Shown piece by piece: positions 1 to 64,000 of a stretch of 64,000 nucleotides of DNA (position 1 is its first letter; every line of letters begins with the position of its first letter). This DNA comes from Candidatus Berkelbacteria bacterium CG10_big_fil_rev_8_21_14_0_10_43_13 (GTDB lineage: Bacteria; Patescibacteriota; UBA1384; XYA2-FULL-43-10; 1-14-0-10-43-13). Position numbers and translations under genes: made by a program. Under the pieces are notes generated by a model. The model made no database searches, had not been told where the DNA came from, and was given only the letters and a program-made list of their open reading frames with translations. Location: contig PEZW01000009.1 in NCBI GenBank assembly GCA_002773985.1, forward strand, positions 23,546-87,545. Direction: 5' to 3'.

Positions 1-190
1 CCGGTACAAAAGCTGTGATAATCTCCACAACTTGATCCGGTGTCAGGATGGGAGCTTCGGGAATCGCATTTAGCTTGCCGTCGATCCTAACCATAGCCGG
101 GATGCCGACAGAAATATGCACGTCAGAAGCTTGCTTGGATATGGCGAAATCCAAGTATTTGGCTATTGCTGTAGTTTTTCCCTCCGTCAT
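1..190 (-). CDS. pilT: Twitching-motility ATPase PilT, N-terminal part (gene continues beyond window start)
   Basis: Reverse-strand translation from ATG at 188-190 gives MTEGKTTAIAKYLDFAISKQASDVHISVGIPAMVRIDGKL..., typical PilT/PilU N-terminus. Adjacent to pilB. Confidence 0.75.
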   Translation of the reverse strand, partial: MTEGKTTAIAKYLDFAISKQASDVHISVGIPAMVRIDGKLNAIPEAPILTPDQVVEIITAFVP

Positions 191-286
191 ACCCCTCCGT
201 TTTTCTTCACGTAGTATCTAGTCTGTGTTCGTGGCCCAAGCTACGTTCTGATAGAATTTTCACTCTAATAGAACTTACGCGGTTCC

Positions 287-374
287 TGTCATCCCTGCCA
301 GTAGCTGGAGAGCAGGGATCTTACTATATAATAGCTCAAGATCCCGCATCTCGCGCTTACAGTGCGGGATGACA
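287..374. repeat. Small palindromic element copy (TGTCATCC...GGGATGACA termini, internal hairpins tccctgc/gcaggga and atcccgca/tgcgggat)
   Basis: Seen directly: inverted termini and two internal hairpins. Same termini recur at 10699-10847, 19937-20145, 20975-21102 and 43147-43215. Confidence 0.5.
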
Positions 375-447
375 AACAGGGGAATTGTTCAAACGCGTAA
401 ATCCTATCTAATAACATTTTAGCTTGCGCCAACTTATTCTGCAATAG

Positions 448-2910
448 CTAATTTGTCACAACTGCCTGATAAACTTCATCGATTGTCGTTTCCCCGGCCA
501 CAGCCTTCAAAATCCCATCTTGCTTCATCGTAATCATACCGGCCTTGATGGAAGCATTTTTAATCTCATCTGCCGGTCGCTTGGTCGTCGCCATCTCCTC
601 AATCTCCGGCGTCATCGTCATCGCTTCATAGATACCGACACGACCCTTGAACCCGTGATTGCACTCAGAGCAACCCTTGCCATGAAAAAGCTTGATCTCG
701 GCCGGAATTCTTGCCCGATCTTTCGTATTGGCTTCCGGAATTTTGTCCAGCTCAGCCTTGATCTGGTCGAAAAGCCGCTGTGGTGCCTTGTATTCCTCTT
801 TGCATTTGGGACAAATCCGTCTAATCAGCCTCTGGGCAATGATCAGATTGATCGAGGACGTGATCAGAAATGGCTCGACGCCCATATTTGTCAATCTCGG
901 CAGAGCGCCGGCTGTATCATTGGTATGTAGTGTAGAAAGCACCAAGTGACCTGTCAGAGCTGAGTGAACTGCCATAGTCGCTGTTTCCGCATCACGAATC
1001 TCACCGACCATGATCACGTTTGGATCCTGACGCAAGATACTGCGAAGCCCTGAAGCAAATGTAAATCCTATCTCCGGCTTGATCTGGCACTGATTGATCC
1101 CGGCAATTTCATATTCAACCGGATCCTCGAGTGTGACTATATTGACACCCGGCATACTGATACGGTTTAGGATGGCATATAGAGTTGTGGATTTGCCTGA
1201 ACCGGTCGGCCCAGTCGATAAAATAATTCCATATGGTTTGGCGATTGCGGCGATGGTTTTGTCAAAGGCACTGCCCTGCATACCCAAGTCCTCCAGAGAC
1301 AGGATGCCCTGACTTTTGTCGAGAATTCTCATCACGATTTTTTCACCATGAACAGTCGGCAGTGTCGAAACACGTACATCAACTTCGCGCTCATCAAAAA
1401 CAGTGTCGAAGCGACCATCCTGCGGAACTCGCATTTCATCAATCTTCAGCTTTGACATAATCTTGATCCTGCTGACAAAAGCAGCATGGTCACTTACCGG
1501 CAACTTCAAGATATCACGCAAAATACCGTCGACGCGACACCTGATGCGCAGATATTTTGCCTCAGGTTCTACATGGATGTCACTTGAGCGATTGTTTAGA
1601 GCGTAATCAATGATTGCGGCAACCACCTTTGGCACCGAAGCACCCTTGGCAAAATCAACCAAGTCTTGGTCGGTCTTTATCTCATGATCGAGCCAATCAC
1701 CAAGATTTTTGTTGTCGAGTAAGGCAACTGATTCACCACCCTCTTTGTCACTAGATGCTTCTTCTTTTGCTGACTCTTGGTCCGTATTGCTTTCGCTAGC
1801 ACCATGATCAGAGGTGTCATCTGAGTCTTTTTCTGATGCCTCTTTAGTCTCAGCAGATTGAGGTTTGTTCTGGTCAGAGGGCTGATCTTTTGTAGCATTT
1901 TTCACTGTTTCTGCTGGGTCGGCAGTTTTTGCTGCAGTAGAGTCAGCTTCAACACTATCGATGGTTAGCTCTGGACCAGCTGAACTCCTAAAATTATCCA
2001 TAAAACTTTTGATACCCGACTTCTGTCCCGATTCCTTCGTAGAGCCTGAGTCATCTGAGGATTCATGATTATCTTCAGTTTTAGTGACGGGAGCATCTGT
2101 TTTCTTCGCTTTTGGCGCTTCTGATATGTAAGTTTTTGTCTTGTCGAGAATAAAATCAATGTCTGCTTTTGAAGTCGCAAATATTTCATATTTAATCTGA
2201 TTTTCCTGCTTGATAAAATTCAAAATTTTTATTGTGACCGGTGAATCAGGTTGCTCACAAGCGATAAGGTAATATCCATGATTGTTCCGTCCAAAGACGA
2301 CAATGCGATATTTTATCATAAATTCACGTGGAATTTTCTCAATAAATTCCGAGGCAATTGTCTGGTTTCTCAGGTAGATGACAGGAAAACGTCCTTTTTT
2401 CAGCAAAGAATCGTTCTTGTATTTTTTGTTGTATTGTTTGATGCATTCATCAAAGTCAGACTCGCTGGTGATGAAAAGCTCAACTTCCAGTTCTTTTTCT
2501 TCAAGTATTTTGCTGAGACCAGACCTAAAGCCAACCAGAAGATCGGCAGGTCGTGAAAGTGCTATCCTGATCGCACCATCCTCCAGAGAAAACGGTATTA
2601 TTCCGTATTTTTGTGCTACTTTTTCTGGTATTAGAGCTTTGAGCTCGTCAGAAATTTTAATATTACTAAGCTCTACATAGGGCAACTTCAAAACAATACT
2701 ATAAGCCTTGTTGATCGTATTTCTGGTGACAATTTTGTTCTTAACTAAAAAATTTTCGATCTCTCGGTTTGTTTTAAATTGTCGCTTGAGTTTTTCAGCA
2801 TCTTCTTGGTCGATCAAATCCTGAATCACAAAAACGTCCAGAATTGATTGACTGGTAAGCGCCATATTCGAAAAACCGTAATACTCAGTTATTGTGTTTG
2901 CATCTGCCAT
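448..2910 (-). CDS. pilB: Type IV pilus assembly ATPase PilB/GspE with a long internal acidic low-complexity linker
   Basis: GspE N-terminal domain, Walker A GPTGSGKST, and a CPKC..CSEC tetracysteine motif typical of GspE/PilB. About 230 aa of S/D/E/K-rich low-complexity insert lies between the N-domain and the ATPase. Confidence 0.9.
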   Translation of the reverse strand: MADANTITEYYGFSNMALTSQSILDVFVIQDLIDQEDAEKLKRQFKTNREIENFLVKNKIVTRNTINKAYSIVLKLPYVELSNIKISDELKALIPEKVAQKYGIIPFSLEDGAIRIALSRPADLLVGFRSGLSKILEEKELEVELFITSESDFDECIKQYNKKYKNDSLLKKGRFPVIYLRNQTIASEFIEKIPREFMIKYRIVVFGRNNHGYYLIACEQPDSPVTIKILNFIKQENQIKYEIFATSKADIDFILDKTKTYISEAPKAKKTDAPVTKTEDNHESSDDSGSTKESGQKSGIKSFMDNFRSSAGPELTIDSVEADSTAAKTADPAETVKNATKDQPSDQNKPQSAETKEASEKDSDDTSDHGASESNTDQESAKEEASSDKEGGESVALLDNKNLGDWLDHEIKTDQDLVDFAKGASVPKVVAAIIDYALNNRSSDIHVEPEAKYLRIRCRVDGILRDILKLPVSDHAAFVSRIKIMSKLKIDEMRVPQDGRFDTVFDEREVDVRVSTLPTVHGEKIVMRILDKSQGILSLEDLGMQGSAFDKTIAAIAKPYGIILSTGPTGSGKSTTLYAILNRISMPGVNIVTLEDPVEYEIAGINQCQIKPEIGFTFASGLRSILRQDPNVIMVGEIRDAETATMAVHSALTGHLVLSTLHTNDTAGALPRLTNMGVEPFLITSSINLIIAQRLIRRICPKCKEEYKAPQRLFDQIKAELDKIPEANTKDRARIPAEIKLFHGKGCSECNHGFKGRVGIYEAMTMTPEIEEMATTKRPADEIKNASIKAGMITMKQDGILKAVAGETTIDEVYQAVVTN

Positions 2911-2968
2911 TCTACCTTGAATATTTCCTAATTTGCTAGCAAAAACTAAAAACCTGCCAAGTCAACAA

Positions 2969-3244
2969 CTAATTGCTCGCAAAAGGATTGTCGCGACCGA
3001 CCTGGTCAGATGTTGGAGGCTGGACCGGTAAATCTCCGGCGTTTGTTTTATCAGAAATTAATGACTTGGCTGTCGAAGCCAGATTGGAAACCTCGATAGT
3101 TTGATATTTTTGGTCAGCAGATGTGTCTATTGCTACCTCAGACTGAGCTGAGCTCCAAAACCAAAAGAAACCAGCCACCGTCACAACCAGCAGTAGAGAG
3201 CTACCAATAATTCCAAGCATCCGTGATTTTGTGTTTTTACCCAT
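2969..3244 (-). CDS. Small single-pass membrane protein in the pilus operon (possible PilP-like)
   Basis: ORF with an N-terminal TM helix (LLLVVTVAGFFWFW), co-directional and tightly spaced with pilB and the PilO-like gene. Confidence 0.4.
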   Translation of the reverse strand: MGKNTKSRMLGIIGSSLLLVVTVAGFFWFWSSAQSEVAIDTSADQKYQTIEVSNLASTAKSLISDKTNAGDLPVQPPTSDQVGRDNPFASN

Positions 3245-3271
3245 TTAATTCCTTTCTCGATTTGATGAAAA

Positions 3272-3877
3272 TTATTGTGCCGTTGCAGTGGACATCACAT
3301 CAGCAGACGCACCACCACTGATCGTAGATGTGTCTCCCTGTGTGTATGTTTCCAGTTGAAGAGTCGTGGAGAAGGTGCCGTCATCAGCCGGTGCGATCGT
3401 AGCACTCTTGATAGCAAAGAACTTTAGATTGCTCTCGATCGACTTGACAAAACCGGTCAAACCGGCAAAATCTCCGCTGACAGAGAAAGATACAGAGACG
3501 GCTCCAGTACTGGTACTCTGGGACTGGTCGCTCGTGCCACTGCTATCTGATCCACCGGAAATTTGAAAACTGGGAATGTATGTTTTGTTGGCAGTCGCTA
3601 TCGCTTCCAAAGTCGTGATGATGTCACCGTTGTCCTGATCACTCGGAACCGCCACAAACATCGAATCAACCGTCGAACCAAGACTGTCAAGGGTTGACTT
3701 GGCCGTCTTGAGCGAGTCTAGCTTGGCTTTGACCGCCGTCAGCTCATGATCTACCTGAGCAACATCAGCCTTGTTTTGTTTGTATTGCGGTATGATCCAA
3801 AACCAGCTCAGTAAAAAGGCAACTATCACCAGAAAAACTGCGATAAATCCGGGAGTCGATGATTTCTTCTTTTCCAT
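3272..3877 (-). CDS. PilO-like type IV pilus assembly protein
   Basis: N-terminal TM, coiled-coil segment, S/T-rich C-terminus. Operon position after the PilN-like gene. Confidence 0.5.
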   Translation of the reverse strand: MEKKKSSTPGFIAVFLVIVAFLLSWFWIIPQYKQNKADVAQVDHELTAVKAKLDSLKTAKSTLDSLGSTVDSMFVAVPSDQDNGDIITTLEAIATANKTYIPSFQISGGSDSSGTSDQSQSTSTGAVSVSFSVSGDFAGLTGFVKSIESNLKFFAIKSATIAPADDGTFSTTLQLETYTQGDTSTISGGASADVMSTATAQ

Positions 3878-3878
3878 T

Positions 3879-4571
3879 TTAGATTCCTCCTTCTGTTGCG
3901 CTAACTGAGGCTGTAGAAAGCGCAGTAGTTTTATCCACAGTCGCTGAGATAGAGAAAGTCACCGAGACAACACCTGATTCGACACTCTCGGATTCAGAAT
4001 CGAGTGTCGCTGTGGTAACGACATTTTTTTCATCTATCTTCCAATTTTTCAGTGTCGCAACCTGTTGTGCCGCTGACTTGTAACTGTCAGTCGTGCCGGA
4101 AAAGCTAACTTTTCCTGTGTCATCCACCGATAATGTCGTGACGACAACGTTTTTGTTCACCTGACCATAAAGAAGTGGCAAAAAGTTGTCCATCGAAAAT
4201 CGGCTCTTGGAAGCTGTGCTTAGCTGGTTGACCGCAGACTGAAATTGATTCGCCCTCGTTTCGAGTGCAGCATATGTCGGACTGGAAATCTCGGCGACAG
4301 CATCATCTTTCTGGCTAGTCTTATCTGCAAGATCCTGTGTCGCGCTACTGTTTAGAAACCAAAAAAACACAGTGGCGCTGATCGCTATGATTGCACTGAG
4401 CCAGAGAAGCAATCCGGAGATGCTAAACTCGCCGTGATCCGCCATCTCTGTGAGATAATCGTCACCACTATTTCCGCCACTTGGCCTTGGCGCTGGTGCC
4501 GGAGCTGGAGCAGACGATGGTATAGACGCTGATCCTGCTGCTTGGCTATCTAAAGTTTTTTCGAGATCCAT
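3879..4571 (-). CDS. PilN-like fimbrial assembly membrane protein with Pro/Ala-rich N-terminus
   Basis: TM helix around residues 55-75, then a periplasmic domain. Operon context. Confidence 0.45.
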   Translation of the reverse strand: MDLEKTLDSQAAGSASIPSSAPAPAPAPRPSGGNSGDDYLTEMADHGEFSISGLLLWLSAIIAISATVFFWFLNSSATQDLADKTSQKDDAVAEISSPTYAALETRANQFQSAVNQLSTASKSRFSMDNFLPLLYGQVNKNVVVTTLSVDDTGKVSFSGTTDSYKSAAQQVATLKNWKIDEKNVVTTATLDSESESVESGVVSVTFSISATVDKTTALSTASVSATEGGI

Positions 4572-4641
4572 GATCTCCCTCCTAATTCGTTTGTATATAT
4601 TGTATTAAATAGTGAAATAAAAAGCAAATTTTTTTAAAATA

Positions 4642-4672
4642 GAATCATGAATACTGAATCATGAATTATGGG
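4642..4672. repeat. Left inverted repeat flanking the four-helix-bundle gene (gaatcatgaatactgaatcatgaattatgg)
   Basis: Near-perfect reverse complement of 5039-5068. Confidence 0.7.
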
Positions 4673-5042
4673 TCTTTGATTTTTTAATCAATCCAGAAAT
4701 TAACTTGTGCGCGATGATTGTTTGATTTGCTATCTCTTGAAACAATTTATTATCAATAAGACCAATATCTCTGGCAATTAGAATTTGATTTTGAGCTTCA
4801 GTGACCGAACCCTGGGCAATCGAATAAAATTGAACTTTTTCTTTGTATGACTGACGACTGAACCCCTCGGCAATATTTGAGGTAATCGAAACGATGCATC
4901 TCCTGAGTTGATTTGTTAACCCGAACAATTCTTCTTTTGGAAATTTGTTTGTCGTTTTATATACTGCTAAAACTAACTTATGACCTTCTTTCCAAGCATT
5001 TAAATCGGTAAATGATTTTATTTTTTCTGGATGTTCTTCCAT
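4659..5042 (-). CDS. Four-helix-bundle protein of the 23S rRNA intervening-sequence protein family
   Basis: 127 aa with the characteristic FPKEE..L..QL.RA..SI..NIAEG motif. Flanked by 30-bp inverted repeats. Confidence 0.75.
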   Translation of the reverse strand: MEEHPEKIKSFTDLNAWKEGHKLVLAVYKTTNKFPKEELFGLTNQLRRCIVSITSNIAEGFSRQSYKEKVQFYSIAQGSVTEAQNQILIARDIGLIDNKLFQEIANQTIIAHKLISGLIKKSKTHNS

Positions 5043-5068
5043 AATTCATAATTCTTGATTCATGATTC
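5039..5068. repeat. Right inverted repeat flanking the four-helix-bundle gene
   Basis: ccataattcataattcttgattcatgattc is the reverse complement partner of 4642-4672. Confidence 0.7.
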
Positions 5069-5087
5069 AACTTGATCCAGTGCTGAG

Positions 5088-6254
5088 CTAATTTTTGTTC
5101 CCAACCTCTTCAGAACGCGGCATCGCCAAGTTTCGAAAACCTGGTGGCTGGCTGTTGTCAAAAGCCGGGTCATAAGAAAATAAGACTGATTGGTTCTGAT
5201 TGATCGAAAAATCTGACGCGACAAAAGAACCAGTAAACTCACCATTACCAGTGACTTCAAAATTTGATTCACAGTACATCATGACATTTATTTTATTGTT
5301 TCCTCCAAAATTACAGTTTCCCCCAGTACCGTCAGCTTTTTTCAAAACTATAATACCCAGTTTATCGCCAGACGTAGAATTTGGCAGAATATTTTTATTT
5401 TGGTTAATAGTCAGGTTGCCACCATTGACAACAATAGTGCCAATTCCATTGAAATTTGCCGAATTGTTAATGGTCAAATTACCATTGACAACCCAAACCT
5501 TACCATCAGGAAATTTCGCAAGATCACCTTTGGAGTTATTTTTGAAGAAATTAATAGGAGTATCAGCCTGAAGAGAAAAATTACTTGTAAACAGAAAATC
5601 GTTCGCCGCAATCGGCTGACCACTCCCAGCTAGAGTTTTCAGCTGGGCGATATATTGCTTGTACTGATTGCTTCCATACTTAACCTGAGCAGCAGGATTG
5701 AAGACATAGCTAGATCCAGGCGCCCAGCCAGCTCCATCAGCTGCACCAGCACCTTCAAACAAGTTGGCTGGATTCCAAAATTTTGCCAGATATTCCAAAG
5801 TAGAGCCAGCTTCACCACTATAAACATCGCCATCGACATTTAGCCCGAGAAAAATCAGGGCGGGTATTTCATAAACGACATTACCGTCCACTAGCGTCTG
5901 ACTGGTCATCAGACGGCCAGAACCACCATAATAATTTTGGCCTTCATTACCAGTGCCAAGACTAAAACAGGCTGCCATGCCAGTGGTAAATAATTGCCAA
6001 ATACAACCAATTTGCCCCAGTGCGGCTTCTGTTTTGTTGAATCCAAGATCACCGTTTGTATTGTTATTCAAAACTGCATGATTACCACCAAGTCCACCAT
6101 AAGTAATTTCACCAGAACTTGTGGTTACCTTGGTACTACCTGATATAATTTCCGGGAAATTAGACGAAGCAGCTCTGACTTTTACCACAGAAAAAACTGT
6201 TGCTACTGCAACTAAAAATACGATTAATCTCTGTGTTTTAAATCTATTTTTCAC
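5088..6254 (-). CDS. Secreted protein with Asn/Gly-rich beta-helix-like repeats (possible pilus-associated or adhesin protein)
   Basis: Signal peptide MKNRFKTQRLIVFLVAVATVFSVVKVRA. Repeats such as VVNGNLTINNSANFNGIGTIVVNGGNLTIN. Same operon as the pil genes. Confidence 0.5.
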   Translation of the reverse strand: MKNRFKTQRLIVFLVAVATVFSVVKVRAASSNFPEIISGSTKVTTSSGEITYGGLGGNHAVLNNNTNGDLGFNKTEAALGQIGCIWQLFTTGMAACFSLGTGNEGQNYYGGSGRLMTSQTLVDGNVVYEIPALIFLGLNVDGDVYSGEAGSTLEYLAKFWNPANLFEGAGAADGAGWAPGSSYVFNPAAQVKYGSNQYKQYIAQLKTLAGSGQPIAANDFLFTSNFSLQADTPINFFKNNSKGDLAKFPDGKVWVVNGNLTINNSANFNGIGTIVVNGGNLTINQNKNILPNSTSGDKLGIIVLKKADGTGGNCNFGGNNKINVMMYCESNFEVTGNGEFTGSFVASDFSINQNQSVLFSYDPAFDNSQPPGFRNLAMPRSEEVGNKN

Positions 6255-6282
6255 GATAATTTATTTTCAAATTATGATGTCT

Positions 6283-8145
6283 TTATTGCACCTTACAATA
6301 ATAAGTAAGCGAAGTGCCAGAGCTAATACCAGTCCACAACACATAACCATTGAGGTTATCTGCCGCCCCAACATTACTTGGATTGCCCCTCGTTGTATCA
6401 TTTTTACACGCTACACTCGAACCACCAGAGCCAGGAGCAGTAAGGTAGTCATCTTCGACAGAAACAGTTCCACTAAAGGTTCCAAGATCAAGCTTGACCT
6501 GAATAATATCTCCCACTTGCAAAGCATAAGGATTAAAATTATCCACAGGACTAGCACTTTTTCGTTCAACTGGAATAAGGGTTTTCTTTATCGTCACCTT
6601 CGCCGCGGCGTCAGTTTGCTGGATGTAAATCCGCCCACCACCACCGGCAGGCCCTTGGGTGGAGAGATGACTTGCTCCACCGACAGCCTGTATGTTTGTG
6701 TATAAGGAATTTACAACGGGACTATTGTTTTCCTGACCAAGCGTAGATGATGAGTAATGCACTGTACCTACTGCCGCTGCATTTCCAAAGTCATTTCCCG
6801 AGGGATTTCTCACCGCATAACTAGACAAACTCGCTGTTGGATGTAAATTAACAAATGCTTTACTAAATGAAATTATTATGGAACCACCGGATCCACCACC
6901 TGGGGCCGTTTTATAATCGTTAGTTCCGTCACCTCCATTCGCCAGAATAAATGAAGACGAATCCATATAAATGGAATCAGAAAAAAGCATAACTCTGCCA
7001 CCGCCAGGTCCACCGTCCGACACTCTCTTTCCTTCTGTACCACCACCACCAGACCCCCATTCAAAATTTGCGGGTAAACCCGAAAAGGAAGCATCTCCAT
7101 AAGCAACCCCTCCGGCAAGATCCCCGTTTTGACCATGACCGCCATAGCCAGCTCCAGAACCAGAACACCCCCTTGTGCCGCGTGAGCACCCCCATCCATG
7201 CCCTGGACCATATCCGACAGAAGAGTATTGATTATTAATACCACCAGGATAACCCTTGTTGCTTACATCGATCAAACTAGCATTCAGACTGATTGCTTTA
7301 CCCACTACTAGATCAACCTTTTTCCAATGCGCAGCGTTAGAAATATCATTTACTAGAGAAAATGATGGGTTGTTTCCATCTACATCAGAGGTGGTTATCT
7401 GAGTGTGATTTAGGGTGGTATTGTTTAGAGTCAGGCTGGCAAAGTGCCTCTTTGTATCACAATCAGACATTTGATTATAGGCAGCTGTATACAATGAGTT
7501 AAGCATTTTAGGCGTAAAACTAGCCAAGCACTGGACTCCATTGTAATGATAGGTTAGTTGACCTTGCATGATATAGTTTTGGGCAGCAGGGGTATATACA
7601 TACTGGCACTGCAAGTAATAACCCCACAAGCCACCGGCTGAATTCCAGCTTTTTTCGAACGCATAAGTGTTTCCTCCGTAGTTGTAAGTGGCCGGACAAT
7701 TAGCGTTGTCCGCTGGGTGGATCACCTGAGTCAACGGAGTTGACGCCTTGGTATAGTGGCAAACGTTATCATTTTCACTGAAATAACTAAGGTAATACCC
7801 ACCTCCTGGTGCGTATACGCATTCATAATGTGTCCCATCCTTCTGCCAGACACCAACCGTATCAGCATTGATAGTTCCCCCATGAGTTGTAACAGTATAA
7901 TCAGGTCCACACACTGCAGGGAAATATGTGGAGGACCCTGAACCGACGCATGTGTGAGCCGTAGTATTAATCGTCCAGCCAGCCAAGGTGTATGTAGACG
8001 CATTGGCCTTTCGTGGAGACTGTGAGATAATCATCTCCCCTAGTACCACGAAGAGAAGCAGGCATGCCAGAATAGTCACCACTCGAAATCTACGTCTAGA
8101 TCTAAGAACATCTGAAATTGATATTTTTGCCATTATTCCCCTCAC
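6283..8145 (-). CDS. Large membrane-anchored Gly-rich, Cys-containing surface protein
   Basis: 620-aa ORF with an N-terminal TM and long GGxGG-type glycine-rich tracts. First gene of the pilus operon. Confidence 0.55.
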   Translation of the reverse strand: MRGIMAKISISDVLRSRRRFRVVTILACLLLFVVLGEMIISQSPRKANASTYTLAGWTINTTAHTCVGSGSSTYFPAVCGPDYTVTTHGGTINADTVGVWQKDGTHYECVYAPGGGYYLSYFSENDNVCHYTKASTPLTQVIHPADNANCPATYNYGGNTYAFEKSWNSAGGLWGYYLQCQYVYTPAAQNYIMQGQLTYHYNGVQCLASFTPKMLNSLYTAAYNQMSDCDTKRHFASLTLNNTTLNHTQITTSDVDGNNPSFSLVNDISNAAHWKKVDLVVGKAISLNASLIDVSNKGYPGGINNQYSSVGYGPGHGWGCSRGTRGCSGSGAGYGGHGQNGDLAGGVAYGDASFSGLPANFEWGSGGGGTEGKRVSDGGPGGGRVMLFSDSIYMDSSSFILANGGDGTNDYKTAPGGGSGGSIIISFSKAFVNLHPTASLSSYAVRNPSGNDFGNAAAVGTVHYSSSTLGQENNSPVVNSLYTNIQAVGGASHLSTQGPAGGGGRIYIQQTDAAAKVTIKKTLIPVERKSASPVDNFNPYALQVGDIIQVKLDLGTFSGTVSVEDDYLTAPGSGGSSVACKNDTTRGNPSNVGAADNLNGYVLWTGISSGTSLTYYCKVQ

Positions 8146-8382
8146 TTACATTTATATAGACCTATTTTCTCATAACTAAAATATTTATCAAGTCCCACCA
8201 AGCCCTGCCCCAGGTCACAGCACGATGTCGTAACTTCCAACACACAGTATTTTAAACCCCACAAATGGAGTGGTCTGTAGAATGTACAAGGTCCAGTGGC
8301 ATGGGGGGTGTTGTGGGCGCTAGAAAGCGCCCTACCCCCATGCCAATCGGATACATCGTTCATCTCGTTCGCGCTGGCCAAT

Positions 8383-8937
8383 CTACTGCTGATCGAGAGC
8401 TGAGAAGTCCAGGGCGGACATGTTGTCGACGTTCTCCCTGACCGTCTCCTGCTGGTCATGGTTGGCATCATACCAGACCACAGTGACCACCCAGTAGCCG
8501 GCAAGGTCACCACTGTCCGGGCAAACGAACCAGAGCTCGTCACCGTTGATGCCGCCGGTCGTGTACCGCCAGATTGCCGCCTCATCAGCATTGACTTGGC
8601 CATCGCCGTTGCTGTCCTTCCAGACAAACAACTGGCGCCAAGTCTCGACCGAGTTACTCAGCAATGTCAGCTTGACAACCGTCTTGTTGTCGCTCGTCAA
8701 GAGGCGGCTTCCCTCGACACTGCCCTGACGGTCTCGGAGACCGACGGTGTAGCCGGCACCATCACGGACTGTGATAGACAAAGTCTTTGTGCCGGTTGTC
8801 GGATAACCGTTGCTTCCGCCGGCGCCGCCGGCGCCGCAGCCGACCAGCGCGAGGCTGGCCAGAGCGGTCAGAATCGAAACGACCAACCACATGCTGATCT
8901 TGCGCATCTGTCGCTCCATCGTCTGGATTAGCACCAT
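8383..8937 (-). CDS. Putative lipoprotein encoded in a GC-rich islet
   Basis: Signal peptide plus lipobox LALVGC. The region is about 60% GC against an approximately 40% background. Overlapping alternative-frame ORFs are GC artefacts. Confidence 0.45.
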   Translation of the reverse strand: MVLIQTMERQMRKISMWLVVSILTALASLALVGCGAGGAGGSNGYPTTGTKTLSITVRDGAGYTVGLRDRQGSVEGSRLLTSDNKTVVKLTLLSNSVETWRQLFVWKDSNGDGQVNADEAAIWRYTTGGINGDELWFVCPDSGDLAGYWVVTVVWYDANHDQQETVRENVDNMSALDFSALDQQ

Positions 8938-9083
8938 CGCCTTGTTGGCGATTTATTCCAGATCTCGCTCAAACCATACAATATATTGAAAAAAAATGCA
9001 AGGGGTCGACAGTACCCGCTTACTCGCCCCTGTCATTTTAACCCTATGAACTCTGCGAATCGTCGGAGAAATCTGACACGGAG

Positions 9084-9109
9084 TGTCATCCTGAGCTTGT
9101 CGAAGGATC
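9084..9109. repeat. Short hairpin copy of the TGTCATCC repeat family (tgtcatcctgagcttgtcgaaggatc)
   Basis: Shares the GTCATCCTGAGC...CGAAGGATC core with other copies. Confidence 0.4.
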
Positions 9110-9203
9110 TTCTCAAAAAACAAGATCTCTCCACCCTCGATGAACCGAGGAGTCGAGATAACAATATGAAATGAGTGATTAATTACTCTGTCGCCCATTG
9201 CAT

Positions 9204-9232
9204 TGTCAATAAATTTGTGTTATGATAGTAAA
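9204..9232 (+). promoter_or_regulatory. Candidate sigma70 promoter (TTGTCA -35, TGn extended -10) about 165 nt upstream of the DEAD-box helicase
   Basis: ttgtcaataaatttgtgttatgatagtaa. A long 5' UTR is typical of cold-shock DEAD helicases. Confidence 0.3.
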
Positions 9233-9395
9233 AGTTAGAAAAATTGTTCTATAGATTTCCGAGAAAGTAATTAATAATTTCGACGTTCTATACGGCAATT
9301 GAGAGCTAGTCAGTCCAGTAACTCGACAGGCTCAATAAATTATTAATTATTTTTGTCGTTTTTTGTTTTGCAAATTTCGGCAATAAGAAGGAAAC

Positions 9396-10676
9396 ATGCA
9401 AACATTCAAACGTGCTTCGAGCCGCTCTTTCGGCTCACGCAGTCAATCCCCTGACCGAGGTTTTGTCAAAAACAGAACACCCAAAACTAGTTTCAACGGT
9501 CGTCGAAAATCGTTCTCGTCAAATCAAAGCGCCGGACGTGGCCCGAAACGCCGCCGAGGCGAAACTATTGATATCGCCCGATTTATCCACAGTTCCTCAC
9601 CGGAAAACCAGCCAAAAACTGACCCCATCGTCAACTCTTTTGACGATTTTAACCTTGCACCCGAGATCAAGTCCAATTTGAAATTCAAGAAATACGTCAC
9701 GCCTACACCGATCCAAGATCAAGCAATCAATCTAATCGTCGAAGGACGCGACCTCATCGGCCTCGCTAGTACCGGCACCGGCAAGACCGGCGCCTTTCTC
9801 TTGCCATTGATTGACAAGGTAGTCAAAGACAGGTCGCAAAGAGTCCTCATCCTCGCTCCGACTCGCGAACTGGCACTCCAGATCGACAACGAATTTCGTC
9901 AGTTTGCTTGGAATATGCAGATTTTCTCTGCTGTCTGTGTCGGCGGAGCTCCCATCCACAAACAAATTCACAATCTGACTCGCAAACCAAATTTTGTCAT
10001 CGGCACTCCCGGTCGTCTCAAGGATTTGTCTGAACGAAAAATCATCGATTTTTCTATTTTCAACAATATCGTCCTCGATGAGGTTGATCGTATGTTGGAT
10101 ATGGGTTTTATCGATGAAATCAAACGCATCATGGCCGTACTGCCGACCGAACGTCAGACACTTTTCTTCTCTGCTACCATGCCGGACAAAATCCGCGATC
10201 TGGTGGCAAAATTTCTAAATAATCCAGTCACCATCAATATAAATTCGGGTACGACTGCAGGAAATGTCGAGCAAGATGTCATCCGTGTCCACGGCGACAA
10301 AACGATTAAATTTAACCAATTATCAGAATTGCTCAAAAAACCGGAAATGAAAAAGGTTCTGCTTTTTTCTGAAACCAAGAGAGACGTCGAGCGACTGACA
10401 TCTGAGCTAAACCGCGAAGGCTTCAAGGCCGAATCAATTCACGGCAACAAGAAACAAAATCAGCGCGTCCGCGCCCTGACCGCCTTCCGCAACAACGAGG
10501 TCACTATTCTCGTTGCCACTGATGTTGCTGCCAGAGGCCTGGATATCAAAGATATAACTCACGTCATCAACTACACTGTCCCCCAGACCTACGACGATTA
10601 TATCCACCGCATCGGCCGCACCGGTCGCGGCGATAAAAAAGGAATTGCCCTGACCTTCGTCGAAGCACGCAACTAA
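9396..10676 (+). CDS. DEAD-box ATP-dependent RNA helicase with an Arg/Ser-rich N-terminal extension
   Basis: Motifs GTGKTGAF (motif I), PTRELA, DEVD, SAT and HRIGRTGR. Confidence 0.9.
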   Translation: MQTFKRASSRSFGSRSQSPDRGFVKNRTPKTSFNGRRKSFSSNQSAGRGPKRRRGETIDIARFIHSSSPENQPKTDPIVNSFDDFNLAPEIKSNLKFKKYVTPTPIQDQAINLIVEGRDLIGLASTGTGKTGAFLLPLIDKVVKDRSQRVLILAPTRELALQIDNEFRQFAWNMQIFSAVCVGGAPIHKQIHNLTRKPNFVIGTPGRLKDLSERKIIDFSIFNNIVLDEVDRMLDMGFIDEIKRIMAVLPTERQTLFFSATMPDKIRDLVAKFLNNPVTININSGTTAGNVEQDVIRVHGDKTIKFNQLSELLKKPEMKKVLLFSETKRDVERLTSELNREGFKAESIHGNKKQNQRVRALTAFRNNEVTILVATDVAARGLDIKDITHVINYTVPQTYDDYIHRIGRTGRGDKKGIALTFVEARN

Positions 10677-10698
10677 TATAGGACTTACAAGACCCATA

Positions 10699-10847
10699 TG
10701 TCATTCCCGCGAAGGCGGGAATCCAGGCAAGGCAAGTAGTACTAAATATAAACATAACTCAACTTACCTGGATCCCCGGGCCATGGCGTTGCTGTTCGAC
10801 TGCCGCTCACAGTCTGAGTGCAATCGAAGACCTGCCCGAGGATGACA
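10699..10847. repeat. MITE-like palindromic element (TGTCATTCC...GGATGACA) between the helicase and typA
   Basis: Terminal inverted repeats. The internal segment ctcacagtctgagtgcaatcgaagac is near-identical to an internal segment of the 19937-20145 copy. Confidence 0.55.
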
Positions 10848-10866
10848 ATAAAAAAGGAATTTTATT

Positions 10867-12741
10867 ATGAATATTCGTAACGTGGCGATAATCGCCCACG
10901 TTGACCACGGTAAAACGACCTTGGTTGATGGATTGCTGAAGCAATCCCAGACTTTTCGGACCAACGAAGCAGCGATGACCCAAGACCTGATCATGGATAG
11001 CAACGATCAGGAACGCGAGCGCGGCATCACTATCCTGGCCAAGAATACGGCGATCAATTACAAGGGCGTCAAGATAAATATTATCGATACGCCCGGTCAC
11101 GCCGATTTTGGTGGTGAGGTCGAACGCACGCTATCGATGGCCGACGGCGCTATTTTGCTGATCGACGCGCAGGAAGGCCCGATGCCTCAGACAAAATTTG
11201 TGCTCAAAAAGGCTTTTGGCCTCGGTTTGAAAATCATGGTCGTCATCAACAAAATTGACAAGATAAACGCCGACATTCCCAAAACGATCGACAAAACTTA
11301 CGATCTTTTCCTCGAACTGGCTACCGACGACGCTCAGCTCGATTTTCCGGTATACTACGCTATCGGTCGGAGCGGTAAAGCTTGGGATGAGCTGCCCCCA
11401 AAGGGGGCCCCTTCGGGGCCTGAGGATGAAAATCTTGAGGCAAATTTGACACCAATTTTAGACGGAATTATCACTCATATTCCTGAACCAGTGAAGAATG
11501 ATGAAGCACCGCTCCAGATGCTTGTTTCGGCTCTTGAATACGACACCTTTATCGGCAAACACGCTATCGGCAAGATCAAAGGCGGTATCGCCAAAGCCGG
11601 TATGCCGGCTGTACTGGTAAACGAGTCCGGCGTAGCCGAATCAGGTCGTATCGAAAAAATATTTGTAAATCTTGGTCTGAAAAAAGTCGAAGTCAGCGAG
11701 GCGGCTTCCGGTGACATCGTTTCGATTGCCGGTTTGAAAAAAGTTTCCATCGGCGACACTATCGCCGATCCGAGCAATCCAGCCGCACTCCCAGCGATAG
11801 CCATCGAGGAACCGACTCTGAATATTTCGATTTATGCCAACACTTCTCCATTTGCCGGACGCGAAGGAAAATACGTCACTGCTCGCCATCTCCATGATCG
11901 AATCGTCAAAGAGCTTGAAACCAATGTTTCGATGAGACTGGCGACCGATGAAAATGGCCCCAAAGGGGCCCCCGTTGGGGGTGAGTTTATTCTTTCTGGT
12001 CGAGGCGAACTTCACCTGTCTGTTTTTATTGAAACCCTCCGCCGTGAAGGTTATGAACTCCAAGCCGGCAAACCAAAAATTATCACCAAGGAAATTGATG
12101 GTGTCGTTTCCGAACCGGTCGAAGAATTAACAGTTGATGTCGCCACTGATTCCGCTAGCGCGGTAATCGGCGAGATCAATAAACGACGCGGCATCTTGAT
12201 GCACCAAGAAGAAAATTCTGACGGCTCGACTCGCCTAGTTTTCGAGATCACCACCCGCGGTATGCTCGGTCTACGAAATATTTTGCTGACGATCTCGAAG
12301 GGTACAGCCGTGATGAATTCGATATTTCTACGCTGGGACAAGATCGGCGGAGCCATTCCCAAACTGCGCAACGGCGTTCTGATCGCTTTCTTGGCCGGCA
12401 AGGCCGTCTCCTACGGGCTAAATATCGCCCAGCTTCGTGGTACGACTTTCATCCCACCAAACACTGACGTTTACGCCGGTATGATTGTCGGGCTCAATCA
12501 ACGCGAGGATGATCTCGAGATCAATATCTGCAAAGAAAAACAACTGACCAATATGCGCGCCTCAAGTGCCGACCAGATTACAGTTCTGACTCCCCCAACA
12601 ATTCTCTCACTTGAACAGTGCATCGATTTTCTAGAAGATGACGAACTACTCGAAGTCACTCCTAGTAATTTGCGTTTGCGCAAAAAGATTCTTGACTCCA
12701 ATCTCCGAATCAAAGCCCGAAAACCAAAAGCAACCGCTTAA
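10867..12741 (+). CDS. typA: Translational GTPase TypA/BipA
   Basis: [10 protein letters not shown]1 motif, DTPGH, NKID. Length 624 aa, including two short GC-rich in-frame inserts. Confidence 0.9.
11396..11421 (+). repeat. GC-rich double hairpin (cccccaaaggggg + ggccccttcggggcc) inserted in-frame in typA
   Basis: Encodes [12 protein letters not shown]-type and AAA loops. GC content is far above the surrounding sequence. Confidence 0.5.
11956..11981 (+). repeat. Second GC-rich hairpin (ggccccaaaggggcc) in-frame in typA
   Basis: Encodes PKGAPVGG. Same motif as 11396-11421. Confidence 0.5.
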
Positions 12742-12967
12742 TTACTGACTCTCAATATAGTTAAATTTAAAACATCGTAGATTGGACACTATCCTCCTTC
12801 GCCAAAGCTTCCCACTTCGTCAAGACTATGCATGACAAGACGGGAGGACACAGTCGCGCGCAATCTACATAATTACTCACTCACCCTTAGAGTGTCATCT
12901 CGACCGAACACACCAAGATATTTCAAACACTAAAAGGATTTTTTCTGCTGTATTAAACGTTTTTCTG

Positions 12968-14155
12968 TTATTGGCAAAACGATTCGCCATCTAGAGTACT
13001 ATCACCTAAGACAGTGTTGTATTTTGAGGTGTACGAAGATTTTAGGCTGGATGAGAAATAATTATAAGGACAAACTGCAGTTGTGTTAACCCAACTAGAA
13101 TTTAAAGCTGGATCAGAAGCATAGCGGTTTGGCGTGCTGGAATTGTAAACTCCAAAATCCCAGTTTCCAGCCAGAGCAGTCCCAGTTGTATATCCGATTA
13201 ATTCACCTGCACTAAAACTAATCTGAGAAATATTGTAGTTTGTTACGGAGCTTGCCGAAGGCGTCGGCCCAAAAGTGTCTTTGATCGATTGAACAGGATC
13301 CGTAATATGCCCCAATCTAAGAGTTACCTCACAGCTAACCTTGAAATCCATGCCATAATCAGACGGATCGCTTCCATGGGATAAGAATACTCCACCGTAA
13401 AGTTTCATCGCAACAGGGGCATAGATTGGAACATTTTGATGTTGCGTATCCACATAGCTGTGAGGCTTAAATTGCCCAGAAACATATCGAGGAGGAATTA
13501 TCACCTCATTGATCTTGCTTATATCCGTAAGATGACTAGTAAAGACTGGGCTTGTGTTGCTTTGACAATCGCTGCTGCTTGAGCTTGCGGAAGAAATGGT
13601 ATCAGTTGAGGCAGTTGAGGCTTGAGTAGAACTCTGACTAGAAGAAGATGTGGTTTTTTTGCTCTTGCTTGAAGCAGCCTGAGCAGCTGCTATTTTTTCC
13701 TCCTCGGCCTTTGCTGCGGCAGCAGCAGCAGCAGCTTCGGCTTCTTTTTGCTCATCAATCTTTTTCTGACAATCAGAATAGCGGTTTTGGGCCTGACTGT
13801 ATCTTGGAAAGTTCTTTTCTATTTTACCTAGAGAATCCAAGCATCCTTGCCAATCGCCCGCCCCGAAACTAGCTTCCCCTTCTACAATTATCTTGGCTTG
13901 ATCTTCAAATTTCAGAGCTATTTTCTTTTTTGGAATAATCTTTTTGTCATTCCATTTCCATTTCTTTAGAGCTTGATCATACCTGATGACGGCAGCACTA
14001 TAATCTCCACCCTTTACTAGCGACTCTGCTTCTTTGATCAGACTATTTGATTGATGATATGACGCGCCGACAAACGAGCAAGAAATAACGACCAAAATCG
14101 CAATTACAATTATTATTAGCACTTTTTTGAATTTGAAAAACGTAAATGACATCAA
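12968..14155 (-). CDS. Membrane-anchored protein with a TPR-like N-region, a poly-Ala/Ser linker and a C-terminal domain of unknown function
   Basis: 395-aa ORF with an N-terminal TM and low-complexity AAAAAAAA and SSSS tracts. Confidence 0.5.
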   Translation of the reverse strand: MMSFTFFKFKKVLIIIVIAILVVISCSFVGASYHQSNSLIKEAESLVKGGDYSAAVIRYDQALKKWKWNDKKIIPKKKIALKFEDQAKIIVEGEASFGAGDWQGCLDSLGKIEKNFPRYSQAQNRYSDCQKKIDEQKEAEAAAAAAAAKAEEEKIAAAQAASSKSKKTTSSSSQSSTQASTASTDTISSASSSSSDCQSNTSPVFTSHLTDISKINEVIIPPRYVSGQFKPHSYVDTQHQNVPIYAPVAMKLYGGVFLSHGSDPSDYGMDFKVSCEVTLRLGHITDPVQSIKDTFGPTPSASSVTNYNISQISFSAGELIGYTTGTALAGNWDFGVYNSSTPNRYASDPALNSSWVNTTAVCPYNYFSSSLKSSYTSKYNTVLGDSTLDGESFCQ

Positions 14156-14282
14156 ACCTTTTATTTTACCAGCTAATCACTAGCTTATATTTTACATTTA
14201 CAGACGAACATAATCAACCATAATATTCTAAAAATTAAGCAACACAAACACAAAATATCCATCTCTGAGATGAATATTTTAT

Positions 14283-14330
14283 GGCAGGGGCTAGAGGAGT
14301 CGGTTACGGTCAAAAATCTGTTGATTTTTG
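14283..14330 (-). pseudogene. Degenerate copy of the tRNA-Trp 3' end
   Basis: Minus-strand 3' end CGACTCCTCTAGCCCCTGCCA matches the tRNA-Trp 3' end. No complete cloverleaf could be built. Confidence 0.35.
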
Positions 14331-14426
14331 CCTCGACCCCGTCTCGACGCCAGTCGCGCCTCCGACTTTCGACTCCTTTTACTGTCACATATCAAAATTA
14401 TCTCAACCAATTTGGTTGAGATAATT

Positions 14427-14470
14427 TTGGCAGGGACTAGAGAAGTCGAACCTCTGGCTAGGGTTTTGCC
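14427..14470 (-). pseudogene. tRNA 3' fragment (intact T-arm AGAGG-TTCGACT-TCTCT plus acceptor 3' strand and CCA, no 5' half)
   Basis: Minus strand reads ...AGAGGTTCGACTTCTCTAGTCCCTGCCA. No complementary acceptor 5' strand upstream. Confidence 0.4.
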
Positions 14471-14492
14471 TGCCGGCCGAAGTAACTGTTTT

Positions 14493-14566
14493 TGGCAGGG
14501 GTACGAGGAGTCGGACCCCGGCTTGCGGTTTTGGAGACCGCCGTTCTACCGCTAAACTATACCCCT
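14493..14566 (-). tRNA. tRNA-Trp (anticodon CCA)
   Basis: Manual fold: acceptor AGGGGTA/TACCCCT, D-stem GTTT/GAAC, anticodon stem GCGGT/ACCGC with loop CTCCAAA, T-stem CGGGG/CCTCG, CCA encoded. Confidence 0.7.
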
Positions 14567-14756
14567 ATCAAAAACAGTTTTCTCGCGCAGGCGGGGAGAC
14601 CTCCGTTATACCGTTTTCCGCCAAAGGCGGATCAGTCTCAGACTAAAACTAAGCCCCTAAATTAGTTCATAAAGTTTATCAAGTGGAAAAGTTTTTAAAG
14701 TAATAATGAAATGATCTTTACAAACTTTATGAACTTTTTGCTTTACAAACTTATAA

Positions 14757-14924
14757 CTATTTAGTTTCCTTGTGCAAGGTGCGTGCTTTGCAGACGTTGC
14801 AATACTTCAAAAGCTCAATCCGCTTGATAACGTCTTGACCTTTCAATCTCTTGTCGGTGTGATAACCTCTGGTTTTGCATTTTTCACATTCCAGAGTAAC
14901 AAGTTTCCGTGCATCTTTGGCCAT
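14757..14924 (-). CDS. rpmG: 50S ribosomal protein L33
   Basis: 55-aa ORF MAKDARKLVTLECEKCKTRGYHTDKRLKGQDVIKRIELLKYCNVCKARTLHKETK with the L33 Cys4 zinc ribbon. Not in the supplied ORF track (<60 aa). Confidence 0.8.
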   Translation of the reverse strand: MAKDARKLVTLECEKCKTRGYHTDKRLKGQDVIKRIELLKYCNVCKARTLHKETK

Positions 14925-14948
14925 GATATTCCTTAAATTACAATTTTA

Positions 14949-15023
14949 TTAAATCTAAGTGGAGCCGATAGTCGGATTTGGACCGACGACCTTCGCTTTA
15001 CAAAAGCGCTGCTCTACCACTGA
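14949..15023 (-). tRNA. tRNA-Thr (anticodon UGU)
   Basis: Manual fold: acceptor GCCGATA/TATCGGC, D-arm GCTCAGTGGTAGAGC, anticodon loop TTTGTAA, T-arm GTCGG-TCCAAAT-CCGAC, CCA encoded. Confidence 0.65.
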
Positions 15024-15024
15024 G

Positions 15025-15615
15025 CTATATCGGCATTTTGTGCTGATTTATCCATTTATTAATAATTCTCAGTAACTCAGTGTCAGAATATCTTAATGAG
15101 ACAGTTCCGAACTCAGATCTTTTTGTGTACGACCCAGCTTTTCCAGTATGGTAAAAAGTTTTGCTGAATCGAGACAGTGGAATTTTGGTTGTTTCTGACC
15201 AGAATAATTTTAATTTATCTTCGTCTTGGTCTGGGTACATGTGGAGTAGTAATCGCAAACGATCTTCTTGTGCTCCGCAAATCTGTCGAAGAAAATGCAG
15301 AAAAAGTTTGATCATGCTAGGATCACTATTACTAAACACAACACTGTTTCCGGCTTTTGTCCCTTCACCCCAATAAAGCATAATCCCTGCAATTTTCAGA
15401 TCGTTCTCTTTTGCAGAAAGTTTCTTTTTAATTGAAAAAGTTGCTTTGCCGAATTTTGTAAGATGCAACATTCTACTTGCTGAACTGTGATTCCGAAATT
15501 GAATCCTTTGTTTCTGAAGAGAATAACGAATCTTTGAAGGACTGATCTTCTGCTGTTCGGCAATCTGTGTCACAGACAGTCCAGATTCATAAAGATCTGC
15601 AATTATATTTTCCAT
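15025..15615 (-). CDS. HTH-domain protein of unknown function inserted in the tRNA cluster
   Basis: N-terminal HTH (LYESGLSVTQIAEQQKISPSKIRYSL), then a domain with GIMLYWGEGTK. A tRNA 5' fragment lies immediately upstream and the stop abuts tRNA-Thr. Confidence 0.55.
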   Translation of the reverse strand: MENIIADLYESGLSVTQIAEQQKISPSKIRYSLQKQRIQFRNHSSASRMLHLTKFGKATFSIKKKLSAKENDLKIAGIMLYWGEGTKAGNSVVFSNSDPSMIKLFLHFLRQICGAQEDRLRLLLHMYPDQDEDKLKLFWSETTKIPLSRFSKTFYHTGKAGSYTKRSEFGTVSLRYSDTELLRIINKWINQHKMPI

Positions 15616-15659
15616 ACCTGTACTATAACAGAGCTAGTGTTTAGTAACAACAGTTGCTC

Positions 15660-15691
15660 TACCACTGAGTTAAAGTGGACAATTTGTGACT
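15660..15691 (-). pseudogene. tRNA 5' fragment (acceptor 5' strand + D-arm CTCAGTGGTAGAGCAACT, tRNA-Thr(GGU)-like) without a 3' half
   Basis: Minus strand reads GTCCACTTTAACTCAGTGGTAGAGCAACTG. No matching acceptor 3' strand downstream. Confidence 0.4.
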
Positions 15692-15696
15692 GTGCC

Positions 15697-15735
15697 AGCC
15701 GTAGCCTCCGCAAACTTGCGGAGCGAAGGCTGGTG
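15697..15735. repeat. Hairpin CCAGCCGTAGC..ctccgcaaacttgcggag..GCGAAGGCTGG abutting the tRNA-Tyr 3' end
   Basis: Shares the CGTAGC...GCGAAGG core with hairpins at 26292-26315, 27248-27271 and 20090-20140. Confidence 0.45.
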
Positions 15736-15816
15736 CCGGGTGAGAGATTTGCACTCCCGAAACCCGAAGGTGCGTGATTTACAGTCACGAGCGATTGACT
15801 ACTCCGCCAACCCGGC
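15731..15816 (-). tRNA. tRNA-Tyr (anticodon GUA) with a long variable arm
   Basis: Acceptor GCCGGGT/ACCCGGC, anticodon stem CGTGA/TCACG with loop CTGTAAA, long variable arm, atypical T-loop TGCAAAT, CCA encoded. Confidence 0.7.
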
Positions 15817-15940
15817 AAATTGTTAATTATGGATGTGCCACGTGAATCGAACGATTGATTTGTTGTCTTTGTCCGTCCCGTAAAACTCACTTCGTTCGCC
15901 ACGGGACACTCCAAAATCTCACTTTCGTTCGATTTTTACG

Positions 15941-16016
15941 TGGAGCCGTTGACCGGAGTTGAACCGGTGACCTACTCCTTACCATGGAGTTGCTCTACCA
16001 ACTGAGCTACAACGGC
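15941..16016 (-). tRNA. tRNA-Thr (anticodon GGU)
   Basis: Acceptor GCCGTTG/CAACGGC, D-arm GCTCAGTTGGTAGAGC, anticodon stem ACTCC/GGAGT with loop ATGGTAA, T-arm CCGGTTCAACTCCGG, CCA encoded. Confidence 0.8.
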
Positions 16017-16066
16017 AAAAACAACAATAGAACTATACCAGAAGTCAGCTCTCTTTTCAATTCTAA

Positions 16067-16609
16067 TTATTTTATTAAATTTTTCAAATCTTCTATTTTC
16101 TGAGATGAGTTATCAAAAATTTCAATGTTTAATTTACGAACTTCATCAATCAAAAACTCATCAATGTATCTCGCAGCAACAAATTGTTTTTCTACTGCGT
16201 CACTTCTTTTTCTGTGAACAAAGAAGCAATCGTGATGCACAAGTTCATCTTTGCAGACGACAAGGAAGCAATTTCCCAGCAAACTAAACTTAGCCGGATC
16301 CAAAAAAGCAGACTCGGCTATAAGTGACATGTTTTTGTTCTTGATAAATTTCAAGGCACGGTCAGACATTTCTTTTCTAACGGCGAGAAAGCCCTTTATC
16401 GCTGTTTCTCTGTTTAATTCTCCAAACTTTTGCCACGCCATAGTTGTGTAATAAAAAAGAAAAGGGCTGTCTTCAGCATTCTTCCCTTTTTGAGCAAGGG
16501 TTCTAATGTCGTCTAGTTCAAAAAAATCAAGATCCAAATCATCAGCAATTTTTTGGCCAATAGTAGTCTTCCCTGAACCAGGGGTGCCGTATAAAAATAT
16601 CTTTTTCAT
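16067..16609 (-). CDS. P-loop NTPase/kinase-family protein
   Basis: Walker A GTPGSGKTT at the N-terminus. About 180 aa. Confidence 0.55.
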   Translation of the reverse strand: MKKIFLYGTPGSGKTTIGQKIADDLDLDFFELDDIRTLAQKGKNAEDSPFLFYYTTMAWQKFGELNRETAIKGFLAVRKEMSDRALKFIKNKNMSLIAESAFLDPAKFSLLGNCFLVVCKDELVHHDCFFVHRKRSDAVEKQFVAARYIDEFLIDEVRKLNIEIFDNSSQKIEDLKNLIK

Positions 16610-16649
16610 AATAATTAATTTGACTTTGGTCGGGAAAAGCTAAATATCA

Positions 16650-17567
16650 TTACTCACTTTCAGTATCGCTCTTTTTACCAAGCGCTTCTCCTAGTTTTTC
16701 GATCGCCCACTCATCATAATGATCGATCATTATCTGACTTTCTTGGTACCACTCTACTTTAACTTTTTGATATTCTGCCCTAAAACGCTCAGTCTCCTCT
16801 TCGGTCCAGTCATCACCAAAAATTCTCTTCTCACCATTTTTTACTAAGCCGATTCGCGACGCCGCGATATATTTGAGCGTTCTAGGTAGTTCGGCACCAA
16901 CATCATACTGCTCGTCTGCCTGATAATCCAAAACACCGTTTACATCATCGCCTTCATATATTCCGTTTTTTTGAAGAAGTCGCATTACCGAATAATAATT
17001 AACTAACTGACAAAATTCGGTAATTTTAGTCCCCCGCTCTGAAGAAATCCCTTCTTCTAAGATATGTCCATCCTTAATAAAAGAATATGCATTTCTGGCC
17101 AGTCTCCCGTTCCCATCTGGAAACATGTGAGCAAAGACTAAAGCGACATAGAGCTTCACAGCCCAGATTTCTGTGGTTTCGGCAGAAATTTTTTGCTGCA
17201 GCTCTTTGAAAAAATGCTCGAATAGAATCTCAGCATTTTCTGGTGGTTCAAGCTCTTTCATCGACCCACCTCCAAATGCAACGGTAGTATCGGCAGCCTC
17301 ACCGCTCCACCTCGTAAAACCGGCACCACGCAAAAGCCCATTCGAGACACTCAAAATATCTAGAAATTTACCAGCTTCCATGTCTTTTAGTATTTTCAAG
17401 CGAGTTTCGCTGCCCTCAGGTATTTCTCTTGGTTTTTCATCGTCGCTATCAGCCACAACACTATCTTTATCTGCCACAACGCCATAAAGATGAGCAAAAC
17501 GATCGAATTTATTATGACCTTCTTGCCTACTTTCTGGCGAATCAGATTCAAATCTCGGCTCTCTCAT
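16650..17567 (-). CDS. Fic/Doc family protein (AMPylation-type)
   Basis: Fic motif HMFPDGNGRLAR (HxFxDGNGR). Confidence 0.85.
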   Translation of the reverse strand: MREPRFESDSPESRQEGHNKFDRFAHLYGVVADKDSVVADSDDEKPREIPEGSETRLKILKDMEAGKFLDILSVSNGLLRGAGFTRWSGEAADTTVAFGGGSMKELEPPENAEILFEHFFKELQQKISAETTEIWAVKLYVALVFAHMFPDGNGRLARNAYSFIKDGHILEEGISSERGTKITEFCQLVNYYSVMRLLQKNGIYEGDDVNGVLDYQADEQYDVGAELPRTLKYIAASRIGLVKNGEKRIFGDDWTEEETERFRAEYQKVKVEWYQESQIMIDHYDEWAIEKLGEALGKKSDTESE

Positions 17568-17588
17568 TTTTACTACAAAAAATAGTTA

Positions 17589-18323
17589 TTATTTTGATCG
17601 CGTGAAAACTGTATGTGATTTTTGCTTCTCTTCAGCCTCAGTGGATAGATCGCGATATTCTTTGTTGTTCATATCCAAACTCGTCGCCCGCTTCAAGGCC
17701 TTTGCCGCTTTGGCAAATTGGCGAATCTCCATATAGGCCTTGCCAAGTTCGGCGTACCATTCAGCGTGATTTTTTTCCAAAGCAACACTCTTGGCCAAAA
17801 GTTCCGTTGCTTCAGTGTAATTTTCTTCTCTTAGCTCCATGCGACCCAGACCAAAATATGCTTCCGCGAAGTCTGTGTTGCATTTCAGCGCTGCCTTATA
17901 TGATTCCTCAGCTTCAGTAAACTGACCACGACTCGAGGCAATATTGCCAATCAGCGAATAGGCCTTGGCACATTTTTTGTTCTTACTAATAGCTTCGATC
18001 GCTTTATCCTCTGCACCGCGCAAATCACCCTCAGCGCAAAGTTTATCCGCTTGGACCAAAAGCCGTGCCAGTTCTGGATCCTCGTCAAAACCGACCGCCG
18101 CATCTTCAAGCTCTTTTGGCGAAATGATATCTTCCTGACCACGAGCAATTTCCTCAGCAATTTCCTTGTGAATGTTTTTGCCCTTAAATTTGAAACGGCC
18201 GATGAATTGCGAAAGCGCTTCCCTACTGACAGGAAATTTTAGCGACTTGGCATCAGGATAGTGACGTAGCAGTAAATACAGCGCTCCAGCCACACACAAA
18301 ATTATAAAAACTTCTATTAACAA
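17589..18323 (-). CDS. TPR-repeat protein with an N-terminal membrane anchor
   Basis: Several TPR-like repeats (AEAYFGLGRMELREENYTEATELLAKSVAL...). N-terminal TM. Confidence 0.7.
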   Translation of the reverse strand: MLIEVFIILCVAGALYLLLRHYPDAKSLKFPVSREALSQFIGRFKFKGKNIHKEIAEEIARGQEDIISPKELEDAAVGFDEDPELARLLVQADKLCAEGDLRGAEDKAIEAISKNKKCAKAYSLIGNIASSRGQFTEAEESYKAALKCNTDFAEAYFGLGRMELREENYTEATELLAKSVALEKNHAEWYAELGKAYMEIRQFAKAAKALKRATSLDMNNKEYRDLSTEAEEKQKSHTVFTRSK

Positions 18324-19120
18324 TCTACCTCCAGATAAGTCCTGTCTTCTAACTGCACCGTAATCTTATTTTCTATGATATTTTGATTCTTGACAATCCC
18401 CTTGCCCCTCGGGGTCTGAAATATACTGCCAATTACCGGCATCTTTTTCTTGCGTTCTCGATAGAAATCAAGCTCATAACGCAAGCAGCACATCAATTTT
18501 CCACAACAACCAGTCACTCGATTCCCACCCATCTGAGACAGATTTTGATCAGCCGCCATCTCCGTCGTGACACATTCGAGATCACCTTTGAGAAATCGCT
18601 TGCAACAAAGTTCCTCACCACACCGGCCAACACCGCCAGCACAACGAGCTCGGTCTCTGGCACCAACTTGCTGAAGTCGGATTAATTTTTGAAATTTTGC
18701 TGCTAACTCTGAAACCATCAAGCGAAAATCAACCCGACCGGGTGCTGAAAAGTAAAAAGTTAATTTTTTGCCGTCGAACGAGATGTCGGCATCGAGCAGT
18801 TCCATCGGCAAGTCATGCTTCTCGATAATTTCCCGGCATTTCGGTAAATCACTAGCTGCTTCGACTTTTCTCTCTAAATCAACTGTCGTATCACGCTCAG
18901 ACAGACGCCGAATTATTTCAGCTTTGTCTAATCCCTTATCACTCACTTTGGCCTCTTTCAGAACAGCGCTAGAAATTACCGTTCCGATCTCCTGACAAAT
19001 CTCATTTTCAAATATGACCTGGTCACCAGTCTCCAGATCAAAGTTGACACTTTCAAAATCGTATATTTTGCTATCGCTGCGCGCTTTCAAATAATATTTT
19101 TCTGCTTTTTTTTCCATCAT
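18317..19120 (-). CDS. ricT: PSP1-domain protein RicT/YaaT
   Basis: PSP1 C-terminal domain with a Cys cluster (CAGGVGRCGEELCC...CCGKLMCC). Lies immediately downstream of holB, as in Firmicutes. Confidence 0.75.
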   Translation of the reverse strand: MMEKKAEKYYLKARSDSKIYDFESVNFDLETGDQVIFENEICQEIGTVISSAVLKEAKVSDKGLDKAEIIRRLSERDTTVDLERKVEAASDLPKCREIIEKHDLPMELLDADISFDGKKLTFYFSAPGRVDFRLMVSELAAKFQKLIRLQQVGARDRARCAGGVGRCGEELCCKRFLKGDLECVTTEMAADQNLSQMGGNRVTGCCGKLMCCLRYELDFYRERKKKMPVIGSIFQTPRGKGIVKNQNIIENKITVQLEDRTYLEVDC

Positions 19121-19129
19121 TTCCTAACA

Positions 19130-19840
19130 TTAAGTCTTTTTTACTCTCAAACTTTGCCCCAAAATAATTAAATTTTCCAAAACCAATCTCGGATTTACAT
19201 TTCTTTTTATTCTTTTCTGCGCTTTGACGATAGCCTGAACTAACTGCTCTGATCCTGTATCGGTTGTCGCCACCATTTCCTTTTCAGCCACTAATAAATA
19301 GTTGTTGAGAAAAGTCTCTGTGCCGCCTTCTTTGACAAGTTTTTCGATTGATTTAAATGAGGTTGCCAGATTTCCAGTCAATAATTGATCTAGATCAGAC
19401 GAATCCCCTAGTTCGGCTTGACTGTCAGTACTCTTGTAAACGCGACATCTTGACCGAATCGTTGCCAAGACATTCTCAGACTTTGCTCTCAAAATCAAGA
19501 TGACATTTTTTGGCGGTTCCTCTAGTACTTTAAGCAAAATATTGGCCGATGAGGAATTTAGTCTTTCGCAATTTTCCAAAATTCCAATCCGCGTTGGCCC
19601 ATAAGGAGAAAGTAAAATCTGATGAATAAACTCTTTGACAAACTCAACCTTGATCTCTTTGCCACGACTAGCCGAGTCTTCTTCCTCTCGAATGCGAATT
19701 ACGTCCAAGGAGATTGCTCCAGATTTCTCAATAATTCGCTCGATCGCTGGCTCGATTTCCAGATCATCCGCCCCGATAAGCAAGTAGGCATGTGACTGAC
19801 TTTTCTCTAGATTGATTTTTGCGGTCAAACCCATAAGCAT
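19130..19840 (-). CDS. holB: DNA polymerase III delta-prime subunit
   Basis: SANILLKVLEEPP and TIRSRC motifs. No functional P-loop. Confidence 0.8.
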   Translation of the reverse strand: MLMGLTAKINLEKSQSHAYLLIGADDLEIEPAIERIIEKSGAISLDVIRIREEEDSASRGKEIKVEFVKEFIHQILLSPYGPTRIGILENCERLNSSSANILLKVLEEPPKNVILILRAKSENVLATIRSRCRVYKSTDSQAELGDSSDLDQLLTGNLATSFKSIEKLVKEGGTETFLNNYLLVAEKEMVATTDTGSEQLVQAIVKAQKRIKRNVNPRLVLENLIILGQSLRVKKT

Positions 19841-19936
19841 AATGTAGCAAAGCCAATCTGAATTGACAATACACAGACAGATAGTAGAATGAAGATAACA
19901 ATTCTTAATTCTTAATTCTTACCACTGTTGTATAAT

Positions 19937-20145
19937 TGTCATCCTGTCTTCGACTCTGAGGTCTAGCGACCTCGTCGCTCAGACTCGAATGAGAGCCGAT
20001 CTAGCTTGGAGGCGAAGGATCTAAGAGCCCTGTCCTGCCGGCCGGCCGTAGCCATTCGACTTGCGCTCATGGTCTGAGTGTAATTGAAGACTTTAACGAA
20101 GGCTGGAGTGAAATCGAACGGATTCTTCGTAGCCTCAGAATGACG
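19937..20145. repeat. MITE-like palindromic element, about 209 bp (TGTCATCC...GAATGACG), containing the hairpin gaaggctgg..cgtagcctc
   Basis: Terminal inverted repeats. Internal gctcatggtctgagtgtaattgaagac matches the 10699-10847 copy. Confidence 0.55.
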
Positions 20146-20199
20146 CCTAACGTCGAATTGTACAACACTGGTAATAATTAGAATTTGAGTGGAGATATT

Positions 20200-20538
20200 A
20201 TGACAAAAGTAAATATCGAAGATCTCGAGGACAAATCGCTCATCTGCGTTGACTGCGGTAATAAATTCATCTGGACAGCTGGTGAACAAAAATTTTTTAT
20301 CGAAAAAGGACTGAAAAATTTGCCCAAACGGTGCAAGATCTGCACTGCTAAAAATCGTGATAAACTTCGCGAAAAACATCCTATGTGGTGGGCGAAATGT
20401 CGTATTTGCAAGAAGAAAAACGAGGTGCCGTTTGAACTGACGACGGACGATATTTTGTGCGAGGAGTGCTACAAAAAGGAGCTAATCAAACGCAATAACG
20501 CCCTCATCGCCGCCGGCGAGACGGTTCCAGAAAATTAA
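20200..20538 (+). CDS. Zinc-ribbon protein (four CxxC pairs)
   Basis: CVDCG..CKIC..CRIC..CEEC. GGAG RBS 8 nt before the ATG at 20200 (track ORF begins at an upstream TTG). Confidence 0.6.
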   Translation: MTKVNIEDLEDKSLICVDCGNKFIWTAGEQKFFIEKGLKNLPKRCKICTAKNRDKLREKHPMWWAKCRICKKKNEVPFELTTDDILCEECYKKELIKRNNALIAAGETVPEN

Positions 20539-20667
20539 CGGCATTTTCAACAAAAACAGGTCTGTGTTTTTTTGTTTTAGCACAAACTACAGTACCATAT
20601 AGTACTGTAGTAGAAATAAAAAAATAGCGTCCCAAATTACAGATAATCTGCAAAAGACACTATTTTT

Positions 20668-20862
20668 TTATTTTTCGGCCGATACCGGCTGAGCCTCAGC
20701 ACTTGAAGCAATCTTTTTCACCGATTTGAGACAACGAGTACAAATAACCAGACCGCTGACTTTTTGCAGGTTTGGTTTGAATTGTCGCTTAGTGTGAATT
20801 TGTGAATGTGATACAGCGTTTCCAGCTGTTTTGCTCTTGGAGCAGATTTGACATCGGGCCAT
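20668..20862 (-). CDS. rpmB: 50S ribosomal protein L28
   Basis: MARCQICSKSKTAGNAVSHSQIHTKRQFKPNLQ matches the L28 signature. Confidence 0.85.
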   Translation of the reverse strand: MARCQICSKSKTAGNAVSHSQIHTKRQFKPNLQKVSGLVICTRCLKSVKKIASSAEAQPVSAEK

Positions 20863-20974
20863 TTGGTTTACTCCGATCTGATAAATTTGCTATAATTATG
20901 TCTAACAGGAATATATTCTAACAGATTTTGTTTTATTAATCAACGTCACCTGTTTGTAACCACTCACTCATATC

Positions 20975-21102
20975 TGTCATCCTCGGGTTCAGCGATGTAG
21001 CTTGAGAGTGAAGCCCGGGGATCCAGAAAGTTTGGTTACGATTGTGCTACCTGGATTCCCACCGGAGTTTACCCCGTACTCTGATACGGGGCGGGAATGA
21101 CA
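20975..21102. repeat. MITE-like palindromic element, about 128 bp (CATCTGTCATCC...GGGAATGACAGATG)
   Basis: 13-bp terminal inverted repeats. Internal ccggggatcc and ggattccc palindromes. Confidence 0.55.
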
Positions 21103-21161
21103 GATGTAGCCAAGTGAGCAGCTACTACCATTTCGTCAATTTTATTAAATGAAAGTTATTT

Positions 21162-21809
21162 ATGTTAATTTTGGGTCTTTTCGGTAGCAACGCGACATTC
21201 GCTATAATCTTTATTGTCGCACTGCTGATTTGCTTGACAGTTCACGAATATGCTCACGCCTTGGTAGCAACCAAGCTCGGTGACCCGACTGCAAAACTTG
21301 ATGGACGGCTGACGCTCAATCCTATCGCCCACCTCGATCCGATGGGAACAGTCTTTTTGCTTCTGGTTGGCTTTGGCTGGGGCAAACCTGTGCCAATCAA
21401 CCCCAGATACTTTTCCAAAAAAAGCGATGAGATTTTAGTTGCCTTGGCTGGAATCACCACAAATTTAATTTTAGCTCTTGCTTGTGCCATTCCTCTGAGA
21501 AGTTTGCTTGCTAGCAACCAGGCAGCAGGAGCGTCGACATTGATCGTTTTTCTTAGTGTAATGGTTTTACTCGATGTAATTCTAGCCGTATTTAATCTCC
21601 TGCCGATTCCCCCACTTGATGGCTCACATGTCGTCGAATATTTTCTCTCCGATAGTGCAAAATACCAATATCAATTCCTCGGACCATATCTGCTGATCGG
21701 ATTGATTCTCCTTGATTATTTTTCCAGCACCTCGATAATTTTCGCTCTTGCTGAGCCGGTCATCAGATTCATCGCCGGCAGTCAGATAACTCAATTATTT
21801 TTCCGCTAA
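21162..21809 (+). CDS. Site-2 protease family (peptidase M50) membrane metalloprotease
   Basis: HEYAHA zinc motif in a TM helix, multiple TM segments, LDGSH motif. Confidence 0.8.
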   Translation: MLILGLFGSNATFAIIFIVALLICLTVHEYAHALVATKLGDPTAKLDGRLTLNPIAHLDPMGTVFLLLVGFGWGKPVPINPRYFSKKSDEILVALAGITTNLILALACAIPLRSLLASNQAAGASTLIVFLSVMVLLDVILAVFNLLPIPPLDGSHVVEYFLSDSAKYQYQFLGPYLLIGLILLDYFSSTSIIFALAEPVIRFIAGSQITQLFFR

Positions 21810-21938
21810 AACGAGGTAGTTTCTAATTGCTCTAATTAGCTTAATTGCTCTAAAAAAATTCCCAAAAAACCAATTTCTAAGCTTGGGTAGTTGGCGTTTG
21901 GGATTTATTTAGGTCAATTAGAAATTAGAATAATTAGG

Positions 21939-22745
21939 TCAATTTGTGTCGTTGACATTCATATTCACCACGGCATAGCCAACACCAAATGGTCCTTCGT
22001 ACGAGTAGACTTCAGGCTTATAATCCAGACCAGACAAAACCCCAAGCAAAATCAGTATTGAACGGTAGCCACACTCACCAACTTTCTCCAGCATCTCATC
22101 AGACATATTCATAATAGAATACTCATCACCCTTCTTGATCAGAGATAATATTTCGTTGTCAAAAGCTTTTCCTTCAGCAGAAGCACTGCCAATCAGCCTG
22201 TGGCTCAGATCACCAGAAGCGATGACAGCAACTCTTTCATCGTCATGACGTTCGATCACCTCGGAAATGATCTGGCCAAAAGAGCAGTGTTCACTCTGGC
22301 TAGCATAAGAGTAACTCAGTGGCAAAATCTTGGCTGGATAATCGAGCGCAGGCATCAGAAAATGAATTGGCACCAGAACGCCATGGTCAACTTCGTACTG
22401 ACCATCACCGTTGTTGTACAAAATTGTCGGCAGACCCTCGCTCTCAGCTTTATCGACAATTTCTCCGGCCAATTCAAGATTGTTGTGACCACGCCAATTG
22501 ATCTCCGGCGCTTCAAAAGCAGCGAAAGAGCCAAAAAGCTCTGACATCCCGCACACTGTAAATAAGTGCGGATAATGAATCATATGCGGCGAGATGATGA
22601 TAATTGTGTCCGGCTCAGCCGCCGCCAATTCCCCCGCCAATTTTTGATAAGCAGAAATAGTCGTTACTGTTTTTTTGGTGTCTTCCTTGCCGACCTCCGG
22701 TACGATAATCGGCGGATGCGGCACGATCCCGGCAAATACTAGCAT
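21939..22745 (-). CDS. LigB-type extradiol dioxygenase-fold / Memo-like protein (AmmeMemoRadiSam system protein B-like)
   Basis: N-terminal GIVPHPPIIVPEVG and GDLSH motifs resemble the class III extradiol dioxygenase B / Memo1 family. Family assignment is tentative. Confidence 0.45.
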   Translation of the reverse strand: MLVFAGIVPHPPIIVPEVGKEDTKKTVTTISAYQKLAGELAAAEPDTIIIISPHMIHYPHLFTVCGMSELFGSFAAFEAPEINWRGHNNLELAGEIVDKAESEGLPTILYNNGDGQYEVDHGVLVPIHFLMPALDYPAKILPLSYSYASQSEHCSFGQIISEVIERHDDERVAVIASGDLSHRLIGSASAEGKAFDNEILSLIKKGDEYSIMNMSDEMLEKVGECGYRSILILLGVLSGLDYKPEVYSYEGPFGVGYAVVNMNVNDTN

Positions 22746-23042
22746 TTTGACCTCAATACTATTTAGCTATTTCAATTCTTTGTTTTGTCCTCAACTTAAT
22801 TATATCAAACTTTATCTTTTATGTTCAGTAAAAAAACTAAGTATTTGTCTACAAATATTCACGATCGTGGAAAATCATAGACAAATTAATAATATTATTT
22901 ATTACTTTTTGTAATATTGACTGTGAATTTGAAACCGTAACAAGCAGGGGGCTGACCTTGAAATAATTACCATGAATAAAAAATTAGCCCTGGAAGGGGC
23001 TAATTTTTTACAATATACTTTATAACTCTATACTATATACTT

Positions 23043-23306
23043 TTACTCTTTACTCTCCCAGTACTCTTCTGCCTCCTCCTCCATCGCTTCGAGGCGGGTA
23101 TAGTAATCAGGAAATTCGTTCAGATGTGCTAGAGCAATTTTACCAGTTGTCAGCGGATCATCGCCAGAAACGTCCGTCTCCGGATCGACCTTGCCGTGCT
23201 CCAGCTCGACATCCATACCACGGCGAAACTGATCAACGTCAAATTTATCCCACGTAATTCCCAATTTTTCGCCAATTTCCTTGGCAACATCTTCACTAAA
23301 TTTCAT
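23043..23306 (-). CDS. Small acidic hypothetical protein
   Basis: 87-aa ORF with an AT-rich tandem repeat array in its upstream region. Confidence 0.5.
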   Translation of the reverse strand: MKFSEDVAKEIGEKLGITWDKFDVDQFRRGMDVELEHGKVDPETDVSGDDPLTTGKIALAHLNEFPDYYTRLEAMEEEAEEYWESKE

Positions 23307-23330
23307 TGTGTGTTCCTTCCGCTTTATTAA

Positions 23331-23420
23331 GATTATGACTTTACAAACTTGATAAACTTTATGACTTTATAAACTTTACAAACTTTTTAACTTTACAAAC
23401 TTTTTAACTTTATAAACTAT
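23331..23420. repeat. Degenerate tandem array of about 11-17 bp AT-rich units (CTTTACAAACTTTTTAA / CTTTATAAACTT)
   Basis: Five to six units seen directly. Similar units at 14700-14756. Confidence 0.6.
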
Positions 23421-23421
23421 A

Positions 23422-23655
23422 TTATTCTTTGCTCAACCCAAACCGCCAGATGGTTAGAATTAATATCACTACAATCCAGCCAAGGGCGATCCACACATGG
23501 ATTAGATTATCTAAAATTCTACCACCAAGTAGTGAAACCGACCGCATAATCCGAGGTAACGGTGATAACGGCAATATTTGAACGATATTATAGAGCCATT
23601 TCGGCAAGGAATCGATCGGAAAAAACATCATCGGAATAGTGATGGCTGTTGACAT
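23422..23655 (-). pseudogene. ABC-2 type permease C-terminal fragment
   Basis: 77-aa hydrophobic ORF, too short for a permease. Paired with a truncated ABC ATPase immediately upstream. Confidence 0.45.
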
Positions 23656-23876
23656 CCCTTTGTCATGGTGTAACCCAGTACTTTAATACTGCCGGAAGTT
23701 GCCAAGCGCAAACCTTCGATAATTTCTAGTGTTGTTGTCTTGCCGGCACCATTTTCTCCAAGCAAGCCAAAGATTTCTCCCTGTTTGACCTCGAATGAAA
23801 TACCGTTGACCGCAACCAACTCTCCGTATTGTTTGACCAAATTTTTTATCACAATTACGTTTTTCATAATCACCAA
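23628..23876 (-). pseudogene. ABC transporter ATP-binding protein, N-terminal fragment only
   Basis: Walker A GENGAGKTT present, but the ORF stops after about 80 aa. No Q-loop, signature or Walker B. Confidence 0.55.
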
Positions 23877-24041
23877 ATTAATGACAGAAATATTATACCA
23901 AGGTAGGGCAACTATTCAAGGCTAGATAGCTAAATTTTATTTATTTCAGTTGATAAATCAGCAAATGTCCAAAACATTTTCACCTCTTGTCGCCACAACT
24001 AATTGTCGCTATAATCAATTGGTAAATAAAAACAGGAAAAT

Positions 24042-24725
24042 ATGGAAATCCCTCAACATATCGCTATTGTTCCAGACGGCAATCGCCGCTGGGCGAAATC
24101 AAAAGGTTTGCCGACATTGCTCGGACACAAAAAAGGCTTTGATCGGACATATGAAATAATCTCACACGCCCAGAAGATGGGTGTCAAAGTGATCACCTTC
24201 TACGCCTTTTCCACCGAAAATTGGAATCGAGCCCGCAAAGAGGTTGACTATCTCATGAGCCTTTTTGTCCTCTTTTTTGACAAAAAGATGGCAAAATTAA
24301 ATGAGATGGGGATCAAATTGCGGCACCTCGGTGACATCAGCCGTCTGAACGAAGAATGTGCTTCCAAGCTCAAATCTGGCATTGAAATGACAAAAGACAA
24401 TGTCGGACTGGTCGTGCAATTGGCGATTAATTACGGTGGCCATGATGAGCTTAAGCGCGCAATCCAGAAAATTGTGACAAAAAAATATACCCCTGAGGAA
24501 ATTGACGAAAAAGTCATCAGTGACAATCTTGATACTGCTGGAATCGCTGACCCAGACCTCGTTATTCGCACTTCTGGTGAAAAACGTCTGTCAAATTTCC
24601 TGCTTTGGCAGTCAGCCTACTCCGAGCTTTATTTTCCGGTCTTAGCCTGGCCTGATTTCAGCAAAAAAGAATTTGACAAGGCAATAGAAGAATACAGCAC
24701 TCGCCAACGCCGACTCGGAAAATAG
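24042..24725 (+). CDS. uppS: Undecaprenyl-diphosphate synthase (cis-prenyltransferase)
   Basis: DGNRRWA, FSTENWNR and RTSGEKRLSNFLLWQSAYSE motifs. Confidence 0.9.
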   Translation: MEIPQHIAIVPDGNRRWAKSKGLPTLLGHKKGFDRTYEIISHAQKMGVKVITFYAFSTENWNRARKEVDYLMSLFVLFFDKKMAKLNEMGIKLRHLGDISRLNEECASKLKSGIEMTKDNVGLVVQLAINYGGHDELKRAIQKIVTKKYTPEEIDEKVISDNLDTAGIADPDLVIRTSGEKRLSNFLLWQSAYSELYFPVLAWPDFSKKEFDKAIEEYSTRQRRLGK

Positions 24726-24760
24726 GCCTTTATTCACTGATTAGAACCAATAATATTATG

Positions 24761-24789
24761 TGTTGACATTATTGTTTAACACTAATATA
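24761..24789 (+). promoter_or_regulatory. Near-consensus sigma70 promoter (TTGACA - 17 nt - TATATT) for the 24824 gene
   Basis: ttgacattattgtttaacactaatatatt, followed by the strong SD AAGGAGG at 24813-24819. Confidence 0.5.
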
Positions 24790-24823
24790 TTTTAAGTAGA
24801 TTAGAAAAAATATAAGGAGGCTT

Positions 24824-25480
24824 ATGACTTCTGAAACACTTAGTGCTGGACCAGATGAGATGCTTACGGAATCCGATAGAGATGATGCCGCAAGAGTTGG
24901 CGAAAAAGTCGAACCAGGCACATCGCCTCTGATAGGTTCAGATAAATTAAATAACGCTACTTCCGAAGCTACACCATCAACAGCAGAGACAACGGTCGAG
25001 AAAGAAGAAGACCCTGAAGACAAAAAACTTCGCGAAGAAATGGAATTTAAGGTTTATTTGCTCAGAATTACTGGCATACAAAGGATTGGCGTTGACAAAC
25101 TTCTCAGTCGAGAAGCTGAAGAGCCTGATCATGAACCATACATATTTCCTGATAATTTACTTGATCTCATGGACGATATGCTGGGTGATAAGCAAACAAC
25201 TCATGATCAATTGATGGATATCAAAGCAGCGCTCGACATTATTGGAGGTGAAGTCACAGCCGATGAAGAAGCCGAAATACACCGACAATATGAAGCTTTG
25301 GGAGATGAGGAAAAAATTAAACCTTTGATTCTGCCGGGCATTAAAGATTTACGTAGCGCTGCCGCATACAAATTGTTGGGGAATTATCAAGAAACCGCAC
25401 CTAGATTGAGCGCTGAAATTCGACATGACAGCAGACCAATGGATCGCAAAGGCTATCCGTATTATACAAGAGAGAGCTAG
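24824..25480 (+). CDS. Acidic hypothetical protein
   Basis: 218-aa ORF with a strong RBS and promoter. D/E-rich. Confidence 0.6.
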   Translation: MTSETLSAGPDEMLTESDRDDAARVGEKVEPGTSPLIGSDKLNNATSEATPSTAETTVEKEEDPEDKKLREEMEFKVYLLRITGIQRIGVDKLLSREAEEPDHEPYIFPDNLLDLMDDMLGDKQTTHDQLMDIKAALDIIGGEVTADEEAEIHRQYEALGDEEKIKPLILPGIKDLRSAAAYKLLGNYQETAPRLSAEIRHDSRPMDRKGYPYYTRES

Positions 25481-25557
25481 TTGATTAACAAAAACATCAC
25501 TTGGAGCAATCAATTTAATTCACTCATCTAGCAAAAATGCTTCGTATAGTTTGAAAA

Positions 25558-25633
25558 TGGTACCCTCAAGAGGAATCGAACCTCCGACTTCACGGACCGG
25601 AACCGTGCGCTCTATCCACTGAGCTATGAGGGC
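25558..25633 (-). tRNA. tRNA-Arg (anticodon CCG)
   Basis: Acceptor GCCCTCA/TGAGGGT, D-arm GCTCAGTGGATAGAGC, anticodon stem CACGG/CCGTG with loop TTCCGGT, T-arm GGAGGTTCGATTCCTCT, CCA encoded. Confidence 0.8.
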
Positions 25634-25720
25634 AATATAGAATTAGAAATTAGGAATTAGGAACAGTAAAGACACTGTCTTTTCTTCCCGATATTTATAA
25701 CATTTTTCTTGACTAAATAC

Positions 25721-25755
25721 AAAAACTGCCCAAGATCTTCGAGGCAGTTTTTGTA
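25721..25755. terminator. Bidirectional rho-independent terminator (ctgcc-caagatcttcgag-ggcag, flanked by A5 and T6)
   Basis: Hairpin plus T-run on the plus strand. The A-run gives a U-run for the minus strand. Confidence 0.6.
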
Positions 25756-25763
25756 TACTTGGA

Positions 25764-25856
25764 TTACTCGTTTTTTGACGAGCCGAGCCAACGCACGAGA
25801 AGGATCAGAACGATGATGATGAGCAGCCACCAGTACCATTGCATTCCCCAAAGCAT
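25764..25856 (-). CDS. Candidate 30-aa hydrophobic peptide (MLWGMQWYWWLLIIIVLILLVRWLGSSKNE)
   Basis: ATG ORF ending immediately before the bidirectional terminator. Preferred over the overlapping TTG-initiated 64-aa track ORF. Confidence 0.3.
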   Translation of the reverse strand: MLWGMQWYWWLLIIIVLILLVRWLGSSKNE

Positions 25857-26175
25857 TTTGCTCCTTTCTAGTCTGATACGACTTTTATATTAGCTTATGT
25901 CAATTTTTTCAATCTCCTAAACACTTTAATTGTAAAACATCTGAGAACTAATTCAAGTCAAAAATAACGACTGAATAATCTTATTTGCTCTGAGAGCCGA
26001 TAAAAAGAAAAATTGTAAAAAAGCGGTAATTGTGGTTTATTAGTTTATATCGGAGATTAGCGCCCCACTTTGCCAAAGCCTGCCTGTCGGCAGACAGGGC
26101 TACGCGGGGCAAGCAGTCTTCCCGATATTCATCGGGATAAAGTCCGCGCATAGCGTTCGCCCTGTACTAAATATT

Positions 26176-26251
26176 CGGGGATTGGCCTAATTGGTAAGGC
26201 GCACGATTCGGGTTCGTGAGATTGGCAGTTCAAGTCTGCCATCCCCGACCA
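26176..26251 (+). tRNA. tRNA-Pro (anticodon CGG)
   Basis: Acceptor CGGGGAT/ATCCCCG, D-arm GCCTAATTGGTAAGGC, anticodon stem CACGA/TCGTG with loop TTCGGGT, T-arm GGCAGTTCAAGTCTGCC, CCA encoded. Confidence 0.8.
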
Positions 26252-26267
26252 CTGATTATTGTAAGTA

Positions 26268-26381
26268 CGGGGCGAATAACGCTGCCTGTCCTCCGTAGCT
26301 TTAGCGAAGGAGGAAGGTCGTGGGTTCAAACTTGCCCTGAAGCGAACTAGTTCTGCTTCAGGGTTCCGCATCCCCGACCGT
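26268..26381 (+). pseudogene. tRNA-like remnant sharing the tRNA-Pro 5' and 3' ends (CGGGG...CATCCCCGACC), with an embedded conserved hairpin
   Basis: Direct repeat of the tRNA-Pro 3' end at 26370-26380. Internal hairpin TCCTCCGTAGCTTTAGCGAAGGAGGA. No valid cloverleaf found. Confidence 0.3.
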
Positions 26382-26431
26382 CTTTTGTCCTCCTCTGGCT
26401 ACAGATGGCACAACCAAAATTTTCAATATAA

Positions 26432-26456
26432 AAGAGCCTACCGGCTCATTTTTTGA
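26432..26456 (+). terminator. Rho-independent terminator (gagcc-tacc-ggctc + T6)
   Basis: Hairpin followed by TTTTTT. Confidence 0.55.
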
Positions 26457-26562
26457 TTATTAAAATATTAATAATAGGTATCCTTTCCGGAGGGACAAGT
26501 CGTCAGACTCATCCCCCCGCGATACTTTTGGGCCGTAGCCCAGACTGTACAGAACCGCACTA

Positions 26563-27000
26563 CTACTCCCACATGAAGACTCGCACTATCTGGTAGGTAC
26601 AAACAGCCCCACTCTGGGATTTAAGCACCCACCTATCGCCTTCAGGAACGAGCACTAGCGTCTGACAGCTGTCTTGATGACGGATCCTCAACTCGTCAGC
26701 TGAGATTGTCAATGTGGCGCCACTCTTAGTGGTCGACCCATTGTGACAGCACCCAACAACTTCGCTTCCGCCATCAAGATTGAATTCGAAGAGCGCTGGC
26801 CAGACTTTGCCGCTCTGCTCCCACGACAGATGAACGACAATTGACAACGTGATTCCAAGCGTGTCTTGCAGACACAACAAGGTTTCCTGTGGCCCTAGCA
26901 TTGTGCAACCCCTTTTATTTTGGTTTTTGCGACTCAGATTTTCAAACCCGAACCGCAAGACAAAAACAAAAACCGCCTCGTCGGCGGTAGTATTTATCAA
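26563..27000 (-). CDS. Hypothetical protein in a GC-rich islet between two tRNA-Pro genes
   Basis: 145-aa ORF. The region is about 52% GC. The real start may be an internal Met. No recognizable domain. Confidence 0.3.
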   Translation of the reverse strand: MINTTADEAVFVFVLRFGFENLSRKNQNKRGCTMLGPQETLLCLQDTLGITLSIVVHLSWEQSGKVWPALFEFNLDGGSEVVGCCHNGSTTKSGATLTISADELRIRHQDSCQTLVLVPEGDRWVLKSQSGAVCTYQIVRVFMWE

Positions 27001-27147
27001 GCTAATTATTATTAACTAGAAAATCACCGCCAAAAGGCAGAAATAATAATCGAGTTAATAACTATATTCTTCTTGGTCATTAACACTAACGATAATATAA
27101 AAAATCAAAAATTTCAATACCAGAGTTTGAGCCACTTTTCTGAAGAT

Positions 27148-27223
27148 TGGTCGGGGAGACCCGACTTGAACGGGCGACCTCATGACCCCCAGCCATGCGC
27201 ACTACCAACTGTGCTACTCCCCG
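27148..27223 (-). tRNA. tRNA-Pro (anticodon GGG)
   Basis: Acceptor CGGGGAG/CTCCCCG, D-arm GCACAGTTGGTAGTGC, anticodon stem CATGG/TCATG with loop CTGGGGG, T-arm GTCGCCCGTTCAAGTCGGGTC, CCA encoded. Confidence 0.75.
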
Positions 27224-27247
27224 AAATTATTTTGCGCGGCACTTTTC

Positions 27248-27271
27248 CACCGTAGCTTCAGCGAAGGTGGG
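27248..27271. repeat. Conserved hairpin CCACCGTAGCTTCAGCGAAGGTGG next to tRNA-Pro(GGG)
   Basis: Near-identical to 26292-26315 (TCCTCCGTAGCTTTAGCGAAGGAGGA). Confidence 0.5.
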
Positions 27272-27386
27272 CCAACTAAGCCACACCCTGAAAACTTGAT
27301 CTGAGCGTATCGCAAAATAATAAAATTGTGAAGGCTGGAAAAAAGCTTAGTTTATTCTTTCTAAAAACTTTGATAACATATTAAAT

Positions 27387-28610
27387 ATGAAAGTTATTCT
27401 TAGTAGTGAATCATTTCCACCAAATGTCTCTGGCGTTGCTACCGCGACTGTAAATCTCGCCGAAAATTTGACCAAAGCTGGCCATGAGGCTTTTGTCTTG
27501 ACTCCCGGAGAAACACACGAAACAACCCTAGACAAGGATTTTCCGAAATACAAAGTATACCGCCTGAAATCAATTACCAATCCCTTCCGTCATGGCTATC
27601 GTGTCACCTTTGTTTCCGATGCAGAGGTTGAAAAACTAGTTCAGGAGATAAGACCTGTCATTATTCATCTTCAGGATCCGGCAACGATCGGCCAGGCATT
27701 GCGAAGGGTCGGCAAAAAACTTGGCATCCCAGTCATCATCACAAATCACTTTTCACTCGAATACGCCATGTCGTATCTAAAAGCACTCAGCCCCTTTATC
27801 CCCCTTTTCCGAGCTACTTTAGTCGAATATCTTGTCCTCTTCTACAATAAATGCGACGCCGTCACGACTCCAACAGAAACTTTTCGTCGACAGATTGTCG
27901 ATTGGGGTGTCAAAACTCCAGTTTACGCTGTCTCAAATGGTATAAAAATGGAAAAATTCCTCGAACACACATCAGAGAAGCAACTAGATGAAACCCGAAA
28001 AAAATTTAATTTACCAGAAAAGCCAACTGCTTTATATCTTGGTCGCGTCGATAAAGACAAGAGCATAGAAGTCTTGGTCCGAGCAATCCCGACAATACTC
28101 AAAAAAGTTGATGCCCACTTCATAATTGCTGGCACTGGTGGAGAACTGGAACGCATGAAATCACTTGTTGCCGATCTAAATATTGATTCTCATGTCACAT
28201 TTATTGGTTTTATCGAACACAACTCGTCTGATTTTGTTAACTTATATAAATGTGCAACTCTTTTTGCCATCCCATCTACAATTGAGACACAAAGCCTTGT
28301 TACACTTGAAGCAATGTCGGCCGGCATACCGATAGTTGCAGCTCGTGCCGGAGCCCTGCCCGAACTGGCCCACAATGGCAAAAATGGCTACCTTTTCACG
28401 CCGGGCAGAAGCGATCAGCTTGCGGCTCGTATCTCTAAAATCTTGCGCAATCACAAATTAGCAACAAGGATGGGCAAAGAGTCCATCAAGATCGCCACTC
28501 CACATCAGATGGACCGCGCTTTTGGCGAGATGCTAAAATTATATGAGAAAGTAATCAAAAATATCGCCACAAAAAAAGATCTTGCCGGAGATAAATTGGT
28601 CGAAAGATGA
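27387..28610 (+). CDS. Family-4 glycosyltransferase (GT4, GT-B fold)
   Basis: N-terminal VSGVATATVNL. C-terminal EAMSAGIPIVAARAGALPE nucleotide-sugar binding motif. Confidence 0.85.
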   Translation: MKVILSSESFPPNVSGVATATVNLAENLTKAGHEAFVLTPGETHETTLDKDFPKYKVYRLKSITNPFRHGYRVTFVSDAEVEKLVQEIRPVIIHLQDPATIGQALRRVGKKLGIPVIITNHFSLEYAMSYLKALSPFIPLFRATLVEYLVLFYNKCDAVTTPTETFRRQIVDWGVKTPVYAVSNGIKMEKFLEHTSEKQLDETRKKFNLPEKPTALYLGRVDKDKSIEVLVRAIPTILKKVDAHFIIAGTGGELERMKSLVADLNIDSHVTFIGFIEHNSSDFVNLYKCATLFAIPSTIETQSLVTLEAMSAGIPIVAARAGALPELAHNGKNGYLFTPGRSDQLAARISKILRNHKLATRMGKESIKIATPHQMDRAFGEMLKLYEKVIKNIATKKDLAGDKLVER

Positions 28611-28801
28611 CCAAGGCGGTGACTGCACATCTCGACCACAGCCGAGATAAATTTTAGTCACCAAATGCAATCTAATTATGGGCCAATTTATGATTCCGGC
28701 AAGATCTTTTATATTATATCACAGCATCACACTATTCTAACAGGAAGTTTGCCGACAGTGGTACTTTTTGCTAAAATAATCTGAAATGGGGAAATTTTCT
28801 G

Positions 28802-30976
28802 ATGAGCAGCAAAGATATTTTTATTAGCACAGCAATTCTGTCAACAAAAGAGAAAACAGCCAACCGCCTCATCGAGTGTGGGAAAATCGGAGGAGGTACC
28901 GAGGCTGAATCTTTTTTGTTCTACATTATTGATTTGCCATCGCCTCAAAACAGCGCTGTGACGAAAAAGGTGCTCTCAGTTCTCCACAGCAAAGCCAAAG
29001 GTACAGAAAGATTATCAGCTGATCTGTACGAAGATACGCTCTCTGAGATCAACCAAGCTCTTGGTAAACTTTCCCAAACATCCGACAACGTCTGGGTGGG
29101 TAAACTAAATGCCGTTATCGGTTTGATCGACCAAAATGAGATATTGATCTCACAGGCTGGCAATGTCATCGGCTATATATTTCGTAAAAATAAAATTTCC
29201 GGTCTGACCGAGTCGCCCGACCCAAACTTATCTCTACCACCCAGCCGAACTTTTACTGATATTACTTCCGGCTCAATCCTTGCCGGTGATCAGATAGTTT
29301 TTGGCAGTAGTGAGCTCTTCAATCGAATTTCGGTCGATCGTCTGCGTACTATAGCCCAGATGGAAACTGCTGGTATATCTGCACTCGAGCTGAAGCGCTA
29401 TCTTCGACGAACTCACCCTGACGGCATCGGCGCGATTTTTCTCTCTGCTTTAGAAGAGCCGTCTCAGGGTCAAAATCAAGAAACCATCTACCTTGATGAG
29501 ATTGAAGATTCAGCATTAAAATCAGCCTCGAAAAAGATAATTCCAGTTTGGAATAAAATTAGAATTGAAACACAGGAAATTTGGCGAGATTCATCTGCCG
29601 TTGGCAACAAACTTGCAAATAAATGGCATAAAAGCTGGCGAGAAAAAGTCGAACCAAAAAGCAAGCGACTGTTCAAATCAGGCAAAGAAAAAATTAGCCG
29701 AAGTTTGAAATCTGGTCAACACAAAATAACCGAATTGAGTTACGGCCGCGACAATCCCTCACGACTGAAGATCAAGGCTGTCCCTTACCACAAGAATGAA
29801 AAGGAACTTTCACCGTTCGCCAAATATTGGCAAAACTTTACCAGCAATGTCGGACCCATACTAAAGTCTCTCTTTGCGGCAAAAAACAGGCGCTATTTAA
29901 TAAGCATCATTATTTTATTAATTTTAATTGTCAGCTACACAAAGATAAAGATTAACAACAATAACAATAAAGACAAAGCCGCCCATCAGGTCGAGGTCGC
30001 TAGTTCATATGACAAAGCAACAGACCTTTTTATTAAGGCAAAATCAGATCTTGCTTCCGGCAGTAACAGTCTAGACAAATTTTATCAGGCGAGAGATTTA
30101 GCAGAGACGGCAAAAGAAGACAAGACAAATTCGGACAAAGCTAGTGCTCTGATCAAACAAATCAACCTAATTGTTGACGACAAGACAAAGACGGTTCGTT
30201 TTTATACAGCGACGAATTATCCTTTGACTTCAAATATTAACAAAATTGTACTAGCCGGCACAGCAATTTATGGTGTCAACTCAGACAATAAAATTTATAT
30301 GGTTGACACTCGCGATGAGCAGCCAAAACTAGTTGGATCTCTCGGCACAGACACTGGAAAATCGACCGGAGTTCATTATTCCGAATCGGCCAACGCAATA
30401 TTTTTTGAAACAAGTGGTGGTAAGATGCTCTCTTTCGATATCAGTAAAAATATTGTTAGCACACTGACCAACGCTGACGGCAGCTGGAAAAGCGCGAACG
30501 CTCTCGGCACATACTCAGGTAATATCTATCTTCTTGATAGCACTGTCGGCACTGTCTGGAAATACACTCTTTCGAGTGGGGTTTATTCGACAGCAACTGA
30601 CTATACCGACACTCGGACAGTCAGTCTGAAAGACGCGCGCGATATTGCAATTGATGGTAATATTTTTATTCTGAAAGCAGATGGAACAATCGTCAAATTT
30701 GTCAAAGGCGCTTATCAGTCTGATTTTGCTGTCCGCAACATCCCCCCGCCACAAAACACCATCGGCACACCTGATCAGATCTTCACCAGCGACACCACGA
30801 ATAGTCTTTTTGTTCTCGATAAGAAAAACAATCGCATCATCAAATTCGATAAATCGGGTGAATTTAACACTCAATATGTTTTTGACGGTGTCAAGCTTGA
30901 TAGTTTCGTCGTCGACGCCAAACTGCAAAAAATCTGGGGTCTGGCAGACGGTAAAATATATGAGGGGGGCTTATAA
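28802..30976 (+). CDS. Membrane protein with an N-terminal PP2C-like domain and C-terminal beta-propeller-like repeats
   Basis: Central TM (YLISIIILLILIVSY). Repeated hydrophobic-LD-x3-G-x-I-x-KF blades (NIYLLDSTVGTVWKY, NIFILKADGTIVKF, SLFVLDKKNNRIIKF). Domain calls tentative. Confidence 0.55.
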   Translation: MSSKDIFISTAILSTKEKTANRLIECGKIGGGTEAESFLFYIIDLPSPQNSAVTKKVLSVLHSKAKGTERLSADLYEDTLSEINQALGKLSQTSDNVWVGKLNAVIGLIDQNEILISQAGNVIGYIFRKNKISGLTESPDPNLSLPPSRTFTDITSGSILAGDQIVFGSSELFNRISVDRLRTIAQMETAGISALELKRYLRRTHPDGIGAIFLSALEEPSQGQNQETIYLDEIEDSALKSASKKIIPVWNKIRIETQEIWRDSSAVGNKLANKWHKSWREKVEPKSKRLFKSGKEKISRSLKSGQHKITELSYGRDNPSRLKIKAVPYHKNEKELSPFAKYWQNFTSNVGPILKSLFAAKNRRYLISIIILLILIVSYTKIKINNNNNKDKAAHQVEVASSYDKATDLFIKAKSDLASGSNSLDKFYQARDLAETAKEDKTNSDKASALIKQINLIVDDKTKTVRFYTATNYPLTSNINKIVLAGTAIYGVNSDNKIYMVDTRDEQPKLVGSLGTDTGKSTGVHYSESANAIFFETSGGKMLSFDISKNIVSTLTNADGSWKSANALGTYSGNIYLLDSTVGTVWKYTLSSGVYSTATDYTDTRTVSLKDARDIAIDGNIFILKADGTIVKFVKGAYQSDFAVRNIPPPQNTIGTPDQIFTSDTTNSLFVLDKKNNRIIKFDKSGEFNTQYVFDGVKLDSFVVDAKLQKIWGLADGKIYEGGL

Positions 30977-31013
30977 TATTGTTTTATGTCACAAATTTCG
31001 TTACATTAATCTT

Positions 31014-31418
31014 ATGACCAAAAAAGAACAACAAATTACACTTGATGATTTGGCGGCTATGGTCGCCAACGGTTTTCAGAAGATGTCTGACCAGTTTTCC
31101 GACCGATTTGATGGTGTCGACAAGCGTCTTGATGGTGTCGACAAGCGTCTTGATGGTGTCGACAAGCGTCTTGATGGTGTCGACAAGCGTCTTGATGGTG
31201 TTGAATTTAATATGAATGGTTTGCGTCAAGAATTCAACGCATTTCGAAGTGAGACACGTGCTAATTTTGAAAGGTTGTGGAATGAGATTGCAAAGATAAA
31301 TCATCGTCTCGATTTGATTGAAAAAAGAACAGACGAAGATACCGGTCTGGCTTTGTCTGAGATTGAAAAACTGAAAAAAAGAATTTTAATTCTTGAACAA
31401 AAGCTAAAAACCGCATAA
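31014..31418 (+). CDS. Small coiled-coil protein with an internal DGVDKRL x4 tandem repeat
   Basis: ATG at 31014, in frame with the longer track ORF that overlaps the upstream gene. Perfect 21-bp repeats. Confidence 0.5.
   Translation: MTKKEQQITLDDLAAMVANGFQKMSDQFSDRFDGVDKRLDGVDKRLDGVDKRLDGVDKRLDGVEFNMNGLRQEFNAFRSETRANFERLWNEIAKINHRLDLIEKRTDEDTGLALSEIEKLKKRILILEQKLKTA
31111..31200 (+). repeat. Perfect 21-bp tandem repeat x4 (gatggtgtcgacaagcgtctt) within the coding sequence
   Basis: Seen directly. A candidate VNTR. Confidence 0.85.
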
Positions 31419-31479
31419 ACACAATTAGAAAAACTTAATAATTTTAACTTTTGATCTATAACTTTTGACTTGTCTTCTA

Positions 31480-33138
31480 TTACATTTTCTCTGGCGCGTC
31501 GATACTGAGAATATTAAGTGCATTTTTCAAAACATATTTTGTTGCTCTGATGAGAAAGAGACGAGCCTGCTTGAGTTGTTTCGTCTCTGCGCCAATGACT
31601 CGACAACTGCCATAAAAGTCGTGGAAGAGACCGGCAATTTTGTAAGCAAAATGGGGGAGTGCTTGAATTTGAAAATTTGTTGAAATTTCTTCGATTAATT
31701 CCGGAAACTTGATCAGCTCTTTTATAAGAGCAATTTCCTTTGCATTATTTAATACCGAATAATCGGCTGGTGTCCCGTCGCCTGTTCCCTCTCCCCTGCT
31801 TTTTTCCAAGATCGAACAAATGCGGGCGTGAGCGTATTTAATATAGAAAACTGGATTTTTTTCCGAAGTATCGGCGGCGAGTTCCAAATCAAAATCAAAA
31901 GGCGTGTTGGGGTTTTGCGAGAGAATAAAATATTTAAAAGCATCAGGAACAACTCCGGCCTCTATCACCTCTCGAAGGCTGATAAAGTTTCCGAGCCGCT
32001 TGCCCATACTAGCTGCTTGACCTGATTTTTTTAAACGGACATATTGATAAAGAACTATTTCTAGGGCATCGGGTTGGCCGAGCGCTTTAAGAGCTGCTCT
32101 CATCCGCGGGATATGACCGAAATGGTTGGCGCCCCAGACATCAATCATTTTTGTCGCCCCACGTTCTATCTTGTCTAAATGGTACGCCAAGTCATTGGCG
32201 AAATATGTCACCGAATGATTCTCGTCACTTTTGACCAATACTGCTTCTTTGTCAGCCAGCTCTGGATCATCGGGCTGTTTAAACCAAACTGCTCCTTCTT
32301 TTTCGATGGTGTTTCCGGATTCTCTGAGTCTCTCAATAACCGCAGCCGACTTACCCGCCTCAGCTATCTTGCTTTCATAACTCCAAACATCGATTTTCAT
32401 ACCGGCAAATTTCAGGTCATCACGAATCTTTTCCACCATAATATCTAAACCGACTTTAGCAAAAAATTTAATCAGTTCTTCTCTGTCCGATATTTTTGAA
32501 ATTTCGTCGTCAAATTTCAATTGAATTACTTCTGATGTTTCTTTGATATACGGACCAGGGTAGCCTTCCTCAGGAAACTTCACATCCACATTATCTTTGA
32601 TCTCATACCAATGATAAAGTGACTGACCGAAACGACCGATCTGGACACCAATGTCGTTGATGTAAAATTCCTTCGTCGTGTCATAACCCAAGAACATAAA
32701 AAGGTTGGCAATCGCCTCCCCAATTGGTCCGCTTCTGGCATTCCCGATGTGGAGTGGTCCGGTCGGATTGGCTGAAACGTATTCGACGTTGATCTTTTTA
32801 CCAGCACCAATTTCAGACCGTCCATATTGTTCTTTTTGTTCCACGATCTTGGCTAATTCATCAAAATAGACTTGTAGTTCCAATTTAATATTGATGAATC
32901 CCGGACCGGCAACTTCTACTTTTATGATATCGTCATACTTTTCTAATTCAATCTTGATTTTGTTTGCAATTTCCCTCGGATTGTCCTTTATTTGACCAGC
33001 AATAATCATCGCCACATTCGTCGCAAAATCACCAATCTCCGGCTTTGGCGCTTCTGTCACCGAAAAATCAGACGGGGGATTATACTCAGCTGATTTGACA
33101 GCGCTTATTATTTTCTTAAGCAGTTCAGATTTCATCAA
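31480..33138 (-). CDS. argS: Arginine--tRNA ligase
   Basis: Class I HIGH-type motif PTGPLHIGNARSG. KMSK-like SMGKR. Anticodon-binding DALR domain at the C-terminus. Confidence 0.9.
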   Translation of the reverse strand: MMKSELLKKIISAVKSAEYNPPSDFSVTEAPKPEIGDFATNVAMIIAGQIKDNPREIANKIKIELEKYDDIIKVEVAGPGFINIKLELQVYFDELAKIVEQKEQYGRSEIGAGKKINVEYVSANPTGPLHIGNARSGPIGEAIANLFMFLGYDTTKEFYINDIGVQIGRFGQSLYHWYEIKDNVDVKFPEEGYPGPYIKETSEVIQLKFDDEISKISDREELIKFFAKVGLDIMVEKIRDDLKFAGMKIDVWSYESKIAEAGKSAAVIERLRESGNTIEKEGAVWFKQPDDPELADKEAVLVKSDENHSVTYFANDLAYHLDKIERGATKMIDVWGANHFGHIPRMRAALKALGQPDALEIVLYQYVRLKKSGQAASMGKRLGNFISLREVIEAGVVPDAFKYFILSQNPNTPFDFDLELAADTSEKNPVFYIKYAHARICSILEKSRGEGTGDGTPADYSVLNNAKEIALIKELIKFPELIEEISTNFQIQALPHFAYKIAGLFHDFYGSCRVIGAETKQLKQARLFLIRATKYVLKNALNILSIDAPEKM

Positions 33139-33152
33139 CTTTTATTAACTTT

Positions 33153-34328
33153 CTACTTTTTAACTTTATACACTTTGAGCTTGCCAATCTGAATTACCAG
33201 TCCTTTTTTAATCCCGATTTCTACCAAAGGATCAGTAATTTTAGTTCCATCAATTTTAACACCACCCTGTTCGATAACCCGCCTAGCATCAGATTTGGAG
33301 AGTGATTCATCAGCCAACGTCACAAATGTCAAAATATCAATATTTTTTTCTGGAATCGAAATTTCTGGAATGTCGGTTGGCAGTTCTTTTTTTGAAAAAC
33401 GATTCAAAAACTCTTTTTTAGCCCCCAAGGACTCTTTTTTTGTATGATAAAGTGTGACAATTTCTTCTGCTAACAGTAATTTTATATCTCTCGGATTTGC
33501 ACCGTTCCTAAGATTATTGCCAACTTTTTCTATTTCCTTATCCGACAATAAAGTACAAAGACTAAAATAATCTATTATTAAACCATCGGGAATTGACATT
33601 ATCTTACCAAACATCTGATCAGATTCTTCCGTTATCGAAATATAATTATCAGCAGACTTACTCATCTTTTCTTTGCCATCTAGACCTACCAGTAATTTAA
33701 CCATGACAACATTTTGCGGAGCTTGACCCATCTTTTTCTGTAAATCTCGTCCAGCAAGTAAATTGAACTTTTGGTCTGTTCCGCCAAACTCGACATCCGC
33801 CCGAAGCATTACTGAATCATAAGCTTGCATCACAGGATAGAGTAATTCATGCAAACTGATATCATTGCCCATATCAAGTCTCTTGGCAAAATCATCGCGC
33901 TCCAAAATCTGTGCTGCAGTGAATTTACCGACCAGCTGTAAAATGTCGCCAAAACTCATCTTTGCAAACCACTCAGAATTTGCCCTGATCTCGGCTTTTT
34001 TAACATTTAGAATTTTCCCGACCTGATCAAAATATGTTCTAGCGTTTTGCTCGATTTCAGCATCAGTTAAAACAGGACGAGTCGAATTTCTTCCACTAGG
34101 ATCACCAATCTTTGTCGTGTAATCACCAACTAGAAAAATTATCTTATGACCGGCATCTTGGAGTTCTTTTAGTTTCCACAAACCAACAGCATGACCCAGA
34201 TGGATATCTGGACGAGTTGGATCAAAACCCATTTTGATACGCAGGGGCTTTTTGCTCTTCAGTTTTTCCTCAAATGAAGATTGGACAATTATTTCCTCAA
34301 TTCCTCTTTCAAAAAAATCTTTGTTCAT
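33153..34328 (-). CDS. tyrS: Tyrosine--tRNA ligase
   Basis: HLGH motif (PDIHLGHAVG), KMSKS, C-terminal S4 domain. Confidence 0.9.
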   Translation of the reverse strand: MNKDFFERGIEEIIVQSSFEEKLKSKKPLRIKMGFDPTRPDIHLGHAVGLWKLKELQDAGHKIIFLVGDYTTKIGDPSGRNSTRPVLTDAEIEQNARTYFDQVGKILNVKKAEIRANSEWFAKMSFGDILQLVGKFTAAQILERDDFAKRLDMGNDISLHELLYPVMQAYDSVMLRADVEFGGTDQKFNLLAGRDLQKKMGQAPQNVVMVKLLVGLDGKEKMSKSADNYISITEESDQMFGKIMSIPDGLIIDYFSLCTLLSDKEIEKVGNNLRNGANPRDIKLLLAEEIVTLYHTKKESLGAKKEFLNRFSKKELPTDIPEISIPEKNIDILTFVTLADESLSKSDARRVIEQGGVKIDGTKITDPLVEIGIKKGLVIQIGKLKVYKVKK

Positions 34329-34436
34329 TTTGATCCGTTTTTAGATTGACAAAATTGGTAATTAACTTTAAAATAGAGCCGTTTTGTATTTACATACTAC
34401 CAATCCGCGCGTATAATGTAAAGAAAGGACAATCTT

Positions 34437-37271
34437 ATGAAATTCAATTTGAGCGGCTTAAAAAAACGGTTCAATTCTGTAAAAAAGCGATTCAAGTTTG
34501 ATATGACCAGGAACCCGCGCCCCACTAAAAAGCGCAAGAAAATCTCCTGGAAAAAAGTATTCATCGTTTGCGGCTACGTCGTTTTGGCTTTTATCTTGGT
34601 AACAGCGGTTACATTTGCCTGGTTTGCGAAAGATTTGCCTACCCCAGAAAAAATCGCCCAGCAACAGATGGCCCAGTCAACGAAAATATATGATCGGACT
34701 GGCAAGGTTTTATTGTACCAAACAGGCAACGAGAAACGAACCATTGTCAAATCCGACCAGATATCCCAGACCCTCAAGGATGCAACTATTGCGACAGAAG
34801 ATCCAGGCTTTTACAACAACCATGGCATCGAGCCAATCGAAATATTAAAAGCAATCGGCAGTAAACTAATAGGCAAAACTAATACACTACGCGGTGGCTC
34901 GACGATCACACAGCAATACGTGAAAAATTCTTTCTTGACGCCAGACCGTTCAATCTCCCGCAAGATCAAGGAAGCGATTATCTCGATTGAACTCGAATTT
35001 ATGTACAGCAAAGATGAAATCCTGACAATGTACTTAAATGAAATCCCCTACGGAAATGCAAACGGCGGGATAGAAGCAGCTGCCCAATCTTATTACGGCG
35101 TTTCAGCCAAGGATCTTGGCTTGGCAGAATCGGCTACTCTGGCCGCAATTCCACAGGCCCCAACTTATTATTCTCCATATGGTACTCACCTTGACGATCT
35201 GGTCGGCAGGAAAAATTACGTTCTAAACCAGATGGTTAAGCACAAAAAAATCACCAAAGCCGAAGCCGATGCTGCCAAAACCGAAGATACGACGACAGTC
35301 GGACAATTACTCCAAGCCCGCCGCGACCCGATATTGGCTCCACATTTCTCAATGTACGTTCTCCAGCAAGCAGTAAATGAATATGGTGAATCAGCAATTC
35401 AGAGTCAGGGACTGAAAATTGTCACCTCGCTTGATTGGGATAAACAACAAATTGCCGAAGAAGCCATTACTAACGGTGTCCCAAAACTTATTAAGTATGG
35501 CGCCAGCAACGGTGCCCTCGTCGCTGTCGACCCCAAAACCGGACAGATTTTAGCAATGGTTGGATCGGCTGATTATTTTGACACTGCAATTGACGGTAAC
35601 TTCAACGTCGCTGATGCTGGCCGTCAGCCAGGTTCGTCGTTCAAGCCGATCGTTTATGCCACCGCCTTCAAGCAGTCAGACTTCTCACCATCAAGAATTC
35701 TTTATGACTTCACGACCAATTTTGGCGGCACACCACCTTATATTCCTCAAGATGATGATGGCAAAAACCGTGGTCCAGTCACTGTCCGTGATGCCTTGGC
35801 TCAATCCCTCAATATTCCGGCAGTCAAGGTGCTTGGACTCGCTGGCATCGATGAAGCACTGAAAACAGCCAAAGATATGGGAATTACTTCGCTAACCCAG
35901 CGCGATCGCTATGGCCTTTCACTCGTCCTCGGAGTCGGTGAAGTTTCACCACTTGAGATGGCAAGTGCCTACTCAACTTTTGCCAACGCAGGCACACACA
36001 ACGAAACCACACCATTTCTCAAGGTAACCGATTCGAGTGGTAAGACTCTTTACGATTTTGATAAAGATCATCCGTCAGGCAAACAGGTCCTCGATCCCCA
36101 AATTGCTTATGAAATGTCCAGCATACTCTCTGACAACGCTGCAAGAACCCCAGTCTTTGGTTCTCGCAGTGGATTATTTCTAAAAGAACGTCCAGTAGCT
36201 GCCAAGACAGGAACAACTTCTGATTTCAAAGACGCCTGGACTGATGGCTATACTCCATCCCTCGCTGTTTCCGTCTGGACTGGCAATAGTAACAATAAAG
36301 CGATGAAAAAAAATGGCTTTGGTGCCACCCTAGCTGCACCAATTTTTCATGAATTTATGACCAAGGCTTTGGCTGGCACGGCGGCCGAAGAATTTGCCAA
36401 ACCGGATGGCATTCAGACAATAACTGTCGAGAGATATTCCAATAAATTACCAGATGAACATGCAACCGCAACAACGACAGACATCTTCGCTACCTGGCAG
36501 GTACCAAAAGAAAAGGAAAATATCTACAAACAGGTTACCGTCTGCAAGGGCACCAACCTCATCGCCCCAGACGGTACAAATACTGCATTAATAGAAACAA
36601 AGGTTTTTGCCGATCTTCATTCAGAAAAGCCAAGTAATCCAAACTGGGAAAACCCTGTCCGAGCCTGGGCTGAGGCCAACGGGCTCGCCACCACTATCCC
36701 GACTGGTCAATGTGATGTAGCCGCCATGTCTCCAACAATTCACTTTGTCAGCCCAGCCGACAAAGCAACTGTGACTGGTAGCACCATCATCACTGTCACC
36801 GCTATTGCGCCAAACGGCATCGCCAATATAACGTACTTTATTGATGATGTTCAGATAGGACAGACCACTTCAGATCCCTATACCTTGAAATATGATTTCA
36901 ACTCCATCAGCGCTGGTACTCACAAATTGACTGCCCAAATTTCTGATGTGAACGCGATGACTGCAAGTGCTGATATAAATATTACAATTGCCACTCTAAG
37001 TCTGGATGTCTCTGGACTGTTGGCAAAATCAAATACTGGCACTCCACCGTCAGCAACGATCACCTGGACGACAAACCTAGCTGCTAACAGCAGTATCACC
37101 TACTCAACAGGGACATTGCCGTCAGTTACCAAATCAGATAGCATCAAGACAACTTCCCATAGCCTTACACTGACAAATCTGACTGCAGGCAAGACTTACA
37201 ACTACACTGTCATATCTACTGACAATTATGGCAACACCGATACCGCCACCGGCTTCTTCACCACACCATAG
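34437..37271 (+). CDS. mrcA: Class A penicillin-binding protein (PBP1A; glycosyltransferase GT51 + transpeptidase) with C-terminal Ig/FN3-like repeats
   Basis: GT51 motifs (ATIATEDPGFYNNHGIE, RGGSTITQQ). Transpeptidase SSFKP (SxxK), SLN and KTGT motifs. N-terminal TM. Confidence 0.9.
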   Translation: MKFNLSGLKKRFNSVKKRFKFDMTRNPRPTKKRKKISWKKVFIVCGYVVLAFILVTAVTFAWFAKDLPTPEKIAQQQMAQSTKIYDRTGKVLLYQTGNEKRTIVKSDQISQTLKDATIATEDPGFYNNHGIEPIEILKAIGSKLIGKTNTLRGGSTITQQYVKNSFLTPDRSISRKIKEAIISIELEFMYSKDEILTMYLNEIPYGNANGGIEAAAQSYYGVSAKDLGLAESATLAAIPQAPTYYSPYGTHLDDLVGRKNYVLNQMVKHKKITKAEADAAKTEDTTTVGQLLQARRDPILAPHFSMYVLQQAVNEYGESAIQSQGLKIVTSLDWDKQQIAEEAITNGVPKLIKYGASNGALVAVDPKTGQILAMVGSADYFDTAIDGNFNVADAGRQPGSSFKPIVYATAFKQSDFSPSRILYDFTTNFGGTPPYIPQDDDGKNRGPVTVRDALAQSLNIPAVKVLGLAGIDEALKTAKDMGITSLTQRDRYGLSLVLGVGEVSPLEMASAYSTFANAGTHNETTPFLKVTDSSGKTLYDFDKDHPSGKQVLDPQIAYEMSSILSDNAARTPVFGSRSGLFLKERPVAAKTGTTSDFKDAWTDGYTPSLAVSVWTGNSNNKAMKKNGFGATLAAPIFHEFMTKALAGTAAEEFAKPDGIQTITVERYSNKLPDEHATATTTDIFATWQVPKEKENIYKQVTVCKGTNLIAPDGTNTALIETKVFADLHSEKPSNPNWENPVRAWAEANGLATTIPTGQCDVAAMSPTIHFVSPADKATVTGSTIITVTAIAPNGIANITYFIDDVQIGQTTSDPYTLKYDFNSISAGTHKLTAQISDVNAMTASADINITIATLSLDVSGLLAKSNTGTPPSATITWTTNLAANSSITYSTGTLPSVTKSDSIKTTSHSLTLTNLTAGKTYNYTVISTDNYGNTDTATGFFTTP

Positions 37272-37294
37272 AAAACATTAATCGCAAATCATTA

Positions 37295-37337
37295 AATATA
37301 AAAATATACAGTCTAAAGCTGTATATTTTTATATTTA
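37295..37337 (+). terminator. AT-rich 18-bp perfect hairpin (aaatataaaaatatacag/ctgtatatttttatattt) downstream of the PBP gene
   Basis: Perfect inverted repeat with a 7-nt loop, followed by a T-rich tract. Confidence 0.5.
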
Positions 37338-37398
37338 ATCTATTAACACGAGCTCTCTACACTTGACAGAACAGCACTCGATAGTGTACTATCGTGTT

Positions 37399-37412
37399 AA
37401 CACAGTGATACA
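37399..37412. promoter_or_regulatory. Palindromic operator-like site GTGTTAACAC upstream of the TrpR/YerC-like gene
   Basis: Perfect 10-bp palindrome. A second copy at 37757-37770 and a half-site at 37351-37357. Confidence 0.4.
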
Positions 37413-37429
37413 TAATCGAAGAGTAGAAA

Positions 37430-37732
37430 ATGAAACGCAAACTTGAACCACAACTAGATATGCCGGCACCGAAGAGTTTGTACGATGTTTTGGCAAAGAT
37501 AGATAAGCCAAAAGATATGGCTCTTTTTCTGCGTGATGTCCTGACGCTCGAAGAGATCGAGGAAGCCAGTCGTCGCTTTTTGATTGCTTCTAAGCTCAAG
37601 GAAGGCAAAGGTGTCCGCGAGACCGCTAAGGAATTTGGCGTCTCAACGACTACCGTTTCTCGCATCAACTATTGGCTCCATCATGGCACCGGTGGATATG
37701 ATTTAGCTTTGAAGAAATTAAATAATAAGTAA
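37430..37732 (+). CDS. TrpR/YerC-YecD family DNA-binding protein
   Basis: 100 aa. The C-terminal HTH GVSTTTVSRINYWL matches the Trp-repressor-like family. Confidence 0.7.
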   Translation: MKRKLEPQLDMPAPKSLYDVLAKIDKPKDMALFLRDVLTLEEIEEASRRFLIASKLKEGKGVRETAKEFGVSTTTVSRINYWLHHGTGGYDLALKKLNNK

Positions 37733-37756
37733 ACCCGATGATTGTGTCACAGTGTG

Positions 37757-37770
37757 TTAACACGATGAGA
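37757..37770. promoter_or_regulatory. Second GTGTTAACAC palindrome downstream of the TrpR-like gene, with direct repeat (g)acataatcga(t)aag
   Basis: Seen directly. Confidence 0.4.
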
Positions 37771-37832
37771 CATAATCGATAAGCATTACAGATAATTAAT
37801 TTTTCCAAGCCAGTCGTATCTACCACTAAGAC

Positions 37833-37853
37833 TCCGCCCTCGGGCGGTTTTTT
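37833..37853 (+). terminator. Rho-independent terminator (ccgccc-tcg-ggcgg + T6)
   Basis: GC hairpin followed by TTTTTT. Confidence 0.65.
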
Positions 37854-38085
37854 GGTGGCAAAAAACAAAGATGACCAGAAAGGCAATCACATGCACGGAA
37901 TCCCCACACCTACCGCTCGTGAAAAACAGATCGAGCGACTGCAGCAGGCAGCTCGTAATCTCGCCGACCCGTCTGGTGAGATCAGACAATGTTTGGAGGA
38001 TCTCAAAAGGAGACTGGAAGAGAAAGAGACGAAGATATTCTTCAGACTTCTCGAAGAGGAAGGGTGGCCAGATGAAAATGCATAA
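37852..38085 (+). CDS. Small hypothetical protein (start uncertain, possibly the internal Met at 37891)
   Basis: 77-aa ORF, charged, coiled-coil-like. Strong hairpin 38088-38122 just downstream. Confidence 0.3.
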   Translation: MVAKNKDDQKGNHMHGIPTPTAREKQIERLQQAARNLADPSGEIRQCLEDLKRRLEEKETKIFFRLLEEEGWPDENA

Positions 38086-38161
38086 CCCTGCGCTGCGCCC
38101 AGAAACTGGGCGCAGCGTACAACCAAACTACTAGTTATTAAATAATGAAAGGAAAAATCGC

Positions 38162-39454
38162 ATGAAAACATTGACATTGGAAAAAATGAGTCCGAAAAAA
38201 ATTATTGCACTTTGCCGACGACCCAGCACCGTCACTGTCAAAGATATGGAAAGAACAAGCAAAATAATTTCGTCAGTAAAAAAAGAAGGCGACCGAGCAG
38301 TTAGCAGATATACTGCTATGTTCGATGGTGCGAATATTAACAATATTAAAGTTTCCGCAAATAAAATAACAAGAGCGTGGAAAACACTCAACAACCAGAC
38401 ACGCCAAGCACTGATTTTAGCCCAAAAATCAATTTTTGATTTTCACTGTCTAGAAAATCCAAAAGATATTCACCTAGCAAAAAACGGTGCAAAACTGTCT
38501 CGGAAGTCCATAGCGATAGAAAAAGTAGGACTGTACATCCCCAGCGGTCAAGCACCACTTGTCTCGACTGTTTTGATGCTCGGAGTGCCAGCAAAGATTG
38601 CCGGATGCAAACGTGTAGTCATCTGCACACCGCCGTCAAAATCGGGCGAAATCAATTCCAATATTTTAGCTACAGCAAAAATCGTTGGCATCCAAGAAAT
38701 TTACAGAGTTGGTGGTGTACAAGCGATTGCAGCACTCGCATATGGCACAGAATCGATACCAAAAGTAGATAAAATTTTTGGTCCGGGCAATCGTTTCGTG
38801 ACTACAGCCAAAATGATCGTTTCAGCTGACCAAGATGGTGCAGCGATAGATATGCCTGCGGGACCATCAGAACTGCTAGTAATTGCCGACCGATTTGCGC
38901 GTGCTGATTTTATTGCCGCTGACCTCCTGTCCCAAGCAGAGCACAGCTCGGATTCTCAAGTAATTCTTGTCTGCACCGACGAAATCAAAATACGCGAGAT
39001 AGAGCTAGAAATCAGAAAACAAATATTAGGTCTACCGCGCAAAAAGATTATTGAGCAAGTTTTAGAAAAGAGTTATTCAATAATTGCAAAAGACGTCAAT
39101 TCGGCAATTAAATTCGCAAATACCTATGCTCCCGAGCACCTTATTTTGAATGTCAAAAATTTCCGATCATTTGAAAAAAAAATCCAAAATGCCGGGTCAG
39201 TCTTCCTTGGTCAACTATCTCCAGAATCAGCCGGTGATTATGCGAGTGGACCCAATCACACCCTGCCTACGTCTGGCTACGCTAGGACTTGGAGTGGATT
39301 ATCTGTTGAGAGTTTTACGAAAAACATTACATTTCAAGAACTGGATCAAGACGCCATTAAATACCTATCATCGCCAGTAAAAACCCTGGCGAAAATTGAG
39401 GGGCTCGAGGCACACAGCAAAGCCATGGAGATTAGAGAGAAATTTAATAATTAG
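38162..39454 (+). CDS. hisD: Histidinol dehydrogenase
   Basis: Full-length, 430 aa, with conserved AGPSE and the Cys/His/Asp catalytic regions. No other his genes in the window. Confidence 0.85.
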   Translation: MKTLTLEKMSPKKIIALCRRPSTVTVKDMERTSKIISSVKKEGDRAVSRYTAMFDGANINNIKVSANKITRAWKTLNNQTRQALILAQKSIFDFHCLENPKDIHLAKNGAKLSRKSIAIEKVGLYIPSGQAPLVSTVLMLGVPAKIAGCKRVVICTPPSKSGEINSNILATAKIVGIQEIYRVGGVQAIAALAYGTESIPKVDKIFGPGNRFVTTAKMIVSADQDGAAIDMPAGPSELLVIADRFARADFIAADLLSQAEHSSDSQVILVCTDEIKIREIELEIRKQILGLPRKKIIEQVLEKSYSIIAKDVNSAIKFANTYAPEHLILNVKNFRSFEKKIQNAGSVFLGQLSPESAGDYASGPNHTLPTSGYARTWSGLSVESFTKNITFQELDQDAIKYLSSPVKTLAKIEGLEAHSKAMEIREKFNN

Positions 39455-40743
39455 TTCAAAAATTTGACGAGACTTGCAATATCTCTGACTCCATCAACAA
39501 TCTTATAGCCAAGATTTTTAGTCTCTTTTTCGCGGTCGGATTGACGGATGACACGGCGAACCTCACCGAGAAGTCCAACCTCTCCGACAAAAACTGAGTT
39601 TGCCCCAAATGATTTATTTTTGTATGAAGAAATTATCGCCGCACAAACTGCCAGATCGACTGCCGGCTCGTTTACCCGCATCCCGCCGACGATATTTAGA
39701 TAGATATCATGATTTGACAGATCAAAATGCGTTTTCTTGGAGATCACTGCCGCTAGCAGATTTAATCTGTTCAAGTTGAACCCAGCCGCCGTTCTCTTCG
39801 GATAGCCGAAATGTGTCGGCGCGACCAGAGCCTGAACCTCGACCAATATCGGTCGCGTCCCCTCGAGTGCAACTGTGACCACCGAACCCGGGCTATCGTT
39901 TTTCTCCGACAGGAAAAGTTCCGATGGGTTCTTAACCTCGACCAGACCTTTCTCCTGCATCGCGAAAATACCGACTTCGTTGGTCGCGCCAAACCTGTTT
40001 TTGATATCACGCAGGATCCGCGCTTCAGAAAATTTCTCACCTTCCAGATACAAAACTGTGTCGACCAAATGCTCGAGAATTCTCGGACCGGCTAGATTGC
40101 CCTCTTTCGTTACATGACCGATAATAATGATTGATCGACCGGTTTTCTTCGCCAGCTGTTGCAAGTAAATTCCACACTCCCGCACCTGGACGATCGAGCC
40201 GGGTGTCGCGTCATACGAATTATGAAAAACGGTTTGGATCGAATCAATGATTATCAGATCTGGATCTATCTTTTCAATTTCACGATCTAGCGCAGAAATT
40301 TCTGGTCCGGAAGCTAGAGTGATGTTTTCACCATTTATTCCCATTCTTTTTGCCCGCATCGTGATTTGCGACATCGACTCCTCTGCCGAGAGATAAAACG
40401 CTCGCTTCATCCTATTGGCAACGTCTAAGATCAGAGTTGATTTACCAATCCCCGGCTCGCCACCAAGCAAGGTGATCGAACCCGGCACTATTCCCCCACC
40501 CATCACCCGATCAAATTCACCAATTCCAGTTTTTGTCCGCTGATTATTTGTGACCTCAACATCAGACATCATCTTGCTCTCAATTTTCTCTTCCGCCTTG
40601 CTTCCCCCTCGGGACTTAGTACTCTGTACTTGCAACTCCTTTAGCGTATTCCATTCACCACAAGCAGGACACTTCCCTGCCCAAGTGCTAAATTCGTTTC
40701 CACAACTCTCACACAACCAGATTGTTGAAGGTTTTTTAGACAT
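39451..40743 (-). CDS. radA: DNA repair protein RadA/Sms
   Basis: N-terminal C4 zinc finger (CESCGNEF..CPACGEW), Walker A GGEPGIGKST, KNRFG motif, Lon-like C-domain. Confidence 0.9.
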   Translation of the reverse strand: MSKKPSTIWLCESCGNEFSTWAGKCPACGEWNTLKELQVQSTKSRGGSKAEEKIESKMMSDVEVTNNQRTKTGIGEFDRVMGGGIVPGSITLLGGEPGIGKSTLILDVANRMKRAFYLSAEESMSQITMRAKRMGINGENITLASGPEISALDREIEKIDPDLIIIDSIQTVFHNSYDATPGSIVQVRECGIYLQQLAKKTGRSIIIIGHVTKEGNLAGPRILEHLVDTVLYLEGEKFSEARILRDIKNRFGATNEVGIFAMQEKGLVEVKNPSELFLSEKNDSPGSVVTVALEGTRPILVEVQALVAPTHFGYPKRTAAGFNLNRLNLLAAVISKKTHFDLSNHDIYLNIVGGMRVNEPAVDLAVCAAIISSYKNKSFGANSVFVGEVGLLGEVRRVIRQSDREKETKNLGYKIVDGVRDIASLVKFLN

Positions 40744-40752
40744 ATTGTCTTA

Positions 40753-42432
40753 TTATTTTGAATGAATTTTTATATCAATGATGTGCAAGCAAAGTTCAGA
40801 TTGACCGTTCCATTCGTCCAGGTTCAATGTGAATGCAAGGTCATATTTTTTATCTTCACTTATCATACTTTTATCATACGGAAAGAAAAAATGGATTAAT
40901 TTTATCCGATCATTTTGATCAACTGCTTTGGCTTGGAAATGGTTTTGGTCACGTCCGACAAATCGTATATTTTCGAAATTAACTTTTTCGGTCATAAAGG
41001 CTGGACGTGGGTTACCCATTCCAAACGGCTCGAAATGTAATACTTTTTCATACAATTTTCTCGACATTTCTGAGAGCTTGACTTCGGCATCGATCTTTAT
41101 CTTCTTGACCAGATCGCTATCTTTGATATTTTCTTTGCCGATTTTGGCAATCAATTTTTGAAACTTTGTCCAATTTACTGTCTTCATCGACAAACCAGCT
41201 GCGCCGGCATGACCACCAAATTTCTCAAGCAAATCCTTGGCCAGAGTTAATATATCGACGATATTGACGCCGCTGACACTTCGGGAGCTTCCGACCAACA
41301 TCACACCTTCTTCAGCGAAGAGAATGATCGGACGATTGTATTTTTCGACCATCCGACTTGCTGTCGGTCCGATGACTCCCTTCGGCCAGTCTCCACGAAC
41401 GATAATAATCTTGTCTGCCATCAAATTATTTTCTTCGATATATTTGGTTGCTTCCTTTTCGACCTTATCCATAGCCGCTTGTCGAGATTCATTTTCAGAG
41501 TTAAGCCATTTCGCCAATTCCTTCGCCTCAGCTGGGTCATCAGTCACCAGAAGTTCGAAAGATTTCGTCGCTTTACCCATTCGTCCCGGCGCATTTATCC
41601 TCGGTCCTATCTGAAAACCGACATGATATGCCCCGATATTTTCTGCGTCTAAATTTGCGATTCGAATTAGTTCTGCCAGACCGAGATTTTTGGTCTTGCG
41701 CATCACCAGCAAGCCAAACAGAGCAATAATTCTGTTTTCATTTTTCAAAGCCACAACATCAGAGATGGTCGAAATTGCAACTAAATCCAAATTCCACTTG
41801 AGAAATTTTTCATCAATATTGTCGGGGAATATTTTACCAAGTCCTTGAATTAATTTAAAAGCGACGGCACAGCCGCACAGATCTTTGTCTGGATACTTAT
41901 CCCCTTTTTGCTTCGGATTGATGACCAAAAATGCTTCAGGGGTCTTGTTATCCGGCAGATGGTGGTCAGTGATAATCAGATCAATTCCTATTTCTCTAGC
42001 ATAATTCGCTTCAGCAAAACTCCTGATACCGAGATCGATAGTTATGACAAGTTCACATTTTTTGGATTTCAATAAATCAAGACCAACTTTGCTCAGACCA
42101 TATCCATCATCACGACTTGGGATATAAACTTCGTGATCGATACCGATTTTTTTCAATGCACGAGAAAATAGTGCCGCACCTGGTACGCCATCAGCATCGT
42201 AGTCAGAGAAAATACCGATTTTTGTCTTGTTGTCATAAGCCAGTTTTATCCGATCGACTGCTTTCTCCAGATTTTTCATCAGAAACGGATCATGAAGGTC
42301 TTTGTTAAAATCAGGATTGAAAAATCTCTTTTTAGCCTCTTCGTCAGTTTCTAGCTGGATAACGCCCCGATTAAAAAGCAGTTGATCAAGCAGATCGTCA
42401 AATTGTCGTTTTTTTACTTTCCATTCTGGCAT
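40753..42432 (-). CDS. recJ: Single-stranded-DNA-specific exonuclease RecJ
   Basis: DHH motifs (ITDHH), DHHA1 GGHAGAAG. Confidence 0.85.
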   Translation of the reverse strand: MPEWKVKKRQFDDLLDQLLFNRGVIQLETDEEAKKRFFNPDFNKDLHDPFLMKNLEKAVDRIKLAYDNKTKIGIFSDYDADGVPGAALFSRALKKIGIDHEVYIPSRDDGYGLSKVGLDLLKSKKCELVITIDLGIRSFAEANYAREIGIDLIITDHHLPDNKTPEAFLVINPKQKGDKYPDKDLCGCAVAFKLIQGLGKIFPDNIDEKFLKWNLDLVAISTISDVVALKNENRIIALFGLLVMRKTKNLGLAELIRIANLDAENIGAYHVGFQIGPRINAPGRMGKATKSFELLVTDDPAEAKELAKWLNSENESRQAAMDKVEKEATKYIEENNLMADKIIIVRGDWPKGVIGPTASRMVEKYNRPIILFAEEGVMLVGSSRSVSGVNIVDILTLAKDLLEKFGGHAGAAGLSMKTVNWTKFQKLIAKIGKENIKDSDLVKKIKIDAEVKLSEMSRKLYEKVLHFEPFGMGNPRPAFMTEKVNFENIRFVGRDQNHFQAKAVDQNDRIKLIHFFFPYDKSMISEDKKYDLAFTLNLDEWNGQSELCLHIIDIKIHSK

Positions 42433-43100
42433 TATAATCCAAACTTTTTATTATTTAATTCGCGTAAAGCATCTGCAGCAATCCACCTAGCTGACTTGGA
42501 ATCAATCTGTTTGATTTCTTCCGCTAATTTAATTGCTTTTTTATTTAACTCTTTGTTTCGCTTGCCGATCTGGCGCAGACACCAATTCACCGCCTTTTTG
42601 ACAAAGTTGCGTTCATCGGTAGCATATTTTTTTATCATCGGAAAAAACTTTACAAACTCTTCGTCCGCCATTTTTTTGTCATGAACTGACAATGCAGTAA
42701 TGATGACGAAACCGGTGCGACGGACAAACTCCTCTTCTCTTTTGACCAATTCAAAGGCTTTTCTATAGGCAAAGTCAGTTTTATCAAATAAATTGCTACA
42801 GGTTTGATCGCAGATATCCCAACTGTCAAAATCAGCCGCCCAATCATCAAGCTGTTTCTCGGTCACCTTGTCCGGCTCGTCGATAAAGACTGCCAACATT
42901 CTCGCTTCATGAATGCCGCTGTTCCACAATTCAAGCGCCAATTCGTGATTTCGGCCGATTTCTTTGGCAATTTTCCTAAGTGTTGGCAGATTTGGTCCAC
43001 CAAGAACATTCTCTCCAGTAATTCCAAATCGCGCCATCCCCTCGCGGTTTTTGGCACTTTCATAAGTTTTTAGTTGTGCAATTATCTCTTCAGCGGTCAT
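42432..43100 (-). CDS. DNA alkylation repair protein (AlkD/AlkC-like HEAT-repeat glycosylase)
   Basis: 222 aa, helical-repeat architecture, conserved W and R positions of the AlkD family. Confidence 0.7.
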   Translation of the reverse strand: MTAEEIIAQLKTYESAKNREGMARFGITGENVLGGPNLPTLRKIAKEIGRNHELALELWNSGIHEARMLAVFIDEPDKVTEKQLDDWAADFDSWDICDQTCSNLFDKTDFAYRKAFELVKREEEFVRRTGFVIITALSVHDKKMADEEFVKFFPMIKKYATDERNFVKKAVNWCLRQIGKRNKELNKKAIKLAEEIKQIDSKSARWIAADALRELNNKKFGL

Positions 43101-43146
43101 CGAGAAATCCAGTTTTAAGTCTTAATATTTAGTCTGTAGTGAAATG

Positions 43147-43215
43147 CTGTCTGTACTGTCATTCTGAGCCTCAAAGCGAAGAATCAGTAACCGGTTCAGA
43201 GATCCTTCGCAAGCT
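43147..43215. repeat. Short MITE-like palindromic element (TGTCATTCTGAGCC...GCTCAGGATGACA), about 69 bp
   Basis: Imperfect inverted repeat with central aaccggtt. Confidence 0.55.
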
Positions 43216-43309
43216 CAGGATGACAACTAATTTATAGAAACGCTACACGCTAAATTTGGAATTTATAATTGTTTGAAAATTGCAAAATTGAAAATTGAAA
43301 ATTTTTTGG

Positions 43310-44110
43310 TCACTTGTAGTACGCCCAACCATCAATTCGCAGATCGACGTATTCATGAATATTGTCTCTGTACTGAGTCAGAATTTTTTTCAAATCACCG
43401 AGCTGTTTCTGACTGCTTCGCAGTGAATTTAGTTTGACATAGAAGCCAGCTTCAGTCTTCAGGTTGATATTAAAAGTCGTCTCGGGAATCTCGAAATTTA
43501 GCGGCTTGATACCCTCCTCAATTTGAAAAGAGGAAAAGACATTGGTGATAAAAGCGACAAAATTTGGTGAGACTAATTCCTGCCCCAGCTTGATCGGCAG
43601 GTTTTTCGTATCGACAACGACCGGCAAACTTCCGATCTGCTTAGTGACAATTTTACGTGTCACGTAACCTTTAGCACTGACATAATATAAATCACTGTTC
43701 GTCTGCCAGACCATCTTGTTTTCGCGCTCTAGCACGACTATCTTCAGCGCATCAGGTACGCCACGATATATTGCGACTTGCTTAATCTCAGGAAATTTCG
43801 ACACTATTTCTGACCTACTTTTTTCAGTATTGAACAGAAAAATATTTTTACCCTGAGGCAATATACTCACAATCTCATCTTTGCTAACCAGAGAGTTGCC
43901 TTCGATAATAATTTCTTTGACTTGGAATTGCGACGAGGCAAAAAAATAATAGAGAACCACAAGGATGATAATTAAAATCAATAAAAACTTCAGCCTTGCA
44001 GGAGACAGTTTGAACTTCGTCTTCTCTCGACCGCGTGTTGGCCGATAAATTTTAGGCGAACGGTATTTATTGGCCGAAGGATATGTTTTTTTGTAATATT
44101 CTTTTACCAT
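43310..44110 (-). CDS. ftsQ: Cell division protein FtsQ/DivIB (POTRA)
   Basis: Basic N-terminus, single TM, POTRA-like domain. Position at the distal end of the dcw cluster after murB. Confidence 0.65.
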   Translation of the reverse strand: MVKEYYKKTYPSANKYRSPKIYRPTRGREKTKFKLSPARLKFLLILIIILVVLYYFFASSQFQVKEIIIEGNSLVSKDEIVSILPQGKNIFLFNTEKSRSEIVSKFPEIKQVAIYRGVPDALKIVVLERENKMVWQTNSDLYYVSAKGYVTRKIVTKQIGSLPVVVDTKNLPIKLGQELVSPNFVAFITNVFSSFQIEEGIKPLNFEIPETTFNINLKTEAGFYVKLNSLRSSQKQLGDLKKILTQYRDNIHEYVDLRIDGWAYYK

Positions 44111-45045
44111 CTGCCGATATACTCAATTTCTTCTTCAAGATCACAATCATATTTTTCTTTGACCAATTCCTTGGCTTTTTCAGCCAAATCATGCACATCG
44201 GAAGCGGTAGCGTTTTTACGATTGATTAGAAAATTTGCATGTTTTTTTGAGAATGCAGCACCACCGACACGAAGTTTCTTGGCACCTGAGTGATCGATTA
44301 GATATCCAGCGGAATTTTCCGGTAGAGCACCAAGATTTTTAAAGAAGCTGCCAGCAGATATTTCACCAAGTGGTTGATTTTTCTTTTTGACCGCCATATT
44401 TTCCTGTGTCATCCTCAAGATCTCGTCCTTTCGTCTTTGAACCAGCTGTAGTGTCACCGTGAGGATGACTGGCTTATGTTTGTCTTTTCTGTAATCAGTT
44501 TTCAAGATAGATGACCGATAAGCAAAACTCATCCATGCTGGACTATGCCTGACGATAACGACTGTATCGTCCTTCGGAATAAGCAAGGTAACAGATTTGA
44601 CGAAATCGCCGATTGATTGACCAAGCGCCCCAGCGTTGCCATAAACTGCCCCACCAACAGAAGAAGGCACACCAAAAAGAAATTCCAAACCACCAAGATC
44701 ATGACTGGTTGCCTGATTTATCAGCCGGCCCAAATTGACACCAGAATCAGCAATCACTCCTGAAAAATCAGGACTAAACACTATATTCGAACAATCGTTT
44801 TTGATTACCAAACCGGGAAAACCAAGATCGGAGGGAATAATATTGTAACCACCACCAAGAATAAAATATGGAATTTTTAGCTTAACTGCTGCTGATACTG
44901 CCAATGTCAGATTGTTAATATCTGTCGCTGAGTAAAAAAAATCTGCGACCCCACCGACCTTCATCGAAACGTAGTCGCGTAAAACGACATTTTGTCGCAA
45001 GTCTTCACCTAAAATTTTTCGCAACTCTGCGTCGATATCCTTCAT
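44104..45045 (-). CDS. murB: UDP-N-acetylenolpyruvoylglucosamine reductase
   Basis: FAD-binding N-domain (VGGVADFF), catalytic region. dcw context. Confidence 0.85.
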   Translation of the reverse strand: MKDIDAELRKILGEDLRQNVVLRDYVSMKVGGVADFFYSATDINNLTLAVSAAVKLKIPYFILGGGYNIIPSDLGFPGLVIKNDCSNIVFSPDFSGVIADSGVNLGRLINQATSHDLGGLEFLFGVPSSVGGAVYGNAGALGQSIGDFVKSVTLLIPKDDTVVIVRHSPAWMSFAYRSSILKTDYRKDKHKPVILTVTLQLVQRRKDEILRMTQENMAVKKKNQPLGEISAGSFFKNLGALPENSAGYLIDHSGAKKLRVGGAAFSKKHANFLINRKNATASDVHDLAEKAKELVKEKYDCDLEEEIEYIGRW

Positions 45046-46307
45046 TTTGACTCCAATAAGAGATCGGCAATTTTGTAGACCGGCGGAATACCAATGGTCA
45101 ACAAGACAGCGCTTGAGTCAAGTTCATCCCTTAAATATTTTGCTATCTCTTCATCTGTTTCTATCACTTTTGCAATATTTTTTTTCCGATTTACTCTATC
45201 AACCAAATCATCTGAAGATATATCTAGCACCTCGTCGCGGCCTGGTACAAAATAAATTGGTTTGATGATAACCTCGTCGACTTGGCTAAAAGCAGCGCCA
45301 AATTCTTCCAGTAGCGGCTTGATTCGCTTATATTGATGTGGCCAAAAAACAACAATTTTCTTTTTGTCTGGATAACGCTCAGCAAGAGCAGCAATAGTCG
45401 TCTTGATTTCCGTAGGATGGTGGCCGTAATCATCTATCAGGTCAGCACCATTTAGGTTGCCTTTGAGTTCAAACCGGCGATGAGCACCGCGAAATTTCGC
45501 CAGAACACTGGAGACAACTTCATACTTTATATGAAGATAATCCGCCAGAGCAACAACAGCCAAAGTATTCAAAACATTGTGCTTTCCTGGTATGGCTAAA
45601 TCAAAATCAAGCTGATTGTATTTCTCCGCCGTAAAACCGTAGTCAATAATCCTGGCTTTAGTCGTTAATTTACCAAGAACTTCTTGCACATTGGCATCAT
45701 CGTGGCAGGCAATAATCACACCATCGTCTGGTAGATGATTGAGATATTCGACAAACGCGTCCTTTATCTCCGACAAGCCACCCGGATAAGTATCGAGATG
45801 TTCGGCTTCAATATTGGTCAGGATAGCAATCTTTGGATAAAAGTCGAGAAAACTTCGATCGTACTCGCAGGCTTCAAAGACAAACCAGTCCGATTCACCT
45901 ATTCGGATCACATCATTGTCAAAATCCTTCACTTCTTCACCAATCAAAACCGTTGGATCCAAATTAGCCGCAATCATAACCAGTCCAGCCATCGCTGTCG
46001 TCGTTGTCTTGCCATGCATACCCGAAATCGCGATAAGTTTCTTGTCCTTGGTCAACTGACCAATCAGCTCTGATCGTTTGACTATTTTGATACCAAGTTT
46101 CTGAGCCGCCTCGACCTCTACCCAGCCTGGAGATCCAGGATTTACCGCCGATGTCCTGACAACTAAGTCAATGTCCGAAGTGACATTGACAGCTGCGTGT
46201 CCGCCAGTCTTGAGATCAGAACCCGTCACGTCATTGCCCAGGAACTCTAAATATTTTTTAATTCCGCGCATCGAGATGCCGCGGTCACCAATCAAATGAT
46301 ATTTCAT
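45042..46307 (-). CDS. murC: UDP-N-acetylmuramate--L-alanine ligase
   Basis: Mur ligase P-loop GMHGKTTTTAM. Confidence 0.9.
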   Translation of the reverse strand: MKYHLIGDRGISMRGIKKYLEFLGNDVTGSDLKTGGHAAVNVTSDIDLVVRTSAVNPGSPGWVEVEAAQKLGIKIVKRSELIGQLTKDKKLIAISGMHGKTTTTAMAGLVMIAANLDPTVLIGEEVKDFDNDVIRIGESDWFVFEACEYDRSFLDFYPKIAILTNIEAEHLDTYPGGLSEIKDAFVEYLNHLPDDGVIIACHDDANVQEVLGKLTTKARIIDYGFTAEKYNQLDFDLAIPGKHNVLNTLAVVALADYLHIKYEVVSSVLAKFRGAHRRFELKGNLNGADLIDDYGHHPTEIKTTIAALAERYPDKKKIVVFWPHQYKRIKPLLEEFGAAFSQVDEVIIKPIYFVPGRDEVLDISSDDLVDRVNRKKNIAKVIETDEEIAKYLRDELDSSAVLLTIGIPPVYKIADLLLESK

Positions 46308-47440
46308 TTTGAAACCTCGCTAATAATTTCTTCACCAATCTTTTCAATGGCATGCGGTGGAAAAAACTTTTTGGCTGACGCAGTCATCTCCTTCATCTTG
46401 CTCTTATCATCAAACAGCTTGCTGATGGTTTCTGTCAAGGTCACCGGCGTCAGTTCACGATCAGTTATCATCAGACAAGCACCAGTTTTTTGTAAAATCT
46501 GTGCATTTTTGACCTGATGGTCACTAGCCGCATGTGGGTAAGGAATCAGAACCATCGGCTTACCAGACCTAGCGATCTCAGCCACGGTCGTCGCACCAGC
46601 TCGGGCAACAACCAAATCAGCCAACTCCATAGCTGACAATAATTTGTTGTCCCCACTAATCGCTGACAGGAAGTCTGCAACAAAGTATGACCTCCTCATA
46701 CTTCCTGGCAACTTTACTCTGACGTCTATCGCTTCGCTAAAACTCTTTGCACCGGTCTGGTGGATGATATTATATTTTGGCAAAAGTTCGGATAGTGCTC
46801 CAAAAACATTCTTATTTATACTGGCCGCACCGAGACTACCACCAGTGATAAACACGACTGGATTATTGTTTGTAAAACCAAAATCAAACCGCTCTGATTT
46901 GTCCAGTTTTTCCATGTCAGTAATCAGTTGACCACAAAATATAATCTTACTTTTCTTCAACTCTGGATAATTTTTTTCAGGAAAACCGGTAAAAACCTTT
47001 TTGGCACCTTTTGCGGCAAAGCGATTGGCTCGACCCATCACTGTGTCTGACTCATGAATATAATAAGGAATGCGCAAAAATCGGGCCCAGATGAGAATCG
47101 GAACAGTGACATAGCCACCTTTTGCAAAAATAATCTTCGGGCGGATCTGGAGTAGATAAACTAGCGCTTGGACAAATCCAGCACAAAAAAGAATACTCTG
47201 CCACAAATTGACGAGGATGTCATAACCCTGAAATTTACCGCTGGTCAAAACAAAATAATTTGGCAAGCCGCCGAAAAATGGCTGTTCGATCTTCGAGCCG
47301 CTGCCGATAATAGCTACTGGAATATCTGGCTCTCTTTCAAGTAAAAACTGATAGATATTGTAGAGCGGAACAACATGACCACCGGTGCCACCACCGACCA
47401 GTAAGATTTTTTCATTTTTATTATTTTTCGATTTTTTCAT
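46304..47440 (-). CDS. murG: Undecaprenyldiphospho-muramoylpentapeptide beta-N-acetylglucosaminyltransferase
   Basis: GGGTGGHVVP N-terminal motif, GT28 architecture. Confidence 0.9.
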   Translation of the reverse strand: MKKSKNNKNEKILLVGGGTGGHVVPLYNIYQFLLEREPDIPVAIIGSGSKIEQPFFGGLPNYFVLTSGKFQGYDILVNLWQSILFCAGFVQALVYLLQIRPKIIFAKGGYVTVPILIWARFLRIPYYIHESDTVMGRANRFAAKGAKKVFTGFPEKNYPELKKSKIIFCGQLITDMEKLDKSERFDFGFTNNNPVVFITGGSLGAASINKNVFGALSELLPKYNIIHQTGAKSFSEAIDVRVKLPGSMRRSYFVADFLSAISGDNKLLSAMELADLVVARAGATTVAEIARSGKPMVLIPYPHAASDHQVKNAQILQKTGACLMITDRELTPVTLTETISKLFDDKSKMKEMTASAKKFFPPHAIEKIGEEIISEVSK

Positions 47441-47503
47441 TTTTAAATTCCAACGATGATATTTGACTTCTGTGTTTATCTGTGGAAAAGATCTGTGCTA
47501 AAA

Positions 47504-48622
47504 TTATCCACCCTGCTGTTTAACTTGATGCTTGGAAATATTGGTCAACACTCCGACTGCAGCAAGCAAAACGATCAGCGAGGTTCCGCCATAGCTAATA
47601 AATGGAAGCGGAATTCCAGTCAACGGCAATAGTCCCAACATCGCTGCCGTATTGATGGCCATCTGAGAAAATATCCAGATTGTCACCCCGATCGCCACTA
47701 ATCTAGCAAAGCCATCCGGAGCAGTCTTGGCGATTTTCAAACCGCGCAAGGCGATAAAAACAAAAACCAGGATAATAGCCGCTGCCCGCAATGTTCCCAA
47801 CTCTTCACAAATTATAGCAAAAATCGAGTCTGTATGCGCTTCCGGCAGATAAAGATATTTCTGTTTACTTTGACCAAAACCGAGACCAAGCAAGCCGCCA
47901 GAACCGATCGCTATCAGAGCATTTTGGATATGATAGCCAGTTGTCAGGGAACCTGTTCCTGGGTTTAAAAATGTGGTCAGTCGCTGCATCCGGTATGGCT
48001 CTAACTTGATCATCAACCAAAGTAAGACTCCGCCAAGGCCCACAGCACCAAAAATCTGATTGAGCGGTGCACCGGATGCGACAAATAAACTACCAGCAAT
48101 AATTACATATACGGACAGTGTGCCAAGATCCTTTTGCATAAACATCAAAAGAACAATAATTCCCAGAATACTGATAAAGGGCCAAAACAGTTTTGCTACA
48201 TCCTTGAGATTGTTGCCTTTTTCACTAAACCAACCGGCTAAATAAAAAATAAATGTCAGCTTTGCTAGTTCTGCTGGCTGAAAATTAAAGCTGCCGACAT
48301 TGATCCAACGACCAGCTGAAGTAATGTGAAGAGGCGAGAGAATAACCGGTAGAAGCAACAGCCCAATTGTAATAAAAAACATCGTCCCGGCGTGTTTTTG
48401 CCAATAGTGATAATCGATAGCCTGAACCACAACCCAGCCGACGAGGCCGATCGCCACCATTAAGAGCTGTTTTTTTAGAAAATATTTATCAGTCACACCG
48501 TCTGTCAATTCTAGAGAATAATATTTCGACACCGAGTAGATCATGATAAGACCAAAAACAATCAAGCCAAAAATCGCCACAGACAACCAATAATCTGAAT
48601 GTTGTCGCCGAAAATTAGTCAT
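47504..48622 (-). CDS. ftsW: SEDS-family peptidoglycan polymerase FtsW/RodA
   Basis: 10-TM SEDS protein between murD and murG. Confidence 0.85.
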   Translation of the reverse strand: MTNFRRQHSDYWLSVAIFGLIVFGLIMIYSVSKYYSLELTDGVTDKYFLKKQLLMVAIGLVGWVVVQAIDYHYWQKHAGTMFFITIGLLLLPVILSPLHITSAGRWINVGSFNFQPAELAKLTFIFYLAGWFSEKGNNLKDVAKLFWPFISILGIIVLLMFMQKDLGTLSVYVIIAGSLFVASGAPLNQIFGAVGLGGVLLWLMIKLEPYRMQRLTTFLNPGTGSLTTGYHIQNALIAIGSGGLLGLGFGQSKQKYLYLPEAHTDSIFAIICEELGTLRAAAIILVFVFIALRGLKIAKTAPDGFARLVAIGVTIWIFSQMAINTAAMLGLLPLTGIPLPFISYGGTSLIVLLAAVGVLTNISKHQVKQQGG

Positions 48623-50075
48623 TGTTTTGCCTTGATTTTAGAACCGCTTCCTTAAATTTCTCGCCGCGATCTTTGTAGTTTTTAAACATATCGAAACTGG
48701 CGCAAGCCGGAGAAAAGATAATCACGTCACCTCGTCGTGCTTCTCGAAGCGCTTGTTGGACTATCTTTTCTAGTGTCTCATGACCAACAATTATTTCGCC
48801 AGAATAACTTGCTATCTCCAGTGATTCTCTAATTTTCGATCCTTCGGCCCCAATCAACACAACAGTCTTCACATTTGTTCCCGCGATTGCCTCGGCCAAC
48901 TTACTAAAATCAGCTCCCTTCGAACTGCCACCAAGTATCAGAATTTTATTCTCGTCAAATGAGTTGATTGCCGCCATTGTCGGATCAGGATTGGTCGCAA
49001 ATGAGTCATTGATAAATTTGATTCCGCCAATCTCTCGGACTAGTTCTAGGCGATGTGGCAGACCGACAAAACGCTTGACTGCCTCACGAGTTATTTCAAT
49101 TGGAATGTTTAATATATCGGCAACAAGCGTCGCCGCAGCAATATTTTCCAAATTGTGTTTGCCGACCAATTTCAAATCACTAATTTCGCAAATCTCTATT
49201 TGACGATTTTGCGGATCGAGAACAACCTTACTCATACCGTTTTCATCGATGACAACACAATCAACAAATTTGTTGTCGCGGGCAAAATATTTAATATTCC
49301 CGCGGATTTTTTTCAAAGTGCCTGGACCAAATGTCGAAGAGTGATTTAAAACAGCATAATCTTCTTTCCCCTGCCACATAAGAATATTATTCTTGGCCGC
49401 TCGGTATTCGGCCTCGTCTTTGTGGTAATCAAGATGATCGACACCAAGATTGGTCATGACAGCGATATGCGGACTTTTGTCTAAATCCGCCAATTGAAAA
49501 TTTGATAGCTCAAGTATGACAACATCACACTTTTGTAGCTGTGGAATCAAGTTGATCGCCGGCTTACCGATATTGCCCGCCAGATAGGTTTTGGGATTTG
49601 GGATTTGGGATTTGGGATTTGATTTGACATTAGAAATTAGAAATTTGGCATTGTTCTCTAATATTGAAAATATTAGAGAACTTGTAGTTCCTTTTCCTTT
49701 GGTTCCGGTGACACCGATAATAGGACAGGGACAAAGATCGAAGAAAAGCTTCATCTGAGACGAAATAGCAACTCCCTGAGATTTGGCTAGCATCAAAGCA
49801 GGATCACGGAAGTAGATTGCTGGTGAGCGAAAAACAATGTCGTATTTTTCTAAATCATCCAGGTATCCGTCACCAAACACTTTGTCGATCCCGTCGTCAA
49901 CTATGATATTGGAAACCAAGTCTTTGAGTTCGCCCTCAGCTTTGTCAACAATCTTTTCAGCCGAATCTCGGTCATGAACAGCTAAACTGCCGACTCGGTT
50001 TTTCAGAAACTCCAAAAGAGCGACACCTTCAATGCCGAGTCCCAAAATAGCAACTCTTTTTCCCTCAAGCTTCAT
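48615..50075 (-). CDS. murD: UDP-N-acetylmuramoylalanine--D-glutamate ligase, with a repeat-derived in-frame insertion after the P-loop
   Basis: GVTGTKGKGTTSS P-loop, then about 25 extra residues (FLISNVKSNPKSQIPNPK) before LAGNIGKP. Confidence 0.9.
   Translation of the reverse strand: MKLEGKRVAILGLGIEGVALLEFLKNRVGSLAVHDRDSAEKIVDKAEGELKDLVSNIIVDDGIDKVFGDGYLDDLEKYDIVFRSPAIYFRDPALMLAKSQGVAISSQMKLFFDLCPCPIIGVTGTKGKGTTSSLIFSILENNAKFLISNVKSNPKSQIPNPKTYLAGNIGKPAINLIPQLQKCDVVILELSNFQLADLDKSPHIAVMTNLGVDHLDYHKDEAEYRAAKNNILMWQGKEDYAVLNHSSTFGPGTLKKIRGNIKYFARDNKFVDCVVIDENGMSKVVLDPQNRQIEICEISDLKLVGKHNLENIAAATLVADILNIPIEITREAVKRFVGLPHRLELVREIGGIKFINDSFATNPDPTMAAINSFDENKILILGGSSKGADFSKLAEAIAGTNVKTVVLIGAEGSKIRESLEIASYSGEIIVGHETLEKIVQQALREARRGDVIIFSPACASFDMFKNYKDRGEKFKEAVLKSRQNND
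49589..49682. repeat. Intragenic repeat block: (TTTGGGA)x4 tandem + ATTAGAAATTAGAAAT + perfect 29-bp palindrome GTTCTCTAATATTGAAAATATTAGAGAAC
   Basis: Seen directly inside the murD coding sequence. Stays in frame. Confidence 0.75.
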
Positions 50076-50113
50076 AGATTTATTTTATACCAATCAAAGC
50101 TCAAAGTAACTAT

Positions 50114-50142
50114 TGACAATTTTTATCAAATAGTGTAGTATA
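50114..50142 (+). promoter_or_regulatory. Near-consensus sigma70 promoter (TTGACA - 17 nt - TAGTAT), plus strand
   Basis: ttgacaatttttatcaaatagtgtagtat. Transcription would run into the GC-rich structured segment. Confidence 0.5.
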
Positions 50143-50149
50143 GTACGCA

Positions 50150-50660
50150 ATCTGAGTTTCGAAGAAACTATTAGTTATTTGTAACTGACAAATGATTAGA
50201 GCTTCTTCGGAAGGATGTGGCCATGCTCATCAAAAGCGGGCTCACAGAGTAACCCGCCGCTGGGGGTCGTAACCAGCGGGGCTGTGGTTGAGCAGCCAAA
50301 GAGTCGGTTCCGGGTGGACCGATCTCACTCAACTAGAGGAGGAAGGGCTTGAAAAAGCTCTTCGACTTCTACTAGCTACATAGAGACCCGAGCGGATTAA
50401 TTCGCATGTCTCATCCCCTTGCCGGTCAGGGTGACCGGTAAATCGGAGCGCGAGTTCATATTGGACACCCGAAAAGCCCGAGACGACATCTCGAGCCGTC
50501 GTGGATACCATAGTACCTCCGCCCTAAAACCGGCCAACCTCCTCCCCATGCACATTTTACTGCGTCTACGAAACCCTGCGGTTTAGCGAGACAATGTTCT
50601 ATGATGCTACGGCGAGGGGTTGGCTAACCCCTCAGCCTTTAATTTATTAAAGATTGAGGC
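50150..50660 (+). ncRNA. Candidate structured ncRNA of unknown class (GC-rich, hairpin-dense, no credible ORF)
   Basis: About 55% GC against about 40% background. Many stable hairpins (cgctgg..ccagcg, cggttccgggtggaccg, ggggttggctaacccc). Promoter upstream, terminator downstream. No RNase P, tmRNA or SRP signatures found by eye. Confidence 0.35.
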
Positions 50661-50667
50661 GAATCAA

Positions 50668-50706
50668 AAAATCCCCACTAGTTTGTGAGGATTTTTTGAT
50701 TTTTGA
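50668..50706. terminator. Bidirectional rho-independent terminator (aaaaaatccccac-tagttt-gtgaggatttttt)
   Basis: Serves the mraY 3' end on the minus strand and the candidate ncRNA on the plus strand. Confidence 0.65.
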
Positions 50707-50752
50707 TGTTAAAAATATGAATCGCAATATTTTCTTTAGAAATTAGAAATTT

Positions 50753-51793
50753 TCAGGACAGTGTTCCCCGCCCGATCAGTGCCAGAGCCATACCGGCGAC
50801 GGTGAAAACGGCAGAGATAATCCAGAAACGCATTGTAATCTTGTACTCCGGCCAACCAATCGCCTCGAAATGATGATGAAGCGGACTAGAGAGAAAAACT
50901 TTCTTCTTCCTGATTTTTTTCGATAAAAATTGAATGATAAAACTCAATCCTTCAATACTAAAAACGGCGGTGATAACAAAAAAGGCAATGACTGAGTTTG
51001 TCAAAAAGGCGACGACACCAAGCGTCATACCGAGTGACATGCTGCCAGTATCGCCCATAAAGAAGCGCGCCGGCGGAATATTGAACCAGAGAAACGAAAA
51101 AAGAGCTCCGACGACAGTAGCACAAAAAACTGCTAAGCCGATCCGACCCTGAGTCAGTGCAATAATGGCGTATGCACTGTAGCAAAGAGCGAAGATACCA
51201 CCAGCCAGACCATCGAGCCCATCAGTTTCGTTCGAGGCAAAAGCGATCCAGACCAGTACTGCGATGAAAAGTGGAATATACCAAGCACCGATTGTAAAAT
51301 CTCCAACCGCCGGAATATGAATGATGTTCCAACCAAGTTTCGAATAAAACCACCAAGCACCAACCGCGGCGATCACTGCATAGACAGGAAATTTTTGTTT
51401 GATACTCAAGCCACCACCCTTTTCGCCGATACCACGAACATTCCAGAGGTCATCGATTGCCCCGACAATTCCTGTCGCTACCAGACAAAAAAGTGGCAGC
51501 CAGGTCGCCGACCGAGATAAATTGAAAAGAATAGTCAAAATCGCCACCGTTATCCAGATCAATAATCCTCCCATCGTCGGCGTACCATCCTTTTTCTGGT
51601 GGAGAGCTGAGTAAATCGGAGCATCAGCGCTGGCCCGAATGCGTTTGGCAATCTTGTTTTTGTACAAAAAACGAGTCAGGATCGGCGTCAGGACGATCGC
51701 TACCAAAAAAGCCACCAGTGCAAACCAACTCATCCTCATCAAATCATCCGGCTGGATGTAAAAAGCCTTTACAATACTCATTCTGTCTCCCAT
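50753..51793 (-). CDS. mraY: Phospho-N-acetylmuramoyl-pentapeptide transferase
   Basis: 10-TM protein with FMGDTGSMSLG and DGLDGLAGG motifs. Confidence 0.9.
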   Translation of the reverse strand: MGDRMSIVKAFYIQPDDLMRMSWFALVAFLVAIVLTPILTRFLYKNKIAKRIRASADAPIYSALHQKKDGTPTMGGLLIWITVAILTILFNLSRSATWLPLFCLVATGIVGAIDDLWNVRGIGEKGGGLSIKQKFPVYAVIAAVGAWWFYSKLGWNIIHIPAVGDFTIGAWYIPLFIAVLVWIAFASNETDGLDGLAGGIFALCYSAYAIIALTQGRIGLAVFCATVVGALFSFLWFNIPPARFFMGDTGSMSLGMTLGVVAFLTNSVIAFFVITAVFSIEGLSFIIQFLSKKIRKKKVFLSSPLHHHFEAIGWPEYKITMRFWIISAVFTVAGMALALIGRGTLS

Positions 51794-51911
51794 TTATATT
51801 TTTCATTGATCATTTTTTATTTCACATTAATTTTTCATTGTTCATTTATCAATTAATAAATCGTTAAATGATAAATTAATGAAAATTTGTAAAATGGAAA
51901 ATGTAAAATTT

Positions 51912-53171
51912 TTATCGTTTCTTTTTTAGCCAAAACTTGCTCTGACGAACCAGTAATTCTGAGGCTTTCTCTGGATTTTTCATCAACTGCTTGCTTGTTT
52001 CCTCAAAAAAATTACCATTTTGTGATGCTTTGACTAAAACCAGGTCTTTTGGTTTGACAATTTTGTTCAGATTTTTTGACAGATCGGCTCTATTGTCATA
52101 AACCAAGACTTTGTCACGCTTGCCATTTGCTATTGCCATGATGCCAGCATTTTTACCAACAAAAACAGTAAGGTCGGCTTTATCACGGCTATAATCGCCC
52201 AAACTTTTATGCTCGTCCAATTCAAAACGACCCAGCTCGTTCATATTTCCGAGAATCGCTACCTTGCGGCCGCTGTATTTAATTTGCTCCAAGACATCAA
52301 GCGCTGCTTTGGCAGAAGTCGGGCTAGAATTATAAGTATCATCGATAATTATACAATCACGTTTTCCTTCAAGCAATCGCATCCTACCAGGTAATGGCTC
52401 GATGCGCTCAAGTGATTTCTTGATTTTGAGCGATTGAATGCCAAATTGGTGCCCGATAATAAAGGCGGGCAATGACGATGCTACGAATTGAGAACCAAGT
52501 AATTTTGATTTTACGGAAATTTTCTGCCCTAAACTGCAAATTCGATAATCGGTCCCCTCGAGAGATGGCTGGACACTTTCAGCATAAAAATCTGACTTGT
52601 GATAAATCGAATAAAATATAATCTTCGCTAAATTAATTTTAGATAGAATGGGATCGTCAGCATTTGCGATAACCAGACCACCCGGTTTTAACTCCTTTGT
52701 GAGAGATATCTTTTCGTTTTGATAATCAGCCAGTGAATCAAAATTACCCAAGTGAGCGCCGGCAGCCGAAGTAATCACTACCATATCAAACTTTAAAATC
52801 CGACCAAAATATGCGATATCGCCAGGCTTATCTACTCCAAGTTCCAAAACCAAATATTTTGGAAATGTTTTTTGAAAAGTTTTCAAATAAGCCTGAAATA
52901 GAAAAAATGGCCAAACCCAATTGGATATTCTTTTCTTTTCTCCGTAGCCCAATATTGACAATGGCAAGCCTAATTCTGAATTAAAATTTCCGTGGCTTTT
53001 TCTAACTTCAGCGCCAAACTTGTCGTACAGAACTTGATAAATCGCTTCCTTGGTTGAGCTTTTGCCAACTGATCCGGTCACGCCGATTACAAACGGGTCG
53101 TGACGACGAATTACTTTTCGTGCTTCTAAAAACAAGATCCAATGAATAAATTTTAATCCCAGTTTTTTCAT
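51912..53171 (-). CDS. murF: UDP-N-acetylmuramoyl-tripeptide--D-alanyl-D-alanine ligase
   Basis: Mur ligase P-loop GVTGSVGKSSTKE. Confidence 0.85.
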   Translation of the reverse strand: MKKLGLKFIHWILFLEARKVIRRHDPFVIGVTGSVGKSSTKEAIYQVLYDKFGAEVRKSHGNFNSELGLPLSILGYGEKKRISNWVWPFFLFQAYLKTFQKTFPKYLVLELGVDKPGDIAYFGRILKFDMVVITSAAGAHLGNFDSLADYQNEKISLTKELKPGGLVIANADDPILSKINLAKIIFYSIYHKSDFYAESVQPSLEGTDYRICSLGQKISVKSKLLGSQFVASSLPAFIIGHQFGIQSLKIKKSLERIEPLPGRMRLLEGKRDCIIIDDTYNSSPTSAKAALDVLEQIKYSGRKVAILGNMNELGRFELDEHKSLGDYSRDKADLTVFVGKNAGIMAIANGKRDKVLVYDNRADLSKNLNKIVKPKDLVLVKASQNGNFFEETSKQLMKNPEKASELLVRQSKFWLKKKR

Positions 53172-53183
53172 ACTTTTTGTGAA

Positions 53184-54932
53184 TTATTGTGATGCTTGTT
53201 TTCCAGGAACATGATAATAATAATTTAACAGAAAAGAGGTAATATCGCCAAAGAGCGGGCCGGCAGTTCGCTCTGCAAATTCAGCCGATTTCGGCTTGTC
53301 TAGTTTGACGATCATCACAAATTTCGGATCATCCGTCGGCGCCATGCCACAAACAGAGTGGATAAATATTCCCAGGTTGGACCCATCCGGACTAGTCATA
53401 TACCCGCCGGTCGGTGATGGAATCTGAGCGGTGCCGGTTTTCGCGCCGACCTGGAAACCTTGAACCTTGGCACCAAGAGAACGATAGTGCAACACATCAT
53501 TGGCAAGCATTGCACGTAGCTCCGTTGCAGTTGATGAAGAAATTATTTGATTACCTTCCTCGCGCTTGATCTCTTTTTCTGTACCATCATTATAAACTAT
53601 ATTGCTGATCAGGTGAGGGTAAATATATCTTCCATTATTTGCAATTGCACCGTAAGCGGCAACCATTTGCAGCGGGGTCACCGAAACACCTTGACCAAAC
53701 GAGATTGTCGCTCTGTTGATATTGCGCCAGTTTTTTACCTTCGGCACCTGCCCTGACTCTTCACCGGTAAGATCGATGCCACTCTTGCTTCCAAAACCAA
53801 ATTTTTGAATATAATTTGACATTATGTCGTTGCCCATCTGGTCGGCTAGCCAGACCATGCCGACATTATCAGAATTCTGTAGGATTTGCGCAACATTTTC
53901 AGTACCAAACGCTTTGCCCTCAGCGGTATGGATCGTGTAACCGTCGACCTCGACCGTTGTACCAAAAGTATTCGTAGTTTCCGGTGTTACCGTCCCAGAA
54001 TCAAGGGCCGCAGAGACAATCAGAGGTTTGAAAATACTTCCCGGCTCATACAAACTACTGATTGCCGGATTTCCAAACAAAGCTTGGTTTGTGTTGGCAG
54101 TTTCACGATAATTATTTGGGTCAAACGTTGGGTTGTTGACCATCGTCAATATTCCGCCGGTGGCCACATCCATAACGATGACCGTCCCCGACTCTGCTTG
54201 CGTTTCTTCTATTGCCTGAGCCAATCTTTTTTCGACATAATATTGAACCGAACGATCAATCGTCAAAACATAGCTCGTACCGTTTTGCGGGTTCGTCTGA
54301 GACAGCATACTGATCATTCGCCCGAGAGTGTCCTTCTCGCCGACAATATCACCATTTTTCCCTTTTAATTCGGAATCATAATAACCTTCGACTCCGTAGT
54401 TGCCAGTGCCCTCACTGTTGACAAAGCCAAGCAACTGCGACGCGAGCGAGCCCTCCGGATAATACCGATTGTACTCCGGCATGACAAAAATACCAGTAAT
54501 ATTCTTGGATGAGATACTATCCGCTTTACTGAGATTTAGACTCTTTTTCAGCGGCGGGATGTAGAGCTTATTGTTGTTAATCAATTCAAATATTTCATTT
54601 TCGGGAATATCAAGAGGCCCAGCCAGGGCAGATGCAGTAGCACGCTTGTCCTTGATCTGATTTGGTACTGCCCAAACGGAGAAACTTTTAACATCAAAAG
54701 CTAGTGGATAATACGCATTTGGGTCAGAAACAGAGTCATGAACCAAGATTTTTCCGCGACTCGCCGTTTCTGTCTCCTCAAAACGTTGCTGGTTTTGTGC
54801 CAATGCCAGATAATGACCGTGTTGGATAACACCGATCCCAGCCATCCTGTAGATCAAGATGAACGAAAGAGCGATCATCATGAAACCAGACAGCATCAGA
54901 CGTGATCCGATTGTCTTTTGGTAAGTATCCAT
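53184..54932 (-). CDS. ftsI: Class B penicillin-binding protein (FtsI/PBP2 transpeptidase)
   Basis: N-terminal TM, dimerization domain, GSIFKP (SxxK) and KTGTAQ motifs. Confidence 0.85.
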   Translation of the reverse strand: MDTYQKTIGSRLMLSGFMMIALSFILIYRMAGIGVIQHGHYLALAQNQQRFEETETASRGKILVHDSVSDPNAYYPLAFDVKSFSVWAVPNQIKDKRATASALAGPLDIPENEIFELINNNKLYIPPLKKSLNLSKADSISSKNITGIFVMPEYNRYYPEGSLASQLLGFVNSEGTGNYGVEGYYDSELKGKNGDIVGEKDTLGRMISMLSQTNPQNGTSYVLTIDRSVQYYVEKRLAQAIEETQAESGTVIVMDVATGGILTMVNNPTFDPNNYRETANTNQALFGNPAISSLYEPGSIFKPLIVSAALDSGTVTPETTNTFGTTVEVDGYTIHTAEGKAFGTENVAQILQNSDNVGMVWLADQMGNDIMSNYIQKFGFGSKSGIDLTGEESGQVPKVKNWRNINRATISFGQGVSVTPLQMVAAYGAIANNGRYIYPHLISNIVYNDGTEKEIKREEGNQIISSSTATELRAMLANDVLHYRSLGAKVQGFQVGAKTGTAQIPSPTGGYMTSPDGSNLGIFIHSVCGMAPTDDPKFVMIVKLDKPKSAEFAERTAGPLFGDITSFLLNYYYHVPGKQASQ

Positions 54933-54997
54933 ATTTAGATCATATCAAAAAATTTACTTTGGGCCTATCATACCAGCACTGTGAACAACTATAAAAA

Positions 54998-55378
54998 TCA
55001 GTTTGCGCCATCAATATAATTGACGTTTGAAACTGGCTGCATCGTGTCTTTTGGAGTGCCACTATCGATATTTCGCAGAGACTGGAGACGAGTTTGCTCA
55101 GCTTGGAGTCGCTCTTCTTCAAGGCCAAGCCTGTCTTTGGTTGATTGAATATCACGCACTTGGATACTTTGGTTTGCTCCAGCAGTTGATTGACTCAAAT
55201 ACACGACCGCCAAAACTGCGACGATAGTTAATGTGACAAACTTAATGGCGCTAGGTCCGATAACAATCGACTTTGAAATCGTCGTTTTCTTCCTGCCCCT
55301 ACCCATTCTATTGCTTCTTGTGACCACAAAATCTCTACCCACAAACCCTCCGAAATCGTTTACGATTTCGCCCCGCAT
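54998..55378 (-). CDS. ftsL: FtsL-like septum formation initiator
   Basis: Single TM plus coiled coil (RLGLEEERLQAEQTRLQSL). Position upstream of ftsI. The start codon may be internal. Confidence 0.5.
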   Translation of the reverse strand: MRGEIVNDFGGFVGRDFVVTRSNRMGRGRKKTTISKSIVIGPSAIKFVTLTIVAVLAVVYLSQSTAGANQSIQVRDIQSTKDRLGLEEERLQAEQTRLQSLRNIDSGTPKDTMQPVSNVNYIDGAN

Positions 55379-55689
55379 AGCTCTTTGAGCGAAGTGGAGC
55401 AGAAATCAACCTGATTTTTAACTTATTGGTTTACAGCTAACGAGCTAACTAACTTACTTTCAGACAATAGGCCAGCACTTTTTCGCACAAATTTTTGTTT
55501 TTGACTTGTCCCGCGAAGCCCGAAAGGCGAAGTGGGATTTTTCCTTTTAAGAACAAGGAGTGTTTTTAAGCTTTACCCCTCCTAAACGGAGCTCCGTTTA
55601 CCCTGAGCGATTCGCCGACCGGCGAAGAGTCGAAGGGTTTGCGTGTCCCGTAGAATAAAGCTTAAAATTTTTGTGTGCTGGCTTATTGT

Positions 55690-56148
55690 CTAAAAGCCAA
55701 TATTTTCCAATTCTTCTGCAACTTCGTCGGAATTTTTTTCCATCTCATCACGGAACTTTGACCATTTTTCTTCCGCCCAAATTTCCAAACGATTATGCAT
55801 CCCCGTAATCACAACTTTATTTTTAATCCCAGCATAGTCGTTTAAATATTTGGGGCAATTGATCCGCCCGGCCTTATCTAAATTTAAATCCATCGCACCC
55901 GACAGGACAAAACGGGAAAATGAACGAGCTTTTTTTTGTGTTATTGGCAGAGCTGAAACCTCATCTGCAATTTTCTGCCACTCTTCGACAGTGTAGAGCC
56001 AGAGGCAACCGTCAAGACCACGGGTCAACACCGCACCAGTCGCCAAATCAGCCCGAAATTTCACCGGAACTGATAGTCTGCCTTTTTCATCAATAGAATG
56101 TGAATATTCGCCGATAAACATGACCCACCAATTGTTAATTTTAACCAA
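55690..56148 (-). CDS. mraZ: Transcriptional regulator MraZ
   Basis: Duplicated MraZ domain with DxxGR motifs (DEKGRLSVP, DKAGRINCP). Confidence 0.85.
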   Translation of the reverse strand: MVKINNWWVMFIGEYSHSIDEKGRLSVPVKFRADLATGAVLTRGLDGCLWLYTVEEWQKIADEVSALPITQKKARSFSRFVLSGAMDLNLDKAGRINCPKYLNDYAGIKNKVVITGMHNRLEIWAEEKWSKFRDEMEKNSDEVAEELENIGF

Positions 56149-56390
56149 CGGCTAATCGTAAAACACTTCAATTTGCCATTCGTTGAATTCGCTATTGGTA
56201 TGACCACTCCACTTCTTCCCACTTTTCAACACCTGAGTATTATTTTAGTCTATAACGATAATTAGTCAAGCCCACTTTCCACACCTAGGGTTTAACATTA
56301 AAAAAACCAGTCAGAGACTGGAAAAATATTTTAAGTTTCCTTTCTTGCTGCCGTCCGCCAAGGCGTACGGCAGCAAGCGGACACACAGGT

Positions 56391-56753
56391 CTAGCCTGTC
56401 TGGACAGTGTAGACTAGCTGCTGGACAAACTCTATTCTGGCTTCCAGCAGGTGGACAACGACCCAACGAAGTTGTTCTTCGGTCGGATCACCCGGATCGA
56501 CGTTTTCCAAACAGCCTTCGTTGTCATAGTGACCAAGATCGGAGTGGGTTTTGACGTATATCGCCACCCGCACCGCAATAGCCACCTCGCAAGGAACAGG
56601 ATGACGACATAGACGCTTCCCCTCGGTATCGACCACCATGATCAATAGGTGATCAACATCGCAGGGCCAGAGCTCGATCCGGTACGGCGCCAGAAACGTA
56701 TTGTCCAGCGCACCAACCAGACACTTCAGCGGGTTCTCAACCTCAACCGGCAC
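56391..56753 (-). CDS. Hypothetical protein in a GC-rich islet
   Basis: 120-aa ORF. Region is about 56% GC. Followed on the minus strand by the hairpin ccagtctctgactgg and an A/T run. Confidence 0.35.
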   Translation of the reverse strand: MPVEVENPLKCLVGALDNTFLAPYRIELWPCDVDHLLIMVVDTEGKRLCRHPVPCEVAIAVRVAIYVKTHSDLGHYDNEGCLENVDPGDPTEEQLRWVVVHLLEARIEFVQQLVYTVQTG

Positions 56754-56872
56754 GGTCTTTCTCCCTTCACGTTGAAATGACTCTATTTTTATACCAAAAA
56801 ATCAACTTTTTTTCAACCAAAAAAGACTCACTAACATGTGAATCTTTTTTTAAATCATTTGCCCAAATTTTT

Positions 56873-64000: not shown

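Follow-up and report, generated by a model that had tools for sequence, protein, structure and literature searches.

The question raised by this locus is what separates mraY from murD, two genes that are normally adjacent, and whether the separating DNA is a gene for an undescribed large structured RNA with its own promoter and terminator, as a sequence-only reading of the locus had proposed. In the window, by which we mean the whole 64,000-nucleotide stretch of DNA that was analysed, mraY (50753-51793, minus strand, a 346-aa ORF with PF00953) and murD (48615-50075, minus strand, a 486-aa ORF whose homologues carry Pfam Mur ligase domains) both border the gap as intact, full-length genes. The murD product is UDP-N-acetylmuramoylalanine--D-glutamate ligase, and its matches are Berkelbacteria-like (Patescibacteria). 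The gap measures 677 bp (50076-50752), in good agreement with the roughly 680 bp originally described, while most relatives have 6-50 bp at this place; among 80 GTDB relatives (species representatives found via MraY, with an identity of 74% or less), the two genes are mostly neighbours, and the gap is 6-44 bp in those whose murD comes directly after mraY. The closest relatives, which were drawn from a protein collection and one metagenome pattern scan, show a different picture. Their gaps reach 764 bp in L082 (mraY identity 88% at the nucleotide and 97% at the amino acid level), 608-612 bp in L084/L092 (82% nt), 496 bp in L083 (80% nt), and about 907 bp in L132 (75% nt). On the ERZ1426827 contig with P0124 (MraY 81%), no gene is called in the mraY-murD gap of 646 bp, which might contain an element similar to that of the window. 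The contigs of two close relatives break at this slot, that of L130 ending 22 nt after mraY and that of L085 starting inside mraY, which would fit either strain-level heterogeneity of the payload or assembly breaks induced by hairpins.

The gap contains a predicted sigma-70 promoter on the plus strand, opposite to the cluster, at 50106-50141, which consists of the block GTAACTATTGACA with a -35 hexamer at 50113-50118, a 17-nt spacer, and the -10 hexamer TAGTAT at 50136-50141. This arrangement, TTGACA-17-TAGTAT at 50113-50141, matches the consensus at 10 of 12 positions, and its predicted transcription start is at about 50148-50149; the near-consensus promoter of the sequence-only reading is therefore present, one base away from the 50114-50142 given there. 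Taken alone, such a promoter is not above chance, as 2 sites were found against 2.5 expected in shuffled sequence. Both hexamers and the 17-nt spacing nevertheless recur at the same place in L082, L084/L092, and L132, so that the sequence has both the hexamers 17 +/- 1 nt apart and the position kept among relatives that are expected of a sigma-70 promoter. The hexamers belong to a block beside murD that is common to the window, L082, L083, L084/L092, and L132 and reads ATTTTATAC(C/T)A - 13/14 nt - GTAAC(C/T)ATTGACA - 17 nt - TAnnAT. When the window was compared with L082, the hexamers were identical, but only 7 of the 17 spacer bases matched (read from the alignment), and third-codon identity was 0.69 in mraY and 0.52 in murD; kept hexamers in such a diverged setting suggest selection on the promoter in the window lineage. 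In L083, which has no payload behind the promoter, the -10 hexamer has decayed to CGATAT, whereas that of the window is intact, which favours continued selection for transcription in the window lineage. Judged by these alignments, the promoter hexamers look selected. The metagenome scan for the promoter block added one relative (L092), and the other 41 matches were contigs of an unrelated organism group (L086-L129 except L092, L095, and L108; about 50% GC), which are mutually homologous and carry back-to-back promoters of the form TTTTATACCATAAT...GTAACCATTGACA-17-TAATAT; their resemblance to the block of the window is taken to be convergent.

The plus-strand promoter stands back to back with a putative promoter of murD, and its -35 hexamer is separated by 38 nt from the start codon of murD and by about 20 nt from the murD -10. 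The latter is represented by TGGTATAAAAT at 50082-50092 on the minus strand, in which TAAAAT ends 6 nt before the murD ATG. This motif, the TAAAAT, and their spacing to the ATG (6-8 nt) are kept in L082, L083, L084, L085, L132, and L134, with equivalents at 50076-50092 in the window, 3980-4000 in L082, 495-520 in L085, and 1318-1336 in L134. No Shine-Dalgarno site precedes the murD ATG in the window or in the clade, and this pattern suggests that TGGTATAAAAT is the -10 of a murD promoter and that murD has a leaderless mRNA and its own promoter inside the dcw cluster. A search of 49500-51300 yielded no promoter-like site for the minus strand. We prefer the plus strand as the transcribed strand of the element, because promoter-like sites in 49500-51300 are confined to it, because, read on the minus strand, the element comes after the mraY terminator, and because the payload genes of the relatives are on the plus strand.

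At its other end, the plus-strand unit is closed by an intrinsic terminator at 50661-50706, whose 17-nt arms (50662-50678 and 50685-50701) are 94% complementary and are followed by TTTTTTGATTTTTG. The GC-containing stem-loop followed by a U tract that characterises intrinsic terminators is found here, and since A and T runs border the stem on both sides, it should act in both directions, as the end of the plus-strand unit and as that of mraY. The claim of a strong bidirectional terminator was thus correct. Directly before it, a penultimate hairpin at 50630-50659 (plus strand) keeps its structure in the window, L082, L092, and L132 through compensatory changes; for the whole 3' module formed by this hairpin and the terminator, 12 of 29 pairs show such changes across the same four sequences. 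Within the element, this 3' module (50630-50706) is the only part that has homologues, and it shows covariation. In L085 and L134, two genomes lacking the unit, mraY likewise ends at a terminator of similar form. The promoter and the terminator can no longer be called the RNA's own, for both belong to a unit shared with relatives, where they express small proteins.

In three of these relatives the place between promoter block and 3' module is taken by an ORF. L082 has an ORF of 97 aa at 3588-3881 (minus strand), preceded by the promoter, a 5' UTR, and GAGG-7 nt-ATG; the ORF of L092 at 7579-7887 (plus strand) encodes 102 aa and shares with that of L082 the 5' UTR, the first codons, and the last codons (..GCCTGA), and the ORF of L132 at 3459-3719 (minus strand) encodes 86 aa and starts with AAAGGAG-7 nt-GTG. 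The 5' UTRs of L082 and L092 are 83% identical, and the 3' UTR is also common to both. GC content at the three codon positions was 0.59/0.39/0.79 in L082, 0.59/0.43/0.76 in L092, and 0.62/0.51/0.70 in L132, which amounts to a strong period-3 GC signal and a payload GC3 of 0.70-0.79, compared with 0.40-0.55 in the genes of the host. By these measures of their sequence, the payload ORFs of the relatives are real coding sequences with a composition unlike that of the host. Their products matched no family significantly in Pfam, PHROGs, or NCBIfam, and the ORFs of L082, L092, and L132 have no detectable similarity to one another. L084 equals L092 except for one G missing from a G run (L084 at about 1881, L092 at about 7731), which splits the 102-codon ORF; an error in assembling the homopolymer or a variation between strains is the probable cause. 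Besides these payloads, L083 and L132 carry a coiled-coil-like ORF directly after mraY on the dcw strand (3573-3839, plus strand, 88 aa, and 2980-3210, plus strand, 76 aa, respectively); the two are homologous (tblastx E 4e-11) and are absent from the window, L082, and L092. Another sequence just downstream of mraY, the motif CCTGCCCTGAGCGAAG(T/C)CGAA(T/C)GGG, occurs in a hairpin-like context in L082 (about 3335-3370) and L085 (382-410) and is absent from the window.

The unit is not present throughout the clade. L085, L131, L133, L134, and L135 have gaps of 152, 95, 50, 185, and 44 bp, respectively, with a terminator followed by the murD promoter or simply a short gap. As L134 is the sister of L132 (mraY 79% nt, 91% aa) and yet lacks the unit that L132 has, the unit was gained or lost within the clade. 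These five genomes also bear on the view that the locus acts in cis, either by divergent transcription itself or by keeping the mraY terminator and the murD promoter apart or insulated from each other, with the payload as free stuffer. The closeness of the -35 hexamer to the murD ATG and to its -10 would suit such a role, as would the fact that nothing but the promoter block and the 3' module is kept across lineages, the bodies between them being at or near random similarity (z 0.1-2.0). However, the five genomes express murD without the unit, and the payload ORFs of the relatives have been kept open, with Shine-Dalgarno sites and the codon-position GC signature, which means that the payload is no mere stuffer there. 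We therefore regard a role in cis as improbable.

The counterpart of these ORFs in the window is of another kind. It has the same block (GTAACYATTGACA-17-TAnnAT), orientation, position, and two-hairpin terminator module as the unit of the relatives. Aligned with L082, its promoter region scored z 7.2 and its 3' 190 nt z 8.8, and an ordinary intergenic region nearby was 77% identical (z 7.2), whereas the body at 50150-50512 was barely above random (z 2.6). A body that cannot be aligned while its flanks can has either been exchanged for other sequence or changed no more slowly than neutral sites. The body at 50215-50627 (plus strand) has a GC content of 0.55, about 10 predicted hairpins, and no period-3 signal. 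GC in the stretch is 0.54-0.56 against 0.33-0.45 in the flanks, and the body has the highest value among the 20 intergenic gaps in the window; because the coding payloads of the relatives share the high GC, it is not specific evidence for RNA structure. The relatives' payload shows no excess of folding and has an open frame with a start codon, a Shine-Dalgarno site, and a GC3 of 0.70-0.79; the window has none of these coding features and folds with a z of -3.2. At the positions of the GAGG and CATG of L082/L084, the window reads TTAG and TGTA. The longest ORF in the gap has 60 aa, as the sequence-only reading had said in finding no longer frame of coding character; stops occur in all six frames, with at least 6 in each, and GC by codon position in the body is flat at 0.53-0.59 in every frame. 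Thus, the features of a small-protein gene, namely a start codon with its Shine-Dalgarno site, an open frame 86-102 codons long, and a GC3 far above GC2, were not found in the window. A weak local period-3 GC signal, shifting in phase and reaching an amplitude of 0.25, is nevertheless no weaker than that of the L132 ORF. Two short ORFs are predicted near the 5' end, and neither is conserved. The first (50192-50272, plus strand, 26 codons, MIRASSEGCGHAHQKRAHRVTRRWGS) has no Shine-Dalgarno site, and the second (50223-50252, plus strand, 9 codons, MLIKSGLTE) lies past the 5' hairpin, 7 nt after GGAAGGA, and is the sole ORF in the element at canonical Shine-Dalgarno spacing.

Folding strength was assessed against dinucleotide shuffles. 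The stretch 50150-50706 gave a z of -7.3 on the plus and -8.3 on the minus strand, and much of this comes from the 5' hairpin, the penultimate hairpin, and the terminator, with 50510-50660 giving a z of -4.5. The 5' hairpin at 50158-50211 (plus strand), formed by the inverted repeats I7 and I18, is AT-rich, has 21 pairs, and is predicted with a pairing probability of 0.97 (z -4.4). We considered an origin of this hairpin by tandem duplication of the promoter block (repeat D1) and rejected it, as the alignment p of 0.037 is too weak. The GC-rich stretch packed with hairpins was described accurately in the sequence-only reading, whose named hairpins lie at 50257-63/50273-79, 50304-10/50316-22, and 50614-50632; a further hairpin, GAAGGGCUU-GAAA-AAGCUCUUC, is predicted at 50342-50363, and a domain of about 94 nt at 50532-50625. 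The body itself (50215-50510) had a z of -3.2 on the plus and -3.4 on the minus strand, an excess that is equal on both strands, and three interior 200-nt windows of the element gave -3.8, -2.4, and -1.6. For comparison, 200-nt windows tiled over the 64 kb had a mean z of -0.58 (sd 1.36), with 6% at -3 or lower, mostly tRNAs and terminators, and the coding payloads of the relatives, folded as RNA, gave z values of 0.1, 0.6, and 1.2, that is, no folding excess. The structural excess of the body over the genome background is real but moderate. The body folds better than its shuffles, but with the terminator module left out of account the excess is no more than moderate, which weakens the earlier proposal of a structured RNA. 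The strongest folding z in the window (-6.05) belongs to a perfect 22-pair AT-rich hairpin at 37290-37340, which looks like a bidirectional terminator near a gene end.

These properties have to be weighed against a transcribed relic, that is, a small protein gene that has decayed or been replaced while its promoter and terminator are still in place, either owing to a recent loss or because murD and mraY make use of them, and whose RNA has no function. The body is similar in length to those of the relatives (about 320 nt against 275-290) and lies at the same location, the Shine-Dalgarno and ATG positions are mutated relative to L082/L084, the local period-3 GC is as strong as in the real ORF of L132, and the alignment of the body with L082 is marginally above random, all of which speak for this reading; the failure to find a homologue of the body anywhere searched fits as well. 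The genome also keeps remnants elsewhere, as shown by two short ORFs at 23422-23876 (minus strand) inside a 1.3-kb stretch without a long ORF, one an N-terminal ATPase piece of 82 aa with GENGAGKTT and the other a membrane piece of 77 aa, which resemble ABC transporter fragments and are probably a gene remnant. On the other hand, decay does not readily account for a body with a z of -3.2 and a 21-pair 5' hairpin when coding payloads have z values of 0.1 to 1.2, nor for hexamers that are perfectly kept beside a diverged spacer, nor for a GC content that stays at 0.55 when the neutral sites of the genome are richer in AT, and each frame contains at least 6 stops and is without similarity to a protein in the six-frame search. 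We consider a relic somewhat unlikely taken by itself, and almost as likely as an RNA gene.

Known RNA families were sought with Rfam 15 at gathering scores over the whole window and, with permissive filters and E values of up to 10, over 50000-50800 on both strands. The former search found only six tRNAs, and the latter only weak terminator look-alikes (Phe_leader, Yfr10, and microRNA families). ARAGORN found 7 tRNAs and no tmRNA in the window. Bacterial RNase P RNA (RF00010/RF00011; P4 core GGAAAGUCCGG ... ACAGAAnCCGGCUUA) had no covariance match in the window or, at E 10, in 50000-50800; neither SRP RNA nor 6S RNA had one at E up to 10 in 50000-50800, and the same holds for OLE, ROOL, GOLLD, HEARO, and raiA. 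Group I and II introns had no Rfam match, and the element is intergenic. The sequence-only reading had seen no convincing RNase P, tmRNA, or SRP motif, and Rfam 15 and ARAGORN agree with it and extend the result to 6S RNA, introns, and the large ncRNAs. Patescibacteria often have atypical RNAs, and the size of the element and its GC-rich hairpin density resemble housekeeping RNAs of AT-rich genomes, so we considered whether the covariance models had missed a strongly diverged RNA of a known family (RNase P, tmRNA, SRP, 6S, an OLE/ROOL/GOLLD-like RNA, or a piece of an intron). This is very improbable, not only because the searches at E 10 gave terminator look-alikes alone and the loci of the relatives had no Rfam matches at all, but also because a housekeeping RNA would be expected in L082, and the 9.5 kb of the L082 dcw region that were examined hold nothing alignable.

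Homologues of the element were sought more widely. A concatenated six-frame translation had no match at E up to 10 among 5.8 billion proteins (with shared 5-residue words as pre-filter), the ORFs of the gap had no Pfam match, and the idea that the body is homologous to the payload proteins of the relatives was dropped, as tblastn and tblastx stayed at noise level. Neither blastn nor nhmmer found a homologue of the body in the 80 GTDB relatives. In all, 50150-50627 had no homologue in any collection searched, including the closest relative found, L082, so any function would be at most species-specific. The metagenome scan and the genome scan used one query each, and a JGI contig (L001) that is identical to the window comes from the same sample, so the body is known from one sequence. 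The sequence-only reading had taken absence from related genomes as an argument against its proposal, and the body is indeed absent from between mraY and murD even in L082 (mraY 88% nt).

An origin by capture was also considered, in which the element would be foreign DNA taken from some mobile element or GC-rich donor and would act as DNA or through its minus strand. The composition of the element is foreign to the host, the unit is present in L132 and absent from its sister L134 (mraY 79% nt), and folding is equal on both strands, all of which speak for this origin. But the element lacks terminal inverted repeats and clear target duplications, occurs once in the 64-kb window, adjoins no recombinase, its neighbours being mraY and murD, and has no minus-strand promoter, with the mraY terminator upstream of it on that strand. 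Blastn against phages and plasmids gave no match, and three exact 20-22-mers were absent from viral contigs. Capture of this kind has a slim chance, slightly below that of a role in cis. It is possible that a foreign structured RNA was captured, and no donor was found in the phage, plasmid, and viral collections.

The reading that we favour, tentatively and at somewhat less than even confidence, is that the body is a lineage-specific (orphan) non-coding RNA gene. The proposal of an undescribed large ncRNA holds insofar as the body is non-coding, framed by promoter and terminator, and outside known families; it does not hold as to conservation, or as to parts peculiar to this RNA, since these are shared with the unit of the relatives. 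That the folding excess is equal on both strands and that the payloads of the slot turn over count against an RNA gene. The unit of promoter block, payload, and 3' module is common to a small clade of Patescibacteria, and in the relatives the payload is a small, fast-evolving, GC3-rich protein gene. In the window the payload has lost its Shine-Dalgarno site, start codon, and ORF and consists of about 480 nt of GC-rich, hairpin-dense, non-coding sequence. On the favoured reading, selection has kept the promoter hexamers. The predicted promoter, back to back with that of murD and pointing away from murD, would drive a plus-strand RNA of about 555 nt (about 50148-50704), which would fold into a protective hairpin at its 5' end, some ten hairpins inside, and a double hairpin at its 3' end, ending at the two-hairpin bidirectional terminator shared with mraY. 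This RNA would act, if at all, in trans as a stable structured RNA and not by pairing with its neighbours; antisense action on the start regions of murD and mraY was rejected as a candidate, as their duplex energies ranked 12th and 47th of 55 genes. The element is a real and sharply bounded non-coding insert in a variable dcw slot, and a legitimate but unproven single-genome ncRNA candidate.

A broader and doubtful idea, to which we give a low probability, is that the mraY-murD slot is a fixed expression socket, in which the promoter, the 5' end, and the two-hairpin terminator are kept and the payload is swapped or diversifies no more slowly than neutral sequence would, giving unrelated GC-rich small-protein genes elsewhere and a new structured ncRNA in the window, with no recognisable recombinase. 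As a single sequence without homologues, the RNA candidate bears on no open question as yet. Should it prove functional, an uncultivated bacterium with a reduced genome would have, among its clustered genes for cell division and the cell wall, a structured RNA of about 550 nt that is peculiar to one species, and the locus would exemplify a small-protein gene that became, or was replaced by, an RNA gene under the same promoter. A slot with a conserved promoter and terminator and a GC-rich payload that cannot be aligned between lineages may merit a study of its own and is more intriguing than the RNA candidate.

Structured ncRNA candidates have been sought in GC-rich intergenic regions of AT-rich bacterial genomes by the GC-IGR approach, which accepts them only if their homologues covary (PMC8632094). 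The element of the window is like these candidates in being a long high-GC gap with no ORF, with predicted hairpins, and with a promoter and a terminator, and unlike them in being a singleton without a homologue (PMC8632094). With OLE, ROOL, GOLLD, HEARO, raiA, RNase P, tmRNA, SRP, and 6S RNA it shares a length of hundreds of nucleotides, many hairpins, and a stand-alone gene; it differs from the large and housekeeping ncRNAs of Rfam in that it matches none at E = 10, occurs in one genome only, and occupies a place where relatives have a protein gene. Its terminator shows no notable difference from ordinary bidirectional intrinsic terminators and, like those of convergent units, has a GC-cored stem between an A run and a T run that serves both strands. 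Although the slot has no integrase beside it, holds one payload, and shows no attC-like site by eye, it resembles integron cassettes, in pattern only, in that a conserved promoter and conserved flanks frame payloads that are unrelated between lineages.
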